Assembly: GCA_020891255.1 (NCBI GenBank)
Contig: BQFW01000009.1
Coordinates: 1,364,001-1,428,000, forward strand
From: Entomortierella parvispora E1425
Taxonomy: Eukaryota > Fungi > Mortierellomycota
Length of the DNA: 64,000 nt
Reading direction: 5' to 3'
The position numbers were made by a program, and so were the translations under genes. The notes below the pieces were generated by a model. It did not search any database. It saw only the letters and a program-made list of their open reading frames with translations, and had not been told where the DNA came from. Positions within the stretch are counted from its first letter, which is position 1; every line of letters begins with the position of its first letter. Shown one piece after another: positions 1 through 64,000 of this stretch.

Positions 1-1
1 A

Positions 2-277
2 CCACCCAAGAGGACTGAATCCTCCTCGACTTCTGGAAAGGCGGAGTTCAGACCAACTGTGGCGGATATTCAGAGACAGAACAGGATCGCCAAGACGATT
101 GTTGAGGCTGCGGGAGGAATCTATCTCGACACCGAAGCCATGTTTGCCATGCGACCCGACGGACGGATGGGAGAGGGCGACTGCACGCGCTTCTGTGCTC
201 CAGGGCCATTGGATGCTTACGCTGACCTGATCTACAATACCCTGCGCATCCTTCGCGCCCCACTGCCCCAGGAATGA
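2..277 (+). CDS. 3' end of a PC-esterase/TBL-like (SGNH-type) acyltransferase/esterase, 5'-partial
   Basis: Frame open from base 2 to TGA at 275-277. C-terminal motif RPDGR..GDCTRFCAPGPLD resembles the R.D.H...DCxHxCxPG signature of PC-esterase/TBL proteins. Confidence 0.55.
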   Translation, partial: PPKRTESSSTSGKAEFRPTVADIQRQNRIAKTIVEAAGGIYLDTEAMFAMRPDGRMGEGDCTRFCAPGPLDAYADLIYNTLRILRAPLPQE

Positions 278-348
278 GGATAGTGCGAAAAAAGGAAGGA
301 AAATGCATGTAAAAATATACAGTATAATGAATGTTGGCCCAGTGTATT

Positions 349-436
349 ATGACTTTGTATGACTTGATGTTTATCTCTATGTATCTCTATCTATGACTTT
401 GTATGACTTGATGTTTATCTCTATGTATCTCTATCT
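349..436. repeat. Perfect tandem duplication of a 44-bp unit
   Basis: atgactttgtatgacttgatgtttatctctatgtatctctatct occurs at 349-392 and 393-436, between two convergent 3' ends. Confidence 0.9.
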
Positions 437-468
437 TTCTCCTCTATCATCTCCTTTCAACTCAAGCT

Positions 469-2535
469 TCACAAGGCCATGGCAGCCTGTGCGGCTAGCC
501 ATTTTTTGGAGTGTTTAGCATGCTCGCGCTTGAAGGTGCCTCGGAGCTCGACATAGGGCAGAAACCTGAGCTGGGGAGGGACCACATTATACCGATCACT
601 CGCCTTCCGGATGATCCATTGAGGAGTATAGTGCAAAGCAATGCGACGCATGCAGTCACCCAAAAACCCCTACACCAAAGCAGAAGATACGTAAAAAATG
701 TATGCCTTGTGTTAGTTCACAATCGTGCAATGGACCATCCTTTGACTATTCTTTCATATAAGGTACTCTTTTCTCCTTACCTGGGTATGCATCAGGGATC
801 CCATTTGGCTAGAGAGGTTGACGGAGGTCCGACCGACGTCGTATCGGGTCTTGTAGTACTGCTCAAAGACCTTGGTGATACCCTGCTGAGAGGTCGATTC
901 CATATCGTACAGCAGGTTAGTCAGCTCAAGGGCTCCTTGGATAGCGCAACAGGCACCCTGTCCTCCAAAAGGAAGCATCTTGTGGCAGGCTGTTATTAAT
1001 GATCGCAGAGATATGATTCTTTGTTAGTGCACACAACTCAACAGCAGCCGCCAGATGCAGACGCGGAAGAACAGAAGAAACGCAACAATACAGTCCTCGC
1101 TTACCATCACCGAGCAACACGGTCCGGCCGTGGTACCAGGTTTGGAAACACTAAGATACATGGAATCGATGGAGATTATTTAGCCCATTAGCCCTATATA
1201 CCCATGTATTCAAATGAAAAAAAAGAACCCACTTTACATCTCTTACCTTCTCCTCCAACATGACCTTTGTAATCCGGTCTTTGGCTGTTTCTCCAATGAT
1301 ATCACCCAGTGTGTGTTTGCCGTAAGGAGAGGGGAGATGTGCAACCTGCTTGCATAGAGTCTCCGCGGCCTCTGGTCCCCATTCCGAGTACCTAAAGTTC
1401 TTCTGCTCTCCAGTCCCGCGCTCGTCCTGCACAATCATCCATCCAATTCGGCGGCCTTCAAGCGGCATGAACCACCACTAGAATAAAACAGCCAAAAGGG
1501 AATGCGTTAAACCATCTTTTATCAACAACGGCGTAGAGTACATACACTACAAGGGGTATTCAGCAACACAGAGATAGCCCAACTTACAGCAAAAGGAATG
1601 TCCTTTCCAAGGACAATCTCAAACTCACAAAACTCCTCCAGCACGACAGGAAACTTTTCGGGATCCAATGGCTGGGTGACACCCACGACACAATCATAAT
1701 CAAACCGCATTGGCTTGGCATCCACCTTGGGCAGCTGGCCAAGCTTCTCCAATTCTTGGTACATATTTTGTCTTACACTGCTGTAAGCACCATCGGCTCC
1801 CACTAAGATGGAGCCTTTATACACTGAGTCGTCAGAACAAGTGATCTGGACGTGATCCTCGCCCTGTTTGGTTTTCAAAACTCGTTTGTTGTAATGGATC
1901 TTGCTAGGTGGAATACGGGAGAGGAGCAATTTGATCAAATCTGGCCGGGAGACGACAATAGAGTAATCGCCATAGCTGAGGGAGAGAAATGGGGACACAA
2001 GGAGAATGGAGTCAGTATTGGTCAGTTGGGGTTCCAAAGAGGAGGGGAAATGGACCCACAAGGTAGGGCAGTTCGGGAGATCGATGTACACTTACACTTC
2101 CTTGACGTCAAAAACACCATCACCAGCGGTACGGAAGGCCCCAATCTCGGAGAGGTCCTCGTTTCTCAAGCGCAAAGCACCAAAAGGCTTCGACATTGCC
2201 TTGAGCTCCTCCCACATGCCCAATTGCTCAAAGAGCGTAGAGAGTGCACCTAACGCAATTCCTGATCCAAGCGGCCTTAACTCCTTTGTTTTCTCAAAGA
2301 TCTAAGTTTTAGAGAAAGGCTCCCGTGTTAGATCAAGAGTGGGGCTAAAAACGTTCTCATGGGGAAGTAAGAATGGAACGCGTGGGTAGTCGTTCCCAGT
2401 TGAGATCTCTTTGGGGAGAAAAGTTCGTATTCAAAGACGAACCTCGTATGAAATATCGGCACGCTCGAGCAGTACGCCCAGCATTAGCCCGGCAGTTCCA
2501 GCGCCGATGATAAGAACGTGAAGGTTGGAAGCCAT
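469..2535 (-). CDS. FAD-dependent monooxygenase (FAD_binding_3 family), 7 exons
   Basis: Exon 1 2535-2443 has MASNLHVLIIGAGTAG (GxGxxG). Exon 2 2301-2096 has IFEKTKELRPLGSG. Also ILVGADGAYSSVRQ and TWYHGRTVLLGD/ACHKMLPFGGQG. All six GT-AG introns join in phase; stop TGA at 471-469. Confidence 0.92.
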
Positions 2536-3234
2536 AGGAAGAAGAAAGGGAAGGGGGTTATACTTTTGACTCTCGACAAAAGTGGGGAGATGGGTTGGAG
2601 GGATGAGGATAGGCGAGAGACAGAGAAAGGGAGAGAGGAGGAGGGAAAGAAGGAAAGGCAGAAAGGAAAAGGAAAGTAGAGGGGTTTTCCGGTGGAAGGA
2701 ATGTCAATCCTCCCACCATCCTCGCCCTCTTTTTTTCGTCCTGGTGTCCCTTTCCGCTGTGACCAAAGTCTCAGTTGTTGGCTCTCAATGTGCCGAAGCT
2801 AATTTCGCTTCCGACTGGGAACTGTTGGGACTTTGAATATGTTAGGTCGCACAGACTACCTTCTAAGTACCAATGGTGTATGCTCTCCTGCTGGGCAAAG
2901 AGAAACGGGGCGATCAATCATCCCACTGTAATCGCTCATCTCTGGTGGCATATGAAAAATGGATGGGCTGAATGAATGGGTCCGGACCTTCTCCCCGAAA
3001 TCTCTGATAACATACCACTTGTGTCTTCTACGAAAGGTTTATTTTATATTTTGGATCGTTCTGAATTGTGATTGAAAGGTATTTTCCAGGATGGAGGCAA
3101 CAAGAGAGGTTGCGCCCGTACAAATATGTGTGAGAGAGATATAGCAGACGTGAGCCATGCTAGCATGCATGGCACGGCAACCTTAAAAAATTGGCTCCCA
3201 GTTCCCAGCGGTTGTGCTCCCGTGAAGTGAGGGT

Positions 3235-5046
3235 TTAGATTGGGGCCATCTTTGATGACTTGATGCTGTCTGGCATCCTCATCTGATAGTCCCCGTTCTG
3301 GGTAATGTAGCGGACCCATGGCAGAGCAGCATATCCAGACCGTTCTTGGATCTTGAGGTAACGGACCTGAATACCTGAGGTTGTAAAGTATGGGATCTCA
3401 AACTTGATAGAGATAGGTGGACGCTTGTCCGTGTCCTCGCCTAGTACAATTAGAAGCGTGAACAGTTAGCTTCCCGTTGCACTCCAGGAAACCCAAAGAC
3501 GACGATTGGATAAACAAGTACCATTTTTAACGGAAGGAAGACCAAAATGAGCCCTCATGGAGAACTCTTTGCCGCCCTGCAGCTGCTTAATCTTCCAGAT
3601 CACGCATCCTTTTTCTGGGACATATTGTACTGAGCCAATGCCGTTCTACAAGAGCAAAAAAAACAAAAAAAAATGAAGATTAGTCCACGGAAGAGTCCGT
3701 AATCTGCACTGCCAAGCCAATCCTAACCCATGGTCATACTCTGAATCTGGGGGTGTCGGCATCGTCGGCAACAGGGATATGAATTTCGACGTTGTTAGCT
3801 GATGAACGACGCTTGAACTGTGCTCTGACCTATTTTTCCGAAAAGAAAATTGGTGGCAAAAAAGACGGACAAATGAGATTCAGGACTCTCTGTAAACCAG
3901 CAATGCTCCCTTGAAAGTATGGTCAAGGGTCCTTACGCGAATCAGGTACTCGACTCTGCTTCCTGTGTAGTTCTCGACCAATGCCTCGACCCAAATGAGA
4001 GGCTTGACTTGGGTGTTGAGGCGGTAGGTCATCAGATCAAACTCGCCATCTGGGGGAATGAAGGAGATAGTCCTGTCGTTTTCGAACTTTGAGAGACGCA
4101 CGCACTGATGGAATTTGACATCCTCCATCTCGATGGACTTTCCTTTCGTAGGAGCTAAAGAAAATGGCCGACATGGAAACCTATCAGGAACATGACCACA
4201 ACTATACCATTTTACTGCCAAAATCCAGCTGCGAACTTACATCGTCCAGTGCTCTCGAACATGACCTTATCGTTCAATCCAAGGCGCAACTCGGGCATAC
4301 CCGACAAAAAGACCTTCATCTTGATGGCGCCCAGAATCTCTGATCTCAACACGTTTCCGTTGGCATTCACGAGCAAGTTCACTGATTCGACCACGTCCAA
4401 AAAGACTTCGTTCTTTCTATAACGGATACCCTCGGATCTCCAAGAAACTGCATTCGTAACCGCCATGGGTGGACGAACCTGGACCTCCAGCTTGTAGGCG
4501 TCCTGGGTGATGTACTCCTGCAAAATCTTGGACTCTGTCGTCTGGGGGTATCCGAAATCCATCATCTCGTCCAAAAGCTCGTAAATGATCACAAAGTTAT
4601 CCCTGATCGATTCTTCCTCGAGCTCTTTGAAATATTCTGTGAGAACCTCCGCGATGGTATGAAGGAACAACATGACGGTGGTTGCGTTCGAGTTTTTGCG
4701 CGAGATGGCCAACACTAGTCCACGTTTTTTTAAAGAAAAAAAATAATGTTAATCCTGTGTTGCTTGAGGATGATTGTGGTGCATTATGTAAGGCACCTGC
4801 TTCCCTTTACAGCAGCAATCGCCGTGCCGTGAACTTACAGAAGAGGTTGTTGTGTCGAATGTACATGTAGTTGATCCCGTCATCAGTGAAGCAGGGCGCG
4901 GGAGCCTGACCATCCTCTTCAGCATCGAGAACGAGGGGAAGGAATTTCTCGACGGCTGACATAGGAATGTCTCCACGGTAGTTTCGCGAGATGAGAACCT
5001 TGCCCTTGAGGTCAAGGATGAAGATGGCGGAAACTGCAGATGCCAT
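3235..5046 (-). CDS. APM1: AP-1 clathrin adaptor complex medium (mu1) subunit, multi-exon
   Basis: MASAVSAIFILDLKGKVLISRNYRGD, SIRDNFVIIYELLDEMMDFGYPQTTE, SFIPPDGEFDLMTYR, and C-terminal FEIPYFTTSGIQVRYLKI...ALPWVRYITQNGDYQ. Confidence 0.96.
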
Positions 5047-6128
5047 GTTGCTGGGGTGGGTGTGTGGGTTTGCTGTTAAAGCGTGAGAAGAAAACAAGAT
5101 GGTACTCTGTCCACGATCTTAACTAATACTACTTCTGTGTCTGATGCGCGTCGGTCGGATTGAAGGGCTGGTCCAGTCGTTTTGCCTGTCCACGGGTGAT
5201 GTTGATGGCGATGATGATGTGGATGATGACCCCGCCTGGCAGAAACCTCGAGAGTCTCCAGACGCCACGCAGTTGCACGTGATCATGTGGACTCTGATCC
5301 CGTGACGAGGGAAAAAGAGTGGCTATAAGTGCCTTCGATATGAGACCTGGCACCCCTATCCTCAATAAAATATCCTCATATCCCCCAAAGAAAAAGGTCC
5401 AAGCTTGGCGAGCGTCAGCACCACTGTTGATAGACTACGTTGCATTGGCATATGAAAATAGAATGTCAGGTTCCCTACCTCGTCAACGGCGCTTGAAGGC
5501 TGAAAAGCTTCCATGCACGCGCGTGAAAGAAGCCTACGCTGGCCATCTTGTTGCTTCTTGTGTTACCGTAGTTAATTAAGAAGTGTAAGGAACGAAAAGG
5601 GGATCAGCTTCAATAGTTACTATACTCTGTTGGACTTCATGTGCCTGTTTAAAAGCTCATGGGGCTCGCCCACATTTCGAATGGGGAACTGGTCATGTCT
5701 CATTATTCAGCTTTTTCTCAAAAAAATAATTTCACTTTTCGCCAAGCAATTGACGCAGGGAGCTATCTTGTACAGCAGGATAGGATAAGAACAGATTGGG
5801 GATAACACCAAGCTGCCATTGATTTGAGGATGTAGTGTCGGTCCAAGTCTTGAGAACGGGAGCTTTGATTTTTTTTTCGATCACTACGGTCGGCAAGATC
5901 GACAAATTCCGAGCCAGGGCAACGCACGGGTGTCAATTGAGCCGGTGCCTGTTTTTGGGTTGGTCACTCTCACACTGACGACTACCACATTTGGTCAATC
6001 AAGTTGCCCCAAAGTGACAAACGCTCATTAATCCCTCCACGTATGTTGGATGCTCTCAGTCTTTGACCCACTCTCCACATCCACATGGACTGGAATGAAG
6101 GGTGCGTGGCTCAGCTGCACCATGGGAA

Positions 6129-6136
6129 TATAAATA
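6129..6136 (+). promoter_or_regulatory. Candidate TATA box
   Basis: TATAAATA followed by a pyrimidine-rich tract, about 130 bp upstream of the ATG at 6268. Confidence 0.35.
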
Positions 6137-6267
6137 CCTCGTGCTTCTTGCTCTTCCTTCGCTATCCCCTTCTCTCCAAACTTTTTTCCTCAAGCTGATT
6201 TGTCATTGCTGATTTTCAAAACCTAACCAACAAGCTATTGAGAGCATCCTCTCCACTCCTCACCTCA

Positions 6268-7900
6268 ATGTCAATTCCCAGTAAAAACTTGCCGATCGAC
6301 CCGGACAGGAAAGGGGACTCTTCATCCTTTCCGAAGTCCAAGAAACGCTCTACTACCAAGCTTGTCTGGATTCTCCGACTCTTGCCCGCCGTCCTATTTG
6401 CATGCCATACTTATGTAGCGCAAGGTCCTTTCCAATCTCGAACCTGCCTTATTTTTGGCCGTAACTGTCGATCCAACACTGATGTCTACATGGACGCCTC
6501 CATTAACGTGGAAAAGGAAAACTACTACAATCCTGTTGTTCAGTACTACAAGTCCCTGTTCCAAACTCATGAAGACATCGGCGGATCACTGTCTGTATTT
6601 GTGAATGGTCAGGAGACTCTGAACATCTTTGCAGGATCCAAAGATCTGGAAGGTCGGATCAACTACGATGATCTGACCCTTCAACAAGTGTACTCTTCTG
6701 GAAAGGCGGTTGAGGGCATCGTGATGGCTCAATTGGTTGACAAGGGATTGGTGGACTATGAAGCACCCGTAAGCAAATACTGGCCTGAATTTGCAGTAAG
6801 TGGCAAGGAGAACGTCAGGATCGTGGATGTGATGACACATGAGTCAGGAGTGTTTTATCTGGACGACAAGCTAAGGGATCTGACCTGGGAATCGCTCAAG
6901 GACCAGGCGGCGTTTTCGGCCCGACTTGCGGGTCAAAAGCATTTCTTTGATGGAGAGATCAAGAGAGCCTATCAAGCTGTGAGTCGTGGATGGTACTTGA
7001 ACGAGATCGTGAGACGAGTCGATCCTCAGGGACGGACGATAGGTCAGATCGCCAGACAAGAGCTGATGGCGGATTACAAGGATGTTGAGCTTTACTATTC
7101 ACATTTCGACAACGATTCAGATTGGGAGAAGCGCTTGTCACCCATGGTCGACTACCCAGTTTTGAGGATCATCGGCAGACTGTTGTTGCCAAGGGCAGTG
7201 CAGACCAACAAATGGTTTGGATACCCAGAAATGGCACCGCTCCACCCCTTGGTTTGGCAATTAGTCATGAGATGGAGCTTGTCCTCTGAGGCGTTATCAC
7301 CCAGGATGGCACCTTTTGCCAAGGATTTTCGAACCAAAGAGGCACACGCTACAGAGAGCACCAGCTTCTCTTTGAAGACAAACGCGCACTCTGTAAGTTT
7401 CATTTTTTTTTTTTTTTGTTTTTGTTTTTTTGTTTTTTGTTTTTTTTCCTTCCTATTTCTTTGCGCTAACTCGTTCTCCCCCATCACAGTTGGCCAAGCT
7501 CATGTCGATGATGGCCAAAAGGGGCGAGTCCTTGGACCCTGGAAATGAACCTGATCTTCTCTCTCGCAAGACTTATGAAGAAGCCACGGCCTTTCACTCT
7601 GACCTCCCCTGCACAATCACTTTCGATACTCTACCACTCTCTCGGGGCGGGTGGGTCAAGTCCAAAGATTTTTATCCGGCTGGTCAATCTTTGAAAGGAG
7701 TCGAGGTTCAAGGATGGGGAGGCGCTGGCGGATCATTAGTCCTTTGGATTGAGGAACTGAACATTGGATTTTCTTATGTCACCAACGCCTTCGGAGCCAC
7801 TGAAGGTATTTTAGGTGACTTCAGAGGCAAGAATCTCTTGGATTTGGTCGTGAAGGCTCGGAAACAAGAACTCGGACTGTTGCCATTCGATAACGAATAA
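6268..7900 (+). CDS. Beta-lactamase-family serine hydrolase (~511 aa), N-terminal hydrophobic anchor, 2 exons
   Basis: Exons 6268-7392 and 7490-7900 (GTAAGT...CAG). SxxK motif VYSSGK, LVDYEAPVSKYWPEFA..GKENV, VMTHESG, WGGAGGS. Confidence 0.87.
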
Positions 7901-8020
7901 AATACCGTTGAATTTCATGGTTTTTTTTTTATTGTAGTCGAGTTGACGTGTGGTCATGAAGATCAGGAAAAGAGAAGGACGTGGTCTTCCAGCGTAATGA
8001 ACCCCAGGTACACTACCGAT

Positions 8021-8539
8021 TTACCACCAGCGGCGACCCCATCCCCACCCACGACCCCAGCCCCAGCCTCGGCCCCATCCGCGACGGCCCCATCCCCAAC
8101 CCCACTTTGATGGTCCTTCTCCGATGTCTTCGCCTCCAACCTTGCCGACATCGACATCGGCGTTGACCAAATCCTTGGCTTGCTCGGCCTTCGCAAGTTG
8201 GAAGTCTGCCTCTTTAGCTGTAGTTGACATCAGAACCGGTGAGATGTAACCGTGGTCGGGCTGGTTTTCGGTTCCGTAATGGACAATCTGGCTTGGCATC
8301 ATACCAGTACCTTCGTTGAGGTTGCCATAGTTGATGGGGGCTGAGGCAGTGTTCAAGGTCTTGGAAAAAGCTGAAGGGGCCGACAACCCGCCGAGGTTGA
8401 GCTTGTCAATCTTGGCATCAAGCGAGGAGCCAGGTGTGACCAAAGCCTCAGGACTGGCACCGTAGGCGACAAGGGGAGCAGCCGAGACTGCAGAAACGGC
8501 GAGAGCAGTGCCGAGAGCGAAAATGGTAGGGGGATGCAT
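8021..8539 (-). CDS. Small secreted protein (172 aa) with C-terminal Trp/Gly/Arg-rich cationic tail
   Basis: Signal-peptide-like MHPPTIFALGTALAVSAVSA. Intronless. Ends KWGWGWGRRGWGRGWGWGRGWGWGRRWW*. Confidence 0.8.
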   Translation of the reverse strand: MHPPTIFALGTALAVSAVSAAPLVAYGASPEALVTPGSSLDAKIDKLNLGGLSAPSAFSKTLNTASAPINYGNLNEGTGMMPSQIVHYGTENQPDHGYISPVLMSTTAKEADFQLAKAEQAKDLVNADVDVGKVGGEDIGEGPSKWGWGWGRRGWGRGWGWGRGWGWGRRWW

Positions 8540-8965
8540 CTTAACCTTTTTTTTTTTGAGTGGCGTTGATGGCAGGATAGGGAAGAACAGTGGAATGGGG
8601 GACACTCAACTGGAAGATGAGGGTCGTTTTATGGGTAGCTCATCAAGTTTCAATTCAGCAAACTCACCACCTTTATAAATCACTGGTCGATGAATCGAGC
8701 AATTCCTGTTGCGTTTTGCTGGCTGTTGGATATCATTGAGAGCTGATTGTTGCCTGGCAGGATGATCTCCGATGCTGAGGCTCAGGTCCTTCTCTGCAAT
8801 CTCATCCTTCTTGATGGTTGATGGCCTTCGGGGAAATATGGACTATATGTCCCGAAATGGACGTTTTTTTTTTCAGGGTAGACATAAAGCCCTGGGGATG
8901 ACAGCACTTTTTCATTACATTCACCCACTCTTCGGCACCACATTCAACTGGCACCATCCCCCTGT

Positions 8966-9493
8966 ATGATTTGGAACGTATTCATCGCCGCCTTGGCTGC
9001 TGCCTCTGCCTCCTCTACCAACTTGAAGCCGGCTTCCTCTCTAAATGCTGGAGCTTTTGAGCTGTATTCGAAGCTGCCTGCCCTCACTGTTGACCCGGTC
9101 TTGAAGGTCGTCTCGACGATAAGCCCCTCCGTCCAGGGCTCCACTTCCGGGACTAGAAATGACTTCATTGTCAAAAAATCGAGCGAAACAGACACTGAAG
9201 GCAATGGCAGCAAATCAGATCCGATTCCAAACCTCACCATTACCAAGGATCAACTCGAGCAGGCTCTTGGTTCAGCTCTGGATATCAAGTTCAATCTCGA
9301 GATCCTGACCAATAGAGCTGGTTATAAACTTGACTACGACAAAAACAGCAATGCAAAGCCACAGGTATTGGGTGAGATACCAGTGCACTTGAAGGTTCAC
9401 CGCTTGACGATTGGAGGAGTCCTGATTCCTACGATGACCTCCAAGTCCATTGACGAAGAACAGGGGCCAGTGAACTACGGAAACATCCTTTGA
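8966..9493 (+). CDS. Small secreted protein of unknown function (175 aa)
   Basis: ATG-initiated ORF with signal-like MIWNVFIAALAAASASS. AATAAA directly after the stop. Divergent from the 8021-8539 gene. Confidence 0.7.
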   Translation: MIWNVFIAALAAASASSTNLKPASSLNAGAFELYSKLPALTVDPVLKVVSTISPSVQGSTSGTRNDFIVKKSSETDTEGNGSKSDPIPNLTITKDQLEQALGSALDIKFNLEILTNRAGYKLDYDKNSNAKPQVLGEIPVHLKVHRLTIGGVLIPTMTSKSIDEEQGPVNYGNIL

Positions 9494-10259
9494 ATAAATA
9501 AAAAGAGCAGTAACTACGACTGTTGCCTCCCGCACGTGCCAAAAAATTTGTCTTCCAGAAGATTTCGGGTCAATCATTTTGCGGTCTGTGCGCAACAAAC
9601 TCACTCATCAATTCGCAGCCCCTCGGAGACTCTCACCCTCCCGATGGGAGTCGTACCTGATGGGCAAGGCATTAAAAGAGGAGGACCCCCTCCGTGGTTG
9701 AGACGACTGATGCCGACATCATACATGGTGTTCGAAAGGAACGACAACGAATATAAAGAAAGAAGAAGGGCCTTAAACCCGGGGAAGGTTGCTCAACCCC
9801 AAAGGGGAATTGGTCTCGATCTTGGCTTCGATCTTGGCATCGTTGCTACGAAGGTATAGGCAGATAGAAAGCGAGGACAAGGTCAAGAACAAAAAGAAAG
9901 AAATGGGTAAAAGAAGGAAAGGCATGAGACACAGAAGAGAAAGAAAAGTCGACGACCCGGGCCTGGGGATGCACAGGCCAAGACACTAGAAATGAAGTGC
10001 CGAACAGCCAATCCAACCCTATTCCCGGCCAATGTTTCTATCTTTCCTTTTGCCTTCCTTTTTTCTGCCCTTCCTTCCCGTCGTCGTCATCTTGCTCATC
10101 TCTTCTGCATCCCTGCCCTCGCCCTGCGTCATCGTCCACCCGACTGAACCGTTCATAAAGAGACATCTCATTCTCTTTTCCCCCTACCACATCCATCTTT
10201 CTTCCGCCCCCCCTTTGACCATCTCACAAAAAATCAACAATCAACCAAATCACCCGAGA

Positions 10260-12560
10260 ATGGTCTCCTTCTCCCCCTCCCGCTCCCACTCCCATTCTCA
10301 ATCTTCTTCCTCCTCCTCCTCTTCCTCCCTGTCTTCGTCATCAACATCTCCAACGCTCTCCTCTCCATCCACCTCAGCAACCACCACCCCCTCTGTATCC
10401 CACTGCTCACCAGTCCCTGCAGCTTCATCCCCTTTCCCCATGGCTGCCTCCAAAGGCATCAGCATTCTTGATCCGCATCAGCACAACAACAGTACCAGCA
10501 ACAATGTCAGCATCTACTCCACCTCGATCTCAGGCCCCTTTGGTCTCTCGGACTATTTCAGTTCCAGCGTTCCCAAGTCGAGCTTCAACAACAACAGCTC
10601 GAGCAGCATCCACATTGGGAGCTTGAGCAATACTCTCGGCAGTCTTGGCTTGGCAGACCCTCTGCCCACTACCTCGTCCTCACTTAGCTCAGGACTGTAC
10701 AACTACAGTTTTCCCAGTAGCACCAATGGCAATCATATCAACTTGAACAACAATGCCAACAACACTGTCAATGCCAACGCACCTGTCGGTTCTGCCATCC
10801 AAGAAGATATCTCGACCATCTTTGTCGTCGGATTCCCCGATGACATGCAAGAGCGAGAGTTTCAAAACATGTTTGTCTTCACTCCAGGCTTCGAGGCTGC
10901 AACGCTCAAGATCCCGAACAAGGACCAGCAGGAAGATGATGCGCTGACTCTTGGCGTCAACGGTGTCAATCCTCGCAAGCAGATTGTAAGTAATCTTGCT
11001 TCCTCTTTTTTTTTACCTTGGACTCTGATGACTCACCTTAAGGAAGAGGCGATCAACCCCTGGACAACATGGATACATGTGTTGTTGGTTACGCTCCTAT
11101 TTTCAGCATTCCATTGTTTGTTGTTGTTATTGCTGCTACTGGATGTAAACAACTACGTCGATCCACACTGCGAATCCGCACATGCACCCACCACCATTTA
11201 TTCTTACTGTCGACATGTCGAAGAAAAAGCCTCAGTCTCTTTCTTTCTGAACTAACTGCTTTCTATCATGTACACCTCATAGATTGGTTTTGCAAAGTTT
11301 CGTTCACAGCAAGAGGCTTTGCAGGCTAGAGATGTGCTCAATGGGCGAAGAGTTGATGCTGAGAAAGGCTCGCTGCTTAAGGCCGAGATGGCAAAGAAGA
11401 ACCTCCACACCCGCAGAGGACTCTCCAACGAATTGGTGGCAACGGCCGACCCGGCGGCTATGCCTCCTACCCCATCCGGTATCAACGCCAACAGGAACGG
11501 TGGAAGCAACGGACTTGCGAAGCTACCTCCCATGCTTCAGCATCGAAACAGTCTCGCCAATGCGGCAGCCTACGACGCCTTCCACTCGGTTCCCTGTAGC
11601 CCCGCTCTCCCCAGCGACCTGCTCTCGCCAAAAGATTACCCTAGCAGCTACGACTTTTACGCGGATGTCTATGCGCCGAACAATATGAGCTTTGCTGAGT
11701 CCTTTGGAGGTCGTCGTCAGTCCTCCTCTATGTTGCTTCAGCAGCAGCAGCAGTTGCCCGAACTCTCGTCTTCCTTCTTGGGCCGTCAGAGCGCGCTGGA
11801 TGCCAGAGTCGATCCTTTATCAATGGGTAGTTTGAGCAACAACAATGCCGGTGGATTGGCTAGCTCCTTTGCTGGCTCATTCCCCAACACCATGTCAAAC
11901 TCGTTCAGCAATAACCGCACAGTTGGCTTTGGATCCTCGCAGCGATTCCACAAAGGATTTTTGGATCATGACTCCGATGTACCTGCCACCACTTCCGGGT
12001 TCCTCTCAAAGTCAATCCCAGCTCTGACCGAGCGCGGGTTCAACAGCATGTCGTTCAATGGCGAGGATATGACCAATAATCGCTTCCAAGGACTGCCCAT
12101 CAACACGGTTGCAAGTGTAGCATTAGCTTCACCCAGTCTTCCTTCGCCTGGAATCGCTTCTCCTGGATTCCGAGCACCTGTTAACCCAGGGGACCAGAAC
12201 CCCCCTTGCAATACCCTTTATGTCGGAAACCTGCCTATGAACACTTCCGAGGATGAGCTCAGGACACTGTTCTCTCGCTGTCTAGGATATCGCCGTCTGT
12301 GTTTCCGCACCAAATCCAACGGACCTATGTGCTTTGTTGAATTTGAGAACGTGGAATGCGCCACCCAGGCCCTGAACGACCTCTACGGCAACCCTTTGAG
12401 CAACTCTGTAAAGGGTGGCATCCGCTTGAGCTTCTCAAAGAATCCATTGGGAGTTCGCAACTCTACTCCCAGCCAGCCCAGCGGCCTCGGACATCAATTG
12501 CATAGTTCCTTCTTGGATCGCAGGGACAGCATGAGCGCAATGTTTGACCAGCACTATTAG
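10260..12560 (+). CDS. scw1: Scw1/Whi3-like RNA-binding protein with two RRMs (~667 aa), 2 exons
   Basis: Exons 10260-10985 and 11283-12560. RRM1 [20 protein letters not shown]...IGFAKF...[13 protein letters not shown]2 [13 protein letters not shown]...GPMCFVEFE...[15 protein letters not shown]. Confidence 0.9.
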
Positions 12561-13589
12561 GGCATCTCCTCCCCTCTCCCTGCATTTCCTTTTTTCATTT
12601 ATATCTCCTTTGCATACTTGCCTGTTCATGGTTCCTTGGGACTGTGTTCAACACTGAGGCATCTGGAAAACTGATGAGCTCTCAACGACTCTTCAAGCGT
12701 TCAAAGATCCCTCTTTCATATATCCAACCAGCGGTATGTTTTTATGTACCATGGCCCCACGGCATCTTTTTTTATTCATTTTCATTTACCCCCACCACTC
12801 CTCTCTTCTATATTCATCTTTCAAAAAAAAAAAAACAAAAAAAAAAGCCAAAGTTAGCGTAGCGGCATCTGCATAGCATTCTCTTCATAGCATTCAATCT
12901 CATAAACAACCTCATTTCATACCATGCTGACTGACAAAAGACAAAAGGCTAACAACGAGCCCGGCTTCGGCAGGATATGCTTTTTCCGGGTTCGGTTCAA
13001 CCGACGGATTTGACAGATATAGGACGATCGTTTGATTCGTGTCTCCTTGGCTACCTCCCCTTCTCTCCCCTTCTTCAGGATCTTATCAACAACAGACAAC
13101 GACGAACCTGACCTGACAAATGCAACAATTCTAATCGACGCTTGTTATTTTTCCCTTTATTTGTTTTGCGTCATGACGTTCTGTGATCCGGTTTTCCCTT
13201 CTGACATATTGGAATGGGCTTTTTGAACTGGGCAGACAAGCAAAAGGAGACCACACTTGTTCCGGGGAGCACTGCAAAAAAAAAAAAAAAAAAAAAAAAA
13301 AAAGACTCTCAAGGAACTTGAAAGGGACGACGATGGCATTAGGATTCTCGACGAGCAATTGAGCTTTTTAACTGATGCTACTTTTCTTTGTTAGTTCTTT
13401 TCACTGATAACTCTTGATACCTCCTCGACCATCATACCTTCATAGTAACGGGATCCTTTCCAGAGTTACATACAATTGACTCGTCGCCATAATTCCGTTG
13501 CACAATACAAAACATACCCCCGCTTCGCCTGATCAGTAATACCTCGCACTCACATAGAGCAAAAAAAAGAAAGAGATCATAGAAAGAAT

Positions 13590-14064
13590 ATGCCGTCGGC
13601 CATTGGAATGATGATGGTGAGTTACCCAACAAACTACAATAGTAGTGATCGCTCCTCTTCTGTAAGAAAGGGAAAGGGAAAGGCACAGATCAAGAGAGAA
13701 AGAGATCAGGGTTTTGTCATTCCTTTGTATCTTCATCCTCCCACACTGCCACCCCCTCGATCCAAACCAGAACGACGACCAAAAAAGAAAACAACGCGAC
13801 CACCTCCCCCGCGTTGTCTGCACCACGGGATCCTGCAAAATCGGCATCATCATCATCACTGTCATCATGATCATAACCTTGGCCAATACTCTCCTCGGCA
13901 TCATCCCACCTGTCATTTATCCACAGGGAAAGAGAGGGGCCTAATTGAGGTTGGTGGTCATGAGAATCAGGGAGGTCAGGGACCCACGAGAACACCAGAC
14001 CCCGACAAAAATACCAGCTGCAGTAGCAGTAGTAACAGCAGCAACCTCTCTTCATGTTCAACTT

Positions 14065-14096
<32 letters not shown>

Positions 14097-14659
14097 GCCG
14101 GCTCCAGTTTCAATGAAAAGAGCAACCACCGCAGTAGCAGCAACAATAATAATAGCAAACTAAGCGATCACAGCCTTGGGCTATTGATACAAAAAGCCTG
14201 GGCACTCAAGTTCAGGAGCAATCCTTTGCATCTCGACACCAGCTGTAGCGACGGAAGCAGCTGCACCAGCGATCTGAGCTGCGGAACCTCCAGTAACAGC
14301 AGCAGTGGAAGCGGCAGCACCTGCAGCAGCATCAGCTACAGCCATGACAGCCACAACCCATTTGGGGCTTTGCAGGTCTTGTTGGGATCGATGCTGCCGT
14401 TAAAAAGGGCGAGGAATGGTCAGCAGAACAGGGGCCATTGCAGCAGCTGCTGCAGCAAATGTGACCCGGTGATCAGCACGGATCCAGCCACGAGCTTGGC
14501 CACAGGTCCAGGCACAGGTACGTTAAAAAAAAAGTGTCTGAGCATTTTTTTTTCTGTCTTGTCTACGCGCCATGCATCCCTCGCACCATCCAGTCAGTTG
14601 AACACGATGAGGAAAGACAGATAGAGAGACAGGCATGGACGGACGAGCAGTATTTCTGA
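13590..14659 (+). CDS. Hypothetical low-complexity (Ser/His/Pro-rich) protein, possible intron 14518-14597
   Basis: 344-codon ATG ORF. A GTACGT donor and CAG acceptor would give a C-terminus VEHDEERQIERQAWTDEQYF*. No recognisable domain. Confidence 0.35.
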
Positions 14660-15313
14660 GAGCTTTTCATGAGGGGAAGATGAGAGAGAAAAAGAAAGAG
14701 ACAGAGAGAAAGGGAGAGATAGAAAAAAAAAAGAACAGCTGCATACCAATGGGATGTTGAGTGAGCGAGCAGACACGGAGAGCGTCTAGGACCACACAGA
14801 GGCAAAGAGCGAGTCTTGAAGTCAAGAGCGAAAGCTGAGCTAGAGTGAACGCCCACTCCCCACTCTCCACTCTCCACTCCAACTCTTCACTGCCCGCGAG
14901 ACCAATGGTCTGTCCATGGCTCCAGTCCAATCCCCGAGAGAGTTGCATGTGGGATGATCGCTCCGAGCTTATTTCGGATAAGAAATTTGGTCCCCCGCTG
15001 TTTGTTTCCTTGTACCCCTCCACTCTTCTTCCTCTGTTCTCTTCTCCTCTTTCTTCATCCAACTGACCGACCTTCTCTCCTTTTCCTCCTCCCTCTCGCC
15101 TTCACGCCCCACCTATTCCCTCCGTCCCCTCCACACCTTCGCTTCTCCGCACATTGAACCTCTTACCACCCCTATCCCCCCTTCTCGGTGTGCTCTTGAC
15201 AACAAACACCTCCGCGCAAACAAAACACTTCCGCCTCTCCTCACACATTCCTCTTCCTCTCTCTCATCAATCCTCCTCTTCCTTCCACAGTCAGACGACC
15301 TCTCGTAAGCGCT

Positions 15314-16933
15314 ATGAGAAGAGCTGGCCAGCCTCCCCGAGCTATCCTTTCAGCTCCTGGTAACGGAAGGGTCTCCTTTGAGTGTGATCTTATCGACAAA
15401 ACCACTCGACAGAATCAGCACTCGACCGCCGACAACTACGGCCGATTTGCACCACCCAGCGTCGCAAGGAAAGAGCCGTTGTCGTCTTCTGCCCCCTCCA
15501 CCCTGTTCCTCTATCAACCCTTCAGTTCAGACAAGGGTCCACCCTCTCCCTTGGTGAAGGACGTGGATCGCCAGCAGTCTCACAAAAAGAGGGCTTTTGG
15601 AGGCTTTGATCGATTTGATTCGACCACGAATGCAGCGCCTGTCGGAGGTGGCAATGAAGAGAGAGCGCGATTGGTGCCACTGATTCTGACAACTGAGGGC
15701 CACGCTGACGATAACGGCAACAACCATGACAGCGACCATGACAACGATGATGTGACAAAAACAAAGGATCGAGAACAAGTGGTTCCACAAGAGCCAACAC
15801 CCGTGCAACAACGGTCCTTGAGAGCCTCTACCAAAACCATGACCACTGCCGACACAGCACCAGCACCTTTACCACTCATGGCACCATCCTCCTCAAGAGC
15901 CTCGCTATTGTTCTCGTCATCCACAACAATTGCCCCCTCATCGAGCTCAGAGACAGTGGTGGCTACGGCCTCAACTACTGGGCCTTTGTCTGCCCCAATT
16001 GTTTCCTGTCTCTCCACCTCCTCAGCCAGGGTCGATTCCAAACCTAAAACATCATCCCACCTCCAGCAGAACACCAAAGTGCAACGCCGCCAGTCCTCTG
16101 AAGATGGACTCACCACCTCAACGACGCATGATCTGGCCATCCCCACAAAGTGCCGCATGGTCTTTCATATGCGGGATGAAGTCTCCAAAGTCAAGGGCCT
16201 CTGCGCTAACGATGGCGGATTGGCCAACTTCAGACCTCTCCCACAGCCAAGACAATGGCAGGCTGCGCCCCAGTATCCCCTAAGAGCAACCACAAGTTTG
16301 AAGACGACCAAAACCGTTTCCTTCCAGGAACCAGAGCCCTGGAAGAAACGATCCTCAGAGGAAATTACATCACCTCGTGTTGTGTTGATTTCCAAGGATG
16401 AGGTATCCTCCAGGAAGCCGACTGCCCTGGTGACAAGATCTACGCTCCAGGCTGACGACGAAAGAGGTCAGCTGTCTGATGAGGCAGAAGACGCCACAAC
16501 AGCCACAGCCACAGCCGCCACTAATGTCGTCGCACGACCCGCGTCTGCTTCCGTTCCTGCGATCCGACCTTCAGCCGTCATGGAGGATCGTGGTCATGCT
16601 GGTAATTTCAGTGCACCTTCTCCATCTGCTGACTCCTCTATGGCCCAAAGGATGGAAGCAAAGCCATTACCCATGGCAAGGACCTCAACAAACAACTCTT
16701 ACAACAGCAGCAGCAACACAGGCAAAGGCAGTCCCCCTACGAGCAATGGAGGAAATCGGTTCAGCCGACTCTGGAAATCCGTGGCTCAAAAGGTCGGTAC
16801 TGGTCATAGCCATAGCCATCGTCATATTGAAGACGACAACAATGGTTATCCAACCAACAAACACCATCATGTCTATCACTCCCAAAGTGCCCAAGGGTCC
16901 GATCTAGAACCCTTGGTCGTCAATGCAAAGTAA
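15314..16933 (+). CDS. Hypothetical disordered Ser/Thr/Pro-rich protein (539 aa)
   Basis: Long ATG-to-TAA ORF preceded by a pyrimidine-rich leader. AATAAA-like signal downstream. No domain recognised. Confidence 0.6.
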   Translation: MRRAGQPPRAILSAPGNGRVSFECDLIDKTTRQNQHSTADNYGRFAPPSVARKEPLSSSAPSTLFLYQPFSSDKGPPSPLVKDVDRQQSHKKRAFGGFDRFDSTTNAAPVGGGNEERARLVPLILTTEGHADDNGNNHDSDHDNDDVTKTKDREQVVPQEPTPVQQRSLRASTKTMTTADTAPAPLPLMAPSSSRASLLFSSSTTIAPSSSSETVVATASTTGPLSAPIVSCLSTSSARVDSKPKTSSHLQQNTKVQRRQSSEDGLTTSTTHDLAIPTKCRMVFHMRDEVSKVKGLCANDGGLANFRPLPQPRQWQAAPQYPLRATTSLKTTKTVSFQEPEPWKKRSSEEITSPRVVLISKDEVSSRKPTALVTRSTLQADDERGQLSDEAEDATTATATAATNVVARPASASVPAIRPSAVMEDRGHAGNFSAPSPSADSSMAQRMEAKPLPMARTSTNNSYNSSSNTGKGSPPTSNGGNRFSRLWKSVAQKVGTGHSHSHRHIEDDNNGYPTNKHHHVYHSQSAQGSDLEPLVVNAK

Positions 16934-19582
16934 ATGTTGCCTATACCCATTTCTCTAGCCACTCTTTCCTCCCCACCTAATATATCCCACTAATAATAAT
17001 CCAATAAACAGTTGTGTCCACAAGCTGGTATCGTACCTGTACTTTCGCAGGGGCTTTGCTCCCAAACAACAATAAGACTATGAGGCGTATCAGAGCCCTA
17101 CTCGACGTACTCCACTACCTCATCTGCCACCTGATCAGAAAAAAAAAAGGTCCGAAGTTGTCGATCGCTCAATGGAGCTACCGACACACGGTCTCCCCAT
17201 CCCAAGGTTGAGGGTGCCCATCGTATTAGTCTGCAACAGCTGAACAAACAAAACACGGTGTTCAAAAGAACCCAACATGGAATCTTATCGAAGTTTGACT
17301 TTCACGGATACAAGCACCTCGGAGCTCGGAGGAAAGTGCCGTTCACCGTTTTCGGTCTAGACCATTGGATGCTTCTTCTTCCTCTTTTTTTTTGTTTTTG
17401 TTTTTTTTTTGTTTGCCGTCTTTTTCCTGTTCTTGCGTGCGTGTTCTCACTCCTCTTGTGCTTCATGCAGGTGGTAAGGATGGTGATCGATACTGTTTTG
17501 GGAGCTATTGTCGCTGTCCCAACTGCTGTTTCGAGAGTTGGCAATGGTTCCCTTCACACCTCACGTGTAACGACCAGGGTCTGTGCGACCAGGGACAAAA
17601 GTGAGGAAGCTGCTACCATGAAGGCTCTCGATCATACAATCCTCCGAACGAGACTTTCCAGGGCAAGCCTCAACAGCAACCGTGGGTGAAATCCTGTTTG
17701 GGCGTACAAACTCAGGCCTGGAGCACTAAGTGTATGAAATGAAAAGGGAATCCCTACCAAAAAGGTTCTTTTTTTCCCCGTCTTTCGGTTCGTCGCACTC
17801 AGTAAAAATATCATTGAGTGCCATTGATGTTCTCACCACTTATCTCCACCTCAAACCGGCTGAATTGCTGGGGCGAGAGGAGGAAATAGAATCTCCACCC
17901 AATACTATCCGTCACAAGGGCTTATTCAGCAATGCTTTGGGGCGACGTCAGAGTTCGGTCGAGATCCGAGAGTCTGATTGAGCAGACTATAATTCGAGGA
18001 CCAGTGACGATTGGTAACTCGTTTGGACCTGAGGAACAAGGAGAAAGAACCAATCGCGGAAAATCCAGGACGATCGAGGCCCTGAAACCCAGCCGTTGCT
18101 TCTGATTGAGTTCTTGAAGCGAGGTGGCTGTGGAAGCAGAGCGATTGGACGCCACTGGGAAAGTACCTTTTTTTTTTTTTACTTTTTCTCGACAGAAAGC
18201 AAAGTTCTAAATTGGACAAACGCACATCATCAACCAAGTACCGGTACAATGAGGCGATATATTTGTATTGTACTGTACCTTTGTATGGCGTTGCTGCTCA
18301 AATTGGGGTCGCTCTTTTCAAAACCTTGGTCAGCGAACTCACTATCCTACTAAAAAACACCTTCTTGGTTGAAAAAAATCTCCGTTCGTCCTCGCCGTTC
18401 AAAGAAGTTTGGTGGCGTGTGATCTTCCTCCTCTTCTGGCCACAGAACCTTGAGTGTTCTACGGGTAATTGCTTTGGCGTATTGATTCCCATGGACTTCA
18501 TTTTTCTTTACACAATGACCCAACAAGTTTTTCTCACGATCGAACCTCGTGTGTGACGATCAACTATACTTCACTGTTTTCATTATTGTTTCCTTTGTCA
18601 GCGATAGCGCCGGCGCAATTTGCCATGTGTACTATTGACGTCGTTAAAGTACGGTGCCACAAGACCAAGAAAAACAATGGACAATCTGGAAACCCTCGTC
18701 AAGTACAGTACCTCGGGAGAGGGAGGTCCGAGCAATGATCTGGGTCATGAAAAATGGTCCCAAGACGAGCCAGGACGAGCGCCCAAAAAGGCACTGTGGC
18801 GGTGAAAGGGTAACAGTTGTTCCTTTGAGGGGTTTTTGTGTGAAGGTTGACAAGCACGCGCGTGAGAAACAAACCTGAGGGCCAATCGGAAAATCCGTTT
18901 GAGTTGCGATCGTTCATTGTATGTATTTTTCGGTCCGTCCACTCGTGTGCGACTATGTACCCCTGACGCTTGCCGTCGTAAGGACTCGTCCGTCCACAAG
19001 TGCAGGTTCAAATCTTTAGTGTCCATGGAGAGCCCACATTGGACAATAACAACCAACAAATGACTGAATCGGTAGAATTTGTGCTGTTGGACACAAAAGG
19101 GTCGCCGACACGCAATTGGACACACTCTGTTGACATTCAGTTTGACTGGTCACTTGGAAAGGAACCAACCCGCTGCTCGCTGGCCAAACGCTCGACGTTA
19201 TTATAACACCCCAATTCAAAAGCTATTCGTCCCTGCCTCTCGGCCATCAAGCTTCATGCCTGGTTTGGTGCGAATGGCCCAAACCTTGGTCAGGTCAAAC
19301 ATTACGATACAAATCGGTTCAACCGCCCTGCGCAACTGGGCAGCTCGGCGAACTCGGGAAACTACAAAAGCAGGAGCAATCGCCTCTTCAGCCCCTGTTC
19401 TTTGTCGCATCGCAACCAGCCATCCTTTACTTTTCTTCGTCTACTCCTTCCCTTTTCTCCGTCTACTCCTTCCCTTTTCTCTCATCCTCTCCTTCCCTCC
19501 TCTCTCTTCCTTTTCTTTTCCGACCACAACCTATATCCTTTTTTTTAATATATATTCCTTCTCCATCCCCTTATTAACCGTC

Positions 19583-21301
19583 ATGACAAAAGAATTCCCA
19601 GGCAAAATCGAATTCCACGATGAGTCGGCCAAGTTCGAGTCCAAGCCGGAGGCGATGACCGAGTACAACGACAACGGCGTCCCATCGTACACCGACATCA
19701 GTCAAACTCCATTTGAGGAATTCCTCCACTACTCCTTGATTCAGCGAACAAGGGAAGAACACGAGGCAGGAAAGATCCAAGGTGGTGACAGTTATTCCAG
19801 CCCCTTCGGAAAGTACGCCAACATGAAGTTGCCCATCGCTGCTGTCACCGATCTCGAACCCGAAGCTGCCGTCATGACCCCCGAAGAGCTTGAGCGCTCC
19901 AACGCTCGCCGAGCCCTCCGTCAAGCTGGATGGGCCGCCGTCTTCTTCCTCATCACGACCGATATCTTGGGACCCTTCAACGCCCCCATTGCTATTGCCC
20001 AGTTGGGCTACGTCCCCGGTGTCTTGCTCTACGTCTTCATGGGAATTTTCGCCCTCTACTGTGGTCTTCTTCTCTGGCGTCTTTTCATTCATCTGGACTC
20101 TGATCGTTACCCCGTCAAGACTTACGCCGATATCGCCGAGCGTATCTTTGGTCGTTCCGCTCGCCATGTTTGCACTGTTCTCCAGTCCCTTCAGCTTATT
20201 GTCAACGTCGGTGTCATCTGTTTGAGTAACGGTCAGTCTCTCGCTCAGATTGTCGCTGGCCAGAACGGAACCGGTTATATGTGCTTCTCCTTGGCCATTG
20301 TCGTCTGGGCCCTCTTCGGCATGGTCATTGGTCAGATTCGTACTCTCAAGAACTTCTCTTTCCTTGCCAACTTTGCTGTGTGGCTCAATCTCCTTATCAT
20401 CTTTACCTCGATGGGATTCATCGCCCATTCGCCCCCTAACTATGCCGCCGCCCTGAAGAACGGCATCCCCTTCGGTCCTATCGTCACCTCAAACGTTGTT
20501 CCTCTTCCCGCCTCAACCAAGGTCAACGGTATCATGCAGATGGTCTTTGCTTATGGAGGTGCTATGATCTTCCCCGAGATTATGGCTGAGATGCGTCGTC
20601 CCATGGATTTCTGGAAGGGTATGGCCATGGCCCAGTCCCTGATCTTCTGCGCCTACCTCATGTACGGTATCTTTGTCTACGCCTTCCAGGGTCAGTTCAC
20701 TCTTCCCTTGGCCTACCAGGGTGTCAGCAAGTACTCTTGGCAGACTCTCGGTAACGTCTTGGCTTTGATCACCGGTATTATCGCCGCTGGTCTCTATGGT
20801 AACATCGGTATCAAGGTCGCCTACATCAACATTGTCGAGGACTGGTTCAAGGGCCCCTCCCTGTTGTCTCGCAAGGGTCACGTTATCTGGGTCATCATGG
20901 TCGTTGTCTACTGGGCCTTGGCCTACGTTGTCGGCTCTGCTGTTCCCCAGGTCGAGAACATCTCCTCGTTGATTGCCGCTATCTGCATTATGCAGTTCTC
21001 TTACACCTTCCCTCCAATTCTTCGCTTCGGTTACGATGTCATCACCGATGCCATGTCTGAGGATTCTGTTTACATCCCTGGTCGCGGTATCGCTGGACGT
21101 ATTGACAGCTGGAGGGACAGGTCGCGCTGGAACCGTGGTCTCTTCACCGGCCGCGTCTACTTCAAGGCCTTCAACCTTTTGCTCTTCTTTGGCTTCCTCG
21201 TCATGGCCTTCCTCGGCATGTGGGGTTCTGGTGTTTCCATCCAGCAGGCTTTCAAGAACCAGGGAGCAGCCACTTCCTTTGGATGCACTGCCCCAGTTTA
21301 A
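19583..21301 (+). CDS. Amino acid transporter, Aa_trans/AAAP family (Mtr-like), intronless, 572 aa
   Basis: Starts MTKEFPGKIEF. Motifs AVFFLITTDILGPF, FAYGGAMIFPEIMAEMRRPMDFWK, about 11 hydrophobic segments, strong codon bias. Confidence 0.92.
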   Translation: MTKEFPGKIEFHDESAKFESKPEAMTEYNDNGVPSYTDISQTPFEEFLHYSLIQRTREEHEAGKIQGGDSYSSPFGKYANMKLPIAAVTDLEPEAAVMTPEELERSNARRALRQAGWAAVFFLITTDILGPFNAPIAIAQLGYVPGVLLYVFMGIFALYCGLLLWRLFIHLDSDRYPVKTYADIAERIFGRSARHVCTVLQSLQLIVNVGVICLSNGQSLAQIVAGQNGTGYMCFSLAIVVWALFGMVIGQIRTLKNFSFLANFAVWLNLLIIFTSMGFIAHSPPNYAAALKNGIPFGPIVTSNVVPLPASTKVNGIMQMVFAYGGAMIFPEIMAEMRRPMDFWKGMAMAQSLIFCAYLMYGIFVYAFQGQFTLPLAYQGVSKYSWQTLGNVLALITGIIAAGLYGNIGIKVAYINIVEDWFKGPSLLSRKGHVIWVIMVVVYWALAYVVGSAVPQVENISSLIAAICIMQFSYTFPPILRFGYDVITDAMSEDSVYIPGRGIAGRIDSWRDRSRWNRGLFTGRVYFKAFNLLLFFGFLVMAFLGMWGSGVSIQQAFKNQGAATSFGCTAPV

Positions 21302-21506
21302 AAGAACTCACCATCCCATATACAATATAATAAAATGGCCTTTTTTTCCATATTTTTTTTTCCCACCGTGTCAATGTTTTTTTTTTTTTTTTTGGCTAAA
21401 AACCACCCAACGCCGAGGGTCTTTTTTTTTTAGACCACGAATCTCGATCGATGCAAAAAAAAAAAGTCCCGCCTGTTGTTACTACAGTACTATCCTCCTA
21501 TCATGC

Positions 21507-21563
21507 TAGGAAATAACGTCTTTTTTGGTAGGAAATAACGGCTTTTTTTTTTTTTTTTTTTTT
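21507..21563. repeat. Left target-site array: two copies of TAGGAAATAACG(G/T)C, each followed by a T run (T6, T21)
   Basis: Copies at 21507-21520 and 21529-21542. T21 at 21543-21563 is the element's poly(A) tail on the minus strand. Confidence 0.9.
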
Positions 21564-24310
21564 GCAACATTTTATTTGCTATGTCGAGCCAAAGAAGTGA
21601 AGTGCGAGACCAAACTATCTACAGCCTGAGCAAAGCCGCGTGGTCCAGACGACAAATGACCCCGGATCCCCGCGCAACAAATGCCACGACTCGTCGCCGT
21701 GTTATAAAGAAGAGTAAAATGTTACAAAAAATGTATTTGCCCCATCTTTTCTAATGTCGATAAATGGACCTGGCCACGCACACAAGCCAGTAGTCGCTGG
21801 TCAGCCAGCGTAGGATCGTCTTGGGCACCTGGGCAGAGGCATTGATGGTGGTCAGTGTAAGCCTTGCCGCATTGGCAGATGCCTGGCGCAAGGATCGCAC
21901 CAGAGGCATTGTTCCACGGCTGCCCCGACGGGGCTGCCTGTTTTTTCATCTTGGGGCGGATGCCTTGAGACTTCTCCCAGGCAATGGTGACTTCGCACCG
22001 TGTCTTCCAGATACGTGCAAGGGCGTCTCTGTCCAGGCAGCGGATAAACTGGTGAGCAACTGCGACCACAACCGAGCGAGGTCCTTTAATAATCGGTGTC
22101 CAGGCTGTGATCAGCGCCGAGTGTAACAGTCCTTGGTAGGCAGTGACGATCGACCGTGCTGACGGCACTGGAGAGGCAATCTGTCCCACTTCAGGAGGTC
22201 TTATTGTTGCCAAGTCGTGGAATGCAGCGTACAGTGATGTCCACAGAGCCGTGTCCGATGGCTGATGCCATTGAAGTGCTCTCGGGGCGACAACGTTGGG
22301 TGTGCGGGCTTGTTGCTTACGATTCTTTTGGTAGCTTCCTCATTGGCTCTGGTGATGGCAGCTCTGCCCCACTTTGGAATAGTGGCCACTGCTTCCTCCC
22401 ATATCTGCCTTTGTTGGTTGACTGAGTTCGGACAAGTCCACACATGGTTGTTGTCCTCCTGCGCGTCGCCACATCGACAGCAGAGTGCGTCTTCGTACAT
22501 GTCTGGGTAGCGCGCTTGCATGACTGTAAGTGTTGGTAGCATCCCATGCAGTTTTTTGATGTGCTGTGTGCGTCGGGTAGTGTCCCCTCTGCTACTGAAG
22601 AAAGTATGGACTGGCCGTTTGGCGTGGATGATCGAGAGGGCAGATCGCCACTCCACGTCGTCCAAGTCGCTGATCGCTCTCTTAACTCGATTCTGTGCTG
22701 TCCATGTTTGGTGGCGGCGAATAGTGGTCTGTTGCTTGAGGAACTGGCGGAAGTCGGACTCCAACTGTTGTCCATGGCAAGATGCAATAAAGGTGATGTC
22801 GTCCTGGGTGCTGAGGTCCGCCTGCCATGGTGTCGTGTCCTGTTCAACCGCCTTTGTTGCGATAGCATCCGCCGTTTCGTTGCCCTGGTCGCCACTGTGC
22901 CCACGCACCCACTCAACCTCTGTGCGGCCCTCACGTTCTGCTACTACTGATGCCAAAACTGCCCAAAGGCCTGCGTGTGTTGCCCGTTGTCGCTTACGAG
23001 GCAAAGTTGTGTGGCGGTCGACAACAAGGTCTTGATACGAAGTGACAACGCCCTCGTTATCGAGGCGGACCAAAATATCTTGTCCAGGAGGCATGGACAC
23101 GATTGCGGCCAGAAGTCCCATGAGCTCTGCTTTGCCTGAGGATGCCTGACCGTCAGCACGACCCGGGATGGAGTGGGGGGCGGTAGTAGAGATGTCGGCC
23201 ACGCCAAATGCCATTGCGCATTCCTTCGTACCAGCGCGGACCATAAAGCCGTCAGAGTAGAGTACTTTACGCTCTTGTGAAATTGGTGACTGGCGTAGCT
23301 GGTGTAGAAGTTCAGCTTGGGCTTGAGGCATTGAAAGTGGGCCTACCTTGGCAATCTGCTCATGACATGGAGGAGGCAAAGGAGGGGGTGAGATGTGGAG
23401 AGGATGAATAGCGCTTTGGTCAACAGTGACAGTGAGTGGGTGTAAGTGTTGTTCAACACGTTCTCTGTTGGTGGTCACATCCCGGTCCCGTTCCTCGATA
23501 GCCTGGGAAATGTAGTCTGCTCTGATTTGCTGCCGTTGCTCAGCCTCCGCCAGATGTTGTTGATGTTTGTTGACTGCAAAGTCGTGTGCGTCCTTGAGTT
23601 TGCGGGCAAGGCGATCGGCAAGGAGCCCAAGTTGGAGCTGTGCACGGACTTGTAGACTCCGGAGCCCCTGTTGGGCGATCCGTTCAGCCTCCTTGATAGC
23701 GGTGGCCAGCTGTTGTGGTTTCGTGGCCAACAGACGTCGATAACGTGAAGCATCGGACTGAAGCTGTTGGCGCCTCTTTTCCAACGCGGCCTGCAGCTCT
23801 TGGACGAGCTGAGTCCTGGCTGGGATGGTGTCTGAGTCAGCTGCATTAAGACGTGTGGTCAGAGCGTTGTCAAGCCAACGAGAAGATCCGTGAAGCAAGT
23901 CGTCTGCATCTAGTGGCAGTCGTGCCAAGTACGTCGATGGCGGTGTGTCAACAACAAGATTGTTGGTGGCATCTATGCTGGCGGAAACTGAACGCGAAAG
24001 TGGAGTTAGGCCAAGGGTGGTGTCTGTGTCAGGGAAAAGCCGCCGAACGGCAGGGGCTGCAATGAAAGTGGGTGAAAATGAAGAAAACTGTGAAGAGGGT
24101 TGTGAAGATAACGGTGTTGATAAAAAAGGAGTGAGTGATGAAGAAAGGATAGGTGACGAAGGAGTGATGACAGGGGAGGAAGAGAGGGATAAAAAGGAAG
24201 GGCCGCTTGCTCCCAAAGACGATGGCGTTGAAGGTAACAGAGAAGAAGAAGGGGACAATGTAGAATGAGAAGAAGAAGAAGAAGACAAAGAGCCGATAGG
24301 AAATAACGGC
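21529..24310 (-). mobile_element. Non-autonomous non-LTR retrotransposon (L1/Tad-like 3' half, no RT or endonuclease) with poly(A) tail and target-site duplication
   Basis: A21 tail at 21563-21543 and flanking direct repeats TAGGAAATAACGGC (21529-21542, 24297-24310). ORF has RNase H, a CX2CX8HX3C knuckle and the IWKTRCEVTIAWEKSQGI C-terminal motif. Confidence 0.85.
21722..24288 (-). pseudogene. Retroelement ORF: Ser/Pro-rich + coiled coil + RNase H + zinc knuckle, one frameshift near 22328
   Basis: RNase H catalytic residues present: VLYSDG, KAELMG, VRLDNE, WVRGHSG..GNETAD. Knuckle CCRCGDAQEDNNHVWTC. The C-terminal part continues in another frame to TAA at 21722. No AUG in the first ~320 codons. 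Confidence 0.8.
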
Positions 24311-24346
24311 TTTTTTTTTTTTTTTTTGATAGGAAATAACGGCTTT
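24295..24346. repeat. Right target-site array: GATAGGAAATAACGGC-T17-GATAGGAAATAACGGC-TTT
   Basis: Two identical 16-bp copies (24295-24310, 24328-24343). The last is followed by TTT|AA. Confidence 0.9.
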
Positions 24347-24434
24347 AACAGGATTTAATGAATACATCACGTGATCCGAGGATTATTGTTATAGTTATAG
24401 ACGTCTTATTTTATAAGTAAATATCGATTGGTGA

Positions 24435-24508
24435 GCTTCCGTGGCGCAATTGGTTAGCGCGTCTGACTGTTAATCAGGAGGTTGGTGGTTCAAGCCCACC
24501 CGGGAGCG
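24435..24508 (+). tRNA. tRNA-Asn (GTT), no intron
   Basis: Acceptor stem GCTTCCG/CGGGAGC, A-box TGGCGCAATTGG, anticodon arm TCTGA-CTGTTAA-TCAGG, T-arm GGTGG-TTCAAGC-CCACC. Confidence 0.97.
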
Positions 24509-24516
24509 TTTCTTTT
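24509..24516 (+). terminator. Pol III T-run terminator of tRNA-Asn
   Basis: TTTCTTTT immediately after the discriminator base. Confidence 0.55.
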
Positions 24517-25469
24517 GTTTTGCTTCTGCGCCGGGTGTTTTTTCTATTCTTTTGTGTCCCCTCAGTTCATGTCTTTCTCTCGTTGTCGCCATGGTACAGT
24601 AGAGTGAAGGAGCAAAGAAAGTGAAAGAAGAAGGGGAGGGAGAAAACATGACATGACAAGAGGGTGCTCTTTCGAATTTTTGTGTTATTTTTCTTTCTGC
24701 TAGACACAACAAATGTGAGAGTGCTGACAATTCATTGATGGGAACACGTCGCGGAATACTTGAGACGGATCTAAGGGTCCAAGGGGAAAGGAACGTTGTC
24801 CAGCCTCCGTTCAGGAACGGCAGATTTTAAGGCGGGCAATGATATTCCTGCTCCAAAAGAGCAAAGAGAGCAATTGCAGAGGACCAGGACTACAGTAGTG
24901 ATTTTCTGTTGGTCTGGCCCAAGATGTTCTACTGTAGCTTCATAAAGATCGTGTCATGGTCTATTTTCTGGATAACGGCTCGCATCAAGTGAAAACCCGG
25001 TGCAATTTAATCCATGCCCCTGGTCCAACCTTGTCCAGCAGCCCACTTCTGCCTCGGATTGGGAAATAAACTTTGGCCCAGCGGAGCCATTATTGAATTG
25101 GGCCGCAATAGTTGTTTGGCAAGCTTCGCTCCCAGTGGACAAATAGAAAACGATGCAAAAAGGAGAGCTCGAGCAGTGACATTTTATTTCGGGAAGGAGG
25201 GGCTCCCCGGCGGGTGAATGGAAAGAGTGAGAGAGCAGAGTGCCGTGGACCAGGGGAGGAGAAAAGAGAGGGCAGTTGGACAACATTTCCCTCTTTCGCC
25301 ACTTTTTTTCGCCTCTTTCACTCTCTTTATCTCATTCTCACCTTCTGTTTTCCTCGTCCTTCGTTTTCTCGCTTCGCTTCTCATATACCCCTGCCCGAAG
25401 CAATCACCAATTCCTCTATTATTATACCCTCCACTTCTCTCAACCTCGTTTAATATCTCACATTCAGCA

Positions 25470-26717
25470 ATGGCCGTGTCCTTTTCTTCCTCAACAGCCG
25501 AGGTGGATACAAAACTCTCAAGGCGCACTTCTAACGACGACCAGCCTTCAATATCCCCCTCGACCAGTGGCAATATCAGACCCATTGCCGCCATCCTGTC
25601 AATGCCAGCCTCACCTCCCCAAAGCTTTTCAATCTTCTCTTCCTCCTCTTCCTCGGCATTATCCTCTCCTCGGTCACGTACACATATCCTGGCACACCCT
25701 CACTCACGGCCGCAAGCGCCATCAAGTCGCTCCTCCGCCTCCACCACACCTTCTCTGTCACCATCCTCGATAATTTCCTTGCAGAAAGCAACACGTCAAG
25801 GGAAGAGGCATCTCCATCATCCCTCCACGAAACAACGGCCACAAATTCACTTTGTTCCTGGTCACAATCGGTCAGCCTTGTTATATACCAGTGTGCAATT
25901 GGAGGAGCAACAAAAACAGCAAAAGCTGCAACAAAAGGAGCAAGAGCGACAACGACGCCAGCAGCAACAACAACAGCAGCAACAGAGCAGTGAAAAAATG
26001 GGACTTGATTCTTCCAAAGATCATTCTTCAAAGAATAGTGGCACAAGGAGCAAACTGTCCAACTGGGCGGCATCTCTTCGACAAACATTGTCACCAAAGC
26101 CCAAAAGCAGCAAAAGTAGAAGCGCTTCATCGACTCCGGTGATCACACTGTGCTCTGTTGGTCCAATTGTAACCGCCTCGTCACAGCAGTCTGATAGCCC
26201 CGCCGCGGCAACAATCACACCAACGTCAACAACAACAATGGAAACGGTCAAGGTCGAGCCCGATTCTCTTTCCCAGCCACTGCACGATCTCGATCAAGAG
26301 TCGGTGACACCACCCACTCCTGCAGCTTATACCCTTCAGGCAGCATCCCAACCGCAACAGCAGCAGGCTGCTCACAAAACCCCTCAGGTCGAGGGAAGAA
26401 AGGCCGCACCAATCGTGCAAGAGAAGAGCAAACCAAAAAAGAAATCCTCCTTCCCAAGATGGTCATCATCCTCGTTCTCAACCTCTAAAAACCCCGCGGC
26501 TGCCGGTACAGCCACTGGGTTTGATCCCTCAACTGCGCCCGTTTCTTTTCACCATGGATCAACGGAGACGACACCGTCGCCCATCTCACCCAGCCCATGT
26601 TGCCCTGACGACCAACCCCGGATTCGTCTTCGGAATCAGAAGCGGCGTAGAAGAGTTGGTGCGGGTCTGATCACAATCTTTTGCATTGCTGCGATTGTGA
26701 TCCTGGTGCTATGTTAG
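25470..26717 (+). CDS. Hypothetical Ser/Gln-rich protein with a C-terminal tail anchor (415 aa)
   Basis: Starts MAVSFSSS. Ends RNQKRRRRVGAGLITIFCIAAIVILVLC*. Confidence 0.7.
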   Translation: MAVSFSSSTAEVDTKLSRRTSNDDQPSISPSTSGNIRPIAAILSMPASPPQSFSIFSSSSSSALSSPRSRTHILAHPHSRPQAPSSRSSASTTPSLSPSSIISLQKATRQGKRHLHHPSTKQRPQIHFVPGHNRSALLYTSVQLEEQQKQQKLQQKEQERQRRQQQQQQQQQSSEKMGLDSSKDHSSKNSGTRSKLSNWAASLRQTLSPKPKSSKSRSASSTPVITLCSVGPIVTASSQQSDSPAAATITPTSTTTMETVKVEPDSLSQPLHDLDQESVTPPTPAAYTLQAASQPQQQQAAHKTPQVEGRKAAPIVQEKSKPKKKSSFPRWSSSSFSTSKNPAAAGTATGFDPSTAPVSFHHGSTETTPSPISPSPCCPDDQPRIRLRNQKRRRRVGAGLITIFCIAAIVILVLC

Positions 26718-26768
26718 TTAGTCAGCTTCCGTGGTACCCTTGTAAATAAAAAACAAGCGAATTGACAG

Positions 26769-26772
<4 letters not shown>

Positions 26773-26824
<52 letters not shown>
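26773..26824. repeat. (AG)n microsatellite, about 26 units
   Basis: Uninterrupted AG dinucleotide run. Confidence 0.95.
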
Positions 26825-26830
<6 letters not shown>

Positions 26831-27092
26831 GGGTGAAGAGAAACAACTCGCATCGATCGCGCGCCTCCCTGGATCTGTGAATCGGGGCAGGGTGCAGCAG
26901 GCTGTTTCACTGAGCGCACACACGAAAGCACAATCCCGTGACGTGACTGTCTTTGCAGCATCGCTGCTTTTTCTCCTTTCTGGACGAAGCTCTGCTGAGT
27001 TTGCTGTTGACCCTGCTTGATCCCGTCGCCTTCCTTCCATTCTGTTCTCTTCTTCAGTCGCTCTTCACTTCTCTACCTCACAATCCATAATC

Positions 27093-28176
27093 ATGTTTGC
27101 TCTTCGTACTGCCGCTGCCCGCGCCCTGCCCGCCTTGGCCATGCGCTCTGTCGCTGTCCCCAGGACCATTCTCTCGCCCGCCATTCTCGCCCGTGCTGGA
27201 TCTGCTCCTCTTGCCCGTGCATTCTCTAGCGCGCCTTTGACCTGGAACAAGAGTAATGAAAATAACCCTCTTGCCATTCACCCTTGAAAAGATAAAAGCC
27301 CAATACAATACTAGATTCTAACAGGTCATTTTGCTTGACCTTATCTATCTTTCCATAGCTGACAAGGACTTGATCACCGTCCTTGAGAGCGAAATCAAGC
27401 ACGAGGAGGAGCAGGGTGAGGAGGTCCCTGAGTATATCACCAACTACTTGAAGTCGAGCCCTTTCGACATCACTGATAAGACTGGATCAGACGAGGTTAT
27501 TCTCACCCGCAAGTTTGGCAACGAAGAGTGAGTGTCCATCCGTCGCAAACTTGCAAGATCCTTTACCTGTTTTGAGAACTGGAATTTTTTGCTAATCTGT
27601 TTATTCCTTTCTCGCGTTGGCAAAAAAAAAAAAAAAAAAAAAAAAATCAATAGTATCAAGATTGTTTTCTCAGTCTCCGATATCAACTCTGCCGACGATG
27701 AGGATGATGTTGATTTGGAGGAGGAATTCGAGGATGAGCAGCAGCAGAGCCAGAACCCTAGCTTGTCGGCTTCCGGCGAGGATGATGTCGAGGATGAGGG
27801 TGATGATTTGGACTCGCTCACTTTCCCCGTCCGCTGCTTGATCACCGTCAGCAAGCCCGGAAACGCTGGATCTATTTCGATTGATGCTATTGCTCAGGAT
27901 GGTGCTTTCATTGTCGAGTCTATCTCCAACATCAAGGACTCTGCTTTGGCTACTGCCACGACATCGGAGGCTGACTGGGAGAAGCGTGGATTGTACTCTG
28001 GCCCTCCTTTCGCTGAGTTGGATGAGGAGCTTCAGATTGCCTTTGAGAAGTTCTTGGAGGAGCGTCAGATTGATGGAGACTTGGCCAACTTTGTCCCTAA
28101 CTATGTTTTCCACAAGGACCAGGTCGAGTACACTCACTGGCTAAAGGACTTGAAGGGCTTTGTTGCTGCCAAGTAA
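27093..28176 (+). CDS. MAM33: Mitochondrial acidic matrix glycoprotein Mam33/p32 (C1QBP), ~283 aa, 3 exons
   Basis: Exons 27093-27252, 27359-27527, 27654-28176. Arg/Ala-rich presequence, EVILTRKFGNE, YSGPPFAELDEELQ..FEKFLEERQID, EYTHWL. Confidence 0.92.
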
Positions 28177-28348
28177 TTGCAGGATGGAATATGACAAAGA
28201 AGCTGTTGACGTGCATACACACTACCCGTTGACACAGGGCATGACCTTGAACCACCGCATTTGCAAGTCTGGTGCGATTGCATGGTCAACATTTAGAAAT
28301 AAAATGAACATTAATACCACTTCGATTCACGGGGGTGGTTTTTTATTG

Positions 28349-29769
28349 CTACAGTCCGTGTTCATGTAGCATATCTGAGATCTCAAGATATAGTTCTATA
28401 GCATTGAACAAGGGAGGTATTTCTGCTCGCTGACTTCGATCACCTTCTTCATCGTTGTCCATCTCAAAGGCTCCTTTAGGTCTGCCCTCTGGATCATGAC
28501 TGGATCCGCCCAAGATCCAAGGAAATCGGGCTCGGCTCCAAGCCAGAGCGTTGATCCAATTCATCAAATCCATGTGATCCGCGTTTGGAATCGTTCTCAC
28601 AAACTTGCCCCACTTTGCACTTTCAACACTCACTAATCCATCATTAGGACCTTCTCGAGCCATGATCACCTGCCATGGAAATCTGAACCGGGAAAAGAAT
28701 CCCGGCTGGAAGGATGCTGCGTAACTGAAATACCGGACCTTGGGGTCGTCTGGTGTACCAGGATTGAACTTGTCTCTGAGATAATGAGTCGTCAAATTCT
28801 CTGCAGCTCCTCTCTCAACCCCGACCATATTCAGCATTGTCCAAAAAGCCTCCAATCGCACTACACCAACAATGTCGGTCATGACATAGTCGGCAAAAGA
28901 AGACCCATGATGTGGTGTTGCAAGCGTCGTCAAGGACTTGACTGTGAAGTGAGGTGACTTGAGATGGGAGATCAGGTATCGACAGTCTAATCCTCCCATG
29001 GAATGGCCGATAAGGTTGACTTCTGATCCATGCGGTACAGCTTGCTCAATGAAGTCGCGTAGTTTTTTGGCGCGTTGTTCGATCCCTGCAAAAGGTGGAA
29101 CTCGGGCTGCAAGAACGGTACAGCCAATCTCCTCCAAGGCGTCACGTACACCGCGCCAGTAATCAAACCGAAAGTCGGGGTTCTGTCCCAGTGAATCGAA
29201 TCCCGAGAATCCTAACAGTGGGTGCCCAAAGACAAGGTCAAACATCTGATGATGAGCGCCTTCTTACTTTCAGATGTATAACGACATTTTTTCTTCTTCT
29301 TACCATGACATAGCACAAGGGGCAATCGAGCTGGACGAAAGGTTTTGACCTCTTCCTTTACAGCCTTCTTCCTTGGATCATCCTCTTCTCCCCCTTCCCC
29401 TTTTGTATTGTCTATCCGGTCCTTGGATCCTTTGGCAGTTGTTTCGGATTCCTTGTCTTTCATCTGCTTCTGTTCAGCCTTTTCTCTCTCACGTCGAGTT
29501 TTGGCAACCTCTTTACGAGTAAAAGTCTCTGGAGACTGGCGGCTTTCGCCACTGTTGTATCGGATTTGCTGGTAAGAATGAAAGGTAGATGACAGACGGG
29601 CATGGTTGGGCGAGAAAACGGCAGGACGACAGATCGGTGAAGCAAAGGTAATGATTGACCGTTGTCCACTTGGAGCGAAAAGGGTTGAAAAGGGACAGGT
29701 TATTCGATGCTTGACTGCTGTCAGTGACGACACCCGCCCGCCAACAGGGGTCGCGAAAAGAGGAGGCAT
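28349..29769 (-). CDS. Alpha/beta-hydrolase triacylglycerol lipase (Tgl2/lipase 2-like), probable mitochondrial presequence, ~442 aa, 2 exons
   Basis: Exons 29769-29304 and 29211-28349 give PLVLCHG/FSGFD. Nucleophile motif IGHSMGGLD, TTLATPHHGS, NDGLVSVESAKWG, ADHMDL. Confidence 0.9.
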
Positions 29770-30051
29770 GGGCAAGGAATGCGACGAATGAATGCGATGG
29801 ATGAAAGAGATGAGAGTGAAGAGAAAAGAAAAAAAAATACTGTGCTGGGCGAAATGATCCATGTCTCAAAGACAGTCACCATGACGAGGGAAATGCTTTT
29901 ATTTGCACAGAGGGTGTCCAGCCCAGCATCAAGCCGAGTTGAACGAGTATCAAAGAGGATAAGTGCCTATTTACATGCTGCAGAAGAGAGAGAGCGTCGT
30001 GAAAGAAAGGAATGGGGAGAGAAAGTAACGATAAGGAAGAGAGGTTTTGCC

Positions 30052-32185
30052 TTAAAGAACCAGAACAACCATTGCCAACATCGCGCTCAGAGCGGCCCAA
30101 TTGCCCTTGAGGACCATGGCAGAGTTCTCGGACTTATCGCTTTTGGCCGAGGTTGCAGCGCTGACATCGACCTTCTCTGCCACTGAGCCACTGCTGCTGC
30201 TCTCGCTAGCACCACTGTTGCTGCTCTTGCTAACACCACTTTTGCTGATGGTTGATGACTTGTCGCCAGAGGTACCCTTGACACCTTGTTGGGCCACCAA
30301 ACCGTAAGGAGAACCCAACTCTGTCACGACATGATGCTCAATCTTGGTTGGGTCACCCGACACGGCCTTGAATCCCAAATCATTTTGGACCTGAGCCGAG
30401 CGTTTCTCGATCCAGTTGCGAAGACCCCAATCCATCTGAACACCCTTGTCCATTCCCTTGGAAAGATCTTGGATCGTGAACTTCTTGTTCTTGCCCTTGA
30501 GTGCCACTCTGGGCAAGGATCGATCCCATGCCACATCCTGCTCAATCATCTTCTTGTAGGCCTCCAAACGAGGAGTAACTGCATCGATCTTGAAGATGTA
30601 GTTGACAGTGTCCTTCAAGATCTCCTCGAATCGTTTGTTCATCTCTGGGGTCTCAATAATCAACTTCTGAGCCAAAGGAGATTCAAATCCATTCTCGTTG
30701 ATCTTCGGGATATTCTTGTAGGACTCGATTTTGCCTTCGAAAGAGGTACCAAAGGTATCATCAAAGTCGGTGGGAAGCCAGGTCCATTTACCAGTGACAG
30801 GATTGTTGTAGAACTGATAGTTTGAACCCGAGAGCCAGTAAGAGTCCCAAGAGCCGGTCAAGTATTCCATGGCCATGCTCTTGAGGAAAACCTCAAGATC
30901 GAGTCGCTCTTCCCAGTAAGCAATGGGATCCTTGACTTTCTTGGGATTATAGTTCTTGAGATCGGCCATGAACTTGATTAGATCCCGCATGGGATCATCC
31001 TTGGGGTTCGCGCCCAACAGGACGTTTTTGTAGATATCTCCAATGACATAGCTCTTAGAAGTGGGGCCCAACCATTGGAGGTTGCCCTCATGGCCACAGC
31101 AAGAGTTCATCTTCCAGAGGGCACCGAGCTTGGCTTTTTTAGAACGTGGGTGAAGTACTTTTTTGATCCAGTGTTTCTTCATTTCGTCCATTCCTACAAA
31201 GAGTCCAATGGGTTTACCGTTGAAGAACAGACGGACATAGGCAGCCTGTTGAGCAGGCACGCCCAGTGAGTTGAGCATATCCACATAGAGCTTCTCACGC
31301 ATTAGGGTCGCGTCTGTCTCTTCGTTACGAAGCTTGAGGGTTGAGAGGCCGAGGAGACGGTTCTTTTTTGGAAACTTGAATTGATACGCCAACTTAGCAT
31401 ACTCACGAGCGGATTTACCCGAGAGATTGAAGATGACATCGTTGATACGGACGTTTTCATTGGCGCTACGGAGTGAGTCGAGATTTGGGAACCAGGAACA
31501 TTAGAAGACAACCAAAAAAGAAAAAAAAAAGCGCATCCCACTGTTGTGAGGCAAGCCATGTTACCCAATGTACTGGATCTTGACTTTGATAGGTTTTGGA
31601 TAGAAATCTCCTCCTCCCGTGTTGATGAAGTTGATATTGGCGGGATCTCCTTCTACAAAGATATTTCCAATATAACCTTCTCTGAAGAAAGGCGAGTTTT
31701 GTTGCAGCTTGTTTTTATAGACTTGAGGGAACGGAGGCAGAGCATGCAAAGTGTTGGGTCGATCAAAAAAGTCATTTGGCGTATGCGATGCGCCCTCGGG
31801 TAATTGACGAGCTTCCTTTTCCTTCTTCACTTTTCCAGATGCTTCCAGACGGACAAAGGTGTACTTAAGCGGAGCCTCAGCACTGGTCACCTTTGCGGAC
31901 CAAAGTGGATAAGCGGTCTTGGAGGTGGTGAGCTTGGTGAGTCGGCCATTGATCAACACTCCAAATTCATCGCTATCTTTCTCGCGAAGGCCCACAACGT
32001 TGAATGTCACTAGCACGAAAAAAGCGGAAGAAGAGAGAGAGATGTCCATAAGACAGTAGGCACAATTCTCGCAGGTGTTGAGTTGACGCGAACCCTTGGT
32101 TTTCCTCCATTTCGCCGAGTTTTTTTTTACCATCGGCCATGGCCGTTGCAGCACATGCTGCCAACCCGAGTATAAGGCGAACCAT
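30052..32185 (-). CDS. cotH: CotH-family secreted kinase/spore coat protein with C-terminal GPI signal, ~637 aa, 3 exons
   Basis: Exons 32185-32131, 32009-31565, 31465-30052. Signal MVRLILGLAACAATAMA, LKLRNEETDATLMREKLY, YVRLFFNG..GLF, WDSYWLSGSNY, WLPTDFDDTFG, Ser-rich stalk, hydrophobic tail. Confidence 0.93.
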
Positions 32186-32524
32186 CAGTGCAAATGATTA
32201 AACTGAGTTGACAGAAGAGATGGGCAGAGGAAGAGAGGATGAGAAAAGATGGGGGTAAAGCCATACAGGAAAGAGAAAGGGCTTGGAGTTCGAACCAAGC
32301 AATTAGCATTCCCCTGGACAGAGATTCTCGTTTGTCCGTGCAATCGTGGGTGGAGCACGATCTCAGAGCCTGCGGTGGGGGATGAAATGTATTCTGGACA
32401 AAAAAAAAAAAACATTCCAATCTTCACCATGTCAGTCGTATATTGCACCCGTGCATTGTTTTAAAGAATATTCCTCTGATTTATTTTATTTGCTGGCCAT
32501 GGTTGCACACTCGTCCTGGAATCC

Positions 32525-35500
32525 TCAGTCATCTTCGACATCAAGGTAGAGATCTCGGATCTCCTGGTGATCCAGTCGGCGCTCTTGCTGCATTTCCAAA
32601 AGACCCCTGATCACCTCTTGCGCGCCCATATCTTGGATCTCGTCAATCTTTGAAATTTGCTGCTGCAGTTGCGATCGAATCTTGTCATGAGTCTTTGCCT
32701 GATCCAAATCAAACGCGTCCTCTTCTTCATCCTCTTGAATAGGAGCAGGGGTTTCAAGACCAGCCATCGCCTTCTTGTGTTCGCCAAGCTTGCGCAACGC
32801 GTCTTCATCCGAGGTAAACATAGGTTGGCAGGTATGAAGTTCATAGATGATCTGACCCAAAGACCACATATCCATCGTTGGAAGAGCTGTCAGCTTTTCA
32901 ATTGGCTCCCCATTGGACGAGGTGGAGATGGAAGTGGAGCTACTGCTGGCAGAAGTCTTGATCTCTGTCCGTGTTATGGTACCATCGGATTTCTTCACAG
33001 TCTCAAAGACCGCATCTCTGTTCGGGTTCTCCACATCAGCCTGAATCGCCTGACGAGCTAGTCTCTTTTGGTAACGGCGGCAAGGAATCAAGACCTCAGG
33101 GGAAGAATAGGCTGTTGTCTCCATGCCTAGATCAGCAGATTCTCCAATGAACCGAGCATGATTGAAGTTCCAAAGTTTCCAGCGCTGTTCAACCTTTGGC
33201 GCAAGGCCATCAGATGATGTCCTGATAGAATAGGTCGAGTAAGTAGAGGCACGATATCCGCCTTGACCGTCTGGCTCAGAGTAGACCTCTTGCAAAATGA
33301 TACTTGAAGGCGAAAGGTTGAGATGAACAACATGATGGTCGTGGCACCACTTGACAGCTGATGCAACGCTATCTGTCAGCGCTTTCAGTTCTAGCAGCGT
33401 CATTGGCCCCTGTCGTGCGAGAACCTCATCGCTTGGAGTGGCGGGTGGGATGATACCCTTTCGCACTCTAATGTACGACTCCAGAGTACGAGTGAATGGT
33501 CCCATTACAGACACGAACCGGTATTCGGAAGAGGGTGGCAAGGTGTAGAGTGTAAAGAGCTCCACAATATGCTTTTCCTGTGCCAAATGTTGAAGCATAC
33601 CCGCCTCTCGTTTCCATTGGAACTCGTTCTTCATCCACCGGAGAGATTGTTCTCGGGGCTCGGATTCAGTGTTTAAACCAGCACCACTAGGTCCGGGAAC
33701 AACAGGCGAAGGCAGACCTTGTTCTTGTCCTGTGATCTTGGACGAGTCCCGGACGTGAGAGTAAGCAGAGCCTGCGATGTGGATATCTTTGGCACCCTCA
33801 ATCATCTCGACTTGAGAGAACATGAGAGTTCCGGGCTTGGCATCAGGCGTGGCTTTACCGGCATCGGAGCGTTCGTAACGGACAATGCTCAGTTTGAGGG
33901 TGATCTGGGTCTTCGTCGACGAAGTGGCCACCTGTGGTGCACCCTGCTGGACAATCACTCGTTGCTGCTGCTGCTGTTGCTGTGTTTGAGTTAGAACTCC
34001 TCCAGCAGCCATGGTTCCTACAACAACCATTCCTTCAAGGAGATGCGCAGGAAGAGCCGACGAGGAAGAGGATGTTGCCATCGTCGTGGTCATGGTAGTT
34101 GTTTTCTTTCCGGACTTGATCACTGTCTGACTGCTGTTGCTTCCACCAGGTGCTCCTCCATTTTGACTAGAGATCGATGAGCTAGAGGTTGAACTTCCAA
34201 AAGCAAGGGACGAGGTTGAGGTGTTTCCGCCCGACACTACCATGCCGGCACTGGCATTGCTCATTAAGCGACTATGGCCCTGCACGTCGTCGTCCAAGAC
34301 CTCCTGAGACGCAGAGCGAAGGATCTCCTGTGTCTCTCCAGACTGAATAACATTGGGTCCAGGTCTCGTTCCTGATATCGTTTTTGTCGTGGTAGTTGTG
34401 GTTGTGGTTGTGGTTTTGGTGACCCCACCTTCGGTAGTTGTTGTCTTGGTGACCCCTCCCTTGGTGGTGCTGGTGGAACTACCCTCAGCAGTGGTGACTG
34501 AGGTAACCTTGGACGATTCTGCAGACGAGGAATGGTGAGCGGCAATAACAGCTGCACCGGCTGCACCCGCAATCATTGCTCCACCGATCATAGCTGCGTC
34601 ACCAGAGGCAAATACACCGTTGTTTTCATGCTCCTCTCTTGGGATCACTTCCACCGATTCAGCCTCGTCATCTGGCTTGTCCTGCTCGATCTTTGTACTA
34701 ATGGCATCGGTTGTGATTGACATCACAGGAACTGGGGGAACCGCTGTTGTCGGACTTGGCGGGGCGCTGCGACGAGGAGGACCACTGTAGTCTCTTCCGC
34801 TCATAAAGAACTTTGTTGAAGTCCTCTTGGCCGCCAAAAGTGCACTCTGGTTCAGGCTCTCGGTCGATGAGTCCCCATGAGTGGCGTGGCCAGCTCCAAA
34901 GACTTGCTCCGTGCTGCTCTGGGCTGGAGCAGGTCGTAGTTGGATCGACTCCTTGCGGCGGTGCCGTTCAGCAATAGAGCCAGCGACAACAACCACAGCT
35001 CCAGCTGCAGCAATGCCTGAGAGAATGGCTCCTCCATTGCCAGCACCGGAGCCGGCAGCAGCAGTTAATTCAGTGCTTCCTTCGCGGGGGATGATGTACT
35101 CTCCGTCAGTCGACGAACCAGCACCTCCAGAGGCACCGCCCATTCCTCCAGCCAATGGAGTCAAGCCTGGAATGTTGGTGTCTCCACCTCCTGGTGCGCC
35201 TGGATACTTGGCCTCGGGCCCTCCTGTTGGACCGGCAATAGTTCCATCAGGACCGTACGTTCCTGCACCACCTAAGTAGCCATCGTCAGGGCCCGCTGCA
35301 CCGTACTCTCCAGCAGCTGCTGCACCCTCTGCGGCGTTCGCTCGTTCACGTTTCCTCTTGACGAGAATGAAGAGCAAGGAGACAAGCGCGATCAAGGCCA
35401 CGACACCAAACAACCCACCAAGAATGGCGCTCGTATTAGCATGGGACGAATCGCCGACTTTTGCGCCGCTTGGACCCGGTCCGACACCGCCGTTGGTTGG

Positions 35501-38402
35501 AAGAGCCGATCCGGTGGCCGTTGCATTCGCTCCAACAAGGACTTGACCTGTCGGCTGTGCATCAGGATTTGGGAAAGGAGCGTTGGGACTGATGGCTCCT
35601 GGGACGCCATTTGGAATCGTACCAGGGGGGAAACCTGAAGAAGGTGTCCAGGATCCACCTGAGCTTGTTCCTCCAGAGCCTCCAGAACCAGATACTTCAG
35701 AACCCCCAGAACCAGATCCTCCAGAACCTCCAGAACCAGAACCTCCAGAGCCAGAGCCTCCAGAACCTCCAGAACCAGAACCTCCAGAACCAGAACCTCC
35801 AGAACCTCCAGAATCAGAACCTCCAGAACCAGAACCTCCAGAACCAGTACCTCCAGAACCAGAGCCTCTAGAACCGCCAGAACCAGAGCCGCCTGATCCT
35901 CCAGAGTCAGAACTTTCTGAATCAGATCCTCCAGAACCAGATCCTCCAGAACCAGATCCTCCAGAGCCAGAGCCTCCGGAACCAGAGCCTCCTGATCCTC
36001 CAGAGTCAGAACCAGATCTGCCAGATCCACCAGATCCTTCAGAGCCAGATCCACCAGATCCACCAGATCCTTCAGAGCCAGATCCACCAGATCCACCAGA
36101 TCCTTCAGAGCCGGATCCACCAGAACTTCCAAAGCCAGATCTGCCGGAGCCTCCAGAGCCGGATCCACCAGAACTTCCAAAGCCAGATCTGCCGGAGCCT
36201 CCAGAACCAGATCTACCAGAGCCTCCAGAACCAGATCTGCCAGATCCCCCAGAGACAAAGCCGCCAGATCCTCCAGATCCTCCAGACCCTCCAGGCCCTC
36301 CAGACCCTCCAAATCCTCCAGAGCCAACGATAATAATGCCACCGGTGCCAAGGCCGCCGCTTTCGTTGCCATTGTTGCCTTCGCCGTTATTGTGATCGTC
36401 TTCGTTATCATCATCGTTATCATCGTCGTCATCATCATCGTCATCTTCGTCGTTGCCGTAGCCGGGTCTGAAGATGGCCACGGGAGCCGATCCGGAAACT
36501 TCGCCTTCTTCGCCAGCTTGAAGGTTCGTGCTGCAATCCTCAGCCTTGTCGCAACTGCCATAGACAATGATTCCATCTCCACAACTGGCACAGGTCAATC
36601 CTCCTGGAGTAGGGCCTCCCTGCGATTGAGCAGCGATTATATAAGATTCAGACCCATCTTTGTGCGAAGTGTCGATGCTCCAGACACCAACTCCCTTGTC
36701 ATTCTAGAAGCAAGGGAATGGCAGAAACGCATTAGACGTGACTAAAAAAAAAAAAAAAGGAAAAAAAAACCTAGATGTTCACCTTTCCAAATATAAAGAG
36801 TTGGCCGCCAAAATACACAGCGCGAGGATGCTCAACCTCCAAGTTGGGCAAGGTATGGAAGCCAATCCTGCCACCACCGTTCTCATCATCCTTGTGATCC
36901 TCCAACTGGGATGGGTAGACGATATCAAAGGGGATATCGCGCGGGCGATCGGCTATGGAGATGTCGAACCACCCAGAGCCCTGGGGTCCAAAGAGGAACA
37001 GAGTCGTGTTGTCGCAGCGGCTTCCGTGGTCGCCCTTTTGCTTGTACTTCTTGGGGGCACTCTGGTGGGTGTAGTGGTTTGGATTCAGGGGCGAGGCCAC
37101 CAGGGTGATGTCGGAGGGCAGGATGCCATGACTGTTGTATCGTTGGGATAGTTTTTTTTAGGGCAAAGGAGGCAGAGAGCGGGCGGAATGTCAAAAGGGG
37201 AGAGGAAAAAAATAGGAAGAGGCAAGGCGGAAACGAGATGAATAAAGGGGCGCAGATCACAGCGGATAAAAATACCAAAAAAAAAGGGACTCTTCAGAAG
37301 AGGTGTAACTGCAGTAACTGCATCGCAATTAGTAACCCAGAAGTTTTGCCTGCAACTTACCCAATCTTGATATCATGGCAAGAGTTGATTTGATGGTTCA
37401 CGAGTTGGATTCCTGTGAGGTGGTCGCGTTCATTCTGGTCCTTCCACTGAATCACGATCGTGTCCAGAGCTTCCTCCTTGTCTCGCCCGGTACCCTCTCG
37501 TCTCTTTGCACGGTAGGATTGATAGACGAGGGCGAATCGATTCGGGTACTCGAACCTCAATTTCTTTTCATCCTTCTTCACCTTGACTTCACCGGTCGCG
37601 TCTTCAATCTCTTGTTCGTGACAGGAGCAAGGTCGATCAACTCGAACGTGACTCCAGATTCTCGCTTCGTGATCCCAAATCGAGAACCCAGCCTCGCCGC
37701 CATCATGATCGTACGCAGGGACCATAAAGAAGTGATCCGAGCTCAAGAAGCAATGTTCAGTGTCAAACCAGCGACCCTCATGAGCCTCTCCTCCGGGATA
37801 GGGCAACGAGGTCCAATGTGCGTGCTGCCAATCAAAACCTGATTCCTTGTCCAGATTTTCATCGTGCCATTGTTCTTCATCACTCGAGGCCTTGCCACGT
37901 TTCTTGTTATCGTCGCAGGCCTCGGTCGAATTGATAAAATTGAAGACCAAGGTGCTATTGGAATCGTAACCGATCATAAAAGTACGGCCGTGGAATTTAT
38001 CCACCACCAGACATTGTCTTTGGAGGACAGGCGGGGGCTCTGCATGCCACCGTTTTTGAAGTGTAGGAGCTGTGCAGCGTGCATGTTAGATGGTGTGAAA
38101 AAAGATAACGATAGGTGGGAATCAAAAGGTTTTTTTAAAAAAACAACGCAACGCGAGCAATGCGCGTCATTGAGTGAAAGAAAAAACGGGGAGATGGTGG
38201 TGTTCATGGTCAGTCCAAAGTGCCTGTATTATGTTGGTGTAGCACAAGGGAATAAAAAATAAGGATGAAACGATGGAGAGAGAGACTTGCCTTTGATAGA
38301 AACTGCGTCGACGGCGATCCAATGGACAAGACATTGGAGGAGAGAGAAGACGAGTAGAAAAGAGGCCACCTTGGCGGCAGAGCGAACATGGCGGTCGCTC
38401 AT
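32525..38402 (-). CDS. Receptor-like single-pass membrane protein with C-terminal pseudokinase domain, ~1,782 aa, 4 exons
   Basis: Exons 38402-38291, 38069-37361, 37131-36783, 36703-32525 join in phase (5,349 nt). Signal peptide, TM AILGGLFGVVALIALVSLLFILV-KRKR (35428-35360), kinase-like subdomains VVHLNLSPSSI, KLWNFNHAR, TTAYSSPE, DMWSLGQIIYEL. Confidence 0.82.
35650..36325 (-). repeat. Coding GGSGS/GGSGSG repeat tract (~225 aa) with nested 15-, 24- and 36-nt units
   Basis: Plus strand shows ccagaacc(t)/ccagatcc arrays; ccagatccttcagagcc(a/g)gatccacc occurs three times around 36030-36120. Confidence 0.9.
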
Positions 38403-39624
38403 ATTAGTGTACGGTGCGGTGTGAAAAAGTGAAGAGAAGAACAAGCAAAAGCAAGAAAAATCAGGGCAGAGTAATATGGCAGGAAAAAAAGGGTTACGAC
38501 GTTGGAGGGGTTGGTGTTTTTGGGGATGTTTCCTATGACCCTCGGGCGTGATTGAATCAAATAAACAGGGTTGGTGTGCTGTGAGATCGCCGAAGAGTGG
38601 GGCGTGTGCAACGGAGAGCTTGGCGTGGACGAGAATGTCGGGTGTAAAGAGTTGTAAAGTCGAAGAATCAAGTGTCTTTGTCAGGCATAATAGACTGTCA
38701 TCCAAGGAATGGCCTAGACTGTGCAGTTTGCAGGACGGACAATTGAAAAAAAAAGAGATGAACGAGATGAAGGGAAAAGAAGGGAAAGGAAGGCAAAGGA
38801 AAAGGAAAGATCGTGGTGTCAGTTGCGAATGCAAGAGACAAATGGTGAGAATGGTTGAAAGGAGGAAAAAAAAGAGGAGAGAAAGAGAACGGCAGCGGAG
38901 GGATTGAAGGACCATGAAAAAAGCGACGTGGTTCAAGTGCTCAGAAAAAAAAAACGGGAGGACACTGCCGGGTCGCCGTCCCTGGTTGGCAGATGGACAG
39001 AGGCGCAACAGTAACCATGGATGGGCAAGAGGGTCCCTGAATTGTTGCGCTTGCAAACACTACGGACATGTCTCCTTGGATTTGCCCCGTTATTTTGGCC
39101 ATGCCTTTCTTTTTTTTTTTTTCCTCTTTCCCATACCACCTCCTTGAACTTTTCGTTTTTCCTCGCAGCGAGAGAATTTCCATTTCTTTCTGGCAAATAC
39201 ATAGGGGCCAATCTAGTCCCGATGAAAGAGGCTGGCGCGTGTGGCACCATGGACGAGACGGCGGCGAGGCGGACGAGGAATAGAGTGGCTGAGATGAAGC
39301 AAGGGGCTCCAGTGAATGCGAGCTTGATATTCACATTTTCTAGGTCGATTTGACCAATCAGCGCCAGAACGCCTGTTGTGGACAACAAACAATACAACGT
39401 GACAGCATGTTTCCCTGGAGAAATAGCTGTCAGAGCCGACCAGCCAGCCTGTCTATGGCATCATGTGCAACCTGCGGCAAAGCCACCCAATGCACTGCCC
39501 AAAACTCGCGACGCCAGCCCCTCGCAGCCACTCGTTTTCGACGTCTAATTTCATCTCTTTTCTCATTTTAGTTCCACTCACGCACCCTCTCCTTCCCCTC
39601 TTCCCACACCACAAAGTCGAAACC

Positions 39625-40104
39625 ATGACCATTACCCTCACTTCCCTCGACAACCAAGAGTTCAAGGTCGACAAGGAGGTCGCCGAGCGCTCGATCCTCA
39701 TCAAGAACATGATTGAGGATGTCGGCGAGTCTGATGCCCCCATCCCCTTGCCTAACGTGTCCGCCGCTGTGTTGACCAAGGTGATTGAGTACTGCGAGCA
39801 CCACCGTAACGATCCCGTCCAGGTCCAGGACGAGACCGACGACCCCCGCAAGCGCTCGAACGATATCGAGGAGTGGGACATGAAGTTTATGCAGGTTGAC
39901 CAGGAGATGCTCTTTGAGATCATCTTGGCCGCCAACTACTTGGACATCAAGCCCCTCTTGGACGTTGGCTGCAAGACTGTTGCCAACATTATCAAGGGAA
40001 AGACCCCGGAGGAGATCCGTAAGGCCTTCAACATCGTCAACGACTTCACGCCCGAGGAGGAGGCTCAGATTAAGAAGGAGAACGAGTGGGCAGAGGACCG
40101 TTAA
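39625..40104 (+). CDS. SKP1: SCF ubiquitin ligase adaptor Skp1 (159 aa), intronless
   Basis: [81 protein letters not shown]-like end. Confidence 0.98.
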
Positions 40105-40732
40105 AAGACACGCCGTGCTTTTTTTTTTTTGACTTCTCGACGACCAACAGGAGAAAAAAAAATTACCGCTCCTGTTGCCCTGAGAAACCAAGGCGCACAA
40201 CAATGGAGGATGTACAACAGAACTTTTGCTCTCTCTCGCATATCTTTTTTACACCCCAGAAAACATCTTTTCAACCCACTCAAGAAACATGGCTTTGTAT
40301 ATCTTTTTCTCCCCTTCCTACTCTTGACTCTTTTTCAATAATAAAAAAAAAAAAAAAATAAGGCGTGGTAGACCCAAAAATGCCATTGATGAAAAAAAAA
40401 AGTGTGGATTTGACCAAAGAGGTGTACGTGTGTGTTGAGTCAGGCACGGGAATAATCCTCGCATTAGGCATCGCCCTCCTTTGTCTTTCCAAGGACAAAG
40501 AGATATCCTTGGCAAAGTTCATTCGGAGGCGCAACACCTTGTTACGCACCGGCAACATTCTATAACCTTCCAGGGGCTCTGCGACCACATCAAAGAGAGC
40601 CTATGGCTTCTTTCTCGGAAAGGACCCGACAATTACAAAAGCTCAGTCCACCACAGACAAGTGAAGGCAAATATCTTACTCTATTGTTCGAGATGAGAAT
40701 GGAAAAAAGGCTATGATACAAGTGTTTAAAAA

Positions 40733-42477
40733 CTAAGATTGGGCGCACTGGACACCAGGACCAGCATGACCTTCGTCATCCTCGTCAGAGTCATAAGCAT
40801 TGCCAGAGTGCGACTGGGCACCGTAGTCCTCCATGTCACCCTCCTCAAGTGTGCAGACATCAACCAATTCGGGTTCGATGGGCTGAGGGCCACGAGATGG
40901 GAGCAGTGCCTCAAGAGACTTCATGCTTGAAGCAGTAGCCCAGTTGTCGGCTGGGAACTCAACCTCAAAGGTAATGTACAAGTCACCCTTGTCGATTGGG
41001 CGCTTGTAGTGTGGCATACCCTCGCCAACAATCTTCATGACCTGGTCAGGCTTGATGACCTTGCCTGCAGGCCAGTCTACATGAACGCCACGTCCATCCA
41101 AGTGGGTAAGCAAAATCTTGGAAAATCCGCAGAGCGCCTCAACCAAGGTGATGGTGATTTTGCAGGACAAGTCGGCTCCAGAGCGCTCGAAAAGAGCATG
41201 AGGCTTTTGCTGAAGCACCAAGATAACGTCGCCAGTCTCCACGTCCGGCTGCTGATCAGCCTCGCCCTTCATGGGGATCTTTTCACCGTTGCGCATACCC
41301 TTCTCAATGAAAATTTCCATGACTTTCTTTTCGTTGACGACCTTGTTGCCCTTGCACTTTTTGCACCTGTCCTTCTCCCGCATGATCGAACCCTCGCCGT
41401 CGCCTATAGTTTACAGTAGTAATGTTAGGTACTGGTCAGAAGAAAAGGATACTGGCACTTGGGCACAGTTATCATTATCTCTTCAACTGGATCAGTGATC
41501 AGGGATCACTCTGTTAAAAGGGCCGAAACTTACATCCGGGACAGGTGACCTGCATCTGCTGCATCATGCCGGGTCCAATCTGACGAACAACCAGCTTCAC
41601 ACCGCGACCCTCGCAAGTGGTGCACTTCTTGATCGCACTGGCTTTGCCTCCCTTGCTAGAAATATCAAAAGGAAAAAAATAGGGTTCGAGAGGTACATTG
41701 GTTAGATCTTGAGTTAGGAATTTTGCCCCAAACATTCGCCGACAAAGAGCCACCTTCCAAAAAGTTCTAGAGAGGGCTCGTCGATCCGATGTTGTGACAG
41801 TCATTTCTGCTAAGATGTCAACCTACCCATGGCAAAGTCCGCAGACAACGTTCTTCTCCAACGAGAGCTTGGTCGTCTTTCCATTGTAGAGATCCTCCAA
41901 GGTGACGTTGAGGTTGTGAGAGATATCCTCGCCACGGCGAGTTCTGGAGCGGCCGCCTTCACCACCCATGGGGCCGCCAAAGAAGCCAGCGCCACCACCA
42001 AACATCTGTGCAAACATCTCTTCCTGGCTCATGCCTCCAAAGCCGAATCCACCGCCGCCTCCAGGACCGTCCTCGCCATAACGATCGTACATCTCACGGC
42101 TCTCAGGATCGCTCAGAGTCTCATAGGCATGACTATCGTATCCATATCAGAGCAAAAAGGTCAACCTCGTTAGCAAGCGATCAAGAGCCAACATGAATCT
42201 CCAAAAAAAAAAAAGTAATGAATGCCTGTGCGAACCTGATCTCCTTGAACTTGTCACCGGCATCAGGGTTCTTGTCAGGATGGTACTTCATGGCGAGCTT
42301 TCTATAGGCCTATTCCAGAGAAGTAGTAGCAGCAGGGATATGTCAGTCGCAGTCCACAGAGAATCCTGTCTGCAGAACAGAATGTTGACGACCATTGGCT
42401 ACCTTCTTGATTTCAGCCTCGGAGGCATCGGGGGAGACACCGAGGGTGTCGTAGTACTTTGTCTCTCCACGCATCAT
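40733..42477 (-). CDS. YDJ1: Type I DnaJ/Hsp40 co-chaperone (Ydj1/Mas5) with CaaX box, 5 exons
   Basis: [20 protein letters not shown] region, four CxxCxGxG-type repeats across the exons, C-terminal GPGVQCAQS*. Confidence 0.95.
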
Positions 42478-42755
42478 GACTTGATTAGATTAGATTAGAT
42501 TAGAAGAGGGAGGTGAAAGAGGAAGGAATGGAAATGGAGGGATGGAGAAGAGAAGAGGAGAGAAAGGAGAGAGAAAGGCCAGGAACTATTTTTTTTAATC
42601 TCAAGCGGACTGTTTGTTCTTCCCCTGGGCCTCTCTCAGTTCGTCTCACCCTTTTTTCTGTGCTCCGCCTGCACCAGACTGGCCCACAGTCACACACCTT
42701 TGAAGCATGTTCACGATCAGCATTCCACTCCTTTTTGGAAATCAATGTACCGCCC

Positions 42756-44828
42756 ATGCCGCAAAGTCTCCTAATCCCTGCCAACGATGCATCCCAGCGA
42801 TTGGAGCAGGCGTTCCAGCTCATGTTCCAAAGCTCGCCTCTAGAGTATCGCCAGCTCTGTCGTACCTTTGAGCCTCTTGGCGGGCTGCCTCGAGCCTGGA
42901 TCATCAAAGGCGAGTCTGGAGTGGGAAAGACCTATCTGGCAAATGTCCTCTGTCAAAAATACTGCATCGACGACTCTATAACCATCACCATCGGAGAGTT
43001 GGCCATCATGTATCCTGGTGACATGCTCAAAGGATTGCGTACCTTCCTCGGATCCATCAAGCATCATGCTCGTGTTGTTGGTAAATATGAGTCTGGGACC
43101 ATCCTTTTCATTTTCAGGCGCGCGTCCTAACTCTGACTGGACCTTTGTGCTATACATGGTAGTCATCCTTGATAATATCGAGTTGTTGTTCCCACGCGAG
43201 GACAGCGACTTTTCACTTGTCTACGAGTTTCAGTCATGGATCCAGAGCCTCGCAGATCTCGACTCACAACTTGTTCATACTTCAGGAGAGAATGCACGCA
43301 GTATATCCCAGCAAAGGCGCGTGCTAGTTATAGGATTAACACAGGAAGAACGAGGGCTGGATCCGATTATAAGAACCCTCTTTGACGACTCGATCGAGGT
43401 GGACATTCCTACACCAGAGGAGCGAACTGTGATCTTGAAGGCATGCGCGATCAACCAGAGGATTCGCCTTTTATCAACAAACCAATTAAGCGGTCCAGAG
43501 TCTGCATCATACCCGTCAGCTGCTGACACCACTTCAGGGGCAAGCGACAACGATAATACGAGATCAGACTTGGATTCCTTGGACATAATCGCAATGAAGT
43601 GTCATGGGTACTTGGCGGCAGACCTCAACGCTCTCTGTATTCAAGCTGGAATCGTCGCCCATGGTCACGGCAGGACAACATTGGATCAACTTTTAATACC
43701 CGACTTTGAAGAGGGTATGAAGTCGATCCGTGTTTCGGCTTTAAGACAAAGCACCAGTGTTCAAAAAGTAGAGCCTGTGTATTGGTCCAACATTGGAGGA
43801 CTGGAGGATGTCAAAGTAAGGAGCCTCGAAACGACCCGAAAACTAAACGTCCCTTTCAGGTTCGGTTTACTGATTCGATGCTGTTATTCCGCATTTATTT
43901 GACAATTTGTAGAAAGTCTTGGAGGAATCAGTTATCTGGCTATACAAACATGCGGAGGCATATGAAAGAATGGGAATTGAACCGTCAAAGGGAGTCCTAT
44001 TGTATGGGCCACCAGGAACAGGAAAGACACTGCTGGCCAAGGCTGTTGCCACCGAATCTGAGGCCAACTTTATGGCAGTGTCCATCCCGGATCTCGTCAA
44101 AGGTGAAGTCGGAGAATCGGAAAAGGCGATTGCCAAGGTGTTCAAGACTGCCTCGAGATGCAGTCCTTGCATCGTTTTCCTGGACGAACTGGAAGCGATT
44201 TTTGGAATGAGGGAGTCCAGTGGAGGATTAGGGAAACAGGTAAGCAAGTTTGCCCTTTTTTTTGAGAAAATTGAGTCATATTCAATGACAATTTCTAACA
44301 GCCTTGTTTGGGATCAATTGCAGCTCATTTCTCAACTGCTGCTGGAGATAGACAATTGTGGCAAGGGCGTTGTGATCCTGGCGGCAACAAACCATCCAGA
44401 AGCAATTGATGGATCTATTCTACGACCAGGACGTCTGGATAGACTTGTTTATGTACCGCCGCCCACATTTGATGAGCGAATTGCCATCTTGGAGATCTTG
44501 AGGAAAAACACAAAGTTTGCCGACAATATGGATCTTCGCACTGTCAGTAACCTCACCAACAACTTTACAGGAGCTGACATGAAGGCGCTGGTCCGCAAAG
44601 CTGGGCTGTATGCTTTGAAGGCCAACAGGGTAAGTGTCTGTATGACAACCTTTTTACGTCATAGTGTTGCTTAATATTAATATCACTCCTTTGTCATTGT
44701 CATTGTCATGTCCACATGTGCATTGGCAGACTTGTATAGAGGCACAAGACTTTTTCTCCGCCACATCCGACGTCCAACCTTCTGTCAACCAACTGGGATT
44801 ACTTCGCTATGAGCAGTTCCGGCGATAA
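42756..44828 (+). CDS. Double AAA+ ATPase (Cdc48/Afg2-related, no N-domain), 5 exons
   Basis: D1 Walker A GESGVGKT. D2 WSNIGGLEDV, GVLLYGPPGTGKTLLAKAVA, IVFLDELE, AATNHPEAIDGSILRPGRLD. Introns at about 43081, 43816, 44240, 44630. Confidence 0.88.
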
Positions 44829-45198
44829 TCAATAAAATGACGCTACAGGAACCATAGTCATTAGAAGAAAGTGGTTGTTGTATCGTTCACCCTGGAAAGA
44901 GAGAGACGGGCAGAATGCCAGCAGCTGACTACATGCGGACTTCCGGGACAAAGACCCGAGGATGGATGTGATCGAAGGAGCAAAGCAAGAAATAATAGAG
45001 GACGTCCCCTCCCTCTGAAAGCGGCAATTCTCAAAATTTGCCTTTCTCGGTCGGTGCCCGTCCGGGGCGGGGCGACAATTTTTTCCTTTCATTCTTTTAT
45101 CAGCACTGACCGCGACACCGATCTCTTTTTTTCTTTTTCATCTCTCCTTCTTTTTCATTATAATCAATCTCGTCTCTTAATCTCCTTCCGATCTCACC

Positions 45199-46053
45199 AT
45201 GAACACAGCCGTCGCCGCCTGGAAGCCCCTTGGAGCGTCGACTCTTCGTCACGCCACCACCTCGACTTCCTCCTCGGCTGCATGGAGATCAACCGCCTCC
45301 GCGATCCGATCCACCACCCCCCGATTCCATTACTCGTCCTCTGCATGCACAAACAGCGTCCGCAAGACGCTCTATGGCACCAATCATCAGACCAGACTCG
45401 CTGCCATCCACCCTTCTTCTTCCCTCTCCACTGCCCGTCTTTACACCAACAGCAGTCGATTCGCACCTGTGATCCGCCGCGGCTTTGCCGATAACGCTGC
45501 CCAAAAGTCCTCTTCAGTCGGCAAGGAGGCTGCTGCTACTGCAGTCACCAAGAAGTCGAACGGCATGATGGACAAGTTCAAGCAGATGGTGAAGCAATAC
45601 GGCTACACTGGAGTTGCGGTCTATCTTGGTATCTCGTGCATCGATCTCGCAGCGACATTTGTAGTGGTCAAGGCCATGGGCATGGACAAGATCGCAGTAG
45701 CACAGGATTGGGTCTTGGAGAACTGGGGACCCTATGTCGGTTACAAGCCCAAGACTGCAGAGGAGAAGGCCGCCGCCGCCGCCAAGTCGGAGGCCGAGAA
45801 GTTGGACAAAGTCGACGATGAGCAAGTAGGCGCGATCTATAACCATGCATCAGGATTGTGGAGCGTGTTTGTGATTGCCTATGGTATTCACAAGCTTTTG
45901 GTGCCATTGAGAGTCGTGGCCACTGGTGCCATTACGCCTCCATTGGTCAAGTGGTTGGTCAAGAAGGGCTGGATCAAGGAGGTGCCCAAGAAGGCTGCTG
46001 CTGTTGCTGCTGGATCCACAACTGCCGCCGCCGCTGCCGCCACCAAGCCATGA
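45199..46053 (+). CDS. FAM210/DUF1279-family mitochondrial membrane protein (284 aa)
   Basis: Long Arg/Ser presequence, KFKQMVKQYGYTGVAVYLGISCIDL, AYGIHKLLVPLRVVATGAITPPLVKWL. Confidence 0.85.
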   Translation: MNTAVAAWKPLGASTLRHATTSTSSSAAWRSTASAIRSTTPRFHYSSSACTNSVRKTLYGTNHQTRLAAIHPSSSLSTARLYTNSSRFAPVIRRGFADNAAQKSSSVGKEAAATAVTKKSNGMMDKFKQMVKQYGYTGVAVYLGISCIDLAATFVVVKAMGMDKIAVAQDWVLENWGPYVGYKPKTAEEKAAAAAKSEAEKLDKVDDEQVGAIYNHASGLWSVFVIAYGIHKLLVPLRVVATGAITPPLVKWLVKKGWIKEVPKKAAAVAAGSTTAAAAAATKP

Positions 46054-46313
46054 GAGGAGCCGCGAGACAGAAAGGTGAAAGATGAATAAACAAACCACAA
46101 GCATTCTAGACAACCCGTTGCCTCCATTTTGCCGCTTGTGTAGTTTCTTTCACCAAGGAGGAGAGCAGAACAATCTTCGATTTGCCACCGTTGATCTTAA
46201 AAAGGAGGCTCAATTGCCCCCCCTTCCATTCTCTTAAACAACCTTTCACTGCTACCTGAAAACATCCTGCACCCAGTAGCTCTTTTCTCTGTAGCTTTTT
46301 CTCCTTCTCCACA

Positions 46314-48143
46314 ATGGACCAATCGAGCAATAATGGAGCGATGCTGCCGCATGCTTGGACAGGAGACTACGATGATGGATTCCCTCCAACACTGCTGGCC
46401 CAGCTGAAGATGTGCGCCGCATCCAACGCTATACGAGAAAAACCGCTTTGGTGGCAAAAGTTCAAGGATCCAGTTATTGCCGCGAAGTGGGAGCAGGAAA
46501 TCTTGGACAGGGACGAGTCCAGAGTCAAGAAGACCCGAAACAGCACTGCCAATGAGGACAACGTTCAGGCCCAGGGTATGGGCTTGGACAGTCACGAAGA
46601 AGACAATAGCGACGGCGGAGACAATGTCGAACTTTCCAGTCAGCATGAGGACGATGATGAAGGGGCAGATGAGGAGGAAGGCGAAGACAGAGTTGTAGCT
46701 CACCACACCAAGCTTAAAAAGGAGCATCTCAGATTTGTATTCCAGGAGCTGGAATGGTATGCCGATCAGAGGCAACAGCAGGTGGACCAGGGTGTGGAGG
46801 GCCAATTGAGCGCGCCATCGACGGAACTCGTAGATCCGATGGCCTAGTGCCTGCGGAGCTCAAGCAGCGATTGATGTCTTGTGTTCAAAAGCTAGTGGAC
46901 GTCCCTGAGCACCTCAAGGACTGGCATCCGGGATCCAACAAGCAAGTTTTGGATCTCGTCCACCCGTCTCTCTTCCCAGCCGTCGTTGGCGAAACCCGAA
47001 TCACGACTGAGCCCGCGATTCCTGCACTCGAATGCATTGGCAAGGGTACGGTTCTCAGATCTGAAGACTTGCCGCCTGTGGCTGAATCAAGGAGATACGA
47101 AAAGTTCTTCTCAAAGAAGTACCAATGGCTCCCCACAGACTTCTCGGTCTCCAGCGAAGGCAAGGTCAAGATCATGTCTTATATCAACAATCTCCACCCT
47201 GTCGAGCACGCCGACATGTACCCAGTCTTGGAAGAGATTTTTGAAAAGTTCCTACCAATGTTTGAGGAGGTCCTGGCCGAGATGCAAGGGCTCATGAACA
47301 AGCCGCAGAGATTGAATGTCGATGACGGATGGTATGAGACTCCAAAGGATCTCATCAATGTACCATTCAGGCAACAGGATAGAGATTACCAGACACGTGA
47401 AAAAGAGTGGTACCGGACACGAGTCCCCAAGCCCGCGGATATCCCAGATACTTTTGTCGCGCAGCCTGCTCTGGAGCCTTACAACCTCAAGACGGACAAT
47501 CCGTTGCAGGTTATTGTCAAGTTGGCCAACATCGAGCTGACGCCTGAGAACCCGATCTACAGCGGAGGATCGTGGCATGTAGAAGGCATGATGAACGAGA
47601 ACATTGTGGCATCCGGGATCTACTACTACCACTCTGAGAATGTGACGGACACTCGTCTCAACTTTCGAATCACTGTAGTAGAACCCGATTATGAGCAAGG
47701 TGATGCCCGAGGATGCAGAATTATGTATGGTCTCGAGGATGAAGAGGCATTGAGTCAACCGCTGGATGGGATCGTGACAAAGCAGGATCGATGCATTGTC
47801 TTTCCCAATATCTATCAGCATCAAGTCCAACCGTTTGAACTCGTGGACAAGACTCGACCGGGAACACGACAGATCTTGGTGTTTTTCCTTGTCAACCCCG
47901 AATGCAAGGTTTTGTCGACCACAAATGTCCCACCTCTGGGCCGTGTCTGCGGGTTTGATGGATGAGGTGGCCAGTCGATTGCCTCCTGAACTTTTGAAGG
48001 AGGTGAACGACTTTTTGGATTGGCCCATGACCCTCGAGACAGCAAAGAAGCACCGAGAAGAGTTGATGAAGGAACGAAAGTACTTTGTGGATGTCACGAA
48101 CAAGGACATCTTTGAGCGACCCTTCAGTCTTTGCGAACATTGA
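46314..48143 (+). pseudogene. DUF4246-family gene with two frameshifts (about 46800 and 47936)
   Basis: Three overlapping frames carry consecutive family motifs: IREKPLWWQK / DWHPGSNKQVLDLVHPS, QWLPTDF, YINNLHP, LQVIVKLANIELTPENP.YSGGSWHVEGM, FPNIYQHQVQPF / RLPPEL..EELMKERK..FERPFSLCEH. No room for introns at the junctions. Confidence 0.8.
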
Positions 48144-48254
48144 TATCCTCTGTTGCAATAAAAACAAGCGTTCGCCTTTTTATTTCCTTTTTTTTCCTTC
48201 TTTTTTCTGTTTGCTGCCAGTGATCCCGATCTGTTCAGTTCAAGCATGGATACC

Positions 48255-50999
48255 TCACAACTGCACAGGAGCGTTAACAGGTGGTGCTGGTGGTGCTTGG
48301 AAACCCATAGCCCAAAACCGTCCAATGATATACAAGATAGTCTCTTGTTCATTGTTGACGATGGCCTCTGTGCAATAGGGCGTGGTCCTCCTTCGATTGT
48401 ATTTTAGATTTCGAACCAATCCAGATTCCTCCACGGCCTTTGAATAGTGGGCGAGCATACCGTCGCTCAATGTCAGAAAGGCCTTCCTCAGGCGTGGCAT
48501 GCAGCTAATATTCAAGAGCCAGCTTTGGATAGCGCTGACTTGGGTCAATTGCTCTCGGAAGGACTCGAGGTTGGGAAACGTCTTCGAGAAGACTTCAGAT
48601 CTTAAACTATCCTCCATGATCCAAGTGCCCTGCAAAGAGAGGCGAATGATCGATGGCGCGGCTATAAATGTTGGGCCGCCGTTGGTATTGTTGTTGCTGC
48701 TGCTGCTGTCATTGCTGTCACTGCTTGAACCATTACTTTCGCTATCGGAGGGAGAAGAAGAAGAAGAGGTAGGTGAAGCACTTGCTGGGAGGATAAAGTC
48801 CTGGACAGCGAGGATGCGTTTGCGATTGCCTGCAGTTCCAATGTTGAGTTCCATATGTTGGAGGACAGGGCAGCCCACCAGCATCCGAAACTCAAACATG
48901 AATGCAATGACTCCGTCGAGGCGCAAGTGAACGAGACGACGGAGATTCCAATCCCATGTCCAAATGGGTCGTCGTGGTGCGGTCACAAAGTGATGGTTGT
49001 CCTCACTCGAATCGATATGTCCCAGTGGGTAACCAGTAGCTGCCTCTGCCTGTGTAAACTCCTGTGAAGTGTCCAACTGATACAATACAGAAGCCGTCAA
49101 TTCATCATCAGACGGAATATGGTAGTTAATTGCACCACTCATGATCGTCAGTCGAAGCGAGCGAAGATTCGGCGTATGACGTAGCGTGTCAGGATGAAAA
49201 GACAAAGAAGACCAGCCGTCAAGATTAAGATAGGTCAGCTTTGGCAGGGTCTTTGCAGCTGGCAGACAAAGCTGGAGGTCCTGAATATCCTGAGGTCTCG
49301 AGAGTCCCGGTGAATTGTCCAAAAGTTCCAGTCTCTCCAACTGTTGGCCCACAACGTCGCCGTAAAAGTCTGGATCTGGCAAGAGTCGAAGTCTGTGGAC
49401 AGATAAACGGAACCGTTGTAGCCGAGGTAGGTTCCAGCCTCTTCCGAAGCAAAACTTGGTCGTATTATCAGTGTTAAGGATAAGTCTGGGCAGGGAGCTG
49501 AAATCGATCAAAGTCAAGGTCTCCCCAAAAGCTTGCGCGATATGATGCAGTTCATCCTTGAACATGGTGAGGGTGGTCAGGACGACGGTTTTCAATGGAA
49601 CCAAATGTGGGAGCCTCTGCGCCGTAGCCGCTGACGATGATGATGACACCAAACGTTCTTCCTCGAGATCAGCCTTTTCCTTGATAGCCCATTGAAACGA
49701 GCCAGGTCCCGCTGTCTCCATGCAGAGATTCTCCAAGGATCGACATCGGCTCAGAAACGTCGGGTCGCTCTCGTTCAGCTTTGAAGCTGCAATTCGATCC
49801 AAGTTCACCAAATGCACATCCTTCACTAAGCTTAGGTCAATCAACTTGATTTTGCTCGCGATTCGTCTCCAGTTGGATTCATCGATCGACCTAGGCTGTA
49901 CTATCAGCGGGAGAGCGTCCTTCAGCCCGTGTAATGCGAGCTGAGGGCAACGGGCAGGCATTGGCCAGGAGTGATCATCAATGCAATCCGCATTTTTGAG
50001 CTGACCTGGAAAAAGCTCTGCATGCCTTGTAACAAACTCAGTCATGAATTTGAATTGTCGATTCCGCTTACGCCTTGCACGGTTCAACTCGTTCATTAAT
50101 GCAGGAGTCAATTGTGGTATTGGGGCACCGCCACGAACGTACGGCTCCAAAAGCATATCCACCTTGAAGACAACAGTTGTCAGGGAACGAAACCGGTCAA
50201 CAACGGCCAGGTACCGCTCTACATCTGAAAGCGGCAACACGATCTCTTGAATCTGCTCGAAAACTGGAGAAGTAAGCGTCCAAGTCAGATCTCGACGAAG
50301 CGATGACGCCAAAGCTGCGTACCGGAGGGCCTCCCATGATGCTGGGCCTGCGATAGCACTTGTAGGGAATAAAAGAGCCTGGTCCATGACACCGTCGCCG
50401 TATTGGTTTCCTGCGAGTACAAAGTCTTTTTCTTGATTTCCACCGTCCGTCTGTTCGCCCTTCCAGACCACAGCTTCTAGATCTTCCGCATCCACGTCTT
50501 CGGGAGTTCTCTTTGATCTCAATGCCAAGTGGGCCAGTCGACGTGGGTAAAAGGTTTTCCAGTTGATAGGGATTCCGTGGAGGCGTGCATAGCAGTCTGG
50601 CTCAAAATTGAAGTGGCGAATGAATGAGAGATAGTCTATCTTGCTCGCTTGCGGCATATCATGTGCAGCCTGATCCTCGCCAGGAGAGGTAGTGTCGTTG
50701 ACTTCGGGTGAACCGGTCTGTTCAGGGAAAACGTCGTACGCGGCAGAAAGTAGTTCGCTCACTTGAGATCTTGGCTGCTGTCGAAGAAGGGTCTGTATGA
50801 CTGCGTGCTGCTCCAAATGGCCCCAGGAACGGTTTTGGATGTTGACAGAAAAGACAGAGCCGTAGAGGACAGGAAGGGTGGCCGAGCAAAAGAATCTGTT
50901 GACCTGGAGCAGTCGTGCCAATGTAGACCTGTCACCATGTTCATGCATGTACCAAAGGACAACCTCGAGGCATTCCAGAGGAAGGGATGACAGCGACAT
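48255..50999 (-). CDS. F-box/LRR-like protein, Mortierellaceae-type expanded family (914 aa), intronless
   Basis: N-terminal MSLSSLPLECLEVVL...LLQVNRFF...LY F-box-like motif, IDYLSFIRHF, LSRCRSLENL, WTWDWNLRRL..L.L.G..A..FEFRML.GCP.L. Confidence 0.82.
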   Translation of the reverse strand: MSLSSLPLECLEVVLWYMHEHGDRSTLARLLQVNRFFCSATLPVLYGSVFSVNIQNRSWGHLEQHAVIQTLLRQQPRSQVSELLSAAYDVFPEQTGSPEVNDTTSPGEDQAAHDMPQASKIDYLSFIRHFNFEPDCYARLHGIPINWKTFYPRRLAHLALRSKRTPEDVDAEDLEAVVWKGEQTDGGNQEKDFVLAGNQYGDGVMDQALLFPTSAIAGPASWEALRYAALASSLRRDLTWTLTSPVFEQIQEIVLPLSDVERYLAVVDRFRSLTTVVFKVDMLLEPYVRGGAPIPQLTPALMNELNRARRKRNRQFKFMTEFVTRHAELFPGQLKNADCIDDHSWPMPARCPQLALHGLKDALPLIVQPRSIDESNWRRIASKIKLIDLSLVKDVHLVNLDRIAASKLNESDPTFLSRCRSLENLCMETAGPGSFQWAIKEKADLEEERLVSSSSSAATAQRLPHLVPLKTVVLTTLTMFKDELHHIAQAFGETLTLIDFSSLPRLILNTDNTTKFCFGRGWNLPRLQRFRLSVHRLRLLPDPDFYGDVVGQQLERLELLDNSPGLSRPQDIQDLQLCLPAAKTLPKLTYLNLDGWSSLSFHPDTLRHTPNLRSLRLTIMSGAINYHIPSDDELTASVLYQLDTSQEFTQAEAATGYPLGHIDSSEDNHHFVTAPRRPIWTWDWNLRRLVHLRLDGVIAFMFEFRMLVGCPVLQHMELNIGTAGNRKRILAVQDFILPASASPTSSSSSPSDSESNGSSSDSNDSSSSNNNTNGGPTFIAAPSIIRLSLQGTWIMEDSLRSEVFSKTFPNLESFREQLTQVSAIQSWLLNISCMPRLRKAFLTLSDGMLAHYSKAVEESGLVRNLKYNRRRTTPYCTEAIVNNEQETILYIIGRFWAMGFQAPPAPPVNAPVQL

Positions 51000-51337
51000 G
51001 GGGGACGCAGGGTTGGATGGAATGGAATGTGTTGGAGAGGGATGAATGGCCAAACAGGACGGGCTTGTTGGAAAAAGAAAGAGTGCGGCAGTGCACCGAC
51101 GGAGACACGCGACGTGGGCTGTTGTGCCTGTGATCAGACCTCAGAGGAAAGAGCGTGGAGCACTGCCTGTCCCAGCCTCTCTCTGGCATCGGTTTCTCTA
51201 GGCAAAGTCATTGCCTCATTGCAGACTCACCCTTCTCAGAACCAGCCTCAAGACACAGCTCTCCTCATATTCAATGCTCGCGAATTTTATTCCTTCAGTT
51301 CAAACAAAAAAAAAAAAAAAGGAAACCAACCTCAAGC

Positions 51338-53780
51338 TCAGTTGGAGCCAACCCAAATAACTTCATCATCAAGCTCTTGTTCAAGCGTTGTAAGCCCTGT
51401 GAATATTTCCCGTAAGATCGCTTCTCTCTGTTCTTCATCGATAATCCACTCGCCACAGAGGGTTATACTTTGAATAGAAGACGCCACAATGAGTTTTTGC
51501 TTGCTATCGTTGCCCTGGTCATTGGGTGATGAGTCTGGATGGATGAAATCCTGTAACGTCAGAGTGCGGTGATGCTGATCCACATCAGATGCGCTCATAT
51601 TGAGCTCCATGAAGCTGAGCGAAGGACATCCTGCAAGCATTTGGAACTGGAACAGATATGCAAATATCCCATCGAGGCGCAAAAAGTCAAGACGAGGTAA
51701 ATACCAGTCCCAGGTCCAAAGCGACCGTCGTTGATCAATTGAAGGAAAACTGTGATGGAAATCACGACTACCATGGTTGTCATCATCCTTCCTGTTTGCG
51801 GTGGCGGCAGGCGAATCGGTCTCATAGAGTAATGAGGAGTCGGATTCTTCCACATAAAGCCAATACCAGGAGGCCAGCTCAAGAACTGTTAAATTCGGCA
51901 CTTGATGCAACGTATCTGGATGGAAAGTCAAGGCGGGCCATCCAGTACGGGCGATCTTCGTACATGCTGGTATAGCTTGTACTGCCGGCCGACAGATGTA
52001 TAAGTCCATATTGCTCTCAAACGGTTCCGAGGATTGATCTGTCAATTCTAACCGCTCCAGTGTATTACCAAGGCAATTAGTATAAAAATCGGGGTCCACC
52101 ATGAGGCCTGAGCTTGGAGCGTGGATAGACAGTATCGAAATCGTGGGCAGCTTCCAGTATTTTCCTAGTCGGAATTCGGAAAGAGCTTCTGGTGCTGCCG
52201 TTGCTGCTCCAAATTGATTTCGTGGGATGCATGAGAACACAAGACTGGTCAAAGTCTCTCCGAAGGCCATCCCAATGTCATTCAAGTCGTCTGTACTCCA
52301 ACCGATCAAAACGACATTCCGTAATGATAGAAGCGGTCGTAACGGAAGTGATTTCAAAATAGGATCGTTGGCCACGATAGTGCGCTCATTCAGTGAGCGG
52401 TCCCAGGCTACTTTTTCGTCAACTGCCCAACGGAAAGATCCTGATCCAAGAGACCTCATATTAAACTTTTCCAAGGATCGGCAGCGGCTCCAAAAATTAG
52501 GGTCATTTTTGAGAAAAACCATGGGGGCATCTTTGGTTGCTGGACAGGAGAGTACTATGCTCTTGACAGACCCTAGATCCGATTCCTTGATGTTGTTGGC
52601 TACTCGCTTCCAATTTGAGGGATCAATGAATTTGGGTCGGGCCAGGGGAGAAAGCGCTGAATCCAAATCTTCTTTGATATCGTCGGGGTAAAAAGGTAAC
52701 CCCCTGTCGGCGCTGAGGTATACATTCTGGAGTTGGTTGGGGAAGAGGCGGCCATGGCTTTGAACAAAGGCGATCATTGTCCTGTATTGTTGATGCTGCT
52801 TTTGTTTGCATTTCTCAAGTTCTTCCAATTCTGCATTTGACCTACTGATGCTTGGAAAGGTGGATTCCAGCAGTTCCAGCAGTTCATCCTTGATAAAAGT
52901 TACTGTCGTAAGAGATTGGAACCGGCTCACGATCTCCAGATACCGATCCAGGTCGGAGAGGGGGAGACTGAGTTCTTGAATCTGCTCCAAGACTGGAAGT
53001 GAAAGTGTCCAAGAAAGATCCCTCCGTAAAGTCCGAGCCAAGGCGCTGTATCGGGCCATACTCTTCCATGGCTCTCTATTGTCCAGCAGCATTTCTGGGG
53101 GGAACATGAGCTGCTCATCATGAGCCCCTGACCCATACGTATTCCCTGCAATGGTGAACGTGTTGCGGCTGTCGACAGTCTCATAAAGACATGATGTTTC
53201 TGCAGAATTCATCTTGCCTGGAGCCTTTTCTTTGCAGGAAAAGGCGTACTGTGCCAACCAGCTCGGGTAGTTCGTCCTCTTATTTGGGATGAGTAGACGC
53301 GGCAAATATGACCGCTTCAAAACTGAACGCTTGAATATATGACAGGTAGTCAATGGTGCTCGGCTTATCCACGTTCCTTGAAGAAGACACTGCGGTCACC
53401 TCGTTATTTTCCCTACATGTATCACTGTTTTCGTCGCCGTTTATGCTTGTCGATTGCTGCGGTAGGCCTTTGTCGTTCGATTGAGGATCAATTGTTACTT
53501 CTGAAAAGACATCAAAGGCTGCAGCGAGCAATTCAGAGACTTGCTCCCGGGGCCTTTGTCGGAGAAGTGTCTGAATGATGGTGACCGCGCTTGGATGGAC
53601 CAGAGAACCGTACACAGGGCGGAGTTGTGTCAAGACCCGACCATAGAGAAAGGGCAAGGATGCTCTGCAGAAATAAGAGTTGACTTGAATCAGGCGGCAG
53701 AGAGACACTTTGTCATCTCGGTTGCACAAAACATTGAGAATGAGATTGAGACATTCCGGCGGGAGAGAAGAGAGTGTCAT
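51338..53780 (-). pseudogene. Tandem paralog of the 48255-50999 F-box/LRR gene, frameshift near 53312, C-terminus appears truncated
   Basis: MTLSSLPPECLNLIL..IDYLSYIQAFSFE in one frame. Similarity to the neighbour (IP.N..T.YP..LA; TLRRDLSWTLSLPVLEQIQEL; WTWDWYLPRL) resumes in another frame. Confidence 0.75.
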
Positions 53781-53997
53781 TCTTGAAGTGAAAAGGATGG
53801 CAACGAGAAAGGATGATGGGCGAAGGATGACGGATGAAGGATGAAGGATGAAGGATGAAGAATGAAGTAGAGCGCGTCAGAATTAGTGGTGCCCACGTTT
53901 GGACCCTGCTCCTTCTGCAGTCCTTTTCAAGTCTTTCATAAAAACAGTTGTAAAACGAACATGACACAAGGTGCTAATTGCTTTTTTTTATGATCTT

Positions 53998-56349
53998 CTA
54001 ACGACGACCGAATCCTGGTACCGACTCCGGAGCAGACGAAAACTTGGCCATAAAGCTCATAGACGCAGCCCGGATCAGCTCTTGCCATTCTGCGGGTGAC
54101 AAGCGACCGCGTTCCTGCTGTTCTTGTCGTTGCTGTTGCTGGTATCTCTGGTCGCGATCTTGTTGGTATTGTTGCTGGTATCGACTCTGATGCTGTTGCT
54201 GCTGCTGCTGATGGTGATGATGGTGAGATTGCGGCTGCTGTCCATACTGCCGACTCTGGCGCTTGACCTTGGCGTATTCCTCGCCAGCCATTTTTTCCAG
54301 AGTCTCTTGGACAAAGTGCTCCCGTTCCTTGATCCCATCTCGGAAGCGTTGGCCAATCCTTTGATCTGAATACCAGCCCACAAGCCGGGTCGCTCCTGTG
54401 GACACGTACGAGAACGCAAACATGCACGAGATAAGCGACAGACAGACCACGGAGGCGATGATAAACTCAAAGACCGATTTGGTCAGTCCTCGCACAGACG
54501 GAATCTTAAGTGCAGGAAGAATCGGCGTAGATGTTGCCGGCGTCGACGCGGTTTCGGTCCGTAGTGGGGATGAAGATGATGAGCAAGAAGAATAGGCGTG
54601 GGATGCTTGATGGTTGGGTTCGTCATAGTCCTCAAGCTCATCAAAGTTGTTCACACTGGCGCGGTATGAACGACGTTTGCGAGACTTTTCTTCCGCTGTT
54701 GAAGAAGCTGAGGCCGAGGTCGCAGGCTTCTTACTGTCACGGTCACGTTGAGAGGAAGAGGATGATGGTCTGGCTTTCGCTGTGATGCGTTGCTGGCGTT
54801 GCTTGAAGTTTGCTGGCTCTTGAGGCTGTTCTTCACTGTACTGGGCTCGACGACGACTCGACTGCTTTGGTTGTCTTGGCTGATCTTGCTGCGATGGTGA
54901 ATCCGGTCGGTACAAGGATGGATTCTCTAGTAGATCTTCATACTCGTATTCATCTTGGCTTTGGCTCGAAGACGACATAGAATAGTTCGAGAACGATGAA
55001 AGGGGACGGTCATGGACGTTCGCCTCTTGCTGGTTTCGAAAGTCGCCAAAGGAGTCTTGACTACTGCTATTAAACGATCGTTCACTGTGAAGATCGCTTT
55101 CGATGTCTTCCTTCTCGACTTGCTCTTGGCCAATGAGCAAGTATTCTGAGAGAGACGAGGATGAGGATGAAGTTGTGGTCGCCAGGGGTTCGGTCGAGAT
55201 GATGATAGAGGGTCGCAACACAGAATCTAAAGAGGGACGGTGGTCGAGAGATGATAAGAGCAGAGAAAGAGAATTGGAATTAGGCACTTCGTTCGTTCTA
55301 GTTGGACACATGGGATCGCGTTGTTGACGTCGATGGCGGGATAGTCTTCCTATTCTTGGTCCGTGCCATATCCTACCTTTCTCTTTCGCGTCCTCGAGTC
55401 TGCCACTTGACGGAGATTTGCTTCCAGTCATCGGCGTCGTTGTCGTGGCTGTCAGCGACGCCGAAAAAGGAAGGGATGGCAGGGTAGTGTTGCTATCGTC
55501 AGGGACGGAGGAATGAAGTCGGTGGTCCATCTTGTTTTCTCCGCCAAGATCCTTTACTGCTTCCCCTTCCCCTTCCCTTTCTTTCTCTCTCGAGATATTA
55601 TGATAATCACTTGCTACGGTCGACGTAAAGAGGGACGAGGATACTGCTTCTGTTGTTCCTGTTTTTGTTGTTGTTGTTGTTGTTGTCGTTGTTGTTGCTG
55701 TTGTCGTTGTCGCTTTGGCGTTCATTTCTGCGCCTGCAGATGCAGCGGATGAAATATGGACATCTGAACCTTCCCCCTCATTCTCCGTATTGTTGTTATC
55801 GCTCCTGGAGTTGAGGCTGCCTTGGTGCTGATTAATGTTGGGGTGGAGCATGATCGCTTCCTGTGCTGGGGATGAGGGCACAGGGAGAGGCAATGCATTG
55901 GCCATAAAAGAGGGGTTGGTGCAAGAGTGGGTCGTGCTTGAGCTGCTGCTGATATTGTTATTGTTTGCTCCCTCGTGCTTTTCACCCGCAGGCTCACGCA
56001 TTTTGCAGCTGATAATGGCTGGAGAAGACATGATGCTCGTTTCAAACTCTTGCTGGAAATCTTGACTGGGATGGTCCATGCTCTCCAAAGTTTTGGTAGT
56101 AGGGGGGTCTGGCTGGGAATATGGGGTCGACAGAGACAAGAACTCATCGTTCACGTTCATTTTACTAACCAATTTGCCAGCGATTGTTAAATGTTGAGCG
56201 TGGTGAGCATTGCCCTCAGAAGTAGCAAGGGTATTTGTGCCAAGAGCCAAACTGTCGTGGGTGTCACTTTGAGAAACAACAGAGTCCTGGGGGGCCAGGT
56301 TATGGGCAAGGGCTACAGTCGTCGTAGAGTCTGCTGAAGGGGTATCCAT
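53998..56349 (-). CDS. Hypothetical low-complexity protein with one TM segment and Gln-rich C-terminus (783 aa)
   Basis: Intronless ATG ORF with hydrophobic VFEFIIASVVCLSLISCMFAFSYV segment. Confidence 0.75.
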   Translation of the reverse strand: MDTPSADSTTTVALAHNLAPQDSVVSQSDTHDSLALGTNTLATSEGNAHHAQHLTIAGKLVSKMNVNDEFLSLSTPYSQPDPPTTKTLESMDHPSQDFQQEFETSIMSSPAIISCKMREPAGEKHEGANNNNISSSSSTTHSCTNPSFMANALPLPVPSSPAQEAIMLHPNINQHQGSLNSRSDNNNTENEGEGSDVHISSAASAGAEMNAKATTTTATTTTTTTTTTKTGTTEAVSSSLFTSTVASDYHNISREKEREGEGEAVKDLGGENKMDHRLHSSVPDDSNTTLPSLPFSASLTATTTTPMTGSKSPSSGRLEDAKEKGRIWHGPRIGRLSRHRRQQRDPMCPTRTNEVPNSNSLSLLLSSLDHRPSLDSVLRPSIIISTEPLATTTSSSSSSLSEYLLIGQEQVEKEDIESDLHSERSFNSSSQDSFGDFRNQQEANVHDRPLSSFSNYSMSSSSQSQDEYEYEDLLENPSLYRPDSPSQQDQPRQPKQSSRRRAQYSEEQPQEPANFKQRQQRITAKARPSSSSSQRDRDSKKPATSASASSTAEEKSRKRRSYRASVNNFDELEDYDEPNHQASHAYSSCSSSSSPLRTETASTPATSTPILPALKIPSVRGLTKSVFEFIIASVVCLSLISCMFAFSYVSTGATRLVGWYSDQRIGQRFRDGIKEREHFVQETLEKMAGEEYAKVKRQSRQYGQQPQSHHHHHQQQQQQHQSRYQQQYQQDRDQRYQQQQRQEQQERGRLSPAEWQELIRAASMSFMAKFSSAPESVPGFGRR

Positions 56350-58242
56350 GGCCGATATGGGGTGATCGAGCCGAAAGGGGAGGATGAGAGTACGCCAGGA
56401 ACAGGGTTGGGAGGAGGGCCGAGAACAAGGGTCCTTTTTGGTGTGACAAGAAAGGTCAGGCTGGGAAACAAACGAATAAGACGGGATCTGATTAGAAAGG
56501 AGGGGGAATCAGGAGGCGCGATCCAATGAGCACGATGAGGAGAGCAAGGTGCCAAGATGAATGTGAATGGGATGAGTGAATGGGTGAGAGAGTGGGAGAG
56601 AGAGAGAGAGAAAGGGATGCTGGTGAGAATGAGGATTGCAATTCAGAAATAGAAGGGAAAAGAGGGGCAAGGCTGTGGAGACGGAGGGGTTCAAATACAT
56701 GAGCACTTTTTTTGTCTCGTTGGCCCATGGTCCCACAGGGTGGAATCGACAACACAGAACAATCAGGCGCTTCTTTCTTTTGTTTCCGATGTTGCCATGC
56801 TGTTGGTTTGATAGAATGATGTGGAGCAACAGAAGCAACCAAGCGATCCGTGGGCGAGGGTTGCGGGAACAGTGCAATGCACCTCTTCTCTTCCCCCGTC
56901 CTGCCCATGCTCCCCACAACAGATTCTCCTTCTGGATCCCCTGTTTGCTAGGATTCTTCATGTGCTGAGCGAGAAAGAATGAAAAACTGTCCGTTGCCAT
57001 TGTTTTACTCGTGCTATGTTTTACCGCTTCCTCCTCCCATCGAATGTTACTCATTTGCGCCTATTGGGACCTTATCGTTCCTGCGGGAAAGAAAGGAGCA
57101 GTGACGGTAAGCTTTGGGAAGAAATATACGCCGTCTTGGGCCAGGAGGAAACATGTTCTGGAGGACCGGCAGGAGATGATGGTGGTGATTCAACAATGAC
57201 ATCGGCGCCCCGACACCTCAACAGTGCCTTGTCTTGCTCCGTTTGCGGGCCATGGTGTCGGGGCAAACAAAGCTTATTTGTGTGTCAACGCGAACACGAC
57301 GCGTCGGCACCTTTGTTGCGAAGGTTTGCTCAGATGAAGAGGGATGTGGCCACAAGCCAGCTACTCTGCAAAGGTGGCGACAGGCGGTGGGCGATGGTGT
57401 CATGCTGTGTTGCCAATGGTGTTTGATATTTCCGGTGGGAGGCAATACGACAGTTTAAGAATGGCTTTGCCTTTCTCCACCACCCCCTCTTCAACCTAGT
57501 GAGAGTACAACAAGGTAGCTCCAGGAGGGTCTCCTTGTCTGGACAGGAGAGGACTGAATGCACAGAAGCTTTTTGCTGGACACCTTCTCGACCCAGGATG
57601 TACGGTCCATATCATCTGCAGCCCAAGACGATTGTGATAAGATAAAGACAGAAAGGGAGGAAAGGAGGGAACCTCTGAAGCGACACTCCAGCCCCCAATC
57701 ACAAACGTGTCCATGCACACGCAAACACCGATGATGCAAGGCTCCGACCTTTCTCTTCTTTCTGGGATCAGATGTCCCTGCCCCCACGATCTATCTTGTC
57801 CGAGAGACACAGACAGAAACGGACACAAACACATTGGGACAAGGGACGTGGTAGAAATGTCCAAGGGTCAACATGACCACATCCACGGTCGCACCACAGT
57901 GAATTTGGGCGCATGCAACAGGCGGAGGAAGAGGAGGGAGCAGAGTAGACAAGAGCAAGGGAAAGAGAATCAGGAAGAGAAAGAGAAAAAGAAAGAGAGG
58001 CTTGGAAATGAGCGACATGCCACATCACATTAGGCGATGGACGCCATGTGAGTCCACCTGGGCGGAGCATGAGACCCCTCAATTTGTCTGTTCTGCCAGC
58101 CAGCCAAACCCCACTCACTCCCCACACTCACCTCTCACCTGTCTCAACGGGGACAAAGGATTTTTTTCTCTCTCTCGCGCTCCTCTCTCTCTCTCTCTTT
58201 TCTCTCTTCGTCTTCCCCCAGCCTTCTCATCTCTTCACTCAG

Positions 58243-58330
58243 TCATTCATTCATTCATTCTCTCGCTCACTTTCTCTCGCTCACACACGCACATCCATTC
58301 ATTCATTCATTCATTCATTCATTCACATTC
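58243..58330. repeat. Interrupted (TTCA)n tetranucleotide microsatellite
   Basis: Two runs of tcattcattc at 58243-58260 and about 58296-58330. Confidence 0.8.
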
Positions 58331-59710
58331 ATCTTCATACTTTGATTATATCGCATCGCATCACTCAGCATCGCATTGCTGCACATTCTCTCATTCTTCT
58401 TGACTGCCCAGCCAGTTGAATTCGCATTCAAAGAAGGCAGGAAGCAGCAACACCAGCCACAGCAGCAACAACAGCAGAAGCCATAGCAAACGGTCTTCCT
58501 GCGTTGTCGAACTGGTGAGTTATTCTCCTCTCTGCTCCTCCGCCCCAGAAAAAACACAAACAAAAAAAGCTTTCTTCTGTCCCCGTTGAAAAGCTGCAGT
58601 CGAACAACGCCTTTTCTGTCCTTCTGGGTTCCCTTGCATCGGTCGTTTCATCTTGCTGATCCTGGCTGTCAACACCTTTGATCGTCGCTTTTTCGTAATC
58701 AAAACATATCATTCTATCGCTTTCTTGGCCCTGTCTACCTTCTTGCTCTTTTCCTTGCCCCATCGTGGATGATGTCTCTCTTGTTTCTCTTCTGACAGCA
58801 AATCTCTCATTGTTGACTGGGCTCAGTTGTGTTGTCAACTGTCTGTCATCTGAGCCTTCAAAAAAAAAAATGAACCCTGACTTGAAAATTCACAGCCCAA
58901 AGAGACGAGACCAGCAGACAATGTGCTCCGTGTCCTTTTCCTCTGCCTCCCATGGCTCAAAAAATACTTTTAAAGCTCTTGGAGTCCAGGAAAGCAAAGG
59001 CAACACGGACCAGACCGGAATATGGGATGTGCCATGGATGGTGTGGAGTTTTTTTTTTTTTTTTTGTTGTGCTGGTGGAGGGGAGTGATCTCCCGCCAAA
59101 AAAGACATATATAATTACATGGAGCCACGTACTCGTCTTCACATCTCGTGGATTTGTCACAGCAGCCACACAGGGAGCAGACGAGTGGGCGTGTTATAGC
59201 TTTTTCACTAAGCTTGATTGCCTTCCCTTCAGATCCTGATCATCTCGCAGCCTCCTTTTTTAAGATCCGGAAAGCGACCACAGCAAAGCAGTAAAGAAGC
59301 ATTATCTCTCTGTGCGTTTCCTCTCAATTCCGCCCCTACATGGAGGACCAGAACCAGAGAAAGAATGCGACAGGGAGAAAGAGATGGGGGAAGGAGAGGA
59401 CGAGAAAGTGATAGATGGAGACTTGAGAGAGGTAGACTGAGAGATACATTGAGTGAGCATGTTTGTTGCCATTGCTCAGCCTGCATTGGCGTGCTCTTCG
59501 CATTGGAAAGGGCACGGACACAGGCGACGAGAAAAGGGAGGGAAAGGACGCGGACCTCCTTCTCCTGATTGAACGCAATTTTGTTGTTCGTTGCCCAGCC
59601 ATTGACTGACCACTCTTTGCTTCGTTCCCTCCCTCCTGCACAGGCAATTTTTTTCAACCTACCCTCTTCGATCTCGTCCCTTGTCACCCATTTTCAAGTA
59701 GAGAGGGACC

Positions 59711-60498
59711 ATGTCTGGCCAAGACAACACTGACAATTACACCGAGGATGCACGGAATAACAATTACCGCCATCATCCAAACGAAGGTACAGAACTGGTT
59801 GGACTCGGGGCTGCAGATACCACAACGTTGTTTGCATCAGCTTCCGATGCCTCCTTGACTGCTGAGGCAAAAACAACGCTCAACGCTGCCACCGCCGCAA
59901 ATGGGTCTCCCTCCTCTCCTATTGCCCAAGTGAATGTCCCGCCCTCGTCGTCGACCTCTTCCGCCACTGCAAACTCCTCTTCTCCTTTATCCCAACAACA
60001 ACAACAACAAAATATTCAACAGCATCAACGGCAACACCAACAGCAGCAGCAGCAGCCTCCGTTGACATCACCAAACCTCAAGGCAATGTCTCCACAACCT
60101 CATCAAGCTCCACCCTTGACCCAGTATGGGTCGTCAGCCTCCTCTGCTGGTGGTAATACCCTTGCGGGTGGTGGCAGTAGCGGCGTCTCAGACTTGAAGT
60201 TAAGGCGGTTTCTGGAACACAATCAACGGCTACGAGAGCAACTTGAGATGCGTCGCATCCCTGTGTCGGAGGCTGGCAGAGGGTAGGTCCTTCGCTCTCT
60301 GGGTCTTCTGTTTTTTGTTGATGGGCAACTTCCTTGTGCTAATCCTCTATTTCCTCTTTTTTATTTGCTTGTTTTTTATCATCTAGTCTTATCCAATATG
60401 TCACAAACACGAGGGATGGCCTCTTGCCAACCGTGTGGGGCCCTCCCGACCCTGACCCGTTCGTGAACCCATCCAAGGGATGCTGTACTATTTCCTGA
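59711..60498 (+). CDS. STE18: Heterotrimeric G-protein gamma subunit with long N-terminal extension, ~227 aa, 2 exons
   Basis: Exons 59711-60282 and 60387-60498 give DLKLRRFLEHNQRLREQLEMRRIPVSEAGRG/LIQYVTNTRDGLLPTVWG...DPF...GCCTIS* (GGL domain and CCaaX). Confidence 0.9.
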
Positions 60499-60576
60499 CG
60501 AAAAATATGGAATAAAACTATAATTTTAATAATTTATTCAATCTAAAAGCACTCGTGGAAAACGCGGCAGGTCTCA

Positions 60577-62087
60577 TTGCCCCACCATCGTGTCACGCCC
60601 AGAAAGCATGATCGAACGCGACAAGAGTCAGGACAACAGGAAGGGCGACTGGATGCCGTGCCACCACCGAGACCACTTGCCATTCCAGAACTGTTGCAGT
60701 TAATGTCTCGATTCTTGGACCGACATTCGCTTACCATGTGTCTACGGGTTTGTCGTCAATGGCATGAGGCCGAAAGATTGTCCTCCGCCTCGGAAGTAAC
60801 CTTGCCACTTTTCCAGGTCCGTGTATGGCCCATTTTCCCCGACTCATTGAACTGACAACAGAGCAAGATAGACGGAGCATTCGTTACCGTAAACTCTCTC
60901 CTCTCAACTGGTTCCTCAAACAAAATCTTCCGCCCTTCATTGTGGAACACCGAGCGACCTTGAAAATACTTGTCCTCAACGTGAGCCAGAGTCAGGCCCT
61001 CACCGATGCAACGATGGCTTGCTCGCAACTGGAGTCACTGACCACTCGGCACCCCTGTATGGGTAACAACCAGGATCTGGAGGACTGGATGAACTGGTAC
61101 GAATCTCTCGCGGTTCGTCTAAAGAGCCTTTCCTTCATCGACATGAGCATGGTATCTAACAATATCGACTCGATCATGGACGACGCTATGGATGGGCTTT
61201 TGTCCAAGACCCGTGAGAGCACCCTCCAGAGACTCCAGTTGCAGTCAGAAGGCATCTCTCTGACATCTCTCCGAGTCCTAATGTTGTTGATCATGAAGAG
61301 TCCTGAACTGAGGCATCTTTCTCTGGCCATCCTCCATGACAAAGGAGCCATCACCCGGTTGGCGGAGGCCGTTGAGAAGACCCAGCGTGGGTTGTTTTGT
61401 CAAAAACTAGAATCCCTCTCGATTCAGCATGGGCATTTCAATCTAACGGAGTTCAAACGTGTTATGGACTCCCTGCCGGCGTTAAAGAACCTGTCCCTGT
61501 TTGGGTGTGGAGCGAGTTCCAGCCCAATCGCCCCCTTTTTGACCACCTTGAATCTCCGGAGGCTGAGGGTGGAGGGATGCCCGTGGGCGTCTCCGACAAC
61601 GATTCAGGATTTGCTCTGCTCGATGCCGAGCCTGGAAGTCTTGGCCGTGAATTGTGTTTCGGACCTGGCCATTCAGAAGGACCCTCGACCTTGGGTCTGC
61701 ACAGAGCTGAAGGAGCTGTCGACCGCAATTGAGATCAGTTTGGGTCTTGACGGCATTACTTTGATCCTGGATCGACTTGCAACACTGAGGAGACTCGAAA
61801 CGTTGAATGTGCAGCGAGCGTATTCGTTTACCACAGTGGACGAGATAAACGAATATCAGGACAATGATGTTAATACTAGGGTGCATGAACTGCCATTGAT
61901 GCTGGAATGGGGTCTGGATCGATTGGAAACACTAACACAATTAAGAGTCTTGGGAGTGGACAACGGGCTGACAAAGTGGGGGAAGGATGAGGCACATTGG
62001 GCTCTGGAGAACTGGACCCACTTGATCAGTCTGAATGTTGCCGCGGATGATGAGGCACGTTCCCTTCTGCTCCATCGAATCCCTTGA
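60577..62087 (+). pseudogene. F-box/LRR gene with lost ATG and a frameshifting internal deletion near 60772; LRR part 60825-62087 still open
   Basis: Aligns to the 62224 paralog (PLAIPELL..FLDRHSL.MC.RVCR.WH; DPRPW.CT.LKEL; L..GLD.L.TL.QLR) but lacks about 38 codons and changes frame. TTG stands where the paralog has ATG. Confidence 0.78.
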
Positions 62088-62223
62088 AAAGTAAAAATAA
62101 AAAAGGAGAAATTTGGTGGCGCGTTATGTCAAAGCGCGCGCACGCGCGTTTCCTCTTGTCAGGCGCACAAACGGGACAGGGATTCAAACCATTCTTTCAT
62201 TCATCCATGAGAAAAACTCCAAC

Positions 62224-63813
62224 ATGCCGAAGCATCGACGCTTGAAAGAACCAGAGCAGGACCGACCTTCTCATGGCTCACAACATCAGGATCGACTGGA
62301 TGCCATTTCGCCGCCAAGTCCACTCGCCATCCCAGAGCTTCTGCAATTAGCTTGCCAATTCTTGGACCGACATTCACTTGCCATGTGCGTTCGGGTTTGC
62401 CGTCTTTGGCATCAGGCCTTGGGTGGCCAGCTTTGGAAAGCGGTTGAGAAGTACATAGGGTGCAAACCGCTCGATCGTCAGAAATCCAATGGTCCATCGT
62501 TGTCTCTCATTAGCAAGCATGCGGATTTTATTCAGAACCTCTTCCTGAGAATTCCCATTGGCGACGCCAGATTTCCTGGTAAAAGTCCGATACACTGCTC
62601 TCGCATCACAGAGCTAACGGTTGACTCAGTCGGACACCTGGAAGTCGGTCATATCCGTCGGCATCTCGATCATGGCCTCTCAACTTTTATCGAAGAACAT
62701 CAAGCCAGCTTGAAAAAGTTGGTTCTTCATGTGAGCCCAAGCAAGGCCCTCACCGATGCAGTGACGAGCTGCTCACGCTTAGAGTCACTGGTGACTCGTT
62801 TACCAGATTCAGAAGAGGACCTTGACTGGATCGACTGGTACAGATCGTGTGGATCCCGTCTGCAGAGTCTCGCGTTGGTTTCAAGGACATCGGGCGATTT
62901 CACAACGTCCTTCCGCAACAGTGCCGCCATTTTCGACACCCTGGACGAGCTCCTAAGCAGGGTCCCAGCAGCCACTCTCCAGAGCCTTGAACTGGAGGCA
63001 GGATGCCCCACTTTGTCTTCCCTCCAAGGTCAACTGTTGTTGGTGATGAAGAGTCCAGAATTAAAGCGGCTCTCCTGGCCCGGCACAAGTACAATCCCCA
63101 TACTGGCCAAAGCCTTTAAGAGAAGTCGTCACGGATTATTTTGTCAGGAACTGGAGTCGCTAGCAATACGGGGCGGGAAATTCACTGCCATGGATTTGAA
63201 ATGCATTATAGAGTCCCTTCCAGCTTTGGTGGATCTGGATCTGAAGTGGAGCATGGGCGATTCAACTCCCTGTCAATATTCACCCTTTTTTATTCACCTT
63301 GGGCTCCGGAGACTTAGGATCGATGGAAGCCAATGGGCGACTTCGACTGTGGTCCATGATCTACTCTGCTCAATGCCGAGTCTGGAGGTCATGATTGCGA
63401 ACGAGGTGTTGGACACAACCATCCTGGAGGACCCTCGACCCTGGATCTGCACAGGCCTGAAAGAGCTAATGATTCTGTTCCGTTTCCTTTCAGGCGACGA
63501 AGGCGAGACTTTGATTTTGAACCGACTCTGTCAGCTAAAAGGGCTTGAGAAGCTAAGCTTGCAGGCGGAGCTCAGGTTGTTGTTACCACCTACCTGGAAC
63601 GACGGTCATTTACGATTTCGGTTAGACCATGGTCTTGATCAGTTAAAGACGTTGAGGCAACTGCGAATATTTGAGGCTGGACATGCTCTGCCATGGAGGG
63701 AATCCGAGGCGCTGTGGGCGCTAGAGAACTGGACTCAATTGAGAGAGATTGATATCAAGATGGATGCCAGCGCACAACAGCTTTTGGGCCACCGACTGAA
63801 AGTGAAGGCATGA
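62224..63813 (+). CDS. F-box/LRR-like protein (529 aa), intronless
   Basis: PSPLAIPELLQLACQFLDRHSLAMCVRVCRLWHQAL F-box-like motif, LRR-like repeats, PRPWICTGLKEL, LDHGLDQLKTLRQLR. Confidence 0.85.
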   Translation: MPKHRRLKEPEQDRPSHGSQHQDRLDAISPPSPLAIPELLQLACQFLDRHSLAMCVRVCRLWHQALGGQLWKAVEKYIGCKPLDRQKSNGPSLSLISKHADFIQNLFLRIPIGDARFPGKSPIHCSRITELTVDSVGHLEVGHIRRHLDHGLSTFIEEHQASLKKLVLHVSPSKALTDAVTSCSRLESLVTRLPDSEEDLDWIDWYRSCGSRLQSLALVSRTSGDFTTSFRNSAAIFDTLDELLSRVPAATLQSLELEAGCPTLSSLQGQLLLVMKSPELKRLSWPGTSTIPILAKAFKRSRHGLFCQELESLAIRGGKFTAMDLKCIIESLPALVDLDLKWSMGDSTPCQYSPFFIHLGLRRLRIDGSQWATSTVVHDLLCSMPSLEVMIANEVLDTTILEDPRPWICTGLKELMILFRFLSGDEGETLILNRLCQLKGLEKLSLQAELRLLLPPTWNDGHLRFRLDHGLDQLKTLRQLRIFEAGHALPWRESEALWALENWTQLREIDIKMDASAQQLLGHRLKVKA

Positions 63814-64000
63814 TATAGAATCGTCAAATAATTTCAATAAACAGAACCACAACAGAAACAACAGCAAAAAGATCATAGGGAAGGGAGATAACTCAACTCA
63901 GTTCTTTCAAGCAGTGGATACAATTGGTGCGAAAGAGTAAATGAAGATAACCCCGGAACGGCAACAATGGTATGAATAAGGGAAAGTTGGGGCACACGAT

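Follow-up and report, generated by a model that had tools for sequence, protein, structure and literature searches.

The target array upstream of a tRNA-Asn gene

The 64-kb window (the whole stretch of Entomortierella parvispora DNA that was analyzed) carries a tRNA-Asn(GTT) gene and, upstream of it, a LINE fragment bordered by serial copies of one short sequence (Table 1). This 14-mer, TAGGAAATAACGGC, hereafter called M, is present without mismatch at 21529, 24297, and 24330 and with a single mismatch, G to T, at 21507 (M'). Read on the plus strand, the order is M', T6, gg, M, T21, and the LINE fragment, followed by gccga, M, T17, ga, M (24330-24343), and TTT|AAC. This anatomy can be read directly from the assembled sequence, and the original prediction had laid out the four target copies around the element at the same coordinates.

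Table 1. Features of the array and of the neighboring tRNA gene (positions within the 64-kb window; "sense" refers to the element)
Feature	Position	Strand	Remarks
Target copy 4 (M')	21507..21520	-	Farthest from the tRNA; joins the original far flank; one mismatch; sense GaCGTTATTTCCTA
Stub 1	21521..21528	-	Sense = CC filler + A6; near-zero-length insertion; putatively the oldest, order from position
Target copy 3	21529..21542	-	3' duplication of the 2.73-kb insertion
Poly(A) tail of LINE fragment	21543..21563	-	T21 on the plus strand
5'-truncated LINE fragment	21564..24291	-	ORF2 tail with RNase H, one frameshift
5-nt filler, 5' junction	24292..24296	-	Sense TCGGC; related copies lack it
Target copy 2	24297..24310	-	Serves the 2.73-kb insertion as 5' duplication and the A17 stub as 3' duplication
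Stub 3	24311..24327	-	Poly(A) only (A17); 16-nt direct repeat GCCGTTATTTCCTATC on either side; putatively the youngest
Target copy 1	24328..24346	-	Nearest the tRNA; sense AAA-GCCGTTATTTCCTA-TC
CACGTG motif	24368..24373	.	Between nick and tRNA
tRNA-Asn(GTT) gene	24435..24508	+	Putative positional anchor; element 5' end toward the tRNA

When up to two mismatches are allowed, M matches five times in the window against 0.23 expected, a number reached in none of 100 shuffles, and exact copies in the 38.9-Mb genome are confined to three places, all at this locus. We rejected the ideas that M belongs to the element or is a target used recurrently, since it is unique to the locus and other copies of the element have other flanks. 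Among the 54 A/T runs of at least 8 bases in the window, only T17 is flanked by a direct repeat of at least 9 bases, and poly(A)-only stubs with duplications on both sides occur at this locus alone among 265 kb of family loci. The first two bases of the filler, TC (24295-24296), were duplicated again along with the target by the next event. In the window, the first-strand nick maps between 24346 and 24347, at position -88 (88 nt upstream) relative to tRNA-Asn.

The homopolymer lengths are approximate, because the assembly was built from Nanopore data (x409 coverage) with Pilon polishing. Public short-read (Logan) contigs break at the homopolymers; what they confirm is limited to the left side as far as 21532, a part that comprises M'-T6-gg and the first bases of M, and to the right side from 24338 onward, and none of them spans the array or either homopolymer junction. 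Both the Nanopore-based assembly and the breaks in the short-read contigs would fit an artefact of assembly or polishing at long homopolymers. We find this hardly credible given the depth of coverage and the polishing, the Illumina-derived contig that matches the left flank without differences, and the presence of the same architecture at several independent loci. Neither an empty-site or intermediate allele nor joints were found in Logan short-read contigs of close runs, and the array flanks were absent, at 88% likeness, from a second sample under the same species label.

The LINE family and its position relative to tRNA genes

The original prediction had referred to a 2.75-kb element; the insert is not complete but is the 5'-truncated tail of a 9.8-kb LINE that encodes ORF1 with an RRM and ORF2 with APE, RT, and RNase H domains. 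The one full-length copy measures 9774 bp plus A29 and has an 18-bp duplication; its ORF2 comprises 2323 aa (Pfam: APE, 47-280; RT, 658-936; RNase H, 1809-1950). The window fragment (2.73 kb) corresponds to positions ~7037-9774 of that copy with 78% DNA identity and therefore represents a different subfamily. A 695-aa ORF in the fragment, considered as an "RT-less element," was rejected as such, as it equals ORF2 residues ~1542-2124 of the full-length copy; the 163-aa ORF that follows it equals residues 2162-2323 in another frame. Family copies share a common 3' end with variable 5' truncation (median length, 457 bp; 16/43 fragments of 300 bp or less) and carry poly(A) tails, and the non-LTR architecture (APE plus RT, 5' truncation, and duplications) is present. 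The 23 measured target-site duplications span 9 to 21 nt, a range that includes all those of the window. The homologues found were fungal or metagenomic.

The family occupies some 37 insertion sites, at least 16 of which are upstream of a tRNA gene. All 16 tRNA-associated sites are divergent, with the 5' end of the element toward the tRNA at 101 to 152 nt from the gene. The first-strand nick, measurable at 14 of these 16 sites, has a median position of -93.5 (range, -86 to -116), with 10/14 within -86 to -96. The probability of such clustering by chance is ~8e-47, computed with the 192 tRNA genes reported for the genome; at least 63 tRNA genes were listed versus 192 estimated, and occupancy was sampled on 40 of those listed. 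Non-random integration, as anticipated from the window alone, is thus borne out in the form of a tight and orientation-specific position upstream of tRNA genes, observed across the family.

In the flank examined, a canonical tRNA is missing from about half of the sites, several of which, but not all, have tRNA-like remnants. When 20 loci in which no tRNA had been detected were scanned with Rfam, three gave tRNAs, all of them already seen, and neither 5S nor U6 nor any other Pol III gene appeared. ARAGORN reported no tRNA next to relatives from metagenomes or other genomes (P0002 and P0005), whose contigs end too near the element to judge. The CACGTG motif, frequently present upstream of the tRNA genes of this genome, was rejected as an insertion anchor because it is missing at 3/14 sites. 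The standard deviation of the nick-to-CACGTG distance is 9 to 13, versus 7.4 for the nick-to-tRNA distance, making the tRNA the better anchor.

The original prediction had attributed the reuse of the site to an L1-type nick consensus, TTT|AA. According to such an explanation, an L1-like endonuclease reads TTT|AA or M itself, and insertion recurs because only the rightmost copy keeps that site. The proximal copy does end in TTT|AAC, and the closest solved relatives of the ORF2 RT and APE are L1 ORF2p and the L1 endonuclease. However, nick sequences are heterogeneous at ~17 other sites with clear duplications (e.g., sense flank|duplication start gtca|cgtg, agtc|ccct, atagc|tatt, and aatga|ccat); none shows the T-run|AA pattern, and TTT|AA is found at the window site only. 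Moreover, M exists nowhere else in the genome, yet the family has ~37 sites. A sequence-reading endonuclease is therefore extremely improbable as the cause. Duplication sequences differ at every locus, unlike the same-target rule of R1, R2, and Tx1-type LINEs. The insertion sites of the genomic copies are not random, but they have no target sequence in common. What sets the nick site would be its placement with respect to the Pol III gene and not a sequence. The anchoring factor may be Pol III, TFIIIB, or TFIIIC, by analogy with TRE5-A.

Probable serial insertion at one position

At least four other family loci carry head-to-tail fragments with the same target copy between units. At C9:250466, three tandem fragments have duplications that measure 12, then 16, then 18 nt, and every younger one takes in bases from the 5' end of the older insert; divergence does not increase with distance from the tRNA at this locus. 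At C1:2879746, which also contains three fragments, the youngest duplication takes in the 5 nt with which the older fragment begins, CGTGG, and divergence from the full-length copy grows away from the tRNA (2/124, 6/124, and 10/93). Two fragments each are found at C8:2337059 and C15:987388. In these four arrays as in the window, a new hit at an occupied tRNA gene gave a tandem and not a nested insertion. Serial reuse is a property of the family, and it probably occurs because insertion is anchored by position to the tRNA gene.

Serial target-primed insertions at one nick and an age rising leftward, away from the tRNA, are both supported by the nested TC duplication in the window, by the occurrence of the same architecture, with other truncation points and nested duplications, elsewhere in the family, and by the tight, orientation-specific position upstream of tRNA genes.

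We considered two histories with fewer insertions. In the first, an early stub made an M-An-M dimer, and the 2.73-kb copy then duplicated the whole dimer (~36 to 47 bp) in a second event. An M-homopolymer-M unit indeed stands on both sides of the element, and the Logan short-read contigs hold no empty-site allele that would speak against such a sequence of events. The two units differ, however, by A17 versus A6, by TC versus CC, and by one base in M, and none of the 23 measured family duplications exceeds 21 nt. As the identical TC after both proximal copies of M would in addition have to be a coincidence, we consider this history unlikely. Less probable still is a single insertion followed by local tandem duplication, either by replication slippage or by unequal exchange among target copies or among A-runs. 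Slippage is favored in DNA rich in homopolymers, and A/T runs are numerous in the window, but the change from AAA to A17 between two copies of M needs more than a simple duplication, and the left unit would require three substitutions. Elsewhere in the family, the fragments within the repeated units differ in truncation point and in sequence variants; those units are therefore independent insertions.

The reading that we favor, and hold to be likely, is that one position upstream of tRNA-Asn(GTT) received repeated insertions of a tRNA-gene-targeted LINE, the gene having probably been hit three times at the same nick. The LINE machinery would nick the tRNA-carrying strand ~90 nt upstream of the gene, at a point that depends on how far away the Pol III gene or its transcription complex lies and not on the DNA sequence. 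Reverse transcription would be primed on the poly(A) tail, and cleavage of the other strand 9 to 21 nt further from the tRNA would generate the target-site duplication. As the insert would enter beyond the proximal duplication as seen from the tRNA, the tRNA-side flank would stay joined to the target at an unchanged distance from the tRNA, so that the next event would nick there again, duplicating the same bases together with a few from the 5' end of the prior insert. In the window, a near-empty insertion (CC plus about A3-6) would have come first, followed by the 5'-truncated 2.73-kb copy with its 5-nt filler, and then by A17, an insertion of poly(A) only with a 16-nt duplication into which the TC of the filler was taken. 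We infer the order and number of these events. The four serial target copies would have an ordinary mechanistic explanation, and they provide no evidence for a sequence-specific endonuclease site.

With this family, Pol III-anchored target-primed integration at ~-93 may have been invented independently in a fungus, and the family's landing pads perhaps keep graded footprints of abortive integration; for this joint proposal we see the balance as even. The graded series may lead from a 15-bp duplication without insert through poly(A)-only stubs and 5- to 80-nt tails to the one full-length copy. If true, it would be a natural record of the progress of target-primed reverse transcription (TPRT) at a fixed site.

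Relation to known targeted elements

Reviews of 2016 and 2018 document tRNA-gene targeting by non-LTR retrotransposons in social amoebae only, and the fungal elements they list for it are LTR elements alone, such as Ty1, Ty3, and Tj1. In the reviews and papers searched, we found no tRNA-targeted LINE outside dictyostelids or in any fungus.

Like human and other mammalian L1, the E. parvispora LINE combines TPRT, poly(A), frequent 5' truncation, and duplications of ~15 bp; unlike L1, it lacks the TTTT/AA nick consensus, has RNase H, and targets Pol III genes. R1 is among the elements for which double insertion, with a target duplication between the copies, has been described (PMC5932611). As in the R1 double insertions of Drosophila rDNA, a copy of the target duplication separates head-to-tail elements, and distinct 5' truncations mark independent events (PMC5932611). 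R1, however, is sequence-specific for one 28S rDNA site, whereas the sites of the E. parvispora LINE share only their position relative to a tRNA gene. The dictyostelid NLTR-A and NLTR-B likewise belong to the non-LTR elements, possess an RNase H domain, and insert upstream of tRNA genes (PMC5911963), but their target distances are 2 to 6 bp and 39 to 64 bp, and they are restricted to dictyostelids.

The closest likeness is with the TRE5 elements of Dictyostelium discoideum, in particular TRE5-A, also an APE/RT LINE with a poly(A) tail, ORF1, and ORF2 (PMC5391098, PMC5911963). Both insert within a narrow upstream distance and in opposite transcriptional orientation, with the 5' end toward the tRNA, and in both, re-hit tRNA genes accumulate head-to-tail tandems, not nested insertions (PMC5391098, PMC5911963); TRE5-A forms TRE-TRE tandems at already occupied tRNA genes (PMC5391098). 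The distance differs (~-93 for the E. parvispora LINE versus ~-47 +/- 3 for TRE5-A), as do the hosts, a mucoromycotan fungus versus an amoebozoan, and ORF2, which has RNase H in E. parvispora, whereas TRE5-A has a zinc-finger domain and no RNase H. The likeness is one of behavior and domain architecture. A fungal LINE with a TRE5-like orientation rule, distance window, and tandems would be another convergent case of "safe-haven" targeting in a compact genome, and it would offer a second, unrelated system for studying how a TPRT machine reads the Pol III complex. The behavior of the E. parvispora LINE matches the known TRE5 kind; what is new is the fungal host.

A truncated LINE within a four-copy target array

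The array consists of a minus-strand element surrounded by copies of a 14-nt target-site motif, M, and the four-copy layout of the original prediction matches the window sequence exactly. A pattern search of the window returned three exact copies and one with a single mismatch (M'). Allowing up to two mismatches, M had 5 matches against 0.23 expected, a number reached in none of 100 shuffles of the window, and the exact 14-mer is confined to these three positions across the whole 38.9-Mb genome. The window holds 54 A/T runs of at least 8 bases, among which T17 is the only one with a flanking direct repeat. T21 is the poly(A) tail of the element.

Features of the target-site array and of the adjacent tRNA gene
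Feature	Position	Strand or layout	Remark
M' (TAGGAAATAACGtC)	21507-21520	+ strand layout	followed by T6, then gg
M	21529-21542	+ strand layout	followed by T21 (21543-21563)
Element	21564-24291	minus-strand element in + layout	followed by gccga
C-terminal ORF2 stretch	21722-24288	minus	frameshift before last 162 residues
M	24297-24310	+ strand layout	followed by T17 (24311-24327), then ga
M	24330-24343	+ strand layout	followed by TTT|AAC
CACGTG	24368-24373		between nick and tRNA gene
tRNA-Asn(GTT) gene	24435-24508	+	

A genome search with the element gave more than 50 matches with a common 3′ end and variable 5′ truncation, the hallmark of a LINE. A single full-length copy was found, C2:3481320-3491093; it spans 9774 bp followed by A29, is flanked by a perfect 18-bp duplication, and has intact ORF1 and ORF2. 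ORF1 (748 aa) contains an RRM and, spotted by eye, a zinc-knuckle-like CX2CX4HX7C stretch that none of the Pfam zinc-knuckle models matched. ORF2 (2323 aa) comprises APE (47-280), RT (658-936), and RNase H (1809-1950) domains, its nearest solved relatives being L1 ORF2p and the L1 endonuclease. In the window, a 695-aa ORF (22201-24288, minus), in which RNase H was the only domain found, corresponds to ORF2 residues about 1542-2124 with 77% identity, and the next ORF (163 aa, other frame) to residues 2162-2323. The 695-aa ORF is thus the C-terminal part of a LINE ORF2, which rules out a distinct RT-less element. Given these matches, the "2.75-kb retroelement" is not a complete element but the tail of a 9774-bp LINE. 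It is a 5′-truncated, frameshifted ORF2 tail and, at 78% identity with the full-length copy on the DNA level, comes from a diverged subfamily. Strong 5′ truncation is normal in the family (median fragment 457 bp versus 9774 bp at full length; shortest seen, 66 to 88 bp), and inserts of poly(A) alone are to be expected at the short end of this length distribution.

Several fragments elsewhere are 98 to 100% identical to the full-length copy, which suggests recent activity. About 700 bp of 3′ sequence is shared with this LINE, at 73 to 74% identity, by a family of 12 or more copies (L028-L030 and at least 9 more places) that have identical match scores and lengths. The flanks of the three copies examined are identical, indicating that a larger repeat encloses this unit.

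Landing position upstream of tRNA genes

The proximal nick in the window, 24346|24347, is 88 nt upstream of the tRNA-Asn(GTT) gene and, as element and gene lie on opposite strands, the element's 5′ end faces the tRNA. At 16 of about 37 independent insertion sites, the 5′ end of the proximal fragment lies 101 to 152 nt from a tRNA gene, with divergent orientation in all 16. After subtraction of the duplication, the 14 measurable first-strand nicks fell at -86 to -116 (median, -93.5), 10 of them between -86 and -96. With the 192 nuclear tRNA genes reported for the Nanopore, Pilon-polished E1425 assembly and 38.7 Mb, random oriented insertions would place 14 of 37 in such a window with a probability of about 8e-47. 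Several tRNA-less sites adjoin tRNA-like remnants; one is the full-length copy, whose remnant, about 88 nt away, gets no tRNA call from ARAGORN. Others have no remnant. Among 40 control tRNA upstream regions picked irrespective of the element, 8 have A-runs of at least 8 bases in the same orientation, mostly about 105 to 125 nt upstream; one follows the family 3′ end and two follow its possible last 5 to 8 nt.

The bases around the nick vary from site to site, and a T-run|AA occurs at none of about 17 other sites. The nick is therefore positional and not sequence-specific, and TTT|AA in the window is incidental and does not provide the rationale for reuse proposed for it. The comparison of flanks and duplications called for in the original prediction gave duplications of 9 to 21 nt, with tRNA-gene position, not sequence, in common: integration is indeed nonrandom (-86 to -116 for the 14 measurable nicks), but the sequence-specific site is not upheld.

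CACGTG(A), present between tRNA gene and landing position in 24 of the 40 control regions, was ruled out as the anchor, being absent at 3 of 14 sites and more variable in its distance to the nick than the tRNA gene. This E-box-like motif, often in two or three copies, lies 51 to 115 nt upstream of those 24 sampled genes and is present at most of the tRNA genes occupied by the LINE as well. No report of it ahead of tRNA genes came up in a literature search; E. parvispora tRNA genes may have it as a conserved upstream element.

Two other repeats accompany LINE copies. A tRNA-like unit, GGGCGGGCGAGCCC ... GGTTCGATC, adjoins fragments at C16:95998 (L002/L031) and C8:2349600 (L043), and a metagenomic relative with 60% identity has a comparable unit (L089:1-95), with motifs resembling an A box and a B box, about 50 nt upstream and in the same orientation as the LINE. 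ARAGORN called no tRNA in these units, and Rfam, applied only to the C8:2349600 locus, gave no match there. Several copies (L005-L009, L023) are flanked by a short repeat, tgctccacccaagggaaac.gact.aataaaatgcttttgca, possibly a SINE or some other resident of the landing pads.

Probable serial reuse of one nick

In the proposed geometry, the first nick would fall at the junction of the tRNA-side flank and the target, and the insert would enter distal to the proximal duplication. The junction would thereby survive at the same distance from the tRNA, and a later event would have to duplicate the old target copy together with bases of the older insert within its own stagger. Serial reuse is a family trait explained by this geometry, with nested duplications as its signature. 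At C9:250466 (tRNA-Asn), three fragments lie in tandem, beginning at 9593, 8749, and 9504 of the reference, and differ in sequence variants; their duplications measure 18, 16, and 12 nt from the tRNA outwards, each younger one reaching into the older insert. At C1:2879746 (tRNA-Leu), the older fragment begins with CGTGG, the youngest duplication takes in these 5 nt at its end, and divergence from the full-length copy grows outwards (2/124, 6/124, and 10/93). C8:2337059 and C15:987388 have two such units apiece. Slippage or unequal exchange as the source of the extra units fits the window poorly, and cannot account for the arrays elsewhere, in which truncation point and sequence vary between units.

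The window array has the same signature. Its 2.73-kb insert carries a 5-nt filler, TCGGC, absent in related copies, and the A17 stub has GCCGTTATTTCCTA plus TC on both sides. As two filler bases are duplicated in both its flanks, the stub is later than the 2.73-kb insertion, and we infer that the distal unit (CC plus A6, beside the mismatched copy) is the oldest event. The inferred duplications of 14 to 19 nt are inside the family range (median, 16 nt). Successive insertions at one nick, with age increasing leftward, are thus supported as predicted. A two-event history, with an early stub and then a single insertion that duplicated about 40 bp, is improbable: the duplication would be twice the length of any measured, and two substitutions, an 11-nt homopolymer change, and a coincidental TC would be required as well. 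An assembly artefact is unlikely: the left unit is also present in an Illumina-derived contig, and several loci share the architecture. No read, however, crosses the T21 or T17 junction, nor did an empty-site allele turn up.

Upstream of tRNA-Lys(TTT), at C9:662626-663805 (L013), an insert-less 15-bp target duplication lies directly proximal to a 973-bp copy, with the distal target copy followed by an A29 run; it may be an aborted-integration footprint. The three-unit array on C9 has at its distal end a 66-bp 3′ fragment in inverted orientation (C9:252070-252135, L012), whose T7 run abuts the last target copy; twin priming or an opposite-strand event could have produced it.

Relation to known tRNA-targeting elements

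Dictyostelium TRE5 retrotransposons insert about 47 bp upstream of tRNA genes in opposite orientation, and tagged TRE5-A hit 91 of 98 tRNA genes that were already occupied (PMC5391098, PMC5911963). R1 and other elements make double insertions that leave a target duplication between tandem copies (PMC5932611). The mechanism is therefore already known. Reviews list tRNA-targeting non-LTR elements in dictyostelids only and, for fungi, LTR elements only (PMC5006619, PMC5911963); our literature search on tRNA-associated LINEs in Mortierella/Mucoromycota returned nothing relevant. The fungal LINE resembles TRE5 in landing upstream of tRNA genes, in opposite orientation, and in hitting occupied genes again, but differs in distance (median -93.5 versus about 47 bp). 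The novelty lies in the lineage, the host kingdom, the target distance, and the set of domains (RNase H and a very long ORF2). The window array is the locus-level symptom of a tRNA-anchored LINE, TRE5-like by behavior, in a fungus.

Follow-up and report, generated by a model that had tools for sequence, protein, structure and literature searches.

In the 64,000-nucleotide stretch of Entomortierella parvispora E1425 that we analyzed (here called the window; contig BQFW01000009.1 of assembly GCA_020891255.1), a single tRNA gene, tRNA-Asn(GTT), was called by ARAGORN. Facing its 5' end is the 5' end of a LINE on the minus strand, which is 5'-truncated, carries the C-terminal part of ORF2 with an RNase H domain, ends in a poly(A) tail and is flanked by 14-bp target-site duplications. 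Two further insertions, consisting of poly(A)-only stubs, used the same nick (Table 1). The 16-bp duplication of the last stub includes two bases (GA) from the 5' junction of the main element, which fixes the order of events, with the leftmost the oldest and the rightmost the youngest. The oldest stub is the least certain of the three events. The first-strand nick cannot be placed more exactly than within three ambiguous T residues, 88-91 nt upstream of tRNA position +1. The earlier note, which had placed a non-LTR element head-to-head about 88 bp upstream of the tRNA gene, was therefore confirmed.

Table 1. Features at the tRNA-Asn locus, in positions of the window
Position	Strand	Feature	Basis
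21507-21528		Oldest event, probable: duplication copy with one mismatch, TAGGAAATAACGTC (21507-21520), followed by T6GG (21521-21528)	Direct reading; weakest of the three events
21529-21542		Target-site duplication of the main element, left copy, TAGGAAATAACGGC	Identical 14-mer at 24297-24310
21543-21563	-	Poly(A) tail (A21; read as T21) of the main element	Preceded by the conserved 3' terminus of the family
21564-24296	-	Body of the 5'-truncated LINE (ORF2 C-terminal part and 3' UTR), truncated inside the linker between RT and RNase H; right end approximate by direct reading	Aligns over its whole length to the 3' 2.75 kb of a full-length copy (on contig C2) at 79% identity and to the copy on contig C16 at 97.5%
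22201-24288	-	Open frame of 695 aa: low-complexity and coiled-coil linker, RNase H, Cys/His motif; stops about 160 aa earlier than the intact ORF2, which suggests a frameshift into the frame of 21722-22213	Comparison with the 2,323-aa ORF2
22846-23271	-	RNase H domain of ORF2	Pfam PF00075, E 1.3e-10, residues 340-481 of the 695-aa frame
24297-24310		Target-site duplication of the main element, right copy, TAGGAAATAACGGC; with 24295-24296 also the left copy of the 16-bp duplication of the youngest stub	Direct reading
24311-24327	-	Youngest insertion: poly(A)-only stub (A17; read as T17)	Flanked by the identical 16-mer at 24295-24310 and 24328-24343
24328-24346		Proximal copy of the duplication, GATAGGAAATAACGGC (24328-24343), plus TTT (24344-24346), followed by AAC; reused nick between 24343/24344 and 24346/24347	First base after the nick at -91 to -88
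24367-24374		TCACGTGA motif between the nick and the tRNA; a general upstream motif of tRNA genes in this genome, not part of the element	
24435-24508	+	tRNA-Asn(GTT) gene	ARAGORN; Rfam RF00005, 67.4 bits at 1388435-1388508 of the contig; T-rich terminator follows

Anatomy and copies of the family

A search of the genome with a pattern for the conserved 3' terminus gave 47 ends, against 0 in the control, and a DNA search gave 52 matches, most of them 5'-truncated and sharing the 3' end. The copies range from about 100 bp to more than 9 kb, with tails of A11 to A35 and duplications of 12-19 bp. In the full-length copy, ORF1 (748 aa) has an RRM and a zinc knuckle, and ORF2 (2,323 aa) has APE at residues 47-280 (PF03372), RT at 658-936 (PF00078), a long coiled-coil linker of about 850 aa, RNase H at 1809-1950 and a Cys/His motif. 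The element is thus an APE-type non-LTR retrotransposon. The best solved-structure match for both the RT region (E 4e-19) and the endonuclease (E 7e-8) was human LINE-1 ORF2p. The so-called 74% family, found at five loci, is one old LINE tail carried inside another repeat of 2.3 kb or more, and it was excluded from the counts. Metagenome and NCBI contigs with ORF2 homologues end near the element boundaries and carry no called tRNA; one of them shows a head-to-tail tandem.

Association with Pol III genes

The earlier note had proposed TRE5-like targeting of Pol III genes, to be refuted if other copies showed no enrichment near such genes, and this test came out strongly positive. Of 22 evaluable independent insertion loci, 14 have a bona fide Pol III gene head-to-head next to the 5' end of the element. 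ARAGORN found these genes at 11 loci, Rfam found an intron-containing tRNA at one and a 5S rRNA gene at another, and ARAGORN with intron detection found tRNA-Arg(CCT) at the last. Together they comprise tRNAs of eight anticodon types, two intron-containing tRNAs and one 5S rRNA gene. Given the published 192 nuclear tRNAs in 38.7 Mb (PMC8759367), the probability of 14 of 22 loci by chance is about 4e-45. Two more loci have degenerate tRNA-like genes, and two further sites fit by coordinates alone; counting two sites known only by coordinates, the orientation is head-to-head in 16 of 16 cases.

Six of the 22 loci, however, show no Pol III gene, not even a degenerate one called by a tool. Two of these have tRNA-like remnants visible only by eye, one has the upstream motif but no gene call, and one lies in CT-rich DNA. 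The remaining two (L006/L007 and L009; L numbers denote insertion loci) lie inside a copy of the other LINE family described below, in the opposite orientation. At the loci without a gene call, Rfam at E up to 1 found no tRNA, and ARAGORN with relaxed thresholds gave plausible calls only in L020 and L037; calls at 70% thresholds are noise and were not used.

It could be argued that the tRNA belongs to the mobile unit, as a tRNA-derived promoter or a 5' transduction, or that tRNA-plus-element modules spread by segmental duplication. L006 and L007 do have identical flanks and are segmental duplicates, but the flanks are otherwise unique. In addition to the diversity of anticodon types and the 5S gene, the target-site duplication lies between the element and the gene, and copies truncated at many different points keep the same distance to the gene. 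We consider this explanation very unlikely.

Position of the nicks and choice of the insertion site

Ten nicks could be mapped, at -91, -91, -92, -93, -95, -96, -101, -106, -112 and -116 (median -95.5). The 5' junction at the 5S gene (-85 to -93) implies a nick closer in than at tRNAs. The same tRNA species is hit at different offsets; for example, Asn is hit at -91 and -106, and Leu-AAG at -91 and -112. Several sites were hit two to four times at the identical nick, including three times in the window, three times at each of two other loci and twice at a fourth. Insertion regenerates the target next to the gene, so the same nick is reused, building head-to-tail stacks with the youngest copy nearest the gene. 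Another potential reason for this distribution is random integration followed by selection, with copies surviving only in harmless places such as tRNA upstream regions. The genome is compact, with 11,641 genes in 38.7 Mb (PMC8759367), and purifying selection against genic insertions is expected. Selection cannot, however, produce the strict orientation, a 25-bp window or the repeated use of the identical nick by independent copies of different length, and intergenic DNA away from tRNAs is far larger than the occupied interval. This alternative is also very improbable.

The bases around the nick share no consensus. A sequence-specific alternative, in which the endonuclease or a DNA-binding domain recognizes a conserved motif that happens to lie upstream of tRNA genes, could be based on CACGTG or on a TTGGTGGCG-like motif. 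CACGTG occurs within 130 bp upstream of 12 of 16 Pol III genes examined, against a background of about 1 per 13 kb, which separately hints at an undescribed feature of Pol III promoters in this fungal group. In the eight cases with both a mapped nick and a CACGTG, the nick lies distal to every CACGTG, in some cases by only 1-5 nt. The TTGGTGGCG-like motif sits at or near the nick at four loci. Nevertheless, the spacing from nick to CACGTG varies from 1 to 39 nt, and three targeted genes and the 5S gene have no CACGTG, so that CACGTG was rejected as the ruler. The TTGGTGGCG-like motif likewise lies before, after or across the nick.

Further evidence comes from a second LINE family, with 36% ORF2 identity, which is stacked in the same orientation at seven tRNA loci. 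One copy of this family is nested inside an older copy upstream of tRNA-Thr, with its gene-proximal end about 132-135 bp from the gene. We infer that it landed there after the older copy, in LINE sequence unrelated to the other targets. A third LINE family in the genome shows no tRNA next to its 5' ends. Taken together, sequence-specific targeting appears unlikely, and the landmark must therefore be the gene or what is bound to it. The best explanation, to which we assign a probability of about 0.87, is that this family integrates by target-primed reverse transcription into a narrow window about 91-116 bp upstream of Pol III-transcribed genes, always pointing away from the gene. In the absence of functional data, the mechanism can only be inferred by analogy with TRE5-A, Ty3 and Ty1: an element protein, possibly ORF1p (for which the earlier note had named TFIIIB contact in TRE5) or the unusually long ORF2 linker, would dock on TFIIIB, TFIIIC or Pol III itself and hold the endonuclease at a fixed reach.

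Comparison with known elements and implications

TRE5-A and the other TRE5 elements of Dictyostelium discoideum are likewise non-LTR elements with two ORFs and an APE endonuclease, which integrate upstream of tRNA genes of any isotype in the opposite transcriptional orientation, also use 5S genes (PMC5911963, PMC5391098) and behave as a safe-harbour strategy in a compact genome. TRE5 inserts 44-54 bp upstream, about half the distance seen here, and within a narrower window, and its ORF2 has the layout APE-RT-zinc finger without RNase H (PMC5006619). NLTR-B of Polysphondylium pallidum and NLTR-A of D. purpureum do carry an RNase H domain and target the upstream side of tRNA genes, at about 50 bp and about 4 bp, respectively. 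They are unrelated to the TREs and are already an example of convergence (PMC5006619). No dictyostelid homologue appeared among the ORF2 hits, although the length filter of that search makes this uninformative.

In fungi, Ty1 and Ty3 of Saccharomyces cerevisiae and related LTR elements integrate upstream of Pol III genes by docking on Pol III (Ty1 integrase binds AC40) or on TFIIIB (Ty3) (PMC5911963, PMC7459421). These elements use an integrase; Ty3 inserts at the start site, and Ty1 over a wide window of up to about 1 kb and in either orientation. Human LINE-1 shares with the present element the poly(A) tails, 5' truncation and duplications of 12-19 bp, but has no RNase H, a much shorter ORF2 and no Pol III targeting. 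Its ORF1 is of the Transposase_22 type, whereas ORF1 here matches only RRM_1, and no T-rich nick consensus is seen here.

Targeting of Pol III genes is the textbook example of a transposon finding a safe place in a compact genome, and among non-LTR elements it has been described only in dictyostelid amoebae (PMC5911963, PMC5006619); we found no report of a tRNA-targeting LINE in fungi. It is possible, and in our view slightly more likely than not, that a LINE lineage of Mortierellomycota, with at least two families and relatives in soil metagenomes, evolved this targeting independently of the amoebal TRE and NLTR elements, as the earlier note had suggested. This lineage would use a longer ruler of about 95 bp, perhaps set by the ORF2 linker or by ORF1p docking on TFIIIB or TFIIIC, and would be the first tRNA-targeting non-LTR retrotransposon known in fungi. 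Position-specific LINEs that do not depend on target sequence are also of interest as models for safe-harbour insertion, and the mechanism would be opened to experiment in a culturable fungus. A fungal LINE with this habit would be another case of convergence, with a different distance and protein architecture.

A stack of insertions upstream of tRNA-Asn(GTT)

ARAGORN finds a single tRNA gene in the 64 kb, tRNA-Asn(GTT), and the DNA to its left, when read directly, is a stack of three retrotransposition events at one target. The target 14-mer, TAGGAAATAACGGC, occurs four times, and what follows each copy is listed in the table below, together with the other features of the window and of the loci compared with it (L numbers designate the fetched loci, C numbers the contigs of the window's own genome, G000). 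On the minus strand this arrangement reads as a 5'-truncated element flanked by 14-bp duplications, with an A17 stub on the tRNA side and a doubtful short stub on the far side. The duplication of the A17 stub is 16 bp and includes two bases of the 5' junction of the main element, so the stub came later. Each event regenerated the target next to the tRNA. The first-strand nick lies 88-91 nt upstream of the tRNA, and the earlier note, which had placed a non-LTR element head-to-head about 88 bp upstream of this gene, is therefore correct in all particulars of the observation.

Locations of features in the window and in the loci compared with it
Location	Strand	Feature
Window 24435-24508	+	tRNA-Asn(GTT)
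Window 21507		Copy of the target 14-mer with one mismatch, followed by T6GG
Window 21529		Copy of the target 14-mer, followed by T21 and then 2.73 kb of element
Window 24297		Copy of the target 14-mer, followed by T17
Window 24330		Copy of the target 14-mer, followed by TTTAAC and unique DNA
Window 21543-24296	-	5'-truncated element with an A21 tail
Window 22201-24288	-	695-aa frame with an RNase H domain (PF00075, E 1.3e-10)
Window 21722-22213	-	Second of the two frames over which the tail of ORF2 is split
Window between 24343/24344 and 24346/24347		First-strand nick
Window 21987-24046		Region matched by contigs of a run from another study
Window 24367-24374; also the upstream regions of the tRNAs in L012, L017, L021, L023, L024, L025, L032, L033, L044		CACGTG motif, mostly as TCACGTGA
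L005 4319-4644, L010 2743-3432, L012 3017-4037, L016 1201-1453, L021 1248-1393, L023 1186-1499, L024 1018-1461, L044		Second LINE family stacked in the tRNA-upstream sites
L045 about 143, L046 about 82, L044 about 888, L048 about 75		Conserved 5' terminus of the related families
L028-L030, L034, L035 (for example G000:C4:2822356-2823077)		Composite repeat carrying an old LINE tail
L017 (upstream -1221 to -1207) and L036 about 450-480		Insertions into the 3' UTR of an older copy
L014, L021, L023, L019, L020, at or next to the nick		TTGGTGGCG-like motif
L006 and L007 (G000:C6:15144-17862 and C14:2239752-2242488)		Two copies with identical flanks on both sides
L002 600-1000 and L045 1-100		tRNA-like sequence with a GGTTCGA T-loop
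C5:653251 and C13:622963		Sites known only by coordinates, head-to-head next to tRNAs

Structure of the element and its relatives

The 695-aa frame of the window copy has an RNase H domain but no RT. A DNA search of the window's own genome gave 52 matches, most of which are 5'-truncated and share one 3' end, and the conserved 3' terminus occurs 47 times, against 0 for the reversed control. The longest copy, on C2 (L031 and L037), has two ORFs. ORF1 is 748 aa, with an RRM, and its translation also shows a zinc-knuckle-like motif and a long disordered, coiled-coil tail. ORF2 is 2,323 aa, with APE at 47-280, RT at 658-936, a coiled-coil linker of about 850 aa, RNase H at 1809-1950 and a Cys/His motif. 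The window copy is truncated inside that linker, and its frame also ends about 160 aa early, the tail of ORF2 being split over two frames, so that besides being truncated it carries a frameshift or an early stop. The nearest solved structures are human LINE-1 ORF2p, with the RT region at E 4e-19 and the endonuclease at E 7e-8.

ORF2 homologues at 57-60% and 36-39% identity come from soil metagenomes and one NCBI assembly. The 5' termini of the related families begin with a conserved AAACTCTT-pyrimidine-rich motif, although the 5' UTRs are otherwise diverged. One metagenome contig ends with poly(A), two bases and this 5' terminus again, which is a head-to-tail tandem. In addition, a run labelled as the same organism but from another study has contigs 90-97% identical to the window copy at very high word depth, and none over the unique flanks. 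This could be a related subfamily in another isolate, or transcripts; the run type is not on record. The read data, which were contigs only, showed no empty site and no RNA on record.

Association with Pol III genes across the genome

To test the association genome-wide, the fetched loci were reduced to independent insertion sites. One segmental duplicate was removed (L006 equals L007), as the identical flanks indicate a segmental duplication between contigs rather than two insertions, as were two loci, L026 and L027, whose 5' flank is replaced by a nested LTR element. We also removed a composite repeat of 2.3 kb or more, present in about 13 near-identical copies, that merely carries one old LINE tail. 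Each copy starts with a 0.8-kb LINE tail (74% identical to the window copy, with its own A13) and continues into unrelated sequence with a 288-aa reverse-strand frame; it is probably another mobile element that captured an old LINE tail.

Of the 22 sites left, 14 have a bona fide Pol III gene next to the 5' end of the element, transcribed away from it. ARAGORN calls tRNA-Asn (twice), Arg-ACG (twice), Leu-TAA, Leu-AAG (twice), Thr, Ala, Val-AAC and Gly-TCC, and ARAGORN with intron detection calls tRNA-Arg(CCT) in L016. Rfam calls an intron-containing tRNA in L013 and a 5S rRNA gene in L036 at 64.8 bits. Two more sites (L020, and the full-length copy in L037) have degenerate tRNA-like genes in the right place at relaxed thresholds, and the two further sites known only by coordinates also fit. 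The host is a Mortierellomycota fungus, as the earlier note supposed, with a genome of 38.66 Mb, an N50 of 2,802,632 bp and 192 nuclear tRNAs (PMC8759367). With 192 tRNAs in 38.7 Mb, the chance of 14 or more such hits in 22 sites is about 4e-45, and the chance of 16 of 16 sharing one orientation is 1.5e-5. About half of the 47 ends could not be examined as DNA. A third, more distant LINE family in the same genome shows no tRNA at its 5' ends, which is a small internal control.

Six of the 22 sites have no Pol III gene called by a tool, even at relaxed thresholds. L018 and L019 show tRNA-like remnants by eye, L011 has the upstream motif only, and L022 lies in CT-rich DNA. The remaining two, L006/L007 and L009 (nearby in sequence), lie inside the 3' UTR of a copy of a second LINE family, in the opposite orientation. 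Elsewhere, two independent copies (in L017 and L036) inserted, in the opposite orientation, into the 3' UTR of an older copy at the same internal sequence (GCAAAGCCGCGTGG), which suggests a secondary hot spot inside the element itself. A tRNA-like sequence that neither tool calls occurs as an inverted pair around a 102-bp LINE copy on C16, and a related sequence lies at the start of a metagenome contig.

Position of the nick and a second family at the same sites

Where both duplications are intact, the first base after the nick was mapped relative to the mature tRNA 5' end. The values are -91, -106, -92, -116, -112, -95, -91, -93, -96 and -101, with a median of -95.5. The same tRNA species is hit at different offsets, Asn at -91 and -106 and Leu-AAG at -91 and -112, while the bases around the nick share no consensus and are not T-rich. 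At several sites, for example L012, L025 (a triple stack at tRNA-Leu), L021 and the window, copies of different length used the identical nick two to four times while the duplication length varied. Upstream of tRNA-Thr, a 318-bp copy of the second LINE family sits inside an older copy of the first family, with its gene-proximal end about 132-135 bp from the gene, and we infer that it inserted later, into sequence unrelated to the other targets. Together these observations point to a protein landmark on the gene, not to a DNA motif.

The alternative, that a sequence motif directs insertion, was considered for two motifs. A CACGTG motif lies 54-108 bp upstream of 12 of 16 Pol III genes examined, two of these being tRNAs with no LINE of this family called next to them, against a background of 5 per 64 kb (P about 2e-22). 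This looks like a general upstream element of tRNA genes in this fungus, of which we found no report. The motif lies between nick and gene at most targets, but its spacing to the nick is 1-39 nt, and four targets lack it. In the eight cases that have both a mapped nick and a CACGTG, the nick lies distal to the motif; it may therefore act as a barrier, but it is not the ruler. The TTGGTGGCG-like motif recurs at the insertion sites of five loci, but its position relative to the nick varies: before it, after it, across it, or reversed.

The data show target-primed reverse transcription within a window of about 25 bp centred near -95, in a fixed orientation, independently of tRNA identity and of local sequence, and with use of a 5S gene. 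By analogy with TRE5-A (ORF1p binds TBP, Brf1 and Bdp1), Ty3 (binds TFIIIB) and Ty1 (binds AC40) (PMC5911963, PMC7459421), it can be inferred that an element protein docks on the Pol III transcription complex and places the endonuclease at a fixed reach. The distance is about twice that of TRE5, and ORF2 has an unusually long coiled-coil linker, but whether that linker, or ORF1p, sets the distance is speculation. A 2018 review and a 2016 survey list non-LTR elements that target Pol III genes only in dictyostelids (TRE5, TRE3, NLTR-A and NLTR-B), and our literature searches found no fungal case. The element works like TRE5 but departs from two of its defining features, the distance and the absence of RNase H.

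A second family shares the sites. The second family has 36% ORF2 identity and a different 3' terminus, with 17 ends in the genome. It is stacked with the first family in the same orientation at seven tRNA loci: L005/L032, L010, L012, L016, L021, L023 and L024. L040 shows the two families in tandem as well, but no tRNA was found there. The only full-length copy of the second family lies head-to-head about 146 bp from tRNA-Gly(GCC). The habit therefore probably predates the split of these families.

Follow-up and report, generated by a model that had tools for sequence, protein, structure and literature searches.

One gene on the minus strand of the window, the 64,000-nucleotide stretch analysed here, probably encodes a receptor-like single-pass membrane protein. 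In this reading, a beta-propeller lies outside, a dead kinase domain inside serves as a docking or allosteric module, and the kinase is kin to those of Glomeromycotina. The nearest relatives of this receptor-shaped protein are apparently active receptor-type kinases of arbuscular mycorrhizal fungi. A signal peptide would send the N-terminus into the secretory pathway, and cleavage after a conserved LxKR motif may come next. The disulphide-rich, six-bladed propeller would stand outside on a long acidic and Gly/Ser-rich stalk, followed by a single membrane helix, a basic stop-transfer signal, and a long disordered linker to the kinase fold. The propeller might bind a ligand outside the cell or in its wall, perhaps a glycan. 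What kind of ligand it would be is a guess, because the ectodomain matched no Pfam family and sequence searches linked it significantly to none of the known ligand-binding families. The dead kinase domain would act on other signalling proteins in the way that receptor pseudokinases of plants and animals serve as docking or allosteric modules. A literature search found no paper on the Mortierellaceae pseudokinase family or on the Glomeromycotina Kelch-kinase family. The features are collected in Table 1.

Table 1. Features of the gene and its predicted protein (positions in the window).
Feature	Positions	Strand	Details
Exon 1	38402-38291	-	ATG and signal peptide, residues 1-37; ends in phase 1
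Intron 1	38290-38070	-	221 nt, GC-AG; donor AAAG|GCAAGT, acceptor gcacag|CTCC
Exon 2	38069-37361	-	LQKR and first part of propeller ectodomain
Intron 2	37360-37132	-	229 nt, GT-AG; donor ATTGG|GTAAGT, acceptor acaacag|T
Exon 3	37131-36783	-	middle propeller blades
Intron 3	36782-36704	-	79 nt, GT-AG; donor GGAAAG|GTGAAC, acceptor ttctag|AATGAC
Exon 4	36703-32525	-	1,392 open codons and stop
LQKR, possible Kex2-type site	38061-38050	-	residues 41-44
Ectodomain	38049-36449	-	residues 45-475; introns 2 and 3 within span
Acidic (poly-Asp) patch	36448-36377	-	acidic in most orthologues, absent from paralogue group
Gly/Ser-rich stalk	36376-35654	-	241 aa; imperfect 9- to 48-nt tandem repeats
Membrane helix and KRKRER stop-transfer	35425-35342	-	helix of 22 aa; Kyte-Doolittle 2.96
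Low-complexity linker	35341-33923	-	~470 aa, predicted cytoplasmic and disordered
Gly/Ala-rich hydrophobic segment 1	35029-34973	-	residues 949-967; Kyte-Doolittle mean 2.2
Gly/Ala-rich hydrophobic segment 2	34597-34538	-	residues 1093-1112; Kyte-Doolittle mean 1.9
Pseudokinase domain	33922-32528	-	residues 1318-1782
Beta3 SLRWMK (VAIK equivalent)	33646-33629	-	motif alignment
HLNLSPSS (HRDLKPEN position)	33325-33302	-	motif alignment
NFN (DFG position)	33169-33161	-	motif alignment
SPE (APE-like)	33103-33095	-	motif alignment
DMWSLG	32872-32855	-	motif alignment

Ectodomain and stalk

The signal peptide and the membrane helix were called with hydrophobicity scans and an insertion-energy scale. 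The hydrophobic N-terminal core covers residues 12-30 after a basic n-region. Other complete orthologue models likewise have a hydrophobic start, located upstream of KRWH, and the LxKR motif is conserved in the orthologues. The signal peptide and LQKR site read in the first-pass annotation were both recovered. That annotation also suspected a beta-rich, possibly propeller-like ectodomain of ~430 aa. An AlphaFold model and fold searches favour a propeller and support the prediction of six blades; the mean pLDDT of the AlphaFold models of ectodomain and kinase was 67-70. The ectodomain contains 11 cysteines and three N-glycosylation sequons (N75, N84, and N315), and conserved cysteines and N-x-S/T sequons precede the membrane helix. 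The poly-Asp patch and Gly/Ser linker, both found where they had been placed, form a stalk of ~340 aa together with a Pro-rich pre-membrane stretch. The length of the Gly/Ser part differs in the related strain X2 by indels in multiples of three.

Wsc1, Mid2, and Msb2 are fungal cell-wall stress sensors or signalling mucins whose cytosolic tails recruit signalling proteins. They have in common with the present protein a signal peptide, a small head, a long, low-complexity, and possibly wall-spanning stalk, one helix, and a cytosolic tail. However, their stalks are Ser/Thr-rich whereas the present one is Gly/Ser-rich and acidic, and their tails lack a kinase fold whereas the present tail ends in a full one. 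Neither a WSC domain nor a mucin-type Ser/Thr domain was detected by Pfam in the present protein.

It is unlikely that the protein is a lumenal sensor of the ER, Golgi, or vacuole with an Ire1- or PERK-like layout rather than a surface receptor. Ire1 is the classic fungal single-pass kinase and, to our knowledge, the only membrane protein of this type with a cytosolic kinase domain that is well known from fungi. A signal peptide, one helix, and a cytosolic kinase fold would suit any secretory-pathway membrane. However, Pfam shows neither the RNase (KEN) domain nor the lumenal domain of Ire1 in the present protein, and the kinase here is degenerate. The stalk appears to resemble those with which fungal surface sensors span the cell wall, and the ectodomain has conserved sequons together with a dibasic site, the latter being typical of late-secretory processing.

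Degenerate kinase domain and its relatives

The Pfam Pkinase match (E = 3.7e-12) is beyond chance, with 46.6 bits against a cut-off of 31.7. The AlphaFold model of the domain gave a pTM of 0.72. The Foldseek search yielded 500 or more matches at E <= 0.001; the 50 listed ones are without exception protein kinases. The best solved-structure matches were Snf1/AMPK, CLK1, Pho85, and ULK1. A kinase fold had been proposed at about 33660-32600; the fold stands, but it begins earlier, near 33922.

The replacement of the catalytic motifs, reported from this one sequence, holds family-wide in alignments. HLNLSPSS is aligned to HRDLKPEN of Snf1, and none of the 35 aligned Mortierellaceae sequences has Asp at the HRD-Asp position, which is occupied by N, S, G, or C. 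The catalytic-loop Lys is replaced by Ser or Thr in the orthologues and by Arg in the paralogues, and the catalytic-loop Asn by Ser. The DFG Asp is Asn in most sequences and is kept in six aligned orthologues, mainly from Linnemannia. The earlier statement that there was no clear VAIK is corrected by the identifiable equivalent SLRWMK, whose Lys position is Arg in most orthologues. The GxGxxG glycine-rich loop is absent. The alphaC Glu, the APE-like motif, DxWSxG, and the C-lobe Arg are kept, in agreement with the SPE and DMWSLG noted before. With the catalytic Lys, Asp, Asn, and DFG Asp replaced, the domain is predicted to be incapable of phosphotransfer by the standard mechanism. It is nevertheless the most constrained part of the protein despite its variable catalytic-base position, with a dN/dS against the relative L002 of 0.06, whereas the ectodomain has 0.093 and the linkers (Gly/Ser stalk included) 0.17.

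Loss of motifs does not always mean inactivity, as some kinases without canonical residues, such as WNK and CASK, are still active. An atypical kinase using non-canonical phosphotransfer, hence a true receptor kinase, would account for the retained fold and residues, the strong constraint, the beta3 Lys of the paralogues, and the DFG Asp of the six orthologues, but we consider it quite unlikely. A residue with a catalytic role would hardly be expected to vary among orthologues as the catalytic-base position does. Furthermore, loss of the catalytic-loop Lys goes together with loss of the catalytic-loop Asn and, in most cases, of the DFG Asp, the glycine-rich loop is missing, and the stem branch to the Mortierellaceae clade is very long, with 1.77 changes per site.

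The paralogue group P0022-P0035 is about 30-45% identical to the present protein and shares with it the ectodomain family, the membrane helix, the Gly/Ala segments, and a dead kinase of the HLN type. It differs in that the CSCHE insert and the acidic patch are absent, the beta3 Lys is kept, and the catalytic loop carries Arg instead of Ser/Thr. With the beta3 Lys and the alphaC Glu both kept, this group may bind nucleotides. Its models starting with MTYM look N-terminally truncated, because a signal peptide is present in P0042, a paralogue-type protein of Modicella whose N-terminus is complete.

In the searches made, the ectodomain sequence family was found only in Mortierellaceae, in two paralogue groups that are both "dead", and detectable kinase-domain relatives outside the family were found only in Glomeromycotina. 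Therefore, the receptor class of early-diverging fungi suggested in the first-pass annotation is too broad. The Glomeromycotina relatives are all hypothetical proteins, for example P0036 (Geosiphon pyriformis) and P0051 (Gigaspora margarita). Their parts come in the same order: signal peptide, propeller of ~390 aa, one membrane helix followed by a basic stop-transfer signal, and kinase. The present kinase domain scored 24-61 bits against them (at least 49 in 11 of 17) and under 14 bits against the other kinases fetched. The signatures HL-x, W-K/R-L-x-x-F-x-x-A-R, and RE-x-x-ML are common to both kinase groups, which form a joint clade with an SH-aLRT of 99. However, the Glomeromycotina proteins keep the beta3 Lys, HLD, the catalytic-loop Lys and Asn, and DFE, all lost in the present protein, and are apparently active non-RD receptor-type kinases. 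Their ectodomain is a Kelch propeller recognised by Pfam, unlike the present one, and hhalign gave no significant alignment between the two ectodomain profiles (probability 5%). They are ~1,000-1,100 aa long, with neither a long Gly/Ser stalk nor a linker of 470 aa. Judged by sequence, the kinase family has so far been found only in two Mucoromycota subphyla, and the Mortierellaceae branch probably lost the catalytic residues before its duplication into two paralogue groups.

Plant receptor-like pseudokinases of the RLK/Pelle type, such as BIR2 or SOBIR-type co-receptors, are scaffolds or allosteric partners. They likewise have a single-pass type I build, in which the binding domain is extracellular and the cytosolic kinase fold lacks catalytic residues. 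However, they have no specific kinase-domain kinship to the present protein, and no RLK or IRAK chain occurred among the 60 sequence matches or the 50 fold matches listed. Their ectodomains are of the LRR, LysM, or malectin type, whereas a propeller is predicted here. The two groups look like independent assemblies of one layout.

Membrane helix, linker and topology

The membrane helix, ILGGLFGVVALIALVSLLFILV, is followed by KRKRER, and its insertion energy is estimated at -3.8 kcal/mol (family range -2.6 to -5.0). A basic run follows the main helix in every family member. The transmembrane segment with a KRKR stop-transfer noted earlier is thus a strong one, and the protein is predicted to cross the membrane once, in type I topology, its layout being receptor-like. 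The low-complexity region behind it is also present, but it measures about 470 aa rather than ~550 aa. Comparison with relatives found no conserved island in this linker.

Two further Ala/Gly/Val-rich segments had been thought capable of altering the topology. They do exist, and if they spanned the membrane, the kinase would lie outside or the linker would form a membrane-embedded bundle. This multi-pass topology is very unlikely, although the segments are hydrophobic (Table 1), glycine-zipper-like, and recurrent across the family, and both are followed by His/Arg/Lys. Their estimated insertion energy is unfavourable (+0.9 to +2.5 kcal/mol), in contrast to the main helix, and their number varies from 0 to 4 per protein among relatives, so that parity varies. 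If all of them spanned the membrane, the kinase side would flip between species. In addition, no ATP would be available to a kinase fold that lay outside the cell. For these reasons, the segments are unlikely to change the single-pass topology.

Gene structure and purifying selection

The joined CDS of 5,349 nt starts with an ATG at 38402 (-) and joins four exons in phase with zero internal stops. The four-exon protein of ~1,782 aa proposed at first was therefore borne out almost to the base, the computed CDS giving 1,782 aa. The splice model is based on conserved junctions, protein collinearity, and indel patterns in relatives. Each of the three junctions is conserved in both L001 and L002. 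The exon 1 protein is 94.6% identical in L002, where intron 1 has the donor GTAAGC at the same position and an unchanged acceptor. In the orthologue alignment, this acceptor keeps the conserved L-x-K-R-W-H-x-E-P-P-P block in frame. If intron 1 with its GC donor were left unspliced, the signal peptide would not be made. Exon 2 is collinear with orthologue proteins. The donors and acceptors of introns 2 and 3 are conserved in L001 and L002; the intron 2 join (...SCHDIKI-G-HGILPS...) agrees with orthologue proteins and the intron 3 join (...IFGK-NDKGVGVW...) with all orthologues. A contig from the low-depth run X3 reads across intron 3 unspliced.

In the comparison with strain X2, indels of a length not divisible by three are confined to the predicted introns. 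A 4-nt insertion at 38129 lies inside intron 1 and would break the coding frame if the intron were exonic. Three 1-nt indels fall in intron 2 (37184, 37277, and 37296), and every indel in exon 4 is a multiple of three. In the kinase region, 33 of the 39 listed substitutions are on third codon positions.

That this is one gene rather than two is upheld by exon 4, in which the last propeller strands, stalk, membrane helix, linker, and pseudokinase follow in one uninterrupted frame. Moreover, independent models from at least six other species (P0002, P0006, P0012, P0014, P0019, and P0021) carry the ectodomain and the kinase in a single protein. The intron 1 donor is non-canonical and a prokaryote-style gene caller broke this locus up on a metagenome contig, but two joined genes or a decaying pseudogene are hardly credible in view of the unbroken frame of exon 4, the conserved junctions, the agreeing annotations, and dN/dS values that stay within 0.05-0.17 in all segments but the short signal/pro region (0.26). 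By sequence comparison, the four-exon structure is confirmed, and the gene is genuine and well conserved among soil fungi of the Mortierella type. Its low dN/dS against L002 and its orthologues in about 20 Mortierellaceae species indicate that the gene is functional and under purifying selection.

Kinase-like domain of the window protein

The kinase-like domain of the predicted protein was matched by the Pfam Pkinase profile (PF00069) with E = 3.7e-12; the score of 46.6 bits exceeds the curated cut-off of 31.7. Its orthologues score 34-46 bits. Among the 60 PDB sequence matches listed, the closest were Snf1/AMPK, TSSK and BRSK, and the HRDLKPEN motif of Snf1/AMPK aligns onto HLNLSPSS of the window kinase. 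An AlphaFold model was built with 27 family sequences as input. It reached a pTM of 0.72, and its low-confidence regions are limited to inserts. For this model, the PDB matches that Foldseek returned at E <= 0.001 number at least 500. All of the 50 listed are kinases, with TM scores by target of 0.55-0.71, and the best fold matches among them are CLK1, Pho85 and ULK1. The kinase fold claimed in the first-pass annotation is supported, and a bilobal kinase fold is predicted for the domain.

The catalytic residues were compared by a two-step alignment, first of 35 Mortierellaceae sequences with one from Glomeromycotina and then of six family representatives with 16 Glomeromycotina sequences. The GxGxxG of the glycine-rich loop is absent. 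The beta3 Lys is Arg in most orthologues and Lys in paralogues, and the alphaC Glu is retained. The HRD Asp is N, S, G or C among orthologues, the catalytic-loop Lys is S/T (R in paralogues) and the catalytic-loop Asn is Ser. The DFG Asp is mostly Asn, with Asp retained in six orthologues, mainly from Linnemannia. The APE-like, DxWSxG and C-lobe Arg motifs are retained. The window kinase itself reads R/N/S/N at beta3 Lys, HRD Asp, catalytic-loop Asn and DFG Asp, so that the alphaC Glu is the only active-site residue that remains. The earlier observation that the catalytic motifs are replaced, with the APE-like and DxWSxG motifs kept, is confirmed. One alternative is that the protein is an atypical active kinase, for which the retained alphaC Glu and the DFG Asp of the six orthologues could be considered. 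However, the free variation of the HRD-Asp position among orthologues argues against any remaining chemical role at the catalytic base. A pseudokinase was defined operationally as a kinase fold without at least one of VAIK-Lys, HRD-Asp and DFG-Asp, together with evolutionary conservation. By alignment, the window domain lacks all three and is conserved, which places it within this definition.

Selection was estimated by the Nei-Gojobori method against L002, a metagenome contig of a close relative. The dN/dS value is 0.06 for the kinase domain (0.045 for its core), 0.093 for the ectodomain and 0.17 for the stalk and linker. No other part of the protein is as constrained as the kinase domain. 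In the comparison with the related strain X2, 33 of the 39 differences listed for the kinase region lie at third codon positions. An insert in the N-lobe, SHVRDSSK.TG.E.GLPSPVVPGPSGA, is nearly invariant among orthologues, although disorder is predicted for it (pLDDT under 50). A role as docking or phosphorylation motif is conceivable.

Ectodomain and relatives of the family

Pfam was searched with six family ectodomains at E <= 10, and no match was obtained in five of them. The sixth gave only Kelch_1 with E = 1.1. When 1.84 billion representatives were searched exhaustively with the ectodomain by phmmer, 18 proteins were obtained, none from another family. A profile search with the family alignment gave 34 matches. 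In both searches the named matches are all from Mortierellaceae, and no match has a Pfam domain. Since this ectodomain family is without detectable relatives beyond Mortierellaceae, the identity of its ligand would be novel information. For structure prediction, residues 1-470 of the orthologue P0002 (71% identical; 20-row alignment) were modelled in place of the window ectodomain, which is split across exons. The AlphaFold model is all-beta with about 27 strands and a pTM of 0.76, and Foldseek matches it to several kinds of propeller at TM 0.3-0.47. Language-model comparison placed the ectodomain next to Kelch clusters, including one from Mucoromycota, with scores of 0.87-0.88 that serve as leads only. 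What had been called possibly propeller-like from the sequence is now concluded, on the model, to be a predicted six-bladed beta-propeller. The Kelch sequence profiles gave no significant match to it.

The kinase-region search identified orthologues in about 20 Mortierellaceae species and a paralogue group of the same fungi at roughly 30% overall identity. The paralogues have the same ectodomain family, the membrane helix and the HLN-type dead catalytic centre. The sole further match beyond both groups was a Geosiphon protein (P0036). A search with this protein as the query revealed a Glomeromycotina family in Gigaspora, Dentiscutata, Racocetra, Cetraspora, Acaulospora, Ambispora, Paraglomus and Geosiphon. 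Its members (P0036 and P0051-P0066) are about 1,000-1,100 aa long, and most complete models show a signal-like N-terminus, a Kelch propeller recognised by Pfam and one strong membrane helix with basic residues behind it. Their kinases retain Lys, HLD, Lys, Asn and DFE (HLDIKPGN), and with these residues they look like active non-RD kinases. The window kinase scores 24-61 bits against the Glomeromycotina proteins (at least 49 in 11 of 17), and under 14 bits against the other kinases fetched. Distinctive kinase motifs are common to both families. A quick maximum-likelihood tree with a small outgroup joined the Mortierellaceae and Glomeromycotina kinases in one clade with an SH-aLRT of 99. The stem to the Mortierellaceae kinase clade is long, at 1.77 changes per site. 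These comparisons point to a specific relationship between the window kinase domain and the Glomeromycotina Kelch-membrane-kinase family. As both Mortierellaceae groups are dead, the catalytic loss probably came before the duplication that separated them. Three Podila proteins (P0082, P0083 and P0085) were considered as active Mortierellaceae members and rejected; they are cytosolic HCDLKPEN (DYRK/YAK-like) kinases without a membrane helix.

For the ectodomains, alignment of the window family against the Glomeromycotina Kelch domains by hhalign gave a probability of 5% and E = 0.0076, colinear over an N-terminal stretch only. Searches by hmmsearch in both directions gave about 4 bits. No significant profile-profile or HMM match for ectodomain homology between the two families was found by these searches.

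Protein layout, topology and gene model

The order of the parts of the protein was determined from hydrophobicity scans and direct reading. The N-terminal hydrophobic core is 15-19 aa long at residues 12-30. It is kept in L002 and occurs in other complete orthologue models. A predicted signal peptide is also carried by P0042, a paralogue-type Modicella protein with a complete N-terminus. The L-x-K-R motif is conserved in the orthologue group. Since G-K replaces the dibasic site in the sole complete paralogue N-terminus, a Kex2-type cleavage would be possible, not compelling. The length of the Gly/Ser stalk is polymorphic. X2 differs from the window there by indels, every one a multiple of 3, and therefore the stalk DNA behaves as a coding minisatellite.

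Exons, protein parts and neighbouring genes of the window gene
Feature	Window position	Strand	Residues	Description
Skp1 gene	39463-40104	plus		head-to-head upstream
Exon 1	38402-38291	minus		donor AAAG/GCAAGT
Intron 1 donor	38285-38291	minus		GC type
Exon 2	38069-37361	minus		donor ATTGG/GTAAGT
Exon 3	37131-36783	minus		donor GGAAAG/GTGAAC
Exon 4	36703-32525	minus		stop codon at its end
Signal-peptide-like region			1-33	basic n-region and hydrophobic core
LQKR			41-44	
Ectodomain			45-475	11 Cys; three N-x-S/T sequons, two within conserved blocks
Acidic run			476-499	
Gly/Ser stalk	35654-36376		500-740	imperfect tandem repeats of 9-48 nt in the DNA
Pro/Gly/Asn-rich stretch			741-816	
Strongly hydrophobic helix			817-838	followed by KRKRER
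Low-complexity linker			845-1317	
Gly/Ala-rich segment	34973-35029			
Gly/Ala-rich segment	34538-34597			
Kinase-like domain			1318-1782	
N-lobe insert	~33680-33763			
Downstream ORF	31561-32154	minus		197 aa

Insertion energies were calculated in 19-residue windows with the Hessa biological hydrophobicity scale; the energies are approximate. The main helix has -3.8 kcal/mol in the window protein and -2.6 to -5.0 kcal/mol across the family. The single transmembrane helix with a KRKR stop-transfer described in the first-pass annotation agrees with this one strong helix and the basic run behind it. Since the Cys residues and sequons lie N-terminal of the main helix and the basic run follows it, the simplest reading is a type I topology with the propeller outside and the kinase inside. 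A second alternative would make the protein an endomembrane sensor. The signal-peptide-like N-terminus and the single helix could be read in this sense also. However, Ire1 has a KEN/RNase and a lumenal domain and the window protein is without both, as Pfam detected no domain on the ectodomain and, on exon 4, Pkinase alone. A third alternative is a multi-pass topology, raised at first pass by the concern that two further Ala/Gly/Val-rich segments could alter the orientation. The segments are present, hydrophobic and glycine-zipper-like, with His/Arg/Lys after each. However, their membrane spanning is disfavoured by a positive, marginal insertion energy (+0.9 to +2.5 kcal/mol) and by their number, which varies from 0 to 4 per cytoplasmic linker among orthologues and paralogues. 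If all of them spanned the membrane, the conserved kinase would switch sides between species. The Gly/Ala segments, although recurrent, appear too marginal and variable to be obligatory membrane spans. Scanning of the cytoplasmic linker for conserved motifs found none at >=70% over 12 residues.

The last alternative is a faulty gene model. Splice sites were placed by sequence reading and a script. The exon 4 frame covers 1,392 codons, listed as an ORF at 32525-36598 and open back to 36703, and three smaller open stretches upstream are joined to it via splice sites. The four in-phase exons of about 1,782 aa that had been proposed were reproduced, with a spliced coding sequence of 5,349 nt, 1,782 residues and no internal stop. 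An exon-2 acceptor at 38039 is in phase too; it was rejected because it would lose L-x-K-R-W-H-x-E-P-P-P, which is kept in every complete orthologue. Exon 4 encodes the last propeller strands, the stalk, the membrane helix, the linker and the kinase in a single frame; this frame of 4.2 kb is intact, and a two-gene reading would require a break within it. Ectodomain and kinase are united in independent models from Gryganskiella, Entomortierella, Podila, Lobosporangium, Actinomortierella and a Mortierella sp. All three junctions occupy identical codon positions in the Gryganskiella locus L001 and in L002, whose kinase has 92% protein identity to the window kinase. In the X2 comparison, each exon-4 indel has a length divisible by 3, and the 1-nt and 4-nt indels are confined to predicted introns 1 and 2. 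The proposal of one gene is sustained by all of these observations. Intron 1 has a GC donor, and the signal peptide is joined to the rest of the protein only if this intron is spliced. AG/GCAAGT is the strong context typical of GC-AG introns, and the L002 counterpart is a canonical GTAAGC. A search with the whole gene listed no RNA run, and one for runs of any kind over the junction region returned three, labelled DNA: the source assembly (X1), the related strain (X2) and a low-depth run (X3). The contig from one low-depth run of the source sample (X3) passes unspliced through intron 3 and carries no information on splicing. The four-exon model with a spliced GC-donor intron 1 is a prediction resting on comparison.

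The models of three family proteins (P0023, P0034 and P0012) start at an internal Met (MTYM.../MIGYDS...) and are without the signal-peptide exon and the KRWH block. Many further family entries are marked as partial. Truncation is systematic in the public annotations of this family.

Possible function and comparison with known systems

The window gene is conserved and under purifying selection, and its product has a receptor-like order, a predicted propeller and a predicted kinase fold without catalytic residues. We consider it probable that the product is a receptor-like propeller-membrane-pseudokinase protein acting as a scaffold or regulator; the atypical active kinase, the endomembrane sensor, the multi-pass topology and the faulty gene model share the rest of the weight. 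As such a scaffold, the protein would display its propeller on the outer side of the cell, at the end of a long and flexible stalk, and the propeller would bind some ligand, and the pseudokinase may recruit or regulate partners in the cytosol. Lectins and glycosidases account for many of the extracellular six-bladed propellers, and this analogy is the sole ground for our guess that the ligand is a glycan.

Plant RLK/Pelle and animal receptor pseudokinases have a like layout, but the window kinase is not specifically related to RLK/Pelle or tyrosine kinases, with no RLK, IRAK or TK chain among the 60 sequence and 50 fold matches listed for it. The stalk layout recalls Wsc1 and Mid2, fungal sensors with wall-spanning stalks; the defining domains of Wsc/Mid2 sensors are, however, absent from the window protein by Pfam. 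The unnamed Glomeromycotina group is, by sequence comparison, the only demonstrable family of the window kinase. To our knowledge, fungi are usually described as being without receptor kinases. Textbook accounts of fungal sensing rest on GPCRs, histidine kinases and wall-stress sensors rather than on single-pass receptor kinases. No description of either family was found in the literature; subscription journals lay mostly outside the coverage, so this is absence of evidence. For Glomeromycotina, only MLKL-like pseudokinases with Sel1 repeats are mentioned (PMC8778642). New here are the predicted signal peptide of the window gene in its own first exon, that of the paralogue-type protein P0042 and the apparently active Glomeromycotina kinase relatives.

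A broader and tentative idea, which we hold to be rather doubtful as a whole, is that Mucoromycota have a receptor-kinase family of their own with a propeller and a non-RD kinase, independent of RLK/Pelle and RTKs and active in arbuscular mycorrhizal fungi. Mortierellaceae would have converted it once, before the duplication, into a conserved pair of receptor pseudokinases; these would recognise a glycan, extracellular or in the wall, and pass the signal on as scaffolds. If true, this would be an unrecognised surface-signalling system in fungi.

The comparison suggests that two Mucoromycota subphyla carry a lineage-specific family of full receptor-kinase layout, which looks active in arbuscular mycorrhizal fungi and which in Mortierellaceae would have lost catalysis but is strongly selected. 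The family would offer testable candidates for the perception of external cues in ecologically important soil and symbiotic fungi, and an independent natural case of a receptor kinase becoming a receptor pseudokinase.

The Skp1 gene beside the window gene was identified by Pfam (Skp1, 2.7e-28; Skp1_POZ, 3.3e-26). The same neighbour is found in L001 and L002, and therefore the locus is syntenic. The downstream ORF has a weak CBM_20 (starch-binding) match with E = 0.015 and 15.5 bits, below the cut-off, and is probably one exon of a bigger gene.
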